Positions 1 to 64,000 of a stretch of DNA of 64,000 nucleotides are shown here, piece by piece. Both the position numbers and the translations under genes were made by a program. Below the pieces are notes generated by a model that was not told the origin of the DNA, made no database searches, and was given only the letters and a program-made list of their open reading frames with translations. Positions within the stretch are counted from its first letter, which is position 1, and the number at the start of each line of letters is the position of its first letter. Source of the stretch: Zygnema circumcarinatum SAG 698-1b (Eukaryota > Plantae > Zygnematophyceae); contig CM074807.1 of the NCBI GenBank assembly GCA_037447605.1, positions 2,304,327-2,368,326 of the forward strand, in the 5' to 3' direction.

Positions 1-153
1 GAACTAGCGACTCTTCTCTCGCTCTATCTCTCTTTTTTGATTGAAAGTTGTTTTGCTGTATGGAGCTATTCGCAGATTGACGATAGCGGCATACTTGTAC
101 TTTGTACCTCTCGCGAGGGCTGCTGACTAACGTTAAATGGTTTCTACTGACAG

Positions 154-1298
154 GAATGGCGAGAGGAGTCAAAGCGTATGCAGATGGAGGGCAAACTAGA
201 TCCAATGACTTCGATGCAGGTATGTCTCTTTATGGAGTTTGAATATGTTACATGGTGAGGGAAGGGGATGGACTGCCTCTGTGGGGCGCCAAAGTAAGTG
301 AGCGTGCCTGTTCTGATGATCTGGATATTCGCAGACTAAGGCGGATGCACGGACGTCCTTGATATTCACATATGGCTCTTGGATCTATGCATTGTTTCTT
401 TTTTCGAAAGTAGATGCTAACATTGTCAGCAAACCACAACCGAAACCCTCCTCAGAACTGCAGCTTTGACCTGACTATCTGACATCATAACTTTCATTGT
501 CACAAACTTCAAGGGTAGTGACTTTTTTACCAAAACTCGACCAAGTCATGCCAATCTGCAGGAGAAAATGGAGCAAAAACTGGAGCAAAACAGGAAGCAG
601 TGTGGAGCGTTGACAACCGAGCTCTGTAAGGCACAAGCACTCTTAGTCAACGAACGGAAGAAGAGCAAGGATCGGCATATGCAACTGGAGGAGCGAGTTG
701 CACAACTGGAAAGTTCACTGAACAAAATGTCGAAAGAACGAAGCGACTTACAAGCAGAGGTGAGCCACCCACCCCTATAGCATGATTCAGAAACCAGCAA
801 TCGCCAAACTCACTCCTGCTGCTCGAGCCATGGGAAGTCCAGTTCAGCCCCTCAATTCCTGAAGCCCGTGAACGATGGCTATTGAACTTGGTGACCTAAG
901 TTCATTGCCTGCATCATGTTTATTGTGATGCTTTGCCTAAGGCTGACCTCAGCGTCTGACTTCGACTGCAGATTCGGGAACTAACTTCTTGCAATACACC
1001 TCTGCGAGCCAATGCTGGCAACCAGCTCCACCCATCAACAACAACGCCTCTGCCCGGCCTTTCAGGCTCTGATAAGAACAGTCAGCTGAACGCTACAGGG
1101 GGATTTCTTGGCATGTCTGCGAAGCAGAACAGTAATGGAGGGCAGAGCTTCCTTCCCTTCTCAGATCAAGTGAAAGCAAAGGACTCGAAGTTGCAGCAGG
1201 CTCCTCTGGGGGGGCAGCTCAAGCCACTCGTTGACATGGGATCAAGTAAGGCGGCACAAAATTATGCAGACAAGGAGAACATGCACCGCTGGGCCTAG
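154..1298 (+). CDS. 3' part of a coiled-coil protein gene (5' end probably outside the window)
   Basis: Three phase-0 GT-AG exons (154-219, 562-759, 972-1298) join in frame: EWREESKRMQMEGKLDPMTSMQ|EKMEQKLEQNRKQCGALTTELCKAQ...DLQAE|IRELTS...ADKENMHRWA*. Heptad-like charged helix followed by a low-complexity tail. No family recognised. Confidence 0.6.
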
Positions 1299-1907
1299 GC
1301 TAGAAACAGGCATGGATCATGGATGGGATCCAGTTGTGGGAAAAACAATGTGCATCATGTGAGCCGATTGATTGTACACATAAAGAGTTGCTATGTTTCT
1401 ATGAGGCAGAACATTTCTGGCATTGTACCGTTATAGCAAGTAAGCTATTGTAAAAGATACACGCAGCAAATCGGCTTTGCACTGTGATGAAGTCGATGGT
1501 AGGGGGATAGTGCTTCAACAAACAAAGATTTTTCACTTCACTTCAGTTTTAGAAATCACCTGTAAAAAAACTTGCTGACTTCTAACAAGATTTTTTTGCA
1601 TCACGTGACAAAAAGGTCTTCAAATCACATTATTTTAAAATTTATAACCGCAGCCACAGCCGCGGACACTAGCTCACGCTTTCCTTTTGAAAGGCTACAA
1701 ATTCAATGACGGAACTTGTCTTGTGACATCACAAGACATCACCGGTCTGCAAGTTCTGAACCATGAAAATTTAACTCAAGAGAATTACAGCTGGCGAATT
1801 TTTGCAATGGCGCTGAAGAAATCAGGTATACTGCAGGAGAGGGAGGCAGCTTGAAGAAGAGGGGGAGAAGCAAAGCGGGTGGAAATATGGCCACATCGCC
1901 GCCGATA

Positions 1908-4900
1908 TCACAGATGCGGAAGCAGCCAGGGAACCTTTTGAGCTTTCTTGAACGCAAAGACAATGTCATCGCTGCCATGCCCAAGCCATGCCCCAGCTTC
2001 TGTCAGATCCATCTTCACCATCTGCAGTAAACATGAACAATTGAAGGGCGAATAAACTTCTAACTTCCCTAAACTGCAATGGAGCCTGAGCTAATGCTGG
2101 AGCAGGTCATACCTCGGGATGTTCAGTTGAACCTTTTGGTGCCGATGTCGGCCTCCCGCCTCAGTCAGCAGCAACCGGCAGGCTCCTAAACGGCAGCTGA
2201 ATTACCACAAACCAATTCGAGATGTCAAAACCACTCGCACTAGGACAGCTGGCTAAGCTCACTTATAACAAGGGGAATGACAACCTAGGCAAGCATCAGA
2301 AAAGTGCATACTTCGTTTGCTTAGAGTGAAAGACGAAGCAGTTGTGCATGGCTGCGCATAGCTGTTCTGTTTGTGTTAGCTTTCTGAGGACAGGAATCAC
2401 ACGTGGGAATGTATGTATGCATGCGGTGCATATATGCAAACCATGCTAGGATATGGAATGACCTTATCGCCGATAAACCATCTCGAGGTGGTGGGGGCAT
2501 GCCATGATTAGTGCAGAGATCAATATGAGTTCGGGCGACCTGCGAAACACGAGACAAGAATGGAATTCAATTGAGTCTTTTGGCAGGTTATAGGCATCTG
2601 AAGAGTAAGCCTTTCTGCAGTGTTTCACAGTAAAGACCTGCAACTGCAAACTAGAAGCAGAGATGAGCCACAAAATTCTCAAGCAGGTGGCCTCTCTTTC
2701 TCATCCCATATTGCTTCCGGAGATAAATTATCCATCATACAGTTATCCCATCCATACCTTTTCGAAAGTGGTTTCTTCGACACCTGTCCGCCTCAGCTCC
2801 ATAAGAATGGCGGCCAGAAAAATCTGCTCCTGCAGTGTGCATCTTCCAAGCAGCTGCCGCCCACCCATTCCACTTTCTTCTTCAATACACTATTGGCTTT
2901 GGTTTTAAGTTTAAGTATCCAAAGTATCCTATCTCCTATATTCTCATTGTTAAACCGTTTTGCTTGCAGCATGAAGCAATTAATCCAAGTTGTGGCGTTT
3001 AAAAAACTGGTGCAGCATATCGCCCTCGAGACAGGAGAAAAGCATATGTATCACCTTCATCTGTGGGGCTTCAAACATCTCATGGATGGCGCAATCGACA
3101 TCTCGCAGCTCAATCGTACCAACCGGCTCGTTAGAATTTTTCAGTGCTTCAGAGGAATTTTGCTCTTTATTCGAAGGCGATGGAGGTGTCTGAGAAGCAG
3201 CGACACGTGCCTCCGCAATTTCAGCAGCTCTCCGACAGAGTTCGAGGGCTCGCCTGACATCACCCGAAACAGCTGCAACCTGGCAGACAATGCGTCGACA
3301 TGGGCTGCAAATGAGATTCTCGACCGGTATTGTACATGGAAGGGAGTTTCATTTCAGCACAACAGAGGAACTCTAGGAAAGCAACAAATTTCAGTTGTGG
3401 GTTCGGAGACTGCACCTTCATTGCTGCCAGTTTGACGGCCTGCTGCTGGAAAGCTACAATCCCCTCCAGACGGGCCTCTACAATCTGTGTGAGCTGTTCG
3501 CGGGTATATGGGCGAAAGGTGCAACGCTGCAGGCCCATCCGGCTGACAATGCGGGGCAGCAGCCTCTCGGGAAGGTCCATGGTATTGGCGATGCCTGCAT
3601 GCCCCTCTGCCTCTTATCAGCTCCAAGAATGTTACAAAGAGCTTGAGAGTGCGAAGAGAGGACAAAAACAGTCTGCAAGAAAGTAAGGGGGCAGTTATAG
3701 TACCGATCACTGTGAGGCGTGCACTTGACCGAGTGGGCCAGTCGAAAAGGCTGTACAGCACCTGTACCAAGAAATGGATGGGCCAGTTAATGAAGGTCAA
3801 AAAGCGATACAGTCAGCTGAAGTTGAAGAATTTTGGCTCATCATGCTACTCCAGGTGCCAAATTCCCATTAACTCTCTCTACCAGAAAGGTGAAGGCGAG
3901 TACATTTTGAGTGCGCGTTACGAGATGGTCGAGTTCATCAACCAGCACCACCAAAGGACGTTGGTTGTTGTTTTTATTAGAGTCGGAAAATCGGATCTCA
4001 AGAAGCTCCTGTGCATTACGCCAGGTCACAGCTTGGCCTGTCAGCTCCTCATGGAGCACCTGCAGGTCATTGAAAGAATGCCAAGTCAGACGTTTCGTGT
4101 ACAGATGTTGCCTAGGTTTTAGAAAGAGCGAAGTAGGCGCCAACATTTCAACAGAGGTATGGACTTGCAGAAGAAAATAGAGTAACAATAAAGGTACTGC
4201 AAAAATAGAGCACAGTGAGGACAACAAAACGTGGGGAGGAGTGGCGTTTTACACTGAAGATGTGCTGTGGAGATGGAAGGCGTAATGCGTTTATATGAAC
4301 AAACTGAAATGGAGGTAAATCACTAGCAGCAGATCGTCGACTGATGGAGCGCATGACCTCCAGCACAGTAGCCGTCTGCAAGCGGAACATATACACTGAG
4401 CGGATTCAGCGCACTTCTCGGGCTGTAGGAGACTATGAACTACATTAAAATGACGAGCATATTTTTTACGTTGGAGTGGAAAGAATAAACGAGACAATCA
4501 GAAAGTCGCACCTTTCCTGTCCCAGGGACTCCGCTCACATACAGGCAGCGGCCAAGGGAGGAGGACCCTCCCGCTACTGCTTCCGCCACACATTTCTCAA
4601 TCTCTGCTCTCTCCCTGAAAAGCAGTCACTTGCAAGTCCATCAAAACAAGCAGGACGTGAATCTTCATCTTTTTATCCAGATAGCTAGAAGTGAGGTAAC
4701 AACAATTCCTTGGGAAACAAGTTGCTCGTAATGAGGAAGGGGTGAGCATTGCGTTAGTCTCCATTGCTCCAGAATTTTCACAAAAATCAGTTATCAACCA
4801 AAACAGTTACGAGCAATAACGATTGAAAGATGATTAGGGATCATTTCTATAGGTTTTCAAGATCCGCGGAACCTAAAAAAGAAACACCTTAAGACGCACA

Positions 4901-7574
4901 GCCAGATTGTGCATCTGCAGAGGAAAAGAGAAAGGAAATGGAAAGAAGCTGCATACGTTTCTCGGCATGGCAAGCTTTCTGGAATGGCGGTGGGAAGTAG
5001 AGCTGCTTGTGCTTTGGCAAGGCCTGACAGTTTCGACCTTTGGGCGGAACTTCTCACTAGTTTAACCACACCAGCAACTCCTCTCCGGACATTCTGGTGA
5101 AAGGGGGCACCATAGTCCACGACACACACCGGACGTTTAGAATGAGTTCTAGTACTTTCGCATCTACTGACCCAGCTTTCTATCAAACGTTAAATTGGGC
5201 ATGAGAAGAGTTTCATCAGAGCAGCATGCTTGAAAAGTCAAAAGCACAAGCGGCTTAGGAAAGCTTGTTACCGCTGAAGGCTTTCGGGGTCCGTTGTTTC
5301 TCTGAGATTTGTTTTGAGATTTCATGTGCCCGCCTCTCTTCTGTCTGCGTCCTCGTTTCTTGCCCGTTTTTATGCCAAATGCAGTCGAATCATCACCGTA
5401 TTCGCTGCCATAATCATCATAGTCATCGTCTTCTGGCTCGGACTCTGCTTCATTGCAAGCTTGATACTCCTCGTCGCTCTCGTCACTGCTCTCCTGGACC
5501 TGCTGGGCGACAGCACCATAGATTCGTTACATCGGTTGTTGCTCCTCAGAGTGCGGCTCGCTCAGGAAGCTCGTTTGGAGGTTAACTGACTACTCACTTC
5601 TTGGCATGCGATGGAAGCTTCCTCGTCCTCATGTATGCGCTTGAAGCTTTGCCAAGCGTGGTTGTATTCGTAAGCGCACAAAAAGACATCGTCTCCTTCA
5701 TCCATCGAACGTGCGTATGCACTAGGAGACATCACCCAGCAGTGCCGAAGGACCGAAGCTATCTGCACATACCAACAAGCTCTTATGGTTATGTGTTTGC
5801 GCTCTCTCAGAAAACAAATTCTCCCATCTACTGATGCGACACTTGAGTGAGAGTCGCCAATCGCAGGACTGCGAAGACAATGCAAGAAATTTTCATTGAA
5901 AAGAATCAGGGTTTTAATCAGAAGCGTTAAAGGAGTAAAACTTGAGGATATTACGACCCAAATCACACAATCACAAAATCAGCCCGCTTTGCGCGTGTCA
6001 GTACGAAGACTGCATGGTAGTTGAAACACGGGATGAATACGCACATGCTTAGAATGTGCTTGAGTCAAACGCCTTCATAAATGTTCAACTAAATATTTTT
6101 CTTAATTTTTGGCCTTAGTTTATGAGTCAGGTACTGCAGGAGCAACGGCGTAGCCCTGAGAACAAAGCAGCCCCACTTGCATGTCCCCAAGGACTGAATT
6201 TTTACATCAATTGCATCCTTGTTCTGAGTTCGAAACAGCTCCCTGCGGGCATGATGAGACTGCCGGCCCACGTGCGTTTCTTCTGGCAGGTTGTACCACA
6301 ACACTTCTAGCCAATAATTACCGCTCTCTTCCTTCCACAACCTGCCCAGAATAAAAGACATAACATTGAACCAAAAATTGAAGGTGAAGGCGGGAAAGTG
6401 ATATCCCGGAATGTCCAAAATTGACAGAGCATTTTCACATCGGCAGGCAATACAATGCTTGTCTGCATGCCTTAAGGCATGGAATGGTTCCAGCAAGTCT
6501 TAGTCCTACTTGCTCTTGAACGTACCTCTTGATTTCTCCCACAGAAAGTTCACCAGCAAGGAGACGCTCCTTGGCTGTTCGATGCCGAGTACGAGCACTT
6601 TCATCCTGCATACCAAGGCAGGTTCCTCCCCGGCCATGGCGAATACAGGTAGCACAAAACCAGTCTCCCTCCGGCACAGATTCCAGACATGGCTTCAAAC
6701 AGCTCAAATGGAAGCCTCGGAGGCAGCAGTCACACTCCAGCATAGTGCCTCCTTCTACCTCACCGCAGACAGCACACTCTTCCACCTCTTCATCTGATTC
6801 AGCGCCTTCATCATTCTGTGCTGTGTCCACTACCTTCACATACACGAAGTCTCCCGGTTTAAAAACAGTGTCATCTATGACAACCTCCTTGCAATATTTT
6901 CGCCTCTTTCTTTCTCGCTTTCCTGTGGATTTTTCCTTGCCTTTGCGCCTTTTTGGACCAGGTTCACCTTTCCCTTGCTCCTCTCTACTTTTGTCCATGA
7001 CCGTTTTCTCACTGTGTACACCCGCCTCCACCAGTTGACCGCATTCTTCTGCTCTCGGCTGACTTACATCGTCAAAATTAAGCCTCCGCTTATGGCCTTT
7101 CTTTGCTTCCTTGCTATCGCTTCTATTACATCCTTCTGAATCCTCAGATTCATTGACAAACTCCTCGCCTGTGCGCTTATACTCCGACTGCGGGATAGAC
7201 AGCAGCCCAGCCTGCAAAGCACCCGCAGTGTTTCCATCGCCACATTCAGCAAAAACCCTAAGTCCCATTGGAAGAAAATGGTGGGGCTTCTCCTTCTCCT
7301 CTGCAGAGCTTTCGCCGGTCCATGTGGCAGGTCCAATGTTTGCCGTCAACGGCGGAGTAGCCTCACAAACTGCCTCCTCCTCCCCCTCTTTCTGCTTCTC
7401 AATCCTCCTCAACCCTACGCTAACTTTCCTCCCTCTCCTGCAGTGCGATTTCTGCAGCGGTGAAGCCATGGCTGGGGCTGACGAAGAAGCCCTGGGACTG
7501 CCATGGCGGGTAGATGGGACCCTCTTCCGGCAAGAGCGGCGAGGCCCGGCAGAGGGCGAGAGGCTGGCAGCCAT
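1908..7574 (-). CDS. ORC1: Origin recognition complex subunit 1 (BAH + PHD + AAA+ + winged helix)
   Basis: Exon 1 (7574-6526) has a BAH start (VIDDTVFKPGDFVYVK) and a PHD finger (CAVC...LECDCCLRGFHLSCLKP...GDWFCATC). Later exons give LWKEESGNYWLEVLWYNLPEETHVGRQ, GDDVFLCAYEYN, SLPCRE, Walker A CLYVSGVPGTGKT, Walker B VVLVDELDHL, IANTMDLPERLLPRI, VSGDVRRALELCRRA and the C-terminus QKVQLNIPSDDIVFAFKKAQKVPWLLPHL*. These match plant ORC1. Confidence 0.95.
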
Positions 7575-7737
7575 GGCGAGCAGGACGGGAGGGAGGGCGG
7601 GCCGGCCGGCTCCTGTTGCTTTGCTTTGCTTTGCTTGCGCCGTCCCCAGCCCTGCCCAGCCCTGCCCAGCCCTGCCCCGCCCCCTCCGCCCCCTCCCTGC
7701 CCTCCCCTTCCCGTCCCTGCCCTCCCCTCCCCTTTCC

Positions 7738-7774
7738 TTCCCGCCAAATCGAAATCGAAACGTTTGGCGCCAAA
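7738..7774. promoter_or_regulatory. Two overlapping-type E2F binding sites upstream of ORC1
   Basis: TTCCCGCCAAA at 7738-7748 and the perfect palindrome TTTGGCGCCAAA at 7763-7774, about 165-200 nt upstream of the ORC1 ATG. Both fit TTTSSCGS, and ORC1 is an established E2F target. Confidence 0.7.
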
Positions 7775-7928
7775 ACCGCAAATCGTCCGTTAGCGCGCAA
7801 ACGAGGGCGGGCGGCGGCTCGCGCACGCCTCAAAGCGCTTCGCGCACCACCAGGGCGGGGCGGGCCAATGGCGGCAGGCGGGAGGGGCGGGCCAATGGCG
7901 GCAGGCGGGATTGGCGGCTGATGCCAAT

Positions 7929-8100
7929 ATGCCAATGCCAATGCCAATGCCAATGCCAATGCCAATGCCAATGCCAATGCCAATGCCAATGCCAATGCCA
8001 ATGCCAATGCCAATGCCAATGCCAATGCCAATGCCAATGCCAATGCCAATGCCAATGCCAATGCCAATGCCAATGCCAATGCCAATGCCAATGCCAATGC
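7929..8100. repeat. (GCCAAT)n hexanucleotide microsatellite, about 28 copies
   Basis: Uninterrupted ATGCCA/GCCAAT run from about 7929 to 8100. It produces the MPMP, CQCQ, ALAL and IGIG ORFs in the track. It is preceded by a duplicated unit GGCGGGCCAATGGCGGCAGGCGGGA. Confidence 0.97.
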
Positions 8101-8164
8101 GCCTATCTGCGATGTTGATGACTTTAGACCGTGAATGGTCCGCAGGCTTCATGGCTGGCTAGAA

Positions 8165-8590
8165 TGTGCCAGTGGTTGGCTGCCAATTGTTCGTATTCAT
8201 GGGCAATGATTGGCTAGGTTCAACGCCAATTGTTACGAACCATTGGCAGTGGCTGGCAACCATTGGACGAATCCAACGGCTGCCAACGATTGGAACAACT
8301 GCTAAAATTCGAAAAGAAAACAACGTGCGCTTAGAGCCATTGATTGGCAACCATTGGAAGGGTCCAATGGTGTAGGGTCGAGGCGCGCATCAAATTTTCA
8401 AGCTGACAACTATTTTCCCGTCAAAATTCTAGTGCGATAGCGGTCCCAACCGTTGGCAATGGTCAAGAACTATTCGATCCCGGAACCATTGGAGTAGAAC
8501 ATAGCCAATCATTGCCAATTATTGCGAGCCATTGGCAACCGACGATCGGCCAATGGCTGGCGACCCCATGCATGTCCGACCTCGTTGGCC
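8165..8590. mobile_element. Foldback/MITE-like CCAAT-rich element (copy A)
   Basis: Inverted arms: 8202-8230 GGCAATGATTGGCTAGGTTCAACGCCAAT versus 8488-8516 ATTGGAGTAGAACATAGCCAATCATTGCC (26/29 complementary). Looser complementarity extends outward. The right part resembles the end of copy C (CGGTCCCAACCGTTGGCAATGGT versus CGGTTCCGACCACTGGGAATGGT), with GTCCGACCT near 8575. Confidence 0.5.
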
Positions 8591-8649
8591 TGCCCGCGGG
8601 GTCCCGCACTCACCCCACTTTGCCTTGTGGGGCGCCGCCGCTCTCTTGG

Positions 8650-8651
<2 letters not shown>

Positions 8652-8691
<40 letters not shown>
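8652..8691. repeat. (CCTG)n microsatellite, about 10 copies
   Basis: Direct reading of CCTGCCTG... upstream of the ProRS ATG. Confidence 0.9.
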
Positions 8692-8731
8692 GTTCGGCCT
8701 GCGCCTGGGGGAGCCGTACAGTCCGCTCTGC

Positions 8732-8740
8732 AAACCCTAA
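8732..8740 (+). promoter_or_regulatory. Telo-box (AAACCCTAA) upstream of ProRS
   Basis: Exact plant telo-box about 170 nt upstream of the ATG of a translation-machinery gene, which is the typical context for this motif. Confidence 0.5.
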
Positions 8741-8803
8741 TACAGTACAGTAGTAAAACTGGGCTCCTGCGATCCCGCCCGCTCGCCCGTGTGCGTGCGC
8801 TGA

Positions 8804-13059
<4,256 letters not shown>

Positions 13060-13709
13060 CGGCGAGGATCAAACAAACATGCACACTCCGTTTAGAGTAA
13101 GGTTTAATTTCTGTCTGCCTGTATTTTTTTTTTGGAATCAGCGGCACGAAGTACCTGATTGCCTCTCTGTGGTCTCTCTCGCTCCTCTTGAGCCCTGTAG
13201 GGTCACGTGACAGATGTGAATAGGTAGGGCTGATATCATTCAGAGTAGTGCTGATGTCAGCGCTGGTCGGGTCCGTGGAAGGTTCGCCTTGCAGGGAATG
13301 AATGTCCAGAAATGCTCATAAGGTTGAACTAATTTCATTCGTGTTTCTGGTCCCGTTTACATGTTCTTCTATGATTTGGTTTTGTTCAAGTTCGCGCTTC
13401 CACGTTGTGGAATCTGTTTCGGAATCATGTTGTACCAAAATAACAGTTTGCAGCTCAAGCCAAGGAGGGTGCCCAACTAGATTCCGCCATAGTTTCAGGC
13501 AAACGTAAGAGAAACGGTACAGAACCTGAATTTGGCTTGTAGGGTTTATTTGACTACTTTTTGGGAAGTAACAAAAATGATGTGTTTACATAAAGAGAAC
13601 AATACAAGATTCACGATCAGCCTTAAAAAATGACACTCTTATCCTCAACAGACAACTCAGGAAATTAAATAACCAGAATCGACGAAAAAAATGCTCGGTG
13701 TAAGCTGCT

Positions 13710-16700
13710 TCAACCGCCAAGTTGAAAGGAGCGCACAGCCTGCACCTCCCGCAGGGCAGTAATAAACATATCAATTGGATGTGGCGATAGAACTGCGGTC
13801 GACCAAGCAAGACATGTAGCAACTCTTGAAACCCGTCAAAAATATCAAACATACCTTCTTTATGGGCTCTCGGTACAAGTCTGTCTGCTCGTCCAAATAC
13901 TGCACATGCCCCAATGCATACTCAAGTTGGTGAGATGACTCTTAATCCTAAAGATAAAGATTTAATTACTATGCATTCCCACTGTTCACATCTCCGTAGG
14001 CGCAGCACCATCAACGGAGGACCTACGTCTTGTTGATGTAAAAGAGATGGGCGTCAAATGAGATCTAACCTGTCCCGTTAGTGTGAAGAGGCGGTTGTAC
14101 ATTCCGTTGTCCCGAAGTCCTACTGCTGAAATGAAGCACACTTTGGGCTCTCCCACCTTCTGAATGGTGTACTCCACCATATAGAATCCTGCATAGGCTC
14201 AAACAAAGTGGCATGGATGCGTTCTTGTTATGGCAAAGTACAAGCACACTTCCTTTCCGGGCAAGGCAAACAAGCCAGGAAAAATGGGGGGGAGATGTCA
14301 AACAAAGGCGTACACTATGGACTTTGCTGCAGCGATTCAACAGCAACGACAGACTGCCATAGGCAAACATATAGGTTACCTCCAGACGACGTTGCGCTGA
14401 CCAACTTTGCCGCCTGCCCTGGAGGACGTTTCCAGCTGCGATCCAGACCATTCACCTGTCCGCCAAAAACATGCAGACATAACTGTAAGAAAATAGGATG
14501 TGTACACATGCAATGCATCTCTCTGCAAAAATGGATTGCTTCTCAGTCCGGTCCAGAGGTTTACATACGTACCAGAGTTTCCCCAAACATTTCGGGTGTC
14601 CCAAAGGAACCGAGTCCAGTGAAGTCCGCACCTACCATGGTGACGACTAAATTAACTGCACACAGATTGCATAGAGATCAAAGAATCAGGACGTCTCCCT
14701 GCGACCGACTCTCTGAACCTAATATTGCCCCGCTCTGGTAACATGTACAGTCGCTGACAGGAGTCATCTAACTTTGACTGATTCAATTGCAACTGAGTTC
14801 GTTTATGCATTGGATCCATTACCATTCAAAAACATCTGACATTGGACCACCATTACAGAAAGCAGAGTATTCTAGACTCTTGCAGGGGAAGCTGTGAAAA
14901 AAAATGCCATTGATCAGATAACTAACCATTGGTGGTCGCCCTGTCAGCCGGTGGATAGAAAGCAACCACCCTGCGCGTTCCAGCCTTGCCTTCACCACTC
15001 TCCCAACCTGTTTGCCAGGAGCCCTTCTTAGGCATTACCCTACTTGTTTCACATTGCCGCAACTAATGCTTCCATCTCCAGGTCCGACAATCATGGTAAC
15101 AACTGGAGAACCAAGGTACCACCGCATCTCAGAATCATCTTTGGTGCAGATGGCTATCCAAAGTCTAGATGTTCAACTTCCCCAGGGAAAGCACTGTAAG
15201 TGATACAACATCGGGCTCCCTAAATCGCATCCGACCGAAAGTGCTCAGAAGTAAAGAACTGGGAAGACTCCGAGCTTTGAGATGCACTGGTGTTCCATCA
15301 TGCAGGCAGAGGGAGATACCTGCTGGTAGTTGCAAAGACCACTTATCGGCACTGTCTGTGTATACGAAAGTTTCTGTAACCAAGCTCCACCATAGAAGAT
15401 GACGAACAAGAGGAAATGGATGCACAGCTGACATCAAACGTAGAACGAGGGGGCTGAGGATTCTTGAGACGACACGGTTTGGCACTCGATTTTTCTTTGA
15501 CTTAAAGCAGCAACCTTCACAAAAGCTGTTTCACTCCATGCCGATTACACTCATGAAGGGCAGACTGCACCTTCTGCTTGTGCACGTCCCGCAGTAAGCG
15601 ATGCAGCGCCTGCTGTCAGCATCAAGGATCGCAAGATATGGCTCCGTCCAACAGGCGCTACAGTAGGAGAGGCCGCGCTGCAGAAGAGACCAACGGCGAA
15701 TTGGGTCTCTCGTGATTGCGTATAAAGGTGACTCAGCCTACATTGAATCTTAAGGGTGACGGTTCACAGCAAGTCGGTGTCTTGCTCTAAGATTAACAAA
15801 CTGACCTGTGCAAACTTCTCTACGCGTCAAGAAATATCAAAGAAAGTAACGTGAGAAAATCGCAGATATGAAATTGGACGAGGTCTGACTATGCCATACA
15901 ATCAGCTGCTCATCATTCGAGCGCTGTGAGTTCGCACCAAAAGTACAGTTTTGTTCTGTGTTCTGTACGTTTTGATGATATGGTCGCTGCTTCTACTAAG
16001 ACCATACTCTTCTGCTGCTCCTGTTAATTGGAAAAAGGTATTCAAGTTTAACTTAGGCGCGAAGTTCAGGACATAAACTGCCGTATAAAACAACGGCATT
16101 GTGACTGCTGAAGACTTGCATAGCTACAAACAGGATTAGTTTCATCCTGCCAATGAAATGGAGCAGCTCTTTTGCTTTTCAGAGGAATTAAGAAGTGAGC
16201 TCCGACTTTCATAGCCTACAAAAGGAAAAGCAGTCATCTTATACTCTCATTTATGTTGCCAAAAAGCACGCCGACATTTTCGATCCGTGAACCCGAAAGT
16301 GGGGGAGCATAGCACCTCCTTCAGTAGCCTTTCAGGTAACTAAAACATGTTAAAAGTAAGTTGAGAAATAGATGTGGAATTTGCAAGGCAAGGAGATTGG
16401 GCTCACCTGCAATCTCTCTCGGTAGTGCTTGCTGTCACCTTCGCAGGCAGCCTGCTTCCTGCCACGCTACAGATCACTTGCAGGCAATGTGAGAAAAGAT
16501 AAAGCGTTGTTGAAAAAGGGAACGAAGAGGTAGGAAAATTAAATATTTAAATTTCTTCTGATTGCGATAGAATACAATGCCACCAAGAGTTAGCGTCCCG
16601 GCATTCAACAAGCGAAGCGCCTGCAGAAACAAGCCAAAAGGCAAACGGCGAAACATACGGCTGAAGCGCCGAACCCCCAGCAGGCTCCTTTCATATCTTC

Positions 16701-16779
16701 CTACGAGGGGAAGTGAGGAGGATCCCTCCGGTCGCAGGCAGCAGACTTGAAGCGGAGAGGAGGACACGAAGGCCGCCAT
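13710..16779 (-). CDS. PPD2: PsbP domain-containing protein 2-like (thylakoid lumen); start codon less certain
   Basis: Exons give GRSHILRSLMLTAGAASLTAGRAQAE (lumen transit peptide with an AxA site), GWESGEGKAGTRRVVAFYP, VSLVVTMVGADFTGLGSFGTPENFGENL, VNGLDRSWKRPPGQAAKLV, FYMVEYTIQK, DNGMYNRLFTLTGQ and AVRSFQLGG*. These match Arabidopsis PPD2 motifs (GLDRSW, NGWYNRLYTVTGQ) as I recall them. Confidence 0.85.
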
Positions 16780-16968
16780 GACTTTGCAACAGGTCTCGCT
16801 CTGGAACCACGGCCCCGTTCCTGCTTGCAGCTTCAGGATATCGCGATACGTACATATTCATTCACGATACGATATTATTCGATATACCTCCACTTCTTAA
16901 TAAGATATGTCGCTTGAAACGATAAAGTACGATACATCGTTCAATAGAACGGAAATACTACTTTTACC

Positions 16969-17472
16969 CTGCACAGGTCGGAACCATTAGACCAACCATC
17001 GACTGGTTGCCAACCATTGGCTCCGGATCGAAAACAACCATTCGACTGGTTCGGAACCAGTGGGTGCCAATGGTTGGCAACCAATCGACTAGTTTGGAAC
17101 CATTGGATCCAACGCTTGCCAACCATTCGACTGGTTGCGAACCATTGGCGCCGGACTGAAACAACCATTCGACTGGTTCGAAGCCAGTGGATGCCAATGC
17201 TTGCCAACCATTCGACTGGTTGCGAACCAGTGGATGCCAATGGTTGGCAACCAGTCGACGTCCAGCCATTGCCATTCAATTAGAGAGGAAGTGGCAATGA
17301 TCTCACGATGGCGAGGCCATCAAATGCACATGGACAAAATCAGCACGGGGAACCACGAGGAACTGTTCGCAAAGGTCAATGCCACTTCCCTCCCCGTCGT
17401 CGCAAAGGACCCAAACACAAAATTCAATGGTTGTCCAATGGTTGCCGATCCACTGGTCCGACCTGTGTACAG
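16969..17472. mobile_element. About 500-bp MITE-like element with TIRs and an internal palindromic 43-bp array (copy B)
   Basis: Left end CACAGGTCGGAACCA (16972-16986) and right end TGGTCCGACCTGTG (17454-17467) are inverted repeats with one indel. Seven TCGAC cores start at 16999, 17042, 17085, 17127, 17169, 17212 and 17255. No clean target-site duplication seen. Confidence 0.6.
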
Positions 17473-17559
17473 TACAGTACAGTAACCCTGAAACGTATTT
17501 TCCAGCGTATTCTATTTTGCTTTTATTTTGGATGTTTTCGTATTTTCCAGCGTGGCAGG

Positions 17560-17720
17560 GTGCGTCCGTCCCCCCGCCGCGGGGGGGCGGGGGGCCGGGA
17601 GGGGGGGGGCACGTCGGCGCCGCGGCATCCAGCCCCCGCGGGTCGTCGGCCAATCAGCGCGCGCCTTGCCAGGGGCGCGCCGCGGACCCTATCCCCCCCG
17701 CCACCCTCCCATTGGATGCG
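17560..17720 (+). promoter_or_regulatory. GC-rich PsbW proximal promoter with CCAAT boxes and a G-quadruplex motif
   Basis: G-runs GGGGGGGCGGGGGGCCGGGAGGGGGGGGG at about 17581-17609, GGCCAATCAG at about 17649 and CCATTGG at about 17709, within 350 nt of the ATG. Confidence 0.4.
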
Positions 17721-17919
17721 ACGCCAGACGATCGCTAAGCGACGTCGCACGGTGCCCGGCGACCGATCGCAGGGCGCCGGAGGGGGGCCCTTTCAAGTGG
17801 CGGCCCTGGCGCTGGAGAAGCTCCACGCAGTTCCTCTCTATCTCTCTCCCTGCCTGCTTCTGCACCTGCTCCTGCTTCTACGCCTCTGCCTCTTTCTGCA
17901 TCCCTGAATCTCGGCAAAC

Positions 17920-18606
17920 ATGGCCTGCATCGCAGCTGCCTCTACCAGCACCGCGGCTTCTTCCTTTGTGCAGAAGATTGTTGTGGAGAGGTCGGCTGTC
18001 AGCCGCGTTCAAGGTAATTGTGCTGAATAGGGTGTGAGGGTTTTTTTTCGTGTTCGCAACGCTGTTGTGGTGATGCGACTGTAGGGACAATAGGGTGGAT
18101 GGAAAAGAGCAGAATCTTGATTTTCTTGAAGAGTGGTCGTTGATACTGGGATAGTGCAGAAACAGACCGATGTGTTTCCTGAGCAGGTGGCCATGCTGGC
18201 TATCTGCGTGAGTTTGTTTCCTTGTCAATTTCCAGCCTTCTTAATGGAAGGCATCCGCTGTGTCGTGTAAAGAATGTAGCCTCATATGGCAGTATTTTGG
18301 TGCGTACTTGCAGGCCTTCCCGTCCTGCGACGCGCCCGCGTTGTCTGCTCTGCCAAGCACGAGGAGAAGGCTGTTTCAAAGGCGGCTGCCGCTGCTGCAG
18401 CTGTCTCAACCCTCGCCGTGTCCCACCCTGCCTTGGCTCTCGTGGACGAGCGCCTCAGCACTGAAGGCGTGGGCCTTGCCCTCGGGCTCAGTAACCCCGC
18501 TCTTGGATGGATTCTCGTCGGTGTCTTTGCTTTGATCTGGACTGCCTATTTCGCCTACTCCGCCAGCCTTCCCGAGGGTGACGATGACTCCGGTCTCTCC
18601 TTGTAA
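17920..18606 (+). CDS. psbW: Photosystem II reaction centre W protein
   Basis: Exon 17920-18013 ([10 protein letters not shown]...) spliced to 18314-18606. Bipartite transit peptide ending PALA, then [37 protein letters not shown]...[10 protein letters not shown], the PsbW signature. Confidence 0.95.
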
Positions 18607-18915
18607 TTTAATGTTTGAGAGATCGCTTTTTAGAAAATCTACGGGACAGTGATAAAGGCTATCTGCCTTGAGAAGTAGGAAAAAATGTTTTTAGTTGTGT
18701 ACTCAGTATAGAGTTCACTTGTACTTAGCTTGCCCTTGGAAAGCCTGTGAATTCGAAAGTAAATCCAATCCGAGGACGGCACTTGATCATCTATCTATGC
18801 GGTGTCGTGTTGCTGCCGTGTTCTGTGGGAGATCAAGTTCTGATTCGAGTACGCGAGAGCCTTTTGCCCTCTGTGTCCGAGGTGTGCTTTTGGATTCAGT
18901 AACATCCATCGACAG

Positions 18916-20086
18916 TTACCATACTGGGGTGGGAACTGACTGGTTGCTCGAACTGGCGCTCTCTTCAATACCTACGAGTATGCCTTGTTGCTTATCCTGA
19001 TATTGTACAGTTGGCGTGTGCCGGTTTGGTCTTATGCCTAAAAGCGAGCGCTTCATTGCCATTATGAATAAAGTTCCAAGCACTTGGCGCAAATTCCCCG
19101 CGTTTTTTTTTAATGTTATGAGTGCTTGGATGAGACAGTCATCCATGGGTTGGGAGCCAAGCGAATTGAAGGTGCAGAAGTGCCAGCAACAAATCTAGCA
19201 TGTGGTACCCTACTGCAGCTTTCACGTTTGAACTTGCTGATCTGACGTAGGAGGGGCTCAACTTCATCGTACTTGGTGAATAAGTTGATAATAGAATGCC
19301 AAACTAGCCAAACCTGCAGTGTGACAGAAAAAGTATTCTTCTGATGTCTTGGTACTTCAAAACGCAATCACTCGCTTATGTGTGTTTGTACTTTTGCCCC
19401 ATACGTCTTCCACTTTCCCGGTTTCTTGCTGTGCATTGATTGACCTTCCAAAAGGCAGCTGGAGTACCGTAGTAGACATACTCGATGACGTTTCCCAACC
19501 TTGTTCTACTCCAACGGAGTAAATGCTGGAAATGGAACTATGCAGATAACATGAAAACGTCTAAATTTCCGTTTGTAACTCGATATTCCAGGCCAATGGC
19601 CGGAACTGGATGGCAAACAGGCAATGGAATACAGGCAATGGAAGCACATGTCATGAGACACCCGACCCGAGATACATGTGTGCATGCTTTGCCAAAGTCG
19701 CCTGTGGACTGTGCTCTATTTGGCTCCCTAACAGCTGAGGGCCTTTGAGCAGCAAGGCATTGGCTATTTGAAAAGGCATAGCCCCCAATGCTCAGAAGTT
19801 TTTCCCGACCATTGACTGGCAGAACCCTTACTCGGGAGGTGCATCCAACCTTAGGGCAACCTGTAAACTGCTTGCTGAATTCATTTGTGGAGACCTAGGA
19901 AGGAAGCTGGGGAAGGGAGTTCAGGGCACAAAACTGTGTTCCATACAATCCTGCCAACATGGCAGACCAATTTGCACCGCTCTAGTTCTATTTCTTTTGA
20001 AGGGATAGGAAACATCAATCGCAATGTAGCGCGCCATGCACGAAGCAAGGGTCGGATACCTCAAAGAGCAAGTCCTTTGTGATGTC
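18916..20086 (-). CDS. Candidate unrecognised multi-exon gene (3' part)
   Basis: Small AG/GT-bounded exons 20086-20060, 19894-19861 and 19313-19273 join in compatible phases as DITKDLLFE|VSTNEFSKQFTG|LASLAFYYQLIHQ. A long open frame follows and ends at 18916. No homolog recognised. Confidence 0.25.
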
Positions 20087-20199
20087 CTACACAAGATATA
20101 CACAACACTGGAGCTCACGGTTCGGATATACTTGGTGTTACGATGTATGAATCAGCGAAGAATTGCAGTAATAGTTGAAAGAAATAAAACAGTATTCTT

Positions 20200-21030
20200 T
20201 CCTCAATTAAATGACAACCCTTTCCCTGTCTCACTCTGTCCCTTTGTTTCCTTGCCTCTAATCCCTCGTCCTTTCTATCATTCTCTTCTCCCCTTCCCGC
20301 TCTCCTCATACCTCCTTCCTTACCTGCTTTCCTCCCTTGGTATCCACCATTTCCGCCCCCAGCCACCTCCTGTCCCCTTCCGTTCAAACCTGCTCCTTAA
20401 CTCACCTCTCTCATCCATGTCCCTCCTTCCTCACTCTCTCACTGCCTCCCTTACTTCCCCATTCCTTCCCCGTCCCTCTAACCTTTCCATGACTCGTTCC
20501 TTTTAGGTACTTCTAGCTTCATCTCCACTTGCTCCCCCCATTTCTCTCCCAAACTCTCCCCACTCTCCCCTTCCCATATCCCCCACCTTAAGTCTCTCCC
20601 CGTCCGACTTTTCCTCCACCTGCGCCTCTATCTCCGCCTCTGGGTAGTTGCTGGTTAAAAACTAAGTGACAGTCAATGTCCATATATAGTGACACCAGTA
20701 CCTTATGTCTATCATAGCAACACTCCGCCCCTCTGTCCTCTGTGCGCATATGTTCACTTCTCATCCCCATTCCCCGTCCTCGCTCCTCCCGCATCCCTCC
20801 TTCCCCCCCTTTCGCCCATATCCCCTGCCTTCTTCCCTCCCCCCTTCCCTCAGAAAAACCCCGCCTCTAACCCTTCCCCCTTTCCCTCCCTCTTCCCACA
20901 ATGCGATCCTAGCTACTCCCTCCTCCATCTTCTTCTCCAGCCACTCTCTGTTCTCCTCCCCCCACCCCATAACTTGCCCAGCTTCCTTCCCTCGCCCGCC
21001 TCCCTCCTCAATCTCTCACGCAGTTGAACC
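20200..21030. repeat. About 0.8-kb pyrimidine-rich (C/T) low-complexity tract
   Basis: The + strand is dominated by CTCC/CTTCC/CCCT runs, interrupted at about 20640-20720. ORFs here are Pro/Ser/Leu compositional artefacts. Confidence 0.8.
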
Positions 21031-21269
21031 GAGTATTGCAATTTCAGGATAAACCATACTGCTTCTCACGCTAATTGTGAACTCTGAGTCAGTCATCAAG
21101 TTAACATTTGGGCTGTTATGTACAAGGGGCCCGAGCTTTCTCACTTCATTATCCAAAAGAAATGGCATTCATCATACACACAAAGTAGAATACTTTTGAG
21201 GTTGCAATATCCCTTCCGAACTTGTGAGGAAGGACTGCCATGTTGCCAACAAATGCTGTGACTACTTTC

Positions 21270-21722
21270 CTATGAGCCGGCTGGTCCCACCAACACTCCC
21301 TGGGGCCCGACTGAAACATCCTTCAATTTTTCGTCCTGTGGAAGCTCATCAGCACGCCTAATCTTAATGTTGTACCGCTTCTCCAGGTTTGCCAACTCGG
21401 TTTTCTTTGAATCCAAATTCTCTGTAAGCCTTACAATTACCTCATCCAAACCCAGTCGATTCCTTTTCACAGCCGGTAACACCTCCGCAACAGTTCGCTC
21501 CACAAGCACTCCCCCGATCATGCGATAGCAGCGCCTTGTCGGGTCTAGAGGTTGAATTGCTTTTATAACAAGGTCATGCTCACTTTTCTCCAGCTCTAAC
21601 TCTGTAATTTTGGAATACAGTCGACTTATCTCTGTCCGGAGTTGGTTCCACTTGGCGATCACTGCTTGCTCGTTGATGGTGTCAACGTCGGAGCTCGTAT
21701 TTGAATCCATATTGCTGGCCAT
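21270..21722 (-). CDS. PFD2: Prefoldin subunit 2
   Basis: Uninterrupted CDS from the ATG at 21722: NEQAVIAKWNQLRTEISRLYSKITELELEKSEHDLVIKAIQPLDPTRRCYRMIGGVLVERTVAEVLPAVKRN...QGVLVG. TTGCAG just upstream of the ATG suggests a 5'UTR intron. Confidence 0.93.
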   Translation of the reverse strand: MASNMDSNTSSDVDTINEQAVIAKWNQLRTEISRLYSKITELELEKSEHDLVIKAIQPLDPTRRCYRMIGGVLVERTVAEVLPAVKRNRLGLDEVIVRLTENLDSKKTELANLEKRYNIKIRRADELPQDEKLKDVSVGPQGVLVGPAGS

Positions 21723-22078
21723 CACCTCCTGCAACCGCCCGCTGGCTTCCTTCCTCAAACAACACTCTCAGCTCTGACAGAATACACCACCCGTACTGGC
21801 GTCCCTTGCAGATTTCCTTTCCAATACGCTTCCCAGACGCCCCAAGATGCTCACCCTAAAAATCGAATGCGCTGTGAAAAGGTTCGGCGACGAAGGACGG
21901 CAGCGACGACAGAGCGCCTTGACTAGTGAAAGGTGAGTACAACTTGCACGAAAGCGGAGAGCGGGAGAGTCCTTGCAGGGGACTTGCGCGAAGCACGTGG
22001 CGAACGAAGCCTTCTCAGCCTGCTTCACGCTTTGCTTGAGGCCTCTTGCCCGGTTGCCGCCGCCGGAGAGGAAGTAAA

Positions 22079-25000
22079 ATGGCTGCAGCGCGCACAGGCG
22101 TGTATTTGGAAGACTTTCTGGACGGTTCGTTTTCAATTTCTCTTTGGAAAATGCTTCAATCGATGAGTATTGCGCATCTTGCTTTCTTTTCCACCACAGA
22201 GTGTATTCGGTAGTTTTGGCCCGATTTCTGTTACTTTCCTGATTGCTAGAGAACAAGAGCGCAACTTGCGCTAGAAACGAATCGATTGAGGGTAAATTCT
22301 GTTGAGGAGCAAGACGGGTATTGTAGATTTTCATCCCTGTTTCTTCCTTTCCACTTTGTTTTTAGGGAATTGCAGAGTGCTCTTCATTGCCACACGAGCT
22401 GCAGAGGTTACTCTCGACGATGCGAGAACTGGACGAGCGTTCACATGGTAATCCCTTTGCCTGCTTCCCAGCTTTGTCCAATCACCAGTTTCGGATGACA
22501 GTTGACAGTTGGCGGTGACAGTTGCGTATGGGTATCCATCAATCACCCATCGATGTTCGTAGTTTGGCAAATCGTCCAGTTTTTGACAGGTTAGTCTATT
22601 CCGTGTTTTTCATCTCGAATGCGTTCACTGGCTTCAGAGGCTGTAGCTGATTTTAGCTTCCCTGAAGGCTGCATTCAAGCGTATTCAACAAAGTTTATTC
22701 AGCTTGGGGAACCAATGTATACGTTTCGATGACTAAAGGCAGTTAAATTTCCATTGGCCGATTGATAGAGTTGATTGCAGTTGTCGTTCCCAGAGAACTG
22801 TGCGCATATCGTTCGCTCACGTTCTCACGTTTCATACCGACTGTCGTGTTTCTTGCTCAACAGTTTTCTTTTCGTTATTGCCGTGCTAGCACTCGCACAT
22901 TTTTTATTTGTTTCAAATCATCTGATTGTACAGGTCAAAAATGCTGTAAATGTCATGCTAATGCCCACTTTGGAGAATGGCCTGCATTGCCTGTGAATAA
23001 GTGCTTCGGATGAGGCAGTTAAACCCTATTAAAAACGAAATTCAACATATCTCGACTATGTAAGACTTGCGATTCCGCCGCAACACCAATGATATCCACC
23101 ACGTGCAGCATTGCAGGCGCAAATTCGTGAGCAGGTGCAAGAATGTCTGGATATGCCGTCTTTGCAGCAGCTCCGAGCTGCAGGAGCACCTCAAGAGCAG
23201 ATGCTTAGGGTCGAAAAGCTGCGTAAGGAAATTGCGGGCAATCAGGATAAAACTGTTGGACTCTGTACTGAGAAAGTCCTACTGGCTCAACAGGCATACG
23301 ACTTGGTCAGTCTCCCTTACCTGCCCGAGAGTTTAAAGGATAATGTGCTTGCAGAAGACCATTGACATTCCAACGCAATAGCTCTCTCCACAATCGGTTA
23401 CCAGTTCAGTCTTTGAAGCCTTCCACGTTGGCGAAAGTATGACGTGGAAATTGCAAAGAATATGTGCATGCTTTCTGGTTGTAGGCACAGCCAAGGATGA
23501 TTGAAAATCTGACAACCATAGTTGGTAACACACTTCCTGGAAGCTGCATCTCATTTGTGACACTCGCTGTGGACTATTCAGACAGAGGCTGTTGAAACCA
23601 CGAAGATATCCCTATGGCAGGACGACTTAATGGTCGGCAGCTGGGAAATGGGGTTGGCAGCTTGATGGCCACGACAAGCGGATGGCTGAAGATCTGGCAC
23701 AGTTTGAGCAGGAACTGCGACAGGGTGTGTGACATTGAACCCTTCTGCAAGGCGAAAAATCCATGTGCTGCGGGTTAACGTCAGAAGCTGCTTCATACCC
23801 TTCTCTAAACCCGGCTGACAAAGTCAAGAGGAAAGTTTGAAAAAAAAAAAAAAAAACACAGCAGATGAGCAGTTCAATCATTTCAATTGAGTTGAGTTTT
23901 AAGGCTTGCTGCAGAGGGTAAACTTCCTGCTGGGGAACTTGCCCCGATGGCCCCTCCTGGAGAAAGAAGACGAGTGGCCAATCCTTATTTCACTCCACCT
24001 GTAGCTAGCAGACAGGTGGAAGCTAAACGGACAGAAACTAAGTACGAGACTTTCCGAGAGCGAGATGGAGCACGAGATGTTGTTCGCACTGCAGAGCGAG
24101 ATTTTGCAAGAGAGGGAGTGAGAGAGAAGGATCGTTCAGTGGAGAGGGGGAGGGAGAAGCTGGGGGAAAAAGGGATGGACAGAGATGAAGAGCACGTTGC
24201 TGGACGTGAACGGGAAAAGGATATCAATCTTATGCCTCCGCCTTCAATGCAACGTAGGAGAAGTTTGCAGTCTGGGCAAGCCCTTCCTCTCGATGATAAT
24301 GCGACTGTCGACGAGCCGACGTATTGTGTTTGTGGTCAGGTCAGTTTGAAGGCCACTGTTAGCCTTGTTGCGAGGTGCATGGGACCTCGTTCAAGGTGTC
24401 ACCCCAGCAAGCATGGAAGATGTCTGTGTGGATGGAGTCTCTGGTTTTCAATAGAGCCGGAAAAACGAGAATTTTCACTGGGATTGCACGGTTGTGTAGT
24501 CAATACGAATTCAATGTCTCCCATGCTGAGAGCTGGTGAAGTGCTCTCTATAGTGTCAAAGAATTCCGACTGGAATTCGCTACTTGCTACGGCAGGGGGA
24601 TCTTTGAAGATGTTGCACAATGCCACTGGCACGACCATTCTCAATGCCCAAATGGTCTGAAAATTTTGAAGCAATGGCCGGCATCCTGAAGCAAGGCCAT
24701 GGTGTGTTTGAAAGTTTGTGAGTCGGGAAGGTCGTCGAAGCTATTTGCGTTATGGCTTACTTTCTTATGAGTGGGAGGGCTCCAGGTATCCTTTGGAGAC
24801 ATGATTAAGTGCGACAATGATAATGTAAGGACGCACTATACGCTGGTTAGACTCTGTTCTTTGCTTCTTAGCTCTGTTCACACTCCTGGCTAAGCTCTGC
24901 CCTGACAAACGTGTTGTATTTAAAGGACAATATTAGCCCTTTGATTTCCCCTTGAAACAAATTTATCCATTTACACGTGATGTTGCGGCTAATGTGTTTT

Positions 25001-25163
25001 TGTGCTCCTTGTTTTGATACAGTGCAAAGGGGGGGAGTGGTTCCACTACAGCTGCGTGGGGCTGGGTCCTGAAAGCAGAGGCGTGAAAGGCAGAGTGTGG
25101 TTTTGCCCGACTTGCCGAGTGCTACAGCGCAGGCGCCCGGGAGAAGGCCAAGCCGCTCCATAG
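22079..25163 (+). CDS. ING2: PHD finger protein ING2 (inhibitor of growth family)
   Basis: [15 protein letters not shown]|[24 protein letters not shown]|...[15 protein letters not shown]|[21 protein letters not shown]|EGKLP...[10 protein letters not shown]|[13 protein letters not shown]|[14 protein letters not shown]...WFCPTC. ING N-terminal domain plus a PHD finger. Confidence 0.93.
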
Positions 25164-26253
25164 AGGCAGCCATCAGATTGGGCCAATCCCTGTGTAATTG
25201 TCTAGGAGTATAATTCAACCGGGGTAAGTCCCGTATTCGGCTTTTTTATGTGAGAACAGCTTGCCTTGAACGTAGCCATGCATACTGGACATGTTAAGTA
25301 AAACAACAGTGCCATACCATAAGTGGATCAAGCCAGCAAGCGTGGAATTTCCATCTTTGACTGTGCAGATGCAATACAGAACCTTCCAACGGTGGCTGTT
25401 AAATGAGAACTTATGAAGGCTCATGGGCCCCACCCCCATTCCACTGCTCGGTTTGTCCTTTGAGCTTCACCCTAAACAAAACATCCGTCTACAAGCACAA
25501 GTAGGTCGCCAAAAGCAAACTTTATTTGAACAACAGATCAACAGAACTAACTCCCGCAAGCTATCACAAACAGCTACTTATACAACCCCGATGCCCTAAA
25601 AACCTCCAGAGCAAAGGGTCTCATCAACCTACTAGTAGTATGCTACTGTTCTTTTTCTACACATGATTGCTTCAAAAATCTACAAAAGCAAATCAGGTCC
25701 AAAAGCAAACAAAACTGCTAAAACATTGCAGTTGAAATGAAAGTCGCAAAATTCTGAAAGCCTATTAGTAGATGTGTATTATTCCGTTGCGCAAGAAAGT
25801 CAGTATTTACAGCTACAGCTGACAGGACGCTGAATCATCTCATCACGTCATACTCTGCAAGGCAGCTTGCTAGACGAGGAGTTTAGACTACGCGCATTAG
25901 CCCTTTGCCCAGACTGATTCGAGGAAGGAGAGAAATCCAGTGCCGAACATTTCGCTTCGAGAAGATCATAAGAACTTGAGACGGAAGTCCGAGAGTGTGT
26001 CGGTGTGTCTCCCAACCCACGAGGCAATTTTTGCCATAACCAAACTTCAAAACGGCCTATGAACAGCAGATCCTTCCAACCACAACACATGCACCTCAGT
26101 CCGAGTAGGTTTGCTGCAAAACACAAACTTAGCACTTCCTCTGATAATCAAAACCTAACTCAGAGACCTGAATTTGACTCCCAACCACACTAGCCTGAAA
26201 CAGCTTTGCGAAAAGAAGTGAAAGAAACACCAACCTGATCGCAATGCATTGCT

Positions 26254-27979
26254 TCAACGAGCCCCTGATCCAAAAGCGGGGCTTGGTTGCTCCGTGGATT
26301 GCCCTTGGGCAGCAACCGAAAGTGCGATTGGAGGGTAGCCAGACCCTGAAGGCGTTTGGGGCACCAGATGGCTTGACGGTTGAGTTGAGGGAATAAGGAG
26401 CAAGGGAGAAAGGATAAAGGCTGGCTCTGAAGAATTGCCGTATGAACGAGTTAAAGAGGTTGTAGTGGTGGACACTGGGAGGTTGGCATTCAAATGTCCA
26501 AGTAAAATTTGCGGCTGTGGACGCTGGATAGAATCAGAATTTTGATGTGAAGGGAAAGGGCTTTGGATGTCCTCGTCAGATATAGGATGTTCTTGAAGAT
26601 CTGCAGATCTTGACTCCGGAATGCTCACATAAGGGCCAAGGTCACCAACAGTGAAGTCTATTGGCGGCTGAACTGATCTGGAATGCCGGACCTGGAAGGG
26701 ACTTGAAGGACGAGCTTGAACTGCACTTGACAGTTTTGGCGGTCGGGCTACTGAGACTTCAGGCCCCTCCAAGGTTGGCCAGACTTCTAACCTCTCCAAT
26801 GTTGGCGGCTGTTGGTTGACCATGGTATTAAACGATCGTTTCCCAAGAGCAGATGAAGGCATCTTTAACCCTGCCAGCACTCCCAAAAAGCTACAGTCAA
26901 AATTTCAACCAAAGATGTTATCATTAGGTCAAGTGATAAAAAAAAAAATCTCGTACACTACCACAATCATAAATGCGTGCAAATTTGTCGATTGGGTGAT
27001 TGTTCCTCCACAATCACTTGTATGAGAAACATCTGTGAAACAAACGAAAAACGAGCATATCTCACTTTTGTAGAATTGCATTTGTGCATGCACGATTTGC
27101 AAACAATTGTACAGACAATTACTATTATTTACACCAGATTTTTTGAATCTTTAAATATGTATTTACCAGAAAGTCACAAGAATTTCGAACTCACATCCAC
27201 GAGACTTCAAAGCAGCGCACGCTGCCGAGGACTCCGCAAGCTTCTTGGTCTTGGCCTTTTCCCCATAAAAGAAGTTAGCCGAAGAATTCTTTCCATCTGA
27301 GGAGGTTGGTCCTGGCATCATCACACGTGCTTCAAATGACGGCATTGTAAGCGTTCCCACGCTGCGCACCTCATAAACCGGGACCTGCTTGAAATACTTC
27401 TGTGAATACAGCTGCAGTTGGCTCTTGTAAAAACCCGTCTTACCCTACAGAAGCAGAAAAAATAGAAGTTAGCAAAAAAAGCTACTGATAAATCACTTAA
27501 AAAGACAGAAGTGATAATATTGAATCCACTGTATAGTTACTTTCTCAGTAGATAGTAACAAAGTATGCTTTCTCAGTAGATAGTAACAAAGTATGCTGCA
27601 TGTTAAAGAATCCATGATAAAAAACGAAATATAAACAAAAACGAAACATAAAAAATTCTCAAAAAACATTTGTGCATACTTTCCGTGTATGAAAGTCCTC
27701 GGGTGGAAGGAGCTTGTCCAATGCTGCTTTTGCCGCGGCATGCTCAGCCGCCACCTTGTTTCGACAAGTGCCCCCTGATAAAAATGATTCCCCGTTCACA
27801 GTAACAATCGAACAAAATTTTGGCAAATCGTCTGTTCCACCCACACGATTTGTAGAATAACGAGGAAGCTCGAAGCCAAGCTTCTGGGTTAACTCTTGCA
27901 GCAAGTTCTTCTCGGCATTTAATTGCTCCGTGACCGGAATTTGCAAGGACGATTCCCCACTTTCGGCAGCGGAGTTCAT
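26254..27979 (-). CDS. Double-stranded RNA-binding protein with two dsRBDs (HYL1/DRB family); 3' end uncertain
   Basis: dsRBD1 KNLLQELTQKLGFELPRYS...PKFCSIVTVNGESF...NKVAAEHAAAKAAL and dsRBD2 FYKSQLQLYSQK...PVYEVRSVG...PSFEARV...KTKKLAESSAACAAL, followed by a Pro/Ser-rich exon of about 200 aa. Confidence 0.8.
27540..27597. repeat. 28-bp tandem duplication in a DRB intron
   Basis: CTTTCTCAGTAGATAGTAACAAAGTATG x2. Confidence 0.9.
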
Positions 27980-28303
27980 GACTAACGCAAATGATGAAAA
28001 ACAGCAGAATCGAAATTTCTCAGAATTCTCCAAATTGAACTCAACAAATCCAACTGAACAAAAAATCAAGATTCTTCAAACAGTTCCGGTGCCGCCCTAC
28101 GAACCCTTTTCTCGCTCACTTTCAGAGTGATGGAAGCGTTCTGTTGCGGGCCGTGCAGTGAAGGAAAAGTGAAAAGGAAGGTTTGAGAAGTATACGGCCG
28201 AGTGGACGCGCTGCATTGCATTGCTGACGTCCCGCCGTTGGGAAATCGAGTCAGCCCGAGGAGCCGAGCGTGCAGGGGGCGAGACTTTGCATGCGCAGCG
28301 GGC

Positions 28304-28343
28304 GGTTTTAGGGTTTTTAGGGTTTTTAGGGTTTTTAGGGTTT
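28304..28343 (+). repeat. Interstitial telomere-like array (TTTTAGGG)(TTTTTAGGG)3
   Basis: Direct reading, in the DRB/NAIP-like divergent intergenic region. Confidence 0.85.
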
Positions 28344-28818
28344 GCTTGCACTTGGCAAGGCGCAACTAGCATTTGTGAATCTGTTTTGAGATTCTTGAGT
28401 GCTGACATCTACTGTGTTTTTGTTGGTTACACTTTGATCAAATGTCTAAAAAGGGTAAGTTTTTGTAGGAGAGGAAGATGAAGAATCTGTGAACAAAGAA
28501 TCTTCCACAATTGTGCTCAGTCCATCAAAAATGCATGTCTCCATTCACTATTCATTTAGTACATAGTTCGATACAGCCGATACAATATTTGTCTCACAGT
28601 ATCGTATCAAACCGACAATGCGATACGATATATCGAGCCCTGCCTTGCCGTACAGCTGCAACAGCTGGCGGCGGTGACAGAAGGGATCCCCTTTCTCTTG
28701 GCAGGTGAAGGCCAAGTCATGGCGAAGTGCCGCGGCTGCTGACAGCGGAGGGAGGAGACTAGGAGAGGGAGCTGCTCCGTAGTGGGGGCAGAGAGGAGAG
28801 GTGGAGGAGCTGGTGAGA

Positions 28819-31398
28819 ATGAACGGGATGGCTTCCCGCGAGCTCCCAGACGAGCTTGTGGCGCTGCTTCCCGCCGACCCCTTCGAGCAGCTCGACATAG
28901 CATGGCGCATCGCTCAGCGCGCCTACAATGCACGTATCGCTCACATGGAGTCAGAGACAGGGCAGGGGTCCGCGAGAGCTTTGGAAGGCCGAGTGGCTGA
29001 GCTTGAGCAGGCATTGCAGGATTCCTCTCGCAAGCTGAGCCATGCGTTGGATGAGCAGGTATGGTTTGAACAGCCAATTTATTTTTTTAAGGCGTATTTT
29101 TTCATGAGTTATTGGAGGAGAATTATAATTTTGTTTATTTCTGGCTAGTGAAGGCAGTCTTGGCCATAACTGAGAAGCGCGTCCAAGGAGGAGGGCGGTT
29201 GGGAGCAGGCGAAATTGTCAGGAGAGCGGAATGCATTGGTCGCCACTGTGAAAAAGCTTAACCGTGATGTTGCAAAGGTATGCTCCTTCTTAGTTCAACT
29301 TGCTTAACTCTCAGCTCTTTTAGAGTTCGCTTTTAACATGCCGTTAGTAACAAAGAAGGGGATGTTGCAGTTTCTTCAAGTGACTAGTTGCTCCAGGCAA
29401 CACCACGCCTTTCATTTCTTTTTTGGTCTTGGAGGCGCATCCATGATGGATGATGCTGAATGAATGTGGGCAGAACTCCCCTTTTTTTAACCCGTATGTT
29501 CAATTCTCAAGCCTGCGTTTGTGTGGCATTGCTTTTTTTTTTTATGTTTCAGCTAGAGACTTTCAAACGCACCTTGATGCAACAGCTGCAGGATGAGCCA
29601 GAAGAAGAAGGAGCAGGCCGAGGACAACAGGTGTGCTCTTGACGTTGCTGGCATCTGAAGTCAGTCCTCTTGCCATCTAAAGCTCAGTTTCAGCTCGTGC
29701 AGCTCGTGCAGGTGGCCTTACCTTAGTCACTTCATCTCACTAAAAGTGATCCCACTAGCTCCACATCTCTAATGTTTGTTAGCTGAGTGGAAGGTGCTGC
29801 AGACATCCGCCAGTGGAGACCCACTTTTGAGGGTGCGACTGCGTGGATTGGGCCCTGATTCCTATGGCAGTCCCCCACGGGTTAAGACTGTCGGAGGAGC
29901 AGGTGCGTTTGATGGGAGAGGTTGGGCTGTCAGACTGTTCACTTGCCTGTTGTCCACTTGCCCCTATGGTTGGTGGCCCTTACTGGAAGAGTCAGACGCC
30001 TTTGTTCTTACAGAAATGGGAGGGTGTTGCAGTTGGTGAAAGCAGTGATGCGGAGAGCGCTAGGGGTTCTGAGGACGACACCATTGGAGGGGGCAGTGTC
30101 AGCCAGATAGGTGGTCGCGTAGGCCGCTCGACTTCTGTTGGTATGGATGGGTCAGATGCACATAGTCTACCCCCCGTTACAGGGTTCACGAGATCTACAT
30201 CGGTTCCTCCTGAAAACCCAGGGATAAGCGGTGCTCCAAGTGACCATAGCACAATAGAAGGTTGGGACTGTTCTTTTTGGCCCTGGCTAGTCATGCGGGG
30301 ACTAAGAAAATCCAAACAATCGTGGGTGTCGGAAGCAGAACACAATGTCAGCTTTAGGATGAAGAGGCATGACTTGTTGGGGAATATGGATGGCTGTGCA
30401 AATTTTGGAATAGAATGTTTTTAAGGGATAAAGAGTGGACTGTGACAGGCCTTCGAACTCTCCGCACGCGAACCCCCGGGCGCACACCGGTCATGACACC
30501 ACATTTCTCTCCACACCTCACTCCGAGTGCCATTTCCCCCTTCGGCTCGGCAGCAGGCTCTCCAAAATGTGTGGTGTCTTTCCCGTCCCCATTGTCAGAT
30601 GAGAGGTTTCGACAGAAGATTGCTGGCAGTCTTGAGGAAAAGACAGTGAGGGCCACTGACGCAGTATGTAGTCCATTCTTTTTGAATACGAGGCTAAGCG
30701 ATGGAGATTCCAGGTGATCATTGCCACTGAAATGACTCTTGGTTCAATCAAATGTTTGCAGCACGCCCTAACCGTGTGGACGGCAAGGAGTTCTTCCGTC
30801 AAGCCAGGTGAATAGAATCCTGCTGCTCTTCTCACTGACATGCAATCCTTTACATAGTTACTAAAATACCTAAAGTCAGGGGCTGAAACATTGCTACTGG
30901 ATGTCCTTACTGACACGAAATTGTAGGCTGGTTCAGAGGTATGGATGTGTTCTTGATGTAGCTCGAATGTCCAAACCTGATCAAGGTATAATTCCTGATA
31001 TTGTGTGACCTATATTTGTCCGAGCTTTAGGAACCGGCTATCCCACGAGCAGTTCAGTGAGTTCCTGGCCAACATCAAAGAGCTCAATGCTCACCGGCAG
31101 TCACGGGAGGTAAGCCACACCAGTCCTCGTTTGGGAAGGATGGAGGTCAATGATGTGGACATCTGGAAATCTGAACGGCGGAGGAAACTGTGGAAGGAGA
31201 TGTTTCAACCAACTAAGGTATTAAGAACTGCACAACATTTAGGTCTATTATGTGGCAATGCCTGGGGTATCTGAGCTGCCATAAACCTTCTGTACGGTGC
31301 AGGCCACACTTCGGAAGGCCGAAGAAATATTTGGCCCAGAAAATAGGGACCTTTGCCTCGCTTTTGATGGTCTTCTGAGCCGCCATCTGCCAACATGA
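28819..31398 (+). CDS. At4g15545/NAIP-family coiled-coil protein
   Basis: ELPDELVALLPADPFEQLDIAWRI, VKKLNRDVAK|LETFKRTLMQQLQDE, a TP/SP-rich middle, then RVDGKEFFRQA|RNRLSHEQFSEFLANIKELNAHRQSRE|ATLRKAEEIFGPENRDL...FDGLLSRH. These match the At4g15545 N- and C-terminal motifs as I recall them. Confidence 0.88.
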
Positions 31399-32514
31399 GA
31401 AGGCCCCGGTTCTATTCAGCAAACGTTGATGATGTGGAACATGAGGAGCGCTGCACATCTGCTCTTGTACAAACTGCTCAGCTGGTCTTGCTTGAAGGGA
31501 AATGCAGGATGTTGTGTACATTCTGGCATTTCCTTCCAGCGTGGAAATGAAATTGTTTTACACGTACCTGCCACGTCATCGGAGGCTTGATATCAGATGA
31601 GGGGAATCTGCAAGGTTAACACTTCACGCTTATCCTTTCTATCTTTAGAATGTCCACCAATTAGTTAGCTGTCAATCGGACTCGGTAGTTGAACCAGAAC
31701 GTAGGTGAAAGCGCCTCACTTTCTCCTGAGGTCCTTAGGTGCCCTTTTACATCATGGAGGCTGGAGCAGTATACTCAGTAGCTCAGTGTTGGATTGGTGT
31801 ACCCCGGCTAGGGCAAAGGAAGATAGTTCTCCGAAATTCCTGGGCAGGGTATCTGAAGGGCGGAATATGGGAGGCAAAACTCTCGTGTGTGCTTTCATGA
31901 AAGCATCTGTCGAGCAGACAAGGTTGAACGTATATATTTGACTAGGCCTAATGCATTGGTTAGTGCATTGGAAAAAAAGGAAATGGGCGTGTAAGGCAGT
32001 CACCATCAGGGGACATCATGAGGAGAGTAGTGGTTAAAAGTAGTGGATGGTTTGATTTATCCTTTAGCGTATTCACGCGTTCAAAGTGATGGAGTCCTAG
32101 CATCCAAGAGACAACCTTTGCAACTTCTGAGTCTGTCAAACGAAAAGGTGTTGTTCTTCGAGAAAAACTAAGCATTATGCCCAGTCTTGTTGATTTCTAA
32201 TCCTAAGGTTTTGATTTCTCGTATCAGCAGCCATGCAAGTGCGCCATAACTAAATAATCTAATTTGAGAAGCCATCCAGTATTGGAGATGTGTTTCCTGA
32301 CGTGCAATACAGGAAATAATTAAAGCGTGTCATTGTCCACTGCCACCAAAGGTCCTTGGTGTGGTCGAATAACCAATCTCGATCCATCGTCCCATCTTAC
32401 AAGGGTGGGAGAAGTTTGGAATGGGGTAAGAGATGGCATCGCGGGTCAATGCATGAAAGGGAACGGACTTCGACGTCGCTCTCTTGACTGAGCAACATTT
32501 CTCAGGTCGATGGG

Positions 32515-33053
32515 GGATGGCAACGGCTGGACGGTACGATGGCTGCCAACCAATGCGACCATTGGCAATGGTTGCTACCCATCAGCAATGGTTGCTACCC
32601 ATCAGCAATGGTTGCTACCCATCAGCAATGGTTGCTACCCATCAGCAATGGTTGCTACCCATCAGCAATGGTTGCTACCCATCAGCAATGGTTGCCACCC
32701 TTCAGCAATGGTTGCCACCCTTCAGCAATGGTTGCCACCCTTCAGCAATGGTTGTTACTTATCGCCAATGGTTGCCACCCATCAGCAATGGTTGCCACCC
32801 ATCAGCAATGGTATTTGGTTGCTACCCATCAGCAATGGTTGCCACCCATCAGCAATGGTATTTGGTTGCTACCCATCAGCAATGGTTGCCACCCATCAGC
32901 AATGGTATTTGGTTGCTACCCATCAGCAATGGTTGCCACCCATCAGCAATGGTTGCAACGGTTCCGACCACTGGGAATGGTTGGCTGGGTCTCGAATCAA
33001 TGGTTCGCAACTATTGGCAATGGTTGATCCAATCAATGGTCCGACCTGTGCAG
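32515..33053. mobile_element. Copy C of the CCAAT-rich TIR family, reverse orientation to copy B
   Basis: Ends in TGGTCCGACCTGTGCAG (33037-33053), the reverse complement of the left end of copy B. Its start GGATGGCAACGGCTGGACGGTACGATGGCTGCCAACCAATGC aligns with the reverse complement of about 17236-17277. No matching left TIR found. Confidence 0.55.
32566..32956. repeat. 20-bp minisatellite CAATGGTTGC(T/C)ACCC(A/T)TCAG with 27-bp variants, about 18 units
   Basis: Direct reading. The distal part alternates 20-nt and 27-nt (CAATGGTATTTGGTTGCTACCCATCAG) units. Confidence 0.95.
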
Positions 33054-33320
33054 CCCCACACCTGTCCAGTCGACTTCGCAGTCGGCAGCACACAAGCTCA
33101 CACTGACGGCCCTGCAGCGAGGAGGCGGCAAGCAAAGAGATATTCATCGCATGGAAAAGCGCAGGCTTTTGTGCCCTCCCGTCCAACAGGTGTCGCTTGC
33201 AGGGAGCCCCATCGGGGCCTGTGCCTGCAAGGAAGGGCTTCTGGAAGTCCATAAACTCACTTCGTAGGCTTGAATTGAGGTGCTCGTTTGCAGACTAGTC
33301 CTTGCTGAAGCTGGGTTGAA

Positions 33321-34175
33321 ATGGCAGACAAACAAGCAGTGGCTGAGAAAGAAGCGGAGAACTTGGGAGGTGACCGCGGCGGTGTCGAAGGAGTAACGAG
33401 CCCTAGAATCAGAAAGCGAGATATAGAGCCATCAATGTTTGCATGCAAACAGCTGAGACGAGGCCACATGCGCCTGGAATACGAAAAAAGCGCTTCAGCG
33501 TCGTTTATTACTTTCATGAAAGGTGCTCCCGAAGAGAAAATAATTTCTTTTTGGCGCGGTATCCAGGACGAGGTAGAAAGCAAGAGGAGTCTTGAACACT
33601 ACCACCTGAAGGTTCCCGGCCGGGGGCCACTGGCAGTAGAAATTCTGTACGGTGAAGAGCGTGAAGGGCCCCCTTTTGTCAAGGAAGAAGAATGTATTTC
33701 CTGCTCAATGGTTGCTGCCATTTTTCCTGGCATGACATCAGGAGAAACGGTTATCCCTGAGTACAGTGATTCGGGGCTGGTCAGGTGCTCCATGGATGCA
33801 CAGGCGAGGCCCATGTTTGTGATCACACCAGTCAGACATGCCGAACGGTTGTCAGAGTTGAATGATGACGAGTTGCTGGCCATGTGGAAAACCGCTTCTG
33901 AGCTGTTGATCAGAGAAAAACTGAACTATGAAGTAATGGTTTTAAACCATGGCAATTATAGGAATTTACCGCACCTTCATTTGAAAATTAGAGTTAGTGA
34001 AAATAGCCTCACTACTTCCAGGGCATTCTGGACTAAGGAGCGTTTGGAAGTATGGAAAAAGCTACAAAACATGTGCCCTCAGAAGAAGCAAGTGTGTCGT
34101 TTTTTTTTCCAGAAAGGGTACTGCCGTGATGGGTCGACTTGTAGGTATAGTCACAGCAAGAATAACGATCAATAG
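33321..34175 (+). CDS. Intronless HIT-like domain protein with a C-terminal CCCH zinc finger (284 aa)
   Basis: CISC, DAQARPMFVITPVRHAERLSELNDDEL and NHGNYRNLPHLHLKI parallel the HIT fold motifs (CxxC; hhPkrH..l.dL..dE; HxHxH). CRFFFQKGYCRDGSTCRYSH is a canonical C-x8-C-x5-C-x3-H finger. Confidence 0.75.
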   Translation: MADKQAVAEKEAENLGGDRGGVEGVTSPRIRKRDIEPSMFACKQLRRGHMRLEYEKSASASFITFMKGAPEEKIISFWRGIQDEVESKRSLEHYHLKVPGRGPLAVEILYGEEREGPPFVKEEECISCSMVAAIFPGMTSGETVIPEYSDSGLVRCSMDAQARPMFVITPVRHAERLSELNDDELLAMWKTASELLIREKLNYEVMVLNHGNYRNLPHLHLKIRVSENSLTTSRAFWTKERLEVWKKLQNMCPQKKQVCRFFFQKGYCRDGSTCRYSHSKNNDQ

Positions 34176-34869
34176 CACTGTAAGTAGAGTTCACAGATTG
34201 CTGTGGAACGATTCAGCATTTTCTAATTTGTTCTACAAAGCAAGGCCGGAACGTCGTTCAAGCGGTAGCATGTAGTGTAAGCAGCAGCCATTGTAGATCT
34301 CACTTAAAACGACATGTGTATGGCATATCGTCGTTAAATCACTTCCTAAACCATTTTTTGTGCTGGATTTTGTGCATATAGCAGGTATAGACGTGGATGG
34401 CATATTTGGATGTTTCGCATTACATCCGATGTCTACATGATCAGCATTTGTAATCCGTTCATCTTCGGATTGATTCATTGCTGAACCTGTCGACAAGTTT
34501 ACATTTGTCCATCCTACAGAATTCGAGATTCACGGGCGGGTCAACTCTTTCTTGAGTGGGCGAATGCAAACGATAAGCACAGTCGCTGTTGCGGTTTGGC
34601 ATAGTAAGAATAGAGTTGAACTCCCCTGCTACGCAAGTATTTAGAGTAGGGCACAGAGGAACTCGCTCTGTCAGCCAGAATATAACAATACTAATACGGT
34701 ACCGTCACAAATACTTGATCAATTCCACAGCTTGGAATCATGCGATTACAACACCTTTAAGCATCTTGGCCTGTAGTAACGATGCATGTGAGTGTTGTGC
34801 CCTGTGAAGAATATAAAGTCCGAGGCGATGAGGACTATTTTCTGAGCAGCCGCATCTTATGCTCAACCT

Positions 34870-36352
34870 TCATGTTGTGAATGGCAGCTGTAAGTAAACC
34901 TGTGGCCAAAAAACGGCCTCACTGAAAACACCTCTCATGATGATGGGATGTGCTAAGTGGCTGTTAGCCATGGCTGCGGTTTGTCTCACCCTCGGCCTCA
35001 GCCAGGTGGAGAGGGGATTGTGAGGAGATTCACGCTCAAGTAAAACCTGCACTGTGAAGCAAGCAATGTGCATCTGAGGTTCTTTTCCTCGGTCACTCTA
35101 TGCCGTCTTCTTAGGATGACCTTACAGTCACTTGTGCTGTTGCCGTGTGTTGTTTTGCCTCGGTCAAAACTGAAGGCGTAAAGCTCGATGGCCGGGGGAG
35201 GGGTTGTGTGATTAGTCAAGCGCCTGCCGGTCTTTCATCGTCTGATTCAACCTTCCTGTGTTTTGCACACTATGATACGTATTATCACCTTCATGCGCAA
35301 AAGCTGTTAAATGCAGTAAGCCGCACATTGGAGGCGGAAGGGGTCAAAACTGAAACCAGTGATATTGCTTCACTCATACTGGCAAGGCTTCCAAAACTCG
35401 AGCCTCGTGGACAAAAGTAGACAATTAACCAGCCGACTTCAGTGTCCCAGTGTTTGGCTTTTGATTGGCCCATGGTTCACGCAACGGTGCGGAAGTTCTT
35501 CCCCAGTTCTTGCCCTGGGGAGAACTTCTGCACCGTTGCTCTTATCAGGTAGAAGTGTACACCTTCCATTGTCGCAGGGCATTTCATATCTCTATTATTC
35601 ACACTCAGCCAAGAAAACCATCGGATTTGAATTGCGCGAGTCTTTCCATCTCGACCGTTGTTCTCAGTGCACAACACCGACTGCTCGTCGACGTTTGGAA
35701 ACTCAGGTGAACCCCTTCACCACGACCACTGAACCTTTCAGCTTGGTGTCACAATGAACCAAGGAAAGCCCAGTGAGTACAGACTCAGTGCCACCACACC
35801 ATAGACCTAAATGAAAGCAAAATCACCCTGATCCGCAGAGATTCCACTGCCTCTGTATAGTCAATAGGCGCGATACTCCACTGCGAACAAAACTTCAATG
35901 CAGGGCGCAGACAAGGAAACAAGCGGCTCAAAGCATACCTTGATCGCGCTCCTCCCAAGAATTTCAGCAGTCCCGAGCTTCCGACATCAGAAACATCGCC
36001 CTCAGAAGCACAAATCTGAACGCTGGAGCGCCTACTCAACGGGAACAAGGTCAGCGCAAGCAGCCATGGGATTGCTGCCGGTTTGGGCTGAGGATCCACA
36101 CACGCTACACGGGTCCACCAGAGTTGAACATTTCCAAAGTGGACCCACATCCACCTCCTTAACTACCCCTGAACTCGAGCTGTCCGCGTGGCGCCACGCC
36201 CGCGACCGGCGGAGCAGCTCGCGTCGCGACGTGGGCCCTGCGGCCCCACCGCGCGGCGATGCCGCACCCGAGGAGGAGATGACGCGGGATGCCTCTCCAA
36301 ACCCGACAGAGTACTCCTCCCAGACGTCCTCCATACCTTTTTCATTTCTCAT
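34870..36352 (-). CDS. Candidate unrecognised spliced gene, divergent from LHCBM
   Basis: Several AG/GT-bounded segments join in compatible phases (MRNEKGMEDVWEEYSVGFG...SSSG|ICASEGDVSDVGSSGLLKFLGGARS|SGVSRLLTIQRQWNLCGSG|... and VLLERESPHNPLSTWLRPR|VYLQLPFTT*). The middle could not be closed and no homolog was recognised. Confidence 0.25.
35481..35539 (+). other. 59-nt near-perfect hairpin
   Basis: GCAACGGTGCGGAAGTTCTTCCCCAG - TTCTTGCC loop - CTGGGGAGAACTTCTGCACCGTTGC: 25-bp stem with one bulge and one G:U pair. Confidence 0.8.
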
Positions 36353-36419
36353 TCCGTTATCAGAGTACCGATTCCTGGAATACTCCGCCGCCCTGTCCGG
36401 AGCCCCCTCATCCCGTGCC

Positions 36420-36790
36420 CACGTGCCGCGCTCTCCAAAGCAAAGTCCACATCCAACGGGGATACGCGCGTGCCACATGGCGACTCCTCATTGGCCATCT
36501 CCTGCCCAGAAATTCCGTTTGGCCGGTTTGGGTCCCGACCCGTTCCCACCTCCTCCTTGCCCGTCGGCCCGCTCCCGGCCACGTGCCGGCCGGCGGGGCG
36601 GCCGTCCGTACGGGGCGCCATCCGGGGCAGGGGCGCTGGCGATCGCCAAAATCGGCGCGGGCCAATGCGCGGGCGCGGGGGCCGCCGCGCTGCGGATTAC
36701 GCCCCGCCCGCGTGGCGCCACGGGCAGCCGCGCGGGCACCCGGAAATTAGGCGGATGGCCTGCCAAAAGGGGAAGTGGGCCAATGGCGGG
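36420..36790. promoter_or_regulatory. GC-rich LHCBM upstream region with G-boxes and CCAAT boxes
   Basis: CACGTG at 36420-36425 and 36580-36585, and GGCCAATG at about 36660 and 36779. G-box and CCAAT motifs are typical of light-regulated Lhc promoters. Confidence 0.4.
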
Positions 36791-37018
36791 CAGGGGTTTG
36801 GCTGCCCGTGGCGAGGAAAGTTTTTGGGATGGGAGAAAGGGAGATATTTTGGTAGATCGAGGGGAGTTTTGTCTGCCCGCGGGCAGCGCGGGGCGAGATG
36901 GCGGGCGGGCGGGCGGCAGGCGCAGCGCCGCGCGGTTCAAATAGCGGCGAGCGTTGCAAGGTTAGCGCCCTACCCAGAAGCCTTCTACCTTCTACCTGCA
37001 AACATCTCCTCAGCAGCT

Positions 37019-37965
37019 ATGGCCGCCATCGTCGCTGCCTCCGCTGTGCTCCCCTCCACCTTCGCTGGCTCAGTCGTTGAGCTCAGCAAGGCCGTCGGCA
37101 ATGCCGAGGCCCGCGTCACCATGAGGAAGGCCGTCGCCAAGAAGTCCAGTGACTCCATCTGGTACGTTTTTCTCTGACTCTGCACTTTTGAAGGCACTTT
37201 CTGCTTCCTTCCTGCTTCCAGCTTGCCCTTCGGCCTCTCTGCAGCCTCTTCTGAGGTCTGCCAGCACTCGCTGAACGCGCCGCTGAGAATGCTGGCTCCT
37301 GCCAACTTTGCAGGTATGGCGCTGACCGCCCCAAGTTCTTGGGCCCTTTCTCCGGAGAGGCCCCCTCTTACCTCACCGGTGAGTTCCCCGGTGACTACGG
37401 CTGGGACACCGCCGGTCTCTCATCTGACCCCGAGACCTTCGCTAAGAACCGCGAGCTGGAGGTGATCCACGCCCGCTGGGCCATGCTCGGTGCCCTCGGC
37501 TGCCTCACCCCCGAGCTCCTCGCCAAGAGCGGCGTGAAGTTCGGAGAGGCCGTCTGGTTCAAGGCTGGCGCCCAGATCTTCTCTGAGGGCGGCCTTGACT
37601 ACCTCGGCAACCCCTCCCTCATCCACGCCCAGAGCATCCTTGCCATCCTCGGAACGCAGGTTGTGCTCATGGGAGCCATTGAGGGCTACCGTGTTGCCGG
37701 TGGACCCCTCGGAGAGGTCACCGACCCCCTGTACCCCGGAGGCAGCTTCGACCCCCTGGGTCTGGCTGACGACCCCGAGACCTTCGCTGAGTTGAAGGTG
37801 AAGGAAATCAAGAACGGACGTCTCGCCATGTTCTCCATGTTCGGATTCTTCGTCCAGGCCATCGTCACCGGCAAGGGCCCCCTCGAGAACTTGGATGACC
37901 ACCTTGCTGACCCCGCTGTGAACAACGCCTGGGCCTACGCCCAGAGCTTCGTGCCCGGAGTCTAG
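37019..37965 (+). CDS. LHCBM: Major LHCII chlorophyll a/b-binding protein
   Basis: Exon 37019-37161 plus exon 37314-37965: [64 protein letters not shown]. Strong C/G-ending codon bias. Confidence 0.98.
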
Positions 37966-39327
37966 GTTTTCTCGTTGTAGAATGTACAGAAAATTATGCA
38001 AAAACGGTCAGAAGGAGATTTGAGCGGCAGTGGAAGACGGTATTCTGTACCTTAAACATGATGGTTAACCATTATGAGTTGTGCACCAAAGTTTAGTTTT
38101 TCAGTATATTCATCTTTCTCTCATCTTCCTGTTCTTATATCATGGCTTTCGTGGCTGCCTGACCAACTTAACTGATAATTTATGCTGCTTAAATTGTCTT
38201 CATGTTTCCTGGCTTGTTTTGTGTTGAGAGAGAGGTAGACACTTAGAATATATTTTGGCAAGATACGTGATTTTTTTTCAATTTTTTTACGATTCTCATT
38301 CACATAACAGTTTCGTTCTTATATTCTTATCAATCACTACTTTGATGAGTACTTTGTATCCTCCAATTAATGCATGCAAATGTGAATGTTTGCTAATGAC
38401 CCTGTCTTTGCGGACGTCGTCTTCAACTACCGAGAAAAAAAACATAGATACATCGATGTTATGTGTCATTGTCATCCTCCAGTCACGCCACACATTCTTC
38501 CCAGATGATTTGATACAGCAGGGCTGAATAGACGAAGCCAGCTCGGTGAAATAGAGCGGTGAATGGTTGTTGTCGAAAACATCGAGTATATCTCGAATAT
38601 CATTACACTGATTACCTCCGTCGTTTAACATTTCTCAGAATCCAAAGAAAAGAAGAAGAGAAGTCTGCATCAGCAGCTCGATAGTTATTAAAAAGGCCGT
38701 TCTTCAACACATCTCACTGACGAGACGTTGGGGAACTCTAGCAATGACCCGTCACATCAGCAGCCTTATCTTTCATCATGCAAACAATCATCATGATTGA
38801 ATTGAAGCAGCCACGTCTCAGTTAAATGCCCGTAAACCTCTGAACGCAGCGAAACGGAAGAGCTCTCACTGTCTTCGCAGAGCTTAAAGTGCAACCTGCC
38901 ACGCCGGTGACAGGCAATTCGAATGGACAACAGATCACGGGATTGTAACTATTACCAGGCGCTCCATCAGCACTCACATCCACCTGACAAGGAGAAAGCT
39001 AGCATATCTGAAAAGGGGTCCATAAGAATAGCCTGCCAAGATAAGGCTAAAAGTATCTCCTTATTCTGATTACTTGGACCCTTTATACCCTGTACATTGA
39101 GTACTCACAGCGCCTCTTTCAATCTTGCAATTGCTGTAACAGTACTCAAATGATGAAACCCACTTTACACGAACAAAACTTGAAAAAGCCAACCTGTACT
39201 TGGTTTAGTCAAGGCCATGTTAGTGGCATGGCCACGTACAGCATGGAAGGAAAAGTGAAGGGTTTCAGTACGCGTAAGCAGGCTCTATTGGAGGCAGGCC
39301 AGGCCTATCGGCGACTCCCTCCATCCA

Positions 39328-41339
39328 TTATTGTACAACCACTTTGAGGATTTTTACTGGCTCGATTGGCTTGTCTTGCGGTCCAGTAGAGACACTCTCT
39401 ATCTCCTGTCAATGAATAGCATCCACGAGCATTAGACTCCAGTTTATGCTGAACACTTTCAAGTGGATTTATTCGAAAACCAGAAATGATTGACAAGACA
39501 GTTCACAGAACAAATCGAGATTAAAATAGTATAATAACGTCAAAATATACCATATACACCCTCGAGAGAGCGTTTGAGTTACGGCTGCTGTAGGTTGTGG
39601 TTCACATATTGCCATTACGAAGAAGCAGATGGTTGACTGGCCAGGGGTCCACTTACACGAACCACTTTGTGGCCTTCAGTGACACGTCCAAAAACTGTGT
39701 GCTTCCCATCCAGCCAGTGAGTGGCCACCGTGGTGATGAAGAACTGCGAACCGTTCGTGTCCGGACCACTGTTGGCCATTGCAAGGGTGAAGGGCTCATG
39801 TTTAAGTCTGCAAAAAAACACAGTTGGATGTTCAATGGCTGCCATGAATTGGAACGTGCACTGCAATGAATCCTGCAGAGTGTTGCAATGTGTCCGCCAT
39901 CCACTTTCAAACCCACAGTCGCCACCACCGTCAACTCACAATCACCAATAAGCCTTCATAAGTCTGAAGGACGTTTGAACAGGTAGTTTCACACGGGAAA
40001 TTGCTACCGACTATCTGCCATCAGCTGAAAGAGCAAAAAGTATTCGTACTCTGGTCGTATTTCATCAGCGAACTCATGTCCCCAAATTGACTGCCCCCCT
40101 GTGCCATCGCCTCTGGGATCACCTCCTTGAATCATGAAGTCTTTGATTACCCTGTGAAATGTCAAACCATCGTAGTAACCTTTTTTGCTGCAGCAACATA
40201 CACAATTCTTATCAATCCAAAAAATATCTACAACTACAGCCAGAACTTACTTGAGAGAGAGTTACTCGATCCATGCAGTGTTGGCCTCTTACAACAACAC
40301 AATCATTAATTCTAGTCACAAATTTCTCGGCAAATCACTACAGGCTTTTCAATCATAGCTCCTCGCAACAAAAATCTTGGAACAGCAAGTTCACATTACC
40401 TGTGTGTTACAAAATTCTCGACAGTTTTAGGACACTCCTCCGGATATAACTCCAAATGAATGTCTCCCTTTGTAGTTTGCAATAGCTGCGGCCAGTTCGT
40501 GGTAGTGAATAATCGCAAGGTTGGTAAATGCAGCATTGCTGTGTTGACCAGACATAACTACTTAACACTGCCCTAGCAGTCGTAAAGTGCCCGAATTAAA
40601 TTGTCAAATCTGTGCCTTCGTGATGTACGAGACGTGAAAGATAGAATGGATTTCAAGTGCTTGGAACTCGAAACGGAGGGTAATGAGCGTACCACTCGGG
40701 AAGCCACTGAGGAGTTATTGCCCGTAGTCTCTACTTCCGAACTATCATTTACTTTATTGCTTTTGAATGATTGAAGGTTATTAAAAGCCTGCAGCCATGC
40801 TACCAATCAACGGCCCTCTTTTAAGCAACTGTAAAAACACATGGCGCAATATCAACCAATGGGCACCCACCTCTATCGCAGCTAAGGTTAGGTTTTTATA
40901 AACCCCAAACACGCAACGTTTTGGAAGATTTACAACAGGTTCAAACTTGATCAGCTTCAGCTTACCGGCATGCTGAGCGCACTCCTGCATTTCCACAAAA
41001 TCAGCGGACCCCAATCTACTGTTCAGCGAGTACCTTGGCACGTTTCGGCAGAAATAAAAAGAAACAGCAGATCAAATGCAAAGACTAAATTTTCTTTATT
41101 CTGACTGCAGGCTTGAACGATTCTTTTTAAGCTCTAACGCAGCAATGAAGAAGCTCCTGCACATTGAGCTGCAGAACACATTCGATGCCCATAACTCACC
41201 GCTTCCGGAAGTAGAATAGCACAAGAAGCAAGACAGCTGTCAACAACACGCAGGTCCCGATTGCTGCAATATTCGTCTTCCTGACGCCCTTCTTTCGTTT
41301 GGAGTGTTGCAAGAGGGCGGCCGGCTTCATCCGCGCCAT
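39328..41339 (-). CDS. Type-II membrane-anchored cyclophilin, CYP21-4-like N-terminus with a canonical PPIase domain
   Basis: Exon 1 [47 protein letters not shown] resembles Arabidopsis CYP21-4 (MAKIKPQALLQQSKKKKG...TM, recalled). The PPIase exons read [29 protein letters not shown]|[24 protein letters not shown]...DEIRPE|[26 protein letters not shown]...[12 protein letters not shown]...VVR|EIESV...KVVVQ*. Linker exons are less certain. Confidence 0.85.
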
Positions 41340-41879
41340 GGCTCCTGCTACGGTGACAGCAAAATGCCTGCAGATCTCCAAGGCCTGCCCGCCCGCCCTC
41401 TCCCCCACCCTTGCAGGCCCCCTCCCCTCCCTCCCGGCCTGCGCTCCCTTCCCGTTTGAATCCGCCGCCTGCCTGCGCAGCCTCTTTGCTTTTTTGCTGT
41501 CCGTACGGTACGGAGAGAGGCTACAGACTACAGTACAGTACGGCAGCAGGGCCTTAACCAGAACAGTACGGACAGTGAATGGTTCGAGCAGGGTTAACTT
41601 GTAGGAGATTTTTGTGAATGGAACCGTTACACTGCGGGAGAGCTTAATGGCAGACTGGTTGACCGTTTGTTCAGGTTGTACATGGAACTTGTAGATGGCA
41701 CATAGTGTGCCAAAACCTTGGCGTCCATCTTTGTCGAGCTCTCTAAAAAGTTGCATTTGTTCCTTGCTATGGATAGAAGGGGACAGCTTCTGGAGCGCAG
41801 GTCCCTTTCGACACAATGACACAGGTGTCCCTCACCGCGCTGGCAGCAGGCAGGCACAGTCAGTAAGTTGTGTGGAAGC

Positions 41880-42190
41880 TGACAGAGCTTCAAACCACTT
41901 CATTCACGCATTGACGTATGGACACTTCCACATCAAAGTAGCAGATTCAACCAAGACTTCATCAACACCACATACCACACAGCGCTTTACTATCCACGAC
42001 ATGTCACCACCACAGCACTGGAACCACAGAAGATGCCAAGACAGCGCACTTAGATAAGCTTTTGCTTCAAAGTGGGAAATCCAGCAGGATCTTCTGCTTT
42101 GCTCCTCGAGACCCTGAAGGAAAGTCGTCCAATATTTAAGGATAGAAGCTCTGTCAGGCCAAATCCATTCCCTCCTACTGGAACACATAC
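41880..42190 (-). mobile_element. Possible decayed non-LTR retrotransposon fragment (zf-RVT-like)
   Basis: LSWHLLW...CVVCGVDEVLVESATLMWKCPYVNA*MKWF resembles the L1-clade C-terminal W...CxxC...ExxxHhhxxCP...W pattern, but the His is missing and there is a stop. Confidence 0.3.
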
Positions 42191-43027
42191 ATAATCCTCA
42201 GAGCCTGGATTGACACCACTCACACTAATACCATAAACAAGCGCAAAACATACAAGTTAGAGCGCCTTGGTCCACGCGCTTCTGAGAAGTTGCCTTCTCC
42301 GCAACACGCACAGTTTGCTGCTGCGTATTCCTAAGTTCTAGTCCGCTTGCATCGGCAAGCTCCTGCAGCTGCCAAGCATTATGTCGGTTTCAGCGTCCTA
42401 GCCCGCCACAAGTCCTGCACGCTTACAATCATCGGATTAATAAAGGTGCAGATGCATCTCCAACACCAAGGGATTGTCTGAAGGACACAGAACGCACACA
42501 TCACAAATACGAACTTCAGAAGGACAACCTTCTAGAAGGCATGAGCCCTACAGAGGAATGGAAATTAAATAAAGCTCTCAGAAGGAGTTTCAAACCGGAA
42601 CAAACAGCTAGAAATGCTTCATAAAAAGCCCTTGCACAGGCATTCCAGCACATGCACATTCAAACAATTCAGCGTTCACTGCTCTTATTTCTACCTATCA
42701 GTTTGATGGCGCGAGCAAGAAAAAATGCTAAATTTATCACTGGGGGCGAGCACCACTTGAGGGCACACAAGTCTTGCCACTTGACTTTCATTGGCCTTCG
42801 AGAAGCAGTATTATATTGACACTTCAGGTGATCGGCCCTGTGTTCATGATTGGCCAAGCATGAAAGCATTGACCCTTTCCAAATACATAATCCCACTCAA
42901 ACTCCACGCCGTTCAAATTTTTTCGTTAGTCCTCAAAATGTTGAGTTTAAAAAAAATAAAGACAGTAGAACTTGGTGGCAGCAGAGGAGCGTGACCGACC
43001 AATCAGCTGCTAATGCTGACATTTACC

Positions 43028-47332
<4,305 letters not shown>

Positions 47333-47760
47333 TTCTCTTCCTATCCCTCCCCGTCTGCAGCGAGCAGCAACAGCAGGCTCCTGCTGTTCTCCCTTCCGGA
47401 GGTCCAAAACCAAAGGGTATCCCTTGGAGCAGACTCTCAGGGGCTGGCTCCGCACCGCGCGGCTGCATAGAACACCATTATTCGTCTTCAGTTAGCCGTG
47501 GAAACGCTGACAGTTGTAAACTGAACCGCATAGAACTTCAGCTAATGCACTTGATACTCGGCAAAGCCGTACGTCCGTACATGTGAAATTCCAGTAAAAC
47601 TACAAGCAGGGGAGTTTCCGACGGCTTCCCGTAACGGAATCCGAATTTGCTCGCTACGGATTACTACGGATTGGAATTGCGCAGGATCAGAACCGGTAGC
47701 CAGCTCTGGAATCCGGAACGGCGTAAAAAAGGCTTCTGTACGACCACCGTTACATGACGG

Positions 47761-47883
47761 CTGTTAGGGTTTGTCGAGCTTTCAGGAACAGGAGCGCAGG
47801 GGAGGCCAGTTCGAGCCTGGTTGGCTGATGAGCCATGCGCGGATGATTTTAGGGTTTGGATTAGGGTTAGGGCAGGGTTAAGG
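47761..47883 (+). promoter_or_regulatory. Degenerate telo-box cluster / G4 motif upstream of CYP71
   Basis: TTAGGGTTT at about 47764 and TTTTAGGGTTTGGATTAGGGTTAGGGCAGGG at about 47847-47877. Confidence 0.5.
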
Positions 47884-48001
47884 CAGCGTGAACATTAGGG
47901 TCTGCGGGTGCTGGTCAGAATGATTTGACGTGATCTGGTTGCATGCTCTCGGTAGCAATCTCAGGAGCTGCATTACAACTGTCGTAAGGGAGAGCAGGAG
48001 G

Positions 48002-51000
48002 ATGGGAGCGACAGACGAGGGCGCTGGCAAGGTAGAGTTGCTGGACTCGAGAAAGAGAGAGAGAGATGGAGAGGATGGTGGCCCGCCAGAAGGGGGCGTC
48101 GAAGGTGACGACCCGAATCTTATGGTGGGACCAACCCCTCCAAAGCTGAAGAAGAAAAAAAAGCTCGAGTTTGAGCAGGTTTACTTGGAGGCTCTTCCTT
48201 CTGCAGAGATGTAAGTTTTTCCTCACGACGAAAGAAATTTGAGAGTGGTAAGCTAAGTTACATATTTTTCTCGGAAAACCAAATTTATTGAGAAGGTCAT
48301 ATTTTTGTTTTTTGCATTGTTTACTTCCTTTTGTTTCAAGAATCGACATTAATGAACGTGCGATACTCCATTTGCTTCAGAATTTGTCTTTCATTGGCTT
48401 GTTTTACAGCTGTGAATGCCTGAAGGTAGGCTTGGCACTTGATGCAGGTATGAGAAGAGCTACATGCACCGAGATTGGGTCACCCATGTGGCAGTGACCG
48501 AAACAGACTTCTTCATTACAGGCAGCAGAGACGGTTAGTGTCCTTTCTCGTCTGAACCCTAACCCCCCGGAACACTTCTGGTTGTCAACTAAGGGCTTGA
48601 AGGTTCCCGAATAGTTCAGTTGAAGCATAGAACTAGATTCAAGGATATTTTCGCCCATGATGATTGAATGCACAATGTTAAGAAACAAAAAGACTCTCGT
48701 ATGCAGATACATAGCCAGAAACTAAACTTGAGTTGTCTTGCCCGATTATGTCACGGTCTTGTATAACAATTGCCTTAGTTTGAGGCAGGAAGCAAGCGCT
48801 ACTATTATGACACAATCATGCTCCCGGAATGTCAAAAAAATCCAACTCTCATGCTTACAGAGATTTAACCTTGTGCATTGCCAGGCCATCTTAAGTTCTG
48901 GAAAAAGAGACCTGTTGGAGTAGAGTTTGTGAAACATTTTCGAGCGCACATTGGACCCATCCAAGACTTATCAGTAAGTCATCTATCAAGGAGTGTTGTC
49001 ACCTTCTTTGTTTTAGTGTGTTCCTCTCTTTTGCGACCTACGTGTATGGAGTTTCAAGAGTCACTTTCTAAAATCTAAAACAAAACAAGTTATTGGTTGT
49101 CGGATTTTGTGAACCTTAAGCTTGAGCGGGGTAAGCAAACATGATTCATGATTCGACTGTCATCAAGTTAAGTCTTCAGCTGGCCGCTTGTCATTTTTGA
49201 GGCATATAAATCACTTGGGACTTAAGAATTTGAATCAATGCATATCCGAGAAGTGCGTATTTTCATGGCGTGCTTTTTTCATTGTTGAATGTAACAATGA
49301 TTTGAAGAAGGTTTCTCGACAGAGACTGACGGCGTTTTTGGGTGCTTTACAACTTTTAATTCGAGGATTCTTGTTGAAGAGTACCATGAGATTAATTCGG
49401 ACCGTGCATCGGGCGGGAGATTTCACTTGTCATTGATAAAGCAGGAGCATTGTCTCACGGAAATTGTTGCTGGTGACATCCGTGCAGGTCAGCGCTGATG
49501 GGTCTCTCTGTTGCACCGTATCTTCTGATATGGCAGCTAAAGTGTATGACGTGGTCAATTTTGACATGATGGTGATGTTGCGCCTCCGTTACAATCCGTC
49601 TGCGGTCGAGTGGATATTCCAGCAGAATGATGCGAAAGCAACCCTGGCCATTGCTGAGAAGGACTCGCCCAAAATTCATATCTACGATGCCCGATCTGGT
49701 CAAGATCAACCGCTAAGGACAGTGGAGGTATGTCCTTGCCAGCCTGGTACCTTGTTCTCTAAAGCCCTCAGCTATAACCATGAGCTCATGATGCTATAGT
49801 GTATTTCTCTACTTTCATGCATCATTCGTTTCTTTCGTTTTATCATTTCTAGTCTCCAAACTCCCGTATTATCCAAGCTAGCTAGTTTTTCGGTTGACGG
49901 GTACTGTATAGTCGGGCACGCAGAAGCACAGTGGGAGGGCTTCCACATTTTTCTATCTGAATCTGTATTATTTGACTTTTCTGAGTTCTTTATTGGATTG
50001 GTTTTGGAGTTTGGGAGTTTACCCTACTCCTTCCTTAGGCATAGTGACTTTGTCCGATAGAAGACGTGTGAGTGGTGATGGTGTGGCTGCGCATTGAACA
50101 GTGACTACCCCTTCAAGTCTGTCCCTAGTTGCCTACCTTTTGGTGAAGGTAGTGAGAGTGACAAGCAAGATCAAGGTTCTCAGTGAACCACGAAAGGTTG
50201 CTAGGCTAAGTCCCTGTGCTTTTTGTCTCCATTGCCCACAATATCCCTATAAGGGTGGTTGCTCTTTATGTGTAATATACGACATTCGACTTTGTGGTTG
50301 TGACAGGTCCACAGAGCTCCTGTGAGTGTCATGAAGTATTGTCCGCAAATGGATATGGTGATATCAGTCGACTGTAAGGGCCTCTTGGAGTATTGGAGTG
50401 CTGTAACTTTTGCTTTGCCTTCAGATAGGTGAGTCTCACTTTAGCTTTATTTCTGACATTTCAGCAAGCAAGAATAGAAGAAGATGTTTACTTGGAGGAA
50501 GCATCAGTACTTGATATCATTACCAGATAGTGCATTGTCAGCAATCACAAAACAAGAGCAACAAATTCACTGTTCTTTTTGCGGAAACGGCATTCTTGGC
50601 TTGGGCAATAGAGCATGCGTTTTTAGAATTTGCCAATCCTAAACGGAGCATGCACGATATAGCTTGTTCCAGGTCTGTTCTTCAACGCAGTAGCTCGACT
50701 TACGACCTTTTACTTCGACGTTGCCACCGTGTTTCCTAATCTCATGTCAGAAAGTCGCTACTGTTTGCACATCCTAGAAGTGCAGCTGCTCTTTGCAATT
50801 ACAAAGCAGAGAGTGGAAGCTTGCTATTCTGCCATCATATTTTACTCTGCTTTAGTTATGGGGAAGCTTGGAAGAAAAAACTATTCCCTCCAACACTCTT
50901 GAGAAATCGGAAGATACACAGCAAGAGAAATCACGAGCTAGAGCATGCAGACGGCGTGCTAGTTCAAAGGCTTATGTATGTTCATGTACAGATTTGTGCA

Positions 51001-54000
51001 TGGTCGTGTATGAAGCAAGCGATTAGTTCCTGTGATGTCTTCTGTAATCTGCAATGTCTGTGTGTAGCTTGTTTGGTCTATTAATTAGTAAGGGCAGTTA
51101 TGGATACAACCTAGGGCAACAAATCTTCGACCACAAAAACTGAAGTGAGAAGAATTCTAGGTTGGATGGTACAGGATAGGTGTTAGCTGCATGGTACATT
51201 CACTACTCTGAAAGGCTGTCCTTAACCAGAGGTGGGAAGCCTTTTTGTTGTGCAGGTTGAAGTTTCAGTTCAAGACTGAGACTGATTTGTATGCACTTGC
51301 GAAGGCAAAGACTATTGCTACATCTCTGCAGGTTGGACTTGACTCTTTTGTTCGCCCGCATGCCAAACATTGTTGAAACTTATAATTCTGTTGGCTTACA
51401 TAAGCATATGCCTCGCGATTCCTTCTGCCATATGGCCACTTTGGGAAGCGGAAGCTCAATTGATGATTTACACCTTGCTGGTGTGCTGATACTACCTACA
51501 TGGCTCGGTGCAGATCAGCCCTGATGGAAAGCAGTTTGCAACCGTCTCTCCAGATAAAAGAATTCGTGTATTTTGGGTTGAAACTGGGAAGCTTCGTAGA
51601 ACATACGATGAATCATTGGAGGTATGGATCGTTTTTTTAGCCCCTGGGCAGTGATGTATGGCAGCTTACGTTGGGTATTTTCTCTGTCCGTCTCTTTTCC
51701 TTTATTGTCTTTCTTTGTAGAATCTTGATGCCTGTCCAATGCTGAGATACGACCATGTTGGAATACTATCGTATGGTAGCATATGCCCGATCTGTGTATC
51801 GTTCTTGTGTCTTGTATGGTGTTATGACCAGCGGGCTGTTCTCCTGGGCTGTATAGGCTGCTCAAGAGCTTCAGCGTAGTGATGCTGAAATGTACCGCTT
51901 GGAGGCTATCGACTTTGGGCGCCGTTTGGCTATTGAGCGTGAAATCGATAAAACAGAGGATGTCCCATCTCCGAATGCCGTTTTTGATCAAAGCGGGAAC
52001 TTTCTCCTGTACCCGACACTTTTGGGAATCAAGGTGGGCCTTTCCCATACTCCACTTCTATGCCAGATCATGATATTTTGCTGATCATGTCTTTCAATTT
52101 CCATTATTGTTTGGGGCATGTTGGAGTGTCCAATAGCAATAGCAGTGGAGCCCAGGGACCCTGCCTATGCTGATGTGGGTTGTGGACAGGCTGTGGCCGG
52201 CCTCCCTCCATGCAGGTGGTGAATTTGTACACTAATCGTGTTGCGCGTATTATTGGAAAAGTAGAAAATACGGAACGGTTCCTTCGGATAGCCCTCCATC
52301 AAGGAGGGCTGGGCAAGACCAAGAAAATGGCCGCACTTGCAAACTCGCAGGACCAAAAAGCGCCCCTTACAGACCCCACTGTGCTTGCCTGCGCCTTCAA
52401 GAAACATCGTCTCTTCCTTTTTAGGTGTGTTTCTATATTTTTCGGGGTCTTACTCGTGACGCACCCGCCACTCAAGCTTATCTTCATGTCAATTTTTTTA
52501 AATCATCATATACAAAGCCACGTCTTATAGAGTTTGCTTCATGTGTGGCACTTGATGTTGACACCAAAGGACGATTTTGAATGTTGCATCTGTCCCCAAC
52601 ATCAAGCGCCGACTTTCGAGCTCTGAAGAACTGTGTGTCGGTGGATTGTAGATGTCATTGGCAGTACATTGAAGCGTTGTGCTAACCAGTTGGCCGCAAC
52701 TGCAGTGAAAATAGCTTACGCCGCTTGCATTACAGTCTCCTTACAGTCTTCCTCCTTGTCCCTTTTGTAGTCGGAGAGAACCGGAAGAAGGGGAGGATGC
52801 TTCTTCAGGAAGAGACGTATTCAATGAAAAGCCGCCGCCTGAAGAGCTGATGGCTCTTGCAGATGTGGTCAGAACCGCCGCCTCTTCATTGCCAGACAAT
52901 GTGGTAAGCACTCACTGTTTCTTACTTTGTACATCGTGTCGTTCCGCCTTGCTTGCCACCACTTCAAATCTTATAAGTGAACCTTCTGTTACACTTGTAG
53001 CAGCGAAAGGGGGGCTGCTGCCATCTAGGAGGCAGGTGTTATCAGTTGGTTTAGGCACATTTGACTGCTGATTTTGCTGGTCGGGTTGTGCTGTTGGTGG
53101 CTATTGAGTTGTCTCCGTCTAATTACGGTGTGGGCTGGTGCAGATACTCCATACATCACTGGGAGACTTACACGTAAAACTATATCCAGAAGAATGCCCA
53201 AGGACTGTCGAAAATTTTACAACTCATTGTCGAAATGGTTATTACGATAACCTCATCTTTCACCGTGTGATCAAAGGATTCATGGTGCAGACTGGTGATC
53301 CTCTTGGCGATGGCACAGGAGGACAATCCATTTGGGGCGGAGAGTTTGAAGATGAATTCCACAAAAGGTATGACCTTAAGGGTGAAGCATTAAGTCTAGC
53401 ATTTTGTGAACGATTTCGTTATGGCAATCATGCGCAAGTTCTAAATGCTATTTTAGTTATCAGTACGAAGTCATGCTCCGTTGTGATAGGTAGACCCGCA
53501 TGACTAAATTTCCTTTGCCATTGACGCCAAAACTGCAAACCCATTTTTGCAGTTTGAGGCACGATCGTCCATTCACTGTTTCCATGGCGAATGCGGGACC
53601 CAACTCCAACGGTGCACAGTTCTTCATCACCACGGTTGCAACGCCATGGCTGGACAACAAGCATACGGTCTTCGGGCGTGTCACAAAAGGAATGGACGTA
53701 GTGCAGGTAAGTCGTTGAGAGTGGTCTCTGAAAACTCGTGTCTCAAAAACTCTGCAAGCACCTTCCCGTACGTTTTTTTTTTGTGTTGAAATCACGGTAA
53801 AGCAGGTGAGGTAATGGGTGGGACTCGGCTTTCGCAATTCATGAGAGGGCTTCAACGTACCACTTTTGCCTTTGCCTGATGAGAATCAGCTTTTTTCTGA
53901 TGGTGATTTTTATGTGATCTTTCAGGCCATTGAGAAAGTGAAGGTCGATCGGAGCGACAAGCCTTATCAAGACATCAAGATAACAAGCGTGACAATCCCT

Positions 54001-54012
54001 AAACATAAGTAG
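48002..54012 (+). CDS. CYP71: WD40-repeat cyclophilin (CYP71 / PPWD1 ortholog)
   Basis: [20 protein letters not shown]|[77 protein letters not shown], then the PPIase domain [53 protein letters not shown]...DKPYQDIKI. Confidence 0.96.
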
Positions 54013-55239
54013 TAGCAATATTCGGAACATGAGGCTATGAGTGGTGAGTTTTGTCCTTTTCTTTTGCAATGTCCGGTGTCCATTTCGTTAGTAAACTCGC
54101 CACGTCGGTGTACGCAACTTGGAGAAATTTTAATATGACGAAGGGTTGGGAGTTCGTATCTGGCAAGCTGCATGTGCCATTCGTGACTCTGCAAAGTAAA
54201 TTAGGATGTTGTCATGTTGCAGAGCCTAGCTTTGTCTTGCCTCCTTCCGATCCCTGTCTAGGTCGGCAATGTCTGCCATTTCTGCTAGTTTGTTGTGCCC
54301 AAAAAATCTGAGATGATCGGAGACTGCTGGCAAGCAAGCTTCGAGAGATGGTGTAAATATGGGTCTCTTGTATGAAAGGCCAAAGGCGAAAAAGCATAGA
54401 ATGAGAGAATGCCGACTGTGAAGATGTAGAACGGCACCCGTTGCACTCGGTGCAATGCAGTGCGCTCTCCTCCAGAAGAGGCATGCTCCCAATGGTCCAT
54501 CCGGTGAGCAGTGCAAGCCCCCCTGCAGCAGCTCACAGAGACGGCACTTCACTCCTCCCACGAAACGTTTGCATTCACGTCAGAGGCCTTCTGCAGCTTG
54601 CTGGGCACTCCTCCATTGGTGGGCCCCACTCAGACAGGGCGGGCTCTCCACTCACTCATGCATGGTGCGATTCCGTGCACATGCAGCTGCACTCGCAACT
54701 AATTCTCCTGCTAGTGTTCCAAGATTCAGAATACTTTCCCTGAATACTTTGTTCATGGGATGCAAAACCTTTCTCAACCTGTTTCAGCATATGATGCTCC
54801 GCATATTGCTAGTGACCCTTGTTTTCTCACATCCCCTACAGCCTCGTTCACGCATCCTTCCGGAAGTGATTCCTGCTTTGCTTGCGATCCATTTGACAAA
54901 AGTGTAGTAGGAAATCTATCCTTTGAGTAGTAGGTTGGAGTAAACCTGCCCCTCAAAACGGAAAAATATATGAGCCACTTCCAAGAATGTTCGCCAGCTC
55001 CAGTCCTCCCATCGGCATTTCTAAAATAACCGGTCCTTCGGCGAGCATTTTTGTGATGCCCGCTATGTTCGGTCATAAGAAAACTCGAGACGCATTGGTC
55101 ATAGCCGTCAGTCCGCCAGTTCATCCCTTGTTCAAAACGTTTTTCCTGTCTGCCCCACCATTGAAATACTCGCCACTTATTACGAAACTGTACCCCTATG
55201 GCTCGCTTAATCCAGCATGTGTGGCATAGCCTGCCCTTC

Positions 55240-57017
55240 ATGGCGGCTCGGTGTGCATGCAACACACGGCGGCTTTTTGTCACTCCAACTTCTGCTGTCC
55301 GGGCGGGTGGAAGGAGGGGAGCGGGAGTTTCCAGCAATCACACCATCGGGGTGTGGCTGCTGTCGGAGCACTTTCTTTGAGCTCCCTGCCCGCGCCTTGA
55401 TTTTGCTTTTTTGCTTTACTCCTGCTGATCCCCCTCGCAGTTCGTCGGGCGTAATATTCGGCAGACAGGAGGAGGGCCTTCTACAGCGGCAGGGTATTGA
55501 GACAATCACATGCTTTCTGGGATGCAGCTTGTCGACTGCAGTTACATCTCGCTGACTCGGATCTGGCAGTGAGGTTGTAAGTCGCCTGCACAGGTGCTTC
55601 TCATGTTCGCGTTATGATTTGTTTTTTCCGTGAACACAGATGGCTTTGCTTCATTTGCAAGTACGTCATATGTTTCTTTTATTTGGAACCAGGTGGCTCA
55701 AGTCCTTTTATTGAAGCAGTAGCGAGGCCAAGGTGCAGGAAATAGCATCGTCTGTGAGACGTGCACGTGCAGCAGTCATGGAAAGCCAGCAGAAAAGTGA
55801 GAAGCTCACGTTTGGCGATGTTCTTCAGGTAATCACGGAGACGCATTCTTAATCAAGTGGCTGGCTGTGTTCAGATGCATTGACTGAGACTACAACATCC
55901 ATAAGAAAACGAAAGCCAGAGTAAACGACCTTAGAGCAGAACATTGTGAAGTCACCACGGATAAGAGAGCGCCGTATTTACGTCTCACTCCTCGTATAGT
56001 GCGAGGATTGCTATTTCCGGTTATAGGATGAGAACATTCTCCTTCAATTTCAACCTGAGATGTCATCAGGAGCACACTCAAATAGCTGTTCGCGTTCAAT
56101 GGAAATAATCGCTAATCAGAGAGTTTTTTAGGAAAGGACAGCATTGAAAGGCTACTACTTCCCTCCATCCTACTCCCCCTATTTTTCTTGTAGTATTTCT
56201 GGAACCTCTACCCCTCTCCTGGTTGGATTCTCTCCTGAAACGAAAGGCTATGTTTTCCATACTTTCAGTCCTGTTTGCACACGGACTTCCTGAAGGATAA
56301 GCACAAAGCTTAAGTATACTCTTCTTTCTATTATATGCAGGAAGTGGCAGAGTTTCGAGGAAATGAGCCGGTCAGACCAAGCGATGCAGCAGCAATAGCA
56401 GCCGCCGAATTGAGAGCTTATGGGAAGCCTGGACCCCCTGACGGCCTTGGGGCACAAGCTCAAGAAGCAGCAGACAAGAATGTAGAAGCTGGCGTCGTTC
56501 AGCCCTCATCCGAAGGGTGGAATGTAACAACTGAAGGAAAGGAAGCCCACACCATCGGAGAGGTTTTGCAGGTGAGAAAGAACCTAAAACTGCTGAATGT
56601 AATCGTGTTTTTTGTTGGTTCTGGAAATAGGGATACAGCGAGGTTGAACCCCGCAGAGGAAACAAGTAAAGCAGAATGGATCTGATTGGCATGGGTGTCT
56701 TGGAACAGATTCCTTTCCTGGCACCATTCCATCGTGTTGTAATTCTCTACGACTCTTATCTGTTCTGGCCGTCAGTTGTAGTTTAATATGTTGCCCATAA
56801 ACTGGAATCTGGGTGTCTTATGACGCAGAACCCCAAGGAACGTTTATCTACGGATAAACCAGTCACTCCGGAGGCGGCTCATTACATTCAACAGGCCGAA
56901 GCATACAATGCACCACGAGGAAGTCGACCGGTCGACATAACGAAAGGAGGAGTTGGCTCTCGTGCCGACAGTGCGGCGTCCAGAAACGTCCATCGGGAAA
57001 CGCAGTCCCAGACTTAG
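55240..57017 (+). CDS. Seed maturation protein (SMP, LEA D-34/RAB28 family); start uncertain
   Basis: LTFGDVLQ|EVAEFRGNEPVRPSDAAAIAAAELRAYG...GLGAQAQEAADKN and HTIGEVLQ|NPKERLSTDKPVTPEAA...KGGVGSRADSAASRN match the SMP repeat (TIGEAL...KPV..SDAAAI.AAE.RA.G...GG.AA.AQ.AA..N). Confidence 0.8.
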
Positions 57018-57744
57018 GATCCCACTTGTTTGGAACTTTTTCGAGCAGTCAGTTACCATGGACTGGATAGTCTGATGACTGGTTAAGAACTTTCTTGTGC
57101 TTAATGCATGCATTTGGGTGCCTAGACGGTTGCGGTGAATTCAGGGAGACGTGGTACACTCACGAACTTGTGATGGAATCCGCTATCCATACTTTGTTGT
57201 TTCTGCATTCCCCGTGTTTGGTGCGAGGCCTCACTTGTCTCGATGCCTGACCTCTTTAGCTGAAGCACGAGCCAAGCTGCAGATCACCCCTGTGTTGGTA
57301 TGCCGTTTCCTTCATTTAGACTGCCACCTTTCCACGCCATCGGGATCGAGATGAGTGGTGTCCGTGATGGCGATGCCGTCAAATGTACGTGGACAAAATT
57401 TTACACATCAAATGTATTTTTTTTTTTTTTTTTTTTGCTTCCATTTTTCCATTTGATATTTGAATGGCCCTGAGTCAAATTGTTCCCCGTCATGACACAT
57501 GCGCTGCACTGTTAGCGTTGAGAAAATTCTCACTGTCCAACACAACGGAACAGCACAGAAATCGTCCATGTGTCGCCTTCGCTTAACCCCCCGTTCCGAA
57601 TTACGCGTATCCGTGTGTGCTATGCTGTCGGGATCCACCCAACAATGAAATCATTCACTTGATCCACCTCAATGTGGATTGTATTAGGATCCACCGCACG
57701 GAGCAGGAAAGCAGCATTCACCCAAGGCAGATGCTGCACAGGCC

Positions 57745-58589
57745 ATGGCGAGCCTCCTGCTCCCGCCTTCGCCCTCCGGCACTGCGACGGAATGGCGCCA
57801 TTCTTGTTCTTGGAGTCGTTCTCAGCTTCGCTCTATTCGCATATCGCCTCAGGATCGTATTCGTATCCGCACGAGGAGAGTTTCTGCCAGCTATGGTTTC
57901 AATGGGAGCATGCAGCGGGCTCCTTTACCCGATCCATTGATGATGAGGAAACCATTGTGCATAGTTCAAGCATCTGTAAGGGAAGTTCGTGAGACTGCGG
58001 GTTTGGGTACAAGCAATGAGCTGAAGAAATGCTTGCGCTGCGGCACAAGATATAATCCTGAGGATAACAAACCTGATTCCTGCAAATATCACGGGCACAT
58101 GACAGGTAAGAAGGTGACCCATTTCTTGATTCTTTTGGTAAGAGGTAAGAGGTAAGAGGTATTGACTTCCTCTACCAGATTCAGCATCCGCCAGTCTGTG
58201 CGATATTGTTGACAACTACACTTGATACGCGACTGCCATGTTAGCAAACGCGTTTAAGATGAGGTCCTCGTGGATTTTATACTTTACCTAGGGAACAGTT
58301 CATTCTCTTCTATCGTGTCATCTCAGGATGTGCCTCTTGTTGTCTCCTTGACACAGGTGATAGAGGTCTTTATGCCATCGCTCCACCCCATCAAGGAATT
58401 GATGGTGAATGGTCAGATGTTAGCGGTATCATTGTATATAAATGGAACGATCCACAGGCCAGGCCAAATACTGGCAGTAAAAACTGGAAAAAGCGGTGGA
58501 CATGCTGTGGAGTTTATGGCGAAGATGCACCACCTTGCCACAGCAGCAGACATGTTTCGTATGATGATGGTGCTACTATGTTCACGTGA
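57745..58589 (+). CDS. Conserved plant protein of unknown function with a CHORD/Btk-like Cys/His zinc motif, probably plastid-targeted
   Basis: Two exons. Ser/Arg-rich N-terminus, then KCLRCGTRYNPEDNKPDSCKYHGHMT|GDRGLYAIAPPHQGIDGEWSDVSGIIVYKWND...NWKKRWTCCGVYGEDAPPCHSSRHVSYDDG*. I recall APPHQGIDGEW from land-plant unknown proteins. Confidence 0.75.
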
Positions 58590-59032
58590 ACGTAGCAAAA
58601 TTTTGATTGCTTGGTCCAAAACGGCAATAAGCTCTCCTGCAAAATATGATTATGGCTTTGTCGATTGGTTCGACATCCTACGATTGTTTTAGATGTTTGG
58701 GAAACACATACACCCATTTACTCGTTATAGTAATGGATATGGAAGCGCTTTGAAATTATTATTGGTCCATCAAACGGTCATATTGATTCATTCTTTGTCG
58801 AATGCTTTTTATGAGGCTTACATGCAAATGCAGATTTTTGAGCAAGAATGTAGGAAGCGGCGCAGCAAGGCTATTCGCAGTTTATATCTTGGATAAAATT
58901 TGGGTCAAACTTCGCTGGCTGACATAATTGGCAAAAGCACTCTCCGTTAGAAACTAGCTGCGGATGCAAACCCTGATAACAGACGTCCCGATCTAGAGCT
59001 GCGGTACTTCAGAACTGCATGAGCAGTATCAA

Positions 59033-59210
59033 AGTATGTGCATTGCATTCAATTGTGCCTCTCTCCCTGCCTATGAAAGTATGTGCATTGCATTCAATTG
59101 TGCCTCTCTCCCTGCCTATGAAAGTATGTGCATTGCATTCAATTGTGCCTCTCTCCCTGCCTATCAGAGTATGTGCATTGCATTCAATTGTGCCTCTCTC
59201 CCTGCCTATC
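59033..59210. repeat. 45-bp tandem repeat, about 4 copies
   Basis: AGTATGTGCATTGCATTCAATTGTGCCTCTCTCCCTGCCTAT(G/C)A(A/G) starting at 59033, 59078, 59123 and 59168. Confidence 0.95.
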
Positions 59211-59711
59211 GTGGCCGTTGGGGTCGTTTCTGTTTCTTTCTCCTTGTGGATTGCGACTGCTGGGGTCGTTTCCCCCTCCCTGCCTGTTGGGGTTGTTTCC
59301 ATCGCCATGGCGGCTCCTGTCCCTCTGATCCTGTGCATTTGCAAGCTCATTCTCCAACAAGCTCCTGCCGGCTCCCTTGTCCGCAAACTCGACATAATTC
59401 CTGTTCCTCTCGTCCACCATTCCGATGCGGTTGTCTTGCTTGCGGTGGCTCTCCTTTTCGCGGTTTTCTCCGCTAGGGAGGTCATTTTCCTGGAAAGGAT
59501 CATGCTTACCCTCCATTTCATTCTCCGAAGAAGCAGTAACCGCAGCATCACGAAGGCTGCCATGCAAGTAATTTACCAACTTCATAATTCCACTGCACTC
59601 TCTCTCTCCGGTGGGCTCCTTTCGAGCGGAGACTAACCCAAATCCGCAAAGGAGCAGTAGCCCCACCACCACAGGCATTAAGAGAGCCCTCGAGGCTCTG
59701 AGCTCCCCCAT
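59184..59711 (-). CDS. Putative secreted hydrophilic orphan protein (175 aa)
   Basis: MGELRASRALLMPVVVGLLLLCGFGLVSA looks like a signal peptide. It is followed by a charged N/D/E/R-rich region containing GRSLLE. Single open frame. Confidence 0.5.
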   Translation of the reverse strand: MGELRASRALLMPVVVGLLLLCGFGLVSARKEPTGERECSGIMKLVNYLHGSLRDAAVTASSENEMEGKHDPFQENDLPSGENREKESHRKQDNRIGMVDERNRNYVEFADKGAGRSLLENELANAQDQRDRSRHGDGNNPNRQGGGNDPSSRNPQGERNRNDPNGHDRQGERHN

Positions 59712-59948
59712 TGCTCCCTTGCCACTCCTATTAAACGACTGAAATGTCGGAGCAAAGGCCGCTCGTTTCACAAGACTCGCCTCTCCTTCTGCCGTCCCCC
59801 TTCCTCTCGTCCCTGCTATTTGACGGCCCGTGCTGCCTCCCCCTCGACACCTCCGAAAACATAAGAATCTCCAAACATGGCCAAGTCTCAACCTTTGACT
59901 CCCCCGAAAGCCCCCCCCAGCACATCATTGGGATTGCCAAACGCCTGA

Positions 59949-61660
59949 TCAGTAATCAGTTATGATCAGTAATCCCTTATGACCAGTAGTGACCAGTAAT
60001 CCCTTATGCAGAACTCGAATTACGGAAATTGTCAACATTGTGCAGAAATTAAGCCAGAGGGAGCCGTACGCGTCGAAGGGTTGCCGTCTACGCTTTTTGG
60101 AAATGTCGACGGCGGACTCGTCCTCGAATACGCTCTCGCGCTCTGAGTTGTCACTTTCTGGCTGCCATGGCGAAACGTCTGTCCAGCGACACGGCTTCCC
60201 GTCTGGCGTAGAACGATATCGAGATAAAGCGACCACAGAAGAGGCACGTTAGTTCTCATTCGGTGCCTCTACTGGAATCCGCTGAGCATTTTAGACGAAG
60301 CCAGTGCGTTTGCATGTTTTTCTTATCAGCAATTACATTCCAATTTCCGAATCCTCCAGCGTGGATACGACTGGTTTGTGTTAAATCAGCCATGGCCCAA
60401 ACTGCAGTCCGGGCTGTCGCAGCGTCCTGTAGCTTCAATGTGAACAGAAGAGAAGTTTGAAGTTTTGAATAAGTAAAGCCATTCGAACATTTGTGCATGA
60501 CCCGTTGAATTGAGATTCAGCTTAAGCTTTTAAAAAGAGTTATGAACCAGGATATTTAGGATTATTATAATTTTATATTTAGGATTTTTTTTTTTTTTTA
60601 GGATTATTTCAAGCCCTGTTGTGCATACAAAACAGAAAGTAAAGGAAAATGGCCATAGATTGTTTGACGAGCCACTATTGAGAAAGCACAACGGCAGTTG
60701 CTGAATCACAGGTCGTGTGTCCTGCACGTCGTTGGCGAGAATGTGCCGCCTGAAGAACGTCTCCATGGACAAGCTTTACAGGTGCAACAGCTTTGTAGTA
60801 CTCGTGATGGCTCTCCGCCTCCTCAATATTAGTCTGCGTCATTTCATATCGCTATTCCTGTAACACGCAAGCCATAAGCTATTACTTTTTCACTCGGAGG
60901 AACTAGTTCTCTCTGTCAATCAGAAGACTATTCGTTTTGGTGTCCAAATTCAGTATTCTTGCAAGGAGCGCCACGATTTAGTATGAATTGAGCTGGAAGA
61001 AAGCAGCGAAAGAGGAAATATGTTTAACGCTTGTTTTTGTAGGCGTTCTGAATTAGCAACCACTAGTGATCGACAAACGATGGAAACAATTCAGGTTAGG
61101 CATTAGCAAAAACTGCAAAAGTAATTTCTTTGTAGCTTAACGAGGCACGAGGCCAGAATTTTCCATATATCCACAGTGTATGCAAGATCGACCAGGAGGA
61201 AGTCGCGGTGGTTGATTTTAGCTGGCATTCTTGGCCAACCGCCGGCGGCTCTCCTGTGTGCTTCCCTCTGCAGCCTGCATCGCGTACCCGCTGTAAACCT
61301 CCCTCGGCTCAAGGACATGTCAAAACGCTTGCTAAACTCCCCTAAGAGATAATCCCCCTCTCCAAGCAGCTCTTCAATGGTCCGAGGCTGAAGGCTGCAC
61401 ACGAAATTCGCAGAGACCGCGTCTTTCAGCAGATGTTTATCGCCCCATTGAGATCGCAGCGCCTTCCAAGGGTTGCCCTGAGGAGGCGTTGCCCCGCATC
61501 TTCTCGGGAGCATGGCGCCATGCATGGGGGTCCATGCATGCATGAGCCGCGCGCTGGCTGAAGCTGCCCATCGCCTTCTCTTTCACCGCTCAAAGGTGAG
61601 AGGGGTTTCGGCTGCTGCGAGGAGCGCCATCTCGCCGAGGATGGAAACCGCCATGGCCAT
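59949..61660 (-). CDS. Candidate unrecognised spliced gene
   Basis: ATG in good context (GCGGCCATGGCCATGG). Phase-compatible junction ...PLTFER|LQPRTIEELLGEGDYLLGEF..., with further AG/GT-bounded segments (TNIEEAESHHEYYKAVAPVKLVHGDVLQ; DAATARTAVWAM...GNWN). 3' end unresolved. Confidence 0.3.
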
Positions 61661-62191
61661 GGCCGCTGGTTTTCCTTGAGCTTTGAAAGAACCTCAATTG
61701 CACATTGAGCTCACACGGTGGAGCACAGGTCACTAGCGGACATTGCATTCGTTTGCATTACCAACTTTCAGTCAAAAAGTGTGTCCAGAGTAGTATGGAG
61801 CTTAACAGTGAACTTAATTATGCGCATACAGCCGTTTATTATGCTTCTGTGCAATTTAGCTCTCCATCATCACAAGTTGCTTTCTTATTGGACGCCGACA
61901 GTGAATGCGAGAGTGTCTAGTATCACAATCGCAGGCGAAAGGCAGAATGGCAGCTGATGATTATTTGATATGAGCAAATAACTTTCACATCCGCGAAGGG
62001 GTTGTGTCTGCATGAAACGTTTTGGCAAATTGAAATCATGCGCAGGAGGCTTAACTTGCTGCCCCAAGCATGGCAGCTGCCTGCTGGAATTGCAGGTGCA
62101 GGAGCGATACAATAAACCCACTCTATGATTACGCTAACATTCTTTTCTGCTTGCGGCGAACCGCCATAAGAACGAAGCAGAGCAGTGCCCT

Positions 62192-64000
62192 TCACGGTGT
62201 CAAGAGGGCGGACGCGTGGGCGAAGCCTTCCCAGACGAACACATTTTGTCGCACAATCAAATCCGGAAAACGGGCTCGCAATTCTGGGAGTCTGCTTGGA
62301 ACGGGATAGCAGCCGGTACACAACACGCGGAGCGCACAGTTTGCATTCTGCAGAAAGAAGCACAACACACGCACCAAATCCGAATGTAAGAATTAAGATT
62401 CGACAGTGAGCGTGAGGGAGGAGCGAAGCTTTGAGAAAGACTCCTACGGAAACTGAGATGCATAAGGAGCTTACTTCTGGCAGTCTCAGGAGTACGTCAA
62501 CAATGCTTTGGGCAAATTTCTGTCCCGGAACATCGAGCAGAACGAGCGATGATGCCACCATCCTTGGCAGCACTTGTTCAAGCACTTGCTGGATATTATC
62601 ATTCTCAATTCCTTTACAGCGTTTCAAGAACAGCGCGCGCATACTCCTGCAATTAGAAGCAATAGCCCTGCAGCCAGTTCTCCGAAAAAGCACATCAGAC
62701 CTCAAGCCTACAAACCAAAGCTGACGCTGTTTGTCACGATTTACTGCAAGTAAAAAAAGAAAAGACGTTTCCTGAAATCATTCTCTAAGATGACAGTTGC
62801 GATGAAAACGTTACCTGATAGAAGAGCCGGTGAGCCGCTCGCAATCGTCGAAGTTCAGAACCTTCAGCTTCCGACACCCCTCTGTGAGCTGAGCCACCCC
62901 TTTGTCGGATGTTGCAAGAAGAGGCTGTCCACGGCTTCCACGACATTCATAGCCCTGCCATTGGCCCTCCCAGCAGCACTATTCTCTCAGCATCTGACCT
63001 ACACAACGAGTCAATAGTTGTGTTTATTAAGAAGTCGAAGAGTTGCCGATAAATGTCATTGAAATGCAGAGGAAAGCGAGGATTTCGACAAGGTGTCTCC
63101 ACCATAAGGGTGAGGAGACAAATCTTCAACTTCGACCTAAATCAATGCATTGCAGGACCGCTCGGGCAGGTCAGCGAGACGACCTGAGATCGCAGCTCTT
63201 CCAGATTCGGGCAGGATTTTCCAATCGCCAGCAAAATATGGTCATTCGAATAAGGAAGTGCGAGCCGGCGAAGTGTGGGGAGGTTATGAACTAAATCAAT
63301 GAGGGTGTCTGACTCACGCTGCAACCGTCCACCAGAAGGCAAAAGCAATACGGAGAATTCATGATCATGCTAACATTGCAGACCTTTACTGCACTTGACT
63401 TATCCTCATGTATGTTTGTGATCCTTCTACGGTGCAAAGAAAATTGTTTCACTTTCTAACACACCGAACCTACTTGAACAACTTAGCGCGGAAAATCGAG
63501 GTGCGTTTGGGCGTCTCTGACTCTCAGACTCAACGGAATTCTTGTCCTCCCAGAGCTTCTATAACGACCCCAGCACGCGAGAAAAGAGAGCAAAAAAGTT
63601 GCACCTTTGTGAGGACCATGCTCTTAAAAGCCTCGTAGGAGATGTCCAATGTTTCGATGTTCAAATTGGCGTCAATGATGGAATCCCACGAGGAGTGAAA
63701 GGTGGTTTGCGCAAAAAGTTCCCGAAGATGACTTCCCATACTTCTCAGCATCTGTAACTTGGCAGCCGAGTCCCAAGAAACAGACTGGTGATGCTGTGTG
63801 CACAAGAGAAGTGACTGCAAAGTTGTCGGCGCATGAACTGCTCTCCAATCCTCCTCCGCAAGTGCCCCCGAAACAAGCGAAAAGGATTGCAGTTTCACGC
63901 AGAGAGCGAATGCAGCCTCCACCGTTTGCCAGCCCAAAGTGGGCCCATGGAGGCTCAAGGAGGCCATGTCCGGACATGAATTCAAAAGAAGCTCTGCGGC
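62192..64000 (-). CDS. Cysteine-containing LRR protein (F-box/LRR type), 5' end outside the window
   Basis: Exons with LRR_CC-like units: NSCPDMASLSL, NLPTLRRLAL..SNDHILLAIGKSCPNLEEL, SDKGVAQLTEGCRKLKVLNFDDCERLTGSSI|RAIASNCRSMRALFLKRCKGI, ending ...ASALLTP*. The F-box itself is not in the window. Confidence 0.75.

Follow-up and report, generated by a model that had tools for sequence, protein, structure and literature searches.

The 64,000-nucleotide window of Zygnema circumcarinatum SAG 698-1b DNA analysed here carries a minus-strand gene at 39328-41339 (gene A) that is, judged by its sequence, a true ortholog of the plant membrane cyclophilin CYP21-4. We consider it likely, with a probability of roughly 0.7, that gene A is an active-type CYP21-4, that the family came from a partial duplication of CYP71, and that the catalytic site decayed later. 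An earlier note on this DNA had proposed that the 3' end of a CYP71 gene was joined to a membrane anchor and that activity was lost afterwards. That proposal fits the nearest-domain relation, the shared introns and the exon lengths, but the two genes of the window on which it was built are not a local or recent pair.

Gene A has seven exons encoding 235 residues, with GT-AG borders at all introns and a closed frame, and reads from N- to C-terminus as a basic tail, one transmembrane (TM) helix, a linker and a cyclophilin domain. Eight Lys or Arg residues lie within residues 1-23, and hydrophobicity peaks at residues 24-42 (Kyte-Doolittle 2.8). The gene elements listed in the earlier note are all present, and the splice sites and closed frame support the model. 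The two linker exons (19 and 96 nt) had been left unspelled there; frame closure needs both, and orthologs back both. The counterparts of the micro-exon are 34-52 nt long in orthologs and likewise have phases 2/0, and the exon is collinear with the transcript-derived ortholog P0001. The open reading frame of P0001 is contiguous on RNA-seq-type contigs (3 runs), which supports a transcript that joins the TM and PPIase exons. P0001 is 72% identical to gene A over the full length and 81% in the domain, is matched by gene A exon 1 searched alone (72% identity), and matches PF00160 at 6e-55. Exons 4, 5 and 6 of gene A each match PF00160 separately, and with this profile and the catalytic Arg/Phe/Gln/His set the product belongs to the cyclophilin-type PPIases.

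Table 1. Exons of gene A, and gene B with its PPIase-encoding exons (positions in the window)
Feature	Position	Strand	Description
Gene A exon 1	41339-41200	-	140 nt, end phase 2; ATG at 41339; MxRxKPxALLQxSKxKKG motif and TM helix (residues about 24-44)
Gene A exon 2	40984-40966	-	19-nt micro-exon, linker; inferred; GT-AG, closes frame
Gene A exon 3	40788-40693	-	96 nt, Ser/Asn-rich linker, end phase 0; ortholog-supported
Gene A exon 4	40485-40400	-	86 nt, PPIase start LLQTTKGD...FVTH; PF00160 E = 1.5e-6; phase 2 intron next
Gene A exon 5	40187-40050	-	138 nt, encodes [22 protein letters not shown]; PF00160 E = 7.6e-12
Gene A exon 6	39807-39657	-	151 nt, encodes [19 protein letters not shown]; PF00160 E = 2.1e-19; best PDB match 6lkb (CYP71 PPIase domain)
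Gene A exon 7	39405-39328	-	75 nt + TAA stop (39330-39328)
Gene B, full-length CYP71/PPWD1 ortholog (WD40 part and C-terminal PPIase)	47930-54012, 5' limit approximate	+	from ORFs and Neltuma CYP71 alignment
Gene B PPIase exon 1	53144-53367	+	224 nt = gene A exons 4+5 (86+138)
Gene B PPIase exon 2	53553-53706	+	154 nt = gene A exon 6 + one codon
Gene B last exon	53926-54012	+	84 nt + TAG stop

Membership of gene A in the CYP21-4 family is indicated by its N-terminus, its exon plan and its position in the domain tree. The resemblance to CYP21-4 pointed out before was borne out for residues 1-44, where the motif KPxALLQxSKxKKG is followed by the single TM helix; this part could be aligned with 16 family members, and the first 50 residues, used alone as query against 5.8 billion sequences, matched a protein named CYP21-4 in Herrania (E = 1.5e-6). 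Exon sizes are 140/19/96/86/138/151/78 in gene A, 146/34/48/86/138/151/87 in the Selaginella ortholog, 152/52/69/86/138/151/87 in that of Sphagnum and 152/40/51/86/138/151/84 in Herrania CYP21-4, with identical intron phases (2, 0, 0, 2, 2, 0) in all four; in the Closterium ortholog the 138- and 151-nt exons are fused. Comparison of intron positions thus gave 86/138/151 as the family's domain exons, and three introns in common with streptophyte CYP71. The N-terminal motif, TM helix and intact domain occur together in Mesotaenium, Closterium, Sphagnum, Riccia, Ceratodon, Selaginella and Diphasiastrum. In the domain tree, one branch (support 98/92) sets the 18 intact-site CYP21-4 members apart from the rest, and gene A pairs with P0001 near Mesotaenium; FastTree puts the degenerate members within the land-plant part, a placement open to long-branch effects.

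The catalytic site of gene A is intact. The residue table agrees with the strings read earlier (FHRV, FMIQ, MAN, SQFFI, WLDGKH), and the equivalents of H54, R55, F60, M61, Q63, A101, N102, Q111, F113, W121, L122 and H126 are all kept; over the checked catalytic and cyclosporin A-contact positions, the sole mismatch to CYP71 is A103S. The degenerate PPIase and cyclosporin residues reported for angiosperm CYP21-4 are a trait that gene A does not show, and rice OsCYP21-4, which lacks the PPIase residues, has no PPIase activity in vitro (PMC4589654). The earlier statement that land-plant CYP21-4 is degenerate holds for the angiosperm set but is too broad, as moss, liverwort and lycophyte members are intact. 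The catalytic residues are kept in all 23 other intact-site members sampled, including the named members of zygnematophyte, moss, liverwort and lycophyte origin; only Herrania CYP21-4 (P0272) and three relatives (P0268-P0270) were degenerate among the members sampled. Gene A is therefore no special intermediate, as had been suggested, since an intact site is the rule in all sampled members outside seed plants, and we treat degeneracy as a derived trait that does not define the family. A CYP71-like Trp at the W121 position is kept by gene A, P0001 and Mesotaenium and lost in other members. With the complete set of catalytic and cyclosporin-contact residues in its domain, gene A probably encodes a functional prolyl isomerase that is tethered to the membrane and has secretory or Golgi-resident proteins as substrates.

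The comparison with the neighbouring gene B points to the source of the domain. The stretch 48449-54003 aligns collinearly with residues 53-620 of Neltuma CYP71 (P0137), and gene B has the fusion of a WD40 propeller to a C-terminal cyclophilin that is the hallmark of CYP71/PPWD1; gene A is without it and has only the anchor and linker upstream. Recounting the identity between gene A and the last three exons of gene B gave 96/150 (64%) with one 1-residue gap, close to the 96/152 (about 63%) first obtained by hand, and the strings LYPEECPxTVENF and [11 protein letters not shown] are indeed common to both domains. Three introns match in position and phase, as claimed: one ahead of L/I-L-x-T in phase 0, one ahead of L-K/R-H in phase 2, and one following VV-R/Q in phase 0. 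For 4 and 3 introns spread over about 450 nt, the chance of such a three-fold coincidence is about 4/C(450,3) = 3e-7, a figure that ignores site preferences. The homology is not bounded by the first shared intron but starts a few residues before it, and the terminal CYP71 exons measure 224/154/81 in Neltuma and 224/154/87 in gene B. The phase 2 intron after FVTH, previously called private to gene A, is present there and in fact occurs in all five of the five CYP21-4 genes examined.

By PDB ranking and a 1.84-billion-protein search, the CYP21-4 PPIase domain is closest to CYP71/PPWD1. The PDB scores are 230 bits for CYP71, 204 for PPWD1, about 168 for PPIL1, 146 for PPIL2 and 143 for CypB, and among the best 150 of the 1.84 billion representatives the single-stretch matches were mostly proteins of 550-770 aa with a C-terminal PPIase domain. 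The domain thus sits by similarity with CYP71/PPWD1 rather than with another single-domain clade, the backbone of the tree being a polytomy. In that tree CYP21-4 does not lie inside plant CYP71, and a sister position to streptophyte CYP71 is neither supported nor rejected (delta lnL 5.2, p-AU 0.43). None of the three introns is found in two apicomplexan PPWD1 genes. As the intron comparison covered five CYP21-4 genes, streptophyte CYP71 and these two genes, the three introns could predate the CYP71 lineage. Proteins of the PPWD1 type occur in fungi, apicomplexans, a nematode and plants, so CYP71 would be the older partner; we infer that the direction was from CYP71 to CYP21-4.

Since the domain is nearest to CYP71/PPWD1 and the 224-nt exon of CYP71 equals 86+138, a partial duplication of CYP71 is the best model of origin. 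At the DNA level, the 3' end of a CYP71/PPWD1 gene, carrying the three introns, would have been joined to exons encoding an anchor. The family would have arisen once, before zygnematophytes and land plants split, and would then have gained one intron and lost one codon; the catalytic site would not have decayed until afterwards, on the line to seed plants. No published account of such an origin was found in the literature searched.

That the CYP21-4 clade attaches to a polytomous backbone outside plant CYP71, and that single-domain relatives at 56-67% identity exist, could also mean that the family derives from a PPWD1-like single-domain cyclophilin that stood on its own, or from an ancestor predating the WD40 fusion, with introns ancestral to a wider group. 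We think this unlikely: every single-domain relative with a name is bacterial, all named family members belong to zygnematophytes or embryophytes, and the top PDB score belongs to a plant CYP71. The three introns and the exon lengths match streptophyte CYP71, with no such match in the two apicomplexan PPWD1 genes, and the AU test permits a sister position to streptophyte CYP71.

Genes A and B are inverted relative to each other, 6.6-13 kb apart, and a single V-ATPase B gene separates them. A proximity of about 13 kb would be improbable by chance for this pair of paralogs in a genome of hundreds of Mb, and it is conceivable that the duplication is ancient and that the neighbourhood is a relic of the founding segmental duplication, lost in other lineages; the CYP71-like Trp at the W121 position of gene A, P0001 and Mesotaenium would agree with this. 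Microsynteny, however, seldom lasts over such time spans, and the linkage did not reappear elsewhere: the ortholog had no CYP71 or V-ATPase B gene closer than 10 kb in Closterium, Selaginella, Sphagnum or Herrania, and no CYP21-4 was found near Neltuma CYP71. Such a relic is quite unlikely in our view. It is equally doubtful that the locus is the birthplace of the CYP21-4 family, a surviving footprint of the exon shuffling and partial duplication by which a membrane-anchored cyclophilin would have come about in the ancestor shared by zygnematophytes and land plants, with gene A as the ancestral, fully CYP71-like, Trp-containing, cyclosporin-sensitive active enzyme.

The same arrangement, with the two closest cyclophilin paralogs inverted, near each other and sharing introns, might suggest that gene A copied its PPIase exons from its neighbour in its own lineage, a family being born. 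This is very improbable. Gene A is no closer to gene B (64% identity) than to an angiosperm CYP71 (67.5%), so the two are not a recent pair, while gene B is 88% identical to that same CYP71. Genes A and B do not form a group apart from other CYP71s, gene A has the family-wide extra intron and codon deletion, and full-architecture orthologs with the same exon sizes exist in zygnematophytes, bryophytes, lycophytes and angiosperms. The duplication is, on these identities and orthologs, ancient, though the domain tree gives no date for it (AU p = 0.43). That gene A is an annotation artefact or a decaying pseudogene, with the TM exon on another transcript, is scarcely credible, for although the model is predicted from genomic DNA and requires a 19-nt exon, its frame is open with GT-AG at every site, its seven-exon plan and phases recur in four other genomes, it is collinear with P0001, and its catalytic set is fully conserved.

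As an active-type CYP21-4 ortholog, gene A would encode a type II membrane protein with its short basic tail on the cytosolic side, the single TM helix acting as a signal-anchor before a linker of roughly 40 residues, and the cyclophilin domain facing the lumen of the secretory pathway. Residues 1-57 of OsCYP21-4 suffice for Golgi targeting (PMC4589654), and a Golgi location would be expected for gene A from the homology of tail and TM helix.

These results amount to a family-level evolutionary note with modest insight rather than a new kind of system. Work in rice, Arabidopsis and potato describes CYP21-4 as a Golgi protein without isomerase activity that makes for better stress tolerance and higher yield. 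The ancestral and still widespread form looks, from its residues, like a working membrane-tethered prolyl isomerase, so that the crop proteins would be pseudo-enzymes that decayed later. The natural series of active and inactive members gives a handle on what the Golgi function needs, and the family is a clean case in which partial gene duplication carried a domain, its introns preserved, into a new gene. According to PMC4589654, CYP21-4 occurs only in certain land plants; we find that the family extends to the algae closest to them.

Among known proteins, angiosperm CYP21-4/CYP21-3 (OsCYP21-4, AtCYP21-4 and, here, that of Herrania umbratica) resemble gene A in the M-G/A-R-x-K-P-x-A-L-L-Q-x-S-K-x-K-K-G motif and TM helix, in a length of about 235 aa over seven exons with 86/138/151-nt domain exons and the same phases, and in the one-codon deletion in LKHE-PF/AF. 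The angiosperm CYP21-4 proteins differ in having lost the equivalents of H54/R55, A101/N102, Q111, W121 and H126, all kept by gene A. PPIL1-type cyclophilins share with gene A a single domain of similar size and a short GDGTGG loop, but they have no N-terminal anchor and score about 168 bits against 230 for CYP71 and 204 for PPWD1; the automatic NCBI name 'PPIL1-like' on the Selaginella ortholog P0006 is misleading. CYP71/PPWD1 (the AtCYP71 PPIase domain 6lkb, PPWD1 2a2n and gene B) have the nearest domain, at 64-68% identity, and the same catalytic set, including the W121 equivalent. They carry a WD40 propeller where gene A has a membrane anchor, one extra intron and one codon fewer, and AtCYP71 interacts with histone H3 and chromatin, as summarised in PMC9727951, whereas gene A would be expected in the secretory pathway.

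The minus-strand gene for a membrane-anchored cyclophilin (gene A) lies in an intron-rich, eukaryotic window of ~47% GC. Its seven-exon model has GT-AG at every intron and a closed frame, and encodes a 235-residue product. A basic N-terminal tail (8 Lys/Arg among the first 23 residues) is followed by a single strongly hydrophobic segment (residues 24-42, Kyte-Doolittle peak 2.8), a Ser/Asn-rich linker of ~40 residues and a cyclophilin domain that forms the last ~150 residues, whose identity is clear from the sequence; PF00160 in Pfam was matched separately by all three of the larger domain exons. A block of 64% GC is found at window positions 36001-38000, and the rest of the window has 43-54% GC.

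Coordinates of the two cyclophilin genes and of the gene between them (window positions)
Feature	Positions	Strand	Remark
Gene A exons	41339-41200, 40984-40966, 40788-40693, 40485-40400, 40187-40050, 39807-39657, 39405-39328	minus	seven-exon model
Multi-exon gene with ATP-synt_ab (PF00006) matches	~44.8-47.3 kb (44800-47300)	minus	between both cyclophilin genes
Gene B (CYP71/PPWD1 gene) PPIase exons	53144-53367, 53553-53706, 53926-54012	plus	

That the transmembrane exon is spliced to the PPIase exons is supported by a natural ortholog. Databases were queried with single exons or with this ortholog, and the joined 235-residue model was used only in local alignments and trees. The exon 1 query was embedded in a stop-free upstream reading of which residues 162-208 alone were scored, so that full-length candidates were admitted. 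This search returned one protein, P0001 (233 residues, PF00160), with 72% identity across the tail and helix. A continuous 702-nt ORF encodes P0001 on contigs of 1.3-1.4 kb from three sequencing runs; these contigs are taken to be transcript-derived because orthologous genes in five genomes (the window and four others) carry six or seven exons. Gene A and P0001 are collinear over all exon junctions, with identities of 33/46 (tail plus helix), 14/39 (linker) and 122/150 (domain), which argues for the spliced model. A 988-nt Logan contig codes for a different arrangement (P0059), with a CYP21-4 N-terminal half and a CypA-like C-terminal half (GGDFT..., ...ADCGQL), and is probably a chimeric transcript assembly.

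Searching with P0001 yielded full-length relatives with 50-60% identity from the named sources Mesotaenium endlicherianum, Closterium, Sphagnum, Riccia, Ceratodon, Selaginella and Diphasiastrum, all of which carry the N-terminal motif and helix, joined to the domain by a linker that varies among them. When only the first 50 residues of a protein from a moss were scored against 5.8 billion sequences, the named CYP21-4 of Herrania umbratica was found at E ~1e-6, as was a protein from Theobroma. Annotated proteins were mapped onto genomic loci by an exact spliced matcher, giving exons of 140/19/96/86/138/151/78 nt in gene A, 146/34/48/86/138/151/87 nt in Selaginella, 152/52/69/86/138/151/87 nt in Sphagnum and 152/40/51/86/138/151/84 nt in Herrania, with identical intron phases (2, 0, 0, 2, 2, 0) in the four genes. 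The matching exon sizes and phases make the orthology of gene A and angiosperm CYP21-4 firm, and show that even the 19-nt exon of gene A has counterparts. The Closterium ortholog follows the same plan, but has an extra 7-nt first exon in the annotated model and the 138- and 151-nt exons fused; the fused exon is 289 nt long (L004:11686-11974) and lacks the phase-2 intron before LKH. The Selaginella moellendorffii ortholog (P0006) is named 'peptidyl-prolyl cis-trans isomerase-like 1' at NCBI and was auto-named 'PPIL1-like', and P0049 is a truncated second model at the same locus. Taken together, the present sequence data indicate that the CYP21-4 family extends to zygnematophyte algae and that gene A is a new algal member of this known family.

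Residues 53-620 of Neltuma alba CYP71 (P0137) align in order along the plus strand at 48449-54003, which identifies gene B as a full WD40-cyclophilin gene of CYP71/PPWD1 type. The gene between the two looks like V-ATPase subunit B by its predicted peptides, and stands head-to-head with gene B. The PPIase domains of genes A and B are identical at 96/150 positions (64%), with one single-residue gap. Three introns have the same position and phase in both: phase 0 before L/I-L-x-T, phase 2 before L-K/R-H and phase 0 after V-V-R/Q. Gene A equals CYP71 at H54, R55, F60, M61, Q63, A101, N102, Q111, F113, W121, L122 and H126 (CypA numbering), and the lone difference at catalytic or cyclosporin-contact positions is A103, which is Ser. 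On domain identity, common introns and intact catalytic residues, the description in the earlier note was correct. Compared with gene B, gene A has one extra intron (phase 2, after FVTH), which had been regarded as private to it; the exon and phase comparison of CYP21-4 orthologs identifies this intron as a family character instead.

Since single-exon queries of the PDB were too short to tell CYP71 from PPIL1, full-length P0001 was compared with all PDB sequences. The best match was CYP71 (6lkb, 230 bits), followed by PPWD1 (204 bits), a Plasmodium domain (2fu0, 195 bits), PPIL1-type proteins (about 168-174 bits), PPIL2 (146 bits) and CypB (143 bits). Among 1.84 billion representative proteins, multi-domain proteins aside, the top matches to P0001 were mostly 550-770 residues long with a C-terminal cyclophilin domain and 55-67% identity. 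Both comparisons place CYP71/PPWD1 nearest, as had been proposed, and clustering with another single-domain clade was not seen. Named members of the PPWD1-type clusters include angiosperm CYP71, Schizosaccharomyces japonicus Cyp9 and proteins of Candida, Cyclospora, Theileria, Gregarina and Strongyloides. This breadth makes the PPWD1 type pan-eukaryotic and the older of the two partners. About 65 single-domain cyclophilins of 160-200 residues (P0050-P0120) share 56-67% identity with the PPWD1/CYP71-type domain and group together either next to or within the PPWD1 radiation. Some of them bear bacterial names (P0099 'bacterium', P0115 Campylobacterales), and their grouping hints that a gene may have passed between bacteria and eukaryotes.

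Gene structure also ties CYP21-4 to plant CYP71. The terminal exons are 224/154/81 nt in Neltuma CYP71 and 224/154/87 nt in gene B; the 224-nt exon equals 86+138 of CYP21-4, and the 154-nt exon equals 151 plus one codon. Similarity between gene A and CYP71 reaches ~8 residues upstream of the first common intron, which places this intron within the copied stretch rather than on its border. An LPxxV/A string upstream of this intron was considered as a plant-specific shared motif, but ~14 PPWD1-type representatives, spread over several unrelated clusters, have it too, so that it is no synapomorphy. That the three introns are general to many cyclophilins is partly excluded by a comparison limited to PPWD1-type genes of plants, apicomplexans and a yeast: none of the three plant positions is found in the Cyclospora (L011) and Theileria (L013) genes, which instead share a phase-1 intron within GDGTG|G. 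These two are the only informative non-plant PPWD1 structures, the metagenome-derived P0165 and P0157 being intronless gene calls; the domain of the S. japonicus gene is also without intron. The simplest account of these sequence features would be that CYP21-4 originated by a DNA-level partial duplication in which the 3' end of a CYP71 gene was copied and became linked to exons coding for the anchor.

Zygnematophytes and embryophytes had not yet separated when the duplication took place. The named CYP21-4 members belong to these two groups only, although the lack of older members carries little weight. In an LG+C20 mixture-model tree of 70 domains, the 18 CYP21-4 members with an intact site fall into a single group (98/92); within it P0001 is the partner of gene A, and a further sequence and Mesotaenium lie beside this pair. 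Neltuma CYP71 is the partner of gene B (100/97), and the backbone is a polytomy. A FastTree domain tree gave a grade, with long-branch warnings. Constraining CYP21-4 and streptophyte CYP71 together costs 5.2 log-likelihood units (p-AU 0.43), so that a sister relationship of the two is allowed but not demonstrated by the domain sequences.

That gene A is a local duplicate of its neighbour is not supported. Gene A is no closer to gene B (64%) than to Neltuma CYP71 (67.5%), while gene B and Neltuma CYP71 are 88% identical; gene A is therefore no copy of gene B. Neither CYP71 nor V-ATPase B was found within 10 kb of the ortholog in Closterium, Selaginella, Sphagnum or Herrania, and no CYP21-4-like gene was seen near Neltuma CYP71. 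With linkage absent in the four other genomes, the proximity of genes A and B is due to chance, is secondary, or is a relic kept in this lineage alone; the relic reading is improbable. The neighbour of the Closterium ortholog (L004:13269-19660) is annotated with a 1424-residue product that matches WD40 families and the retrotransposon family SH3_Tf2-1, with no cyclophilin domain.

An ancient CYP71 origin followed by loss of activity remains plausible and is now backed by gene structure, and in this respect gene A offers a useful evolutionary reading of the CYP21-4 family. That gene A is a unique intermediate is not supported. An intact active site is also present in 24 of the 28 database family members tabulated beside it, among them the named ones of zygnematophytes, mosses, liverworts and lycophytes, and gene A and these 24 all retain H54, R55, F60, Q63, A101, N102, Q111, F113, L122 and H126. 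Judged from these sequences, an intact site appears to be the rule outside seed plants. Trp at position 121 is found only in gene A, P0001 and Mesotaenium, as in CYP71, and is His or Ile in other members.

How the algal protein may work is suggested by its sequence and by its angiosperm homologs. Rice OsCYP21-4 is Golgi-resident, and its residues 1-57 are enough for targeting (PMC4589654). The homology of the gene A tail to this segment and its charge distribution, with 8 positive residues before the helix and 3 just after, suggest a type II signal-anchor that would hold the domain in the Golgi or ER lumen. With a complete catalytic set and a Trp that supports cyclosporin binding, the product would be expected to be an active, cyclosporin-sensitive, membrane-held prolyl isomerase; its substrates would be proteins with proline that are secreted or reside in the Golgi. 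When the inactive angiosperm proteins are overexpressed, mannosidic glycoprotein content rises (PMC5517489), which points to a possible function in the handling of glycoproteins for which catalysis was no longer needed at a later stage. Monocot and dicot CYP21-4 homologs lack key residues, and recombinant OsCYP21-4 has no activity on Suc-AAPF-pNA (PMC4589654). In agreement with that report, most catalytic residues are lost in Herrania CYP21-4 and in P0268-P0270, the remaining four of the 28 members, whereas gene A retains the full set.
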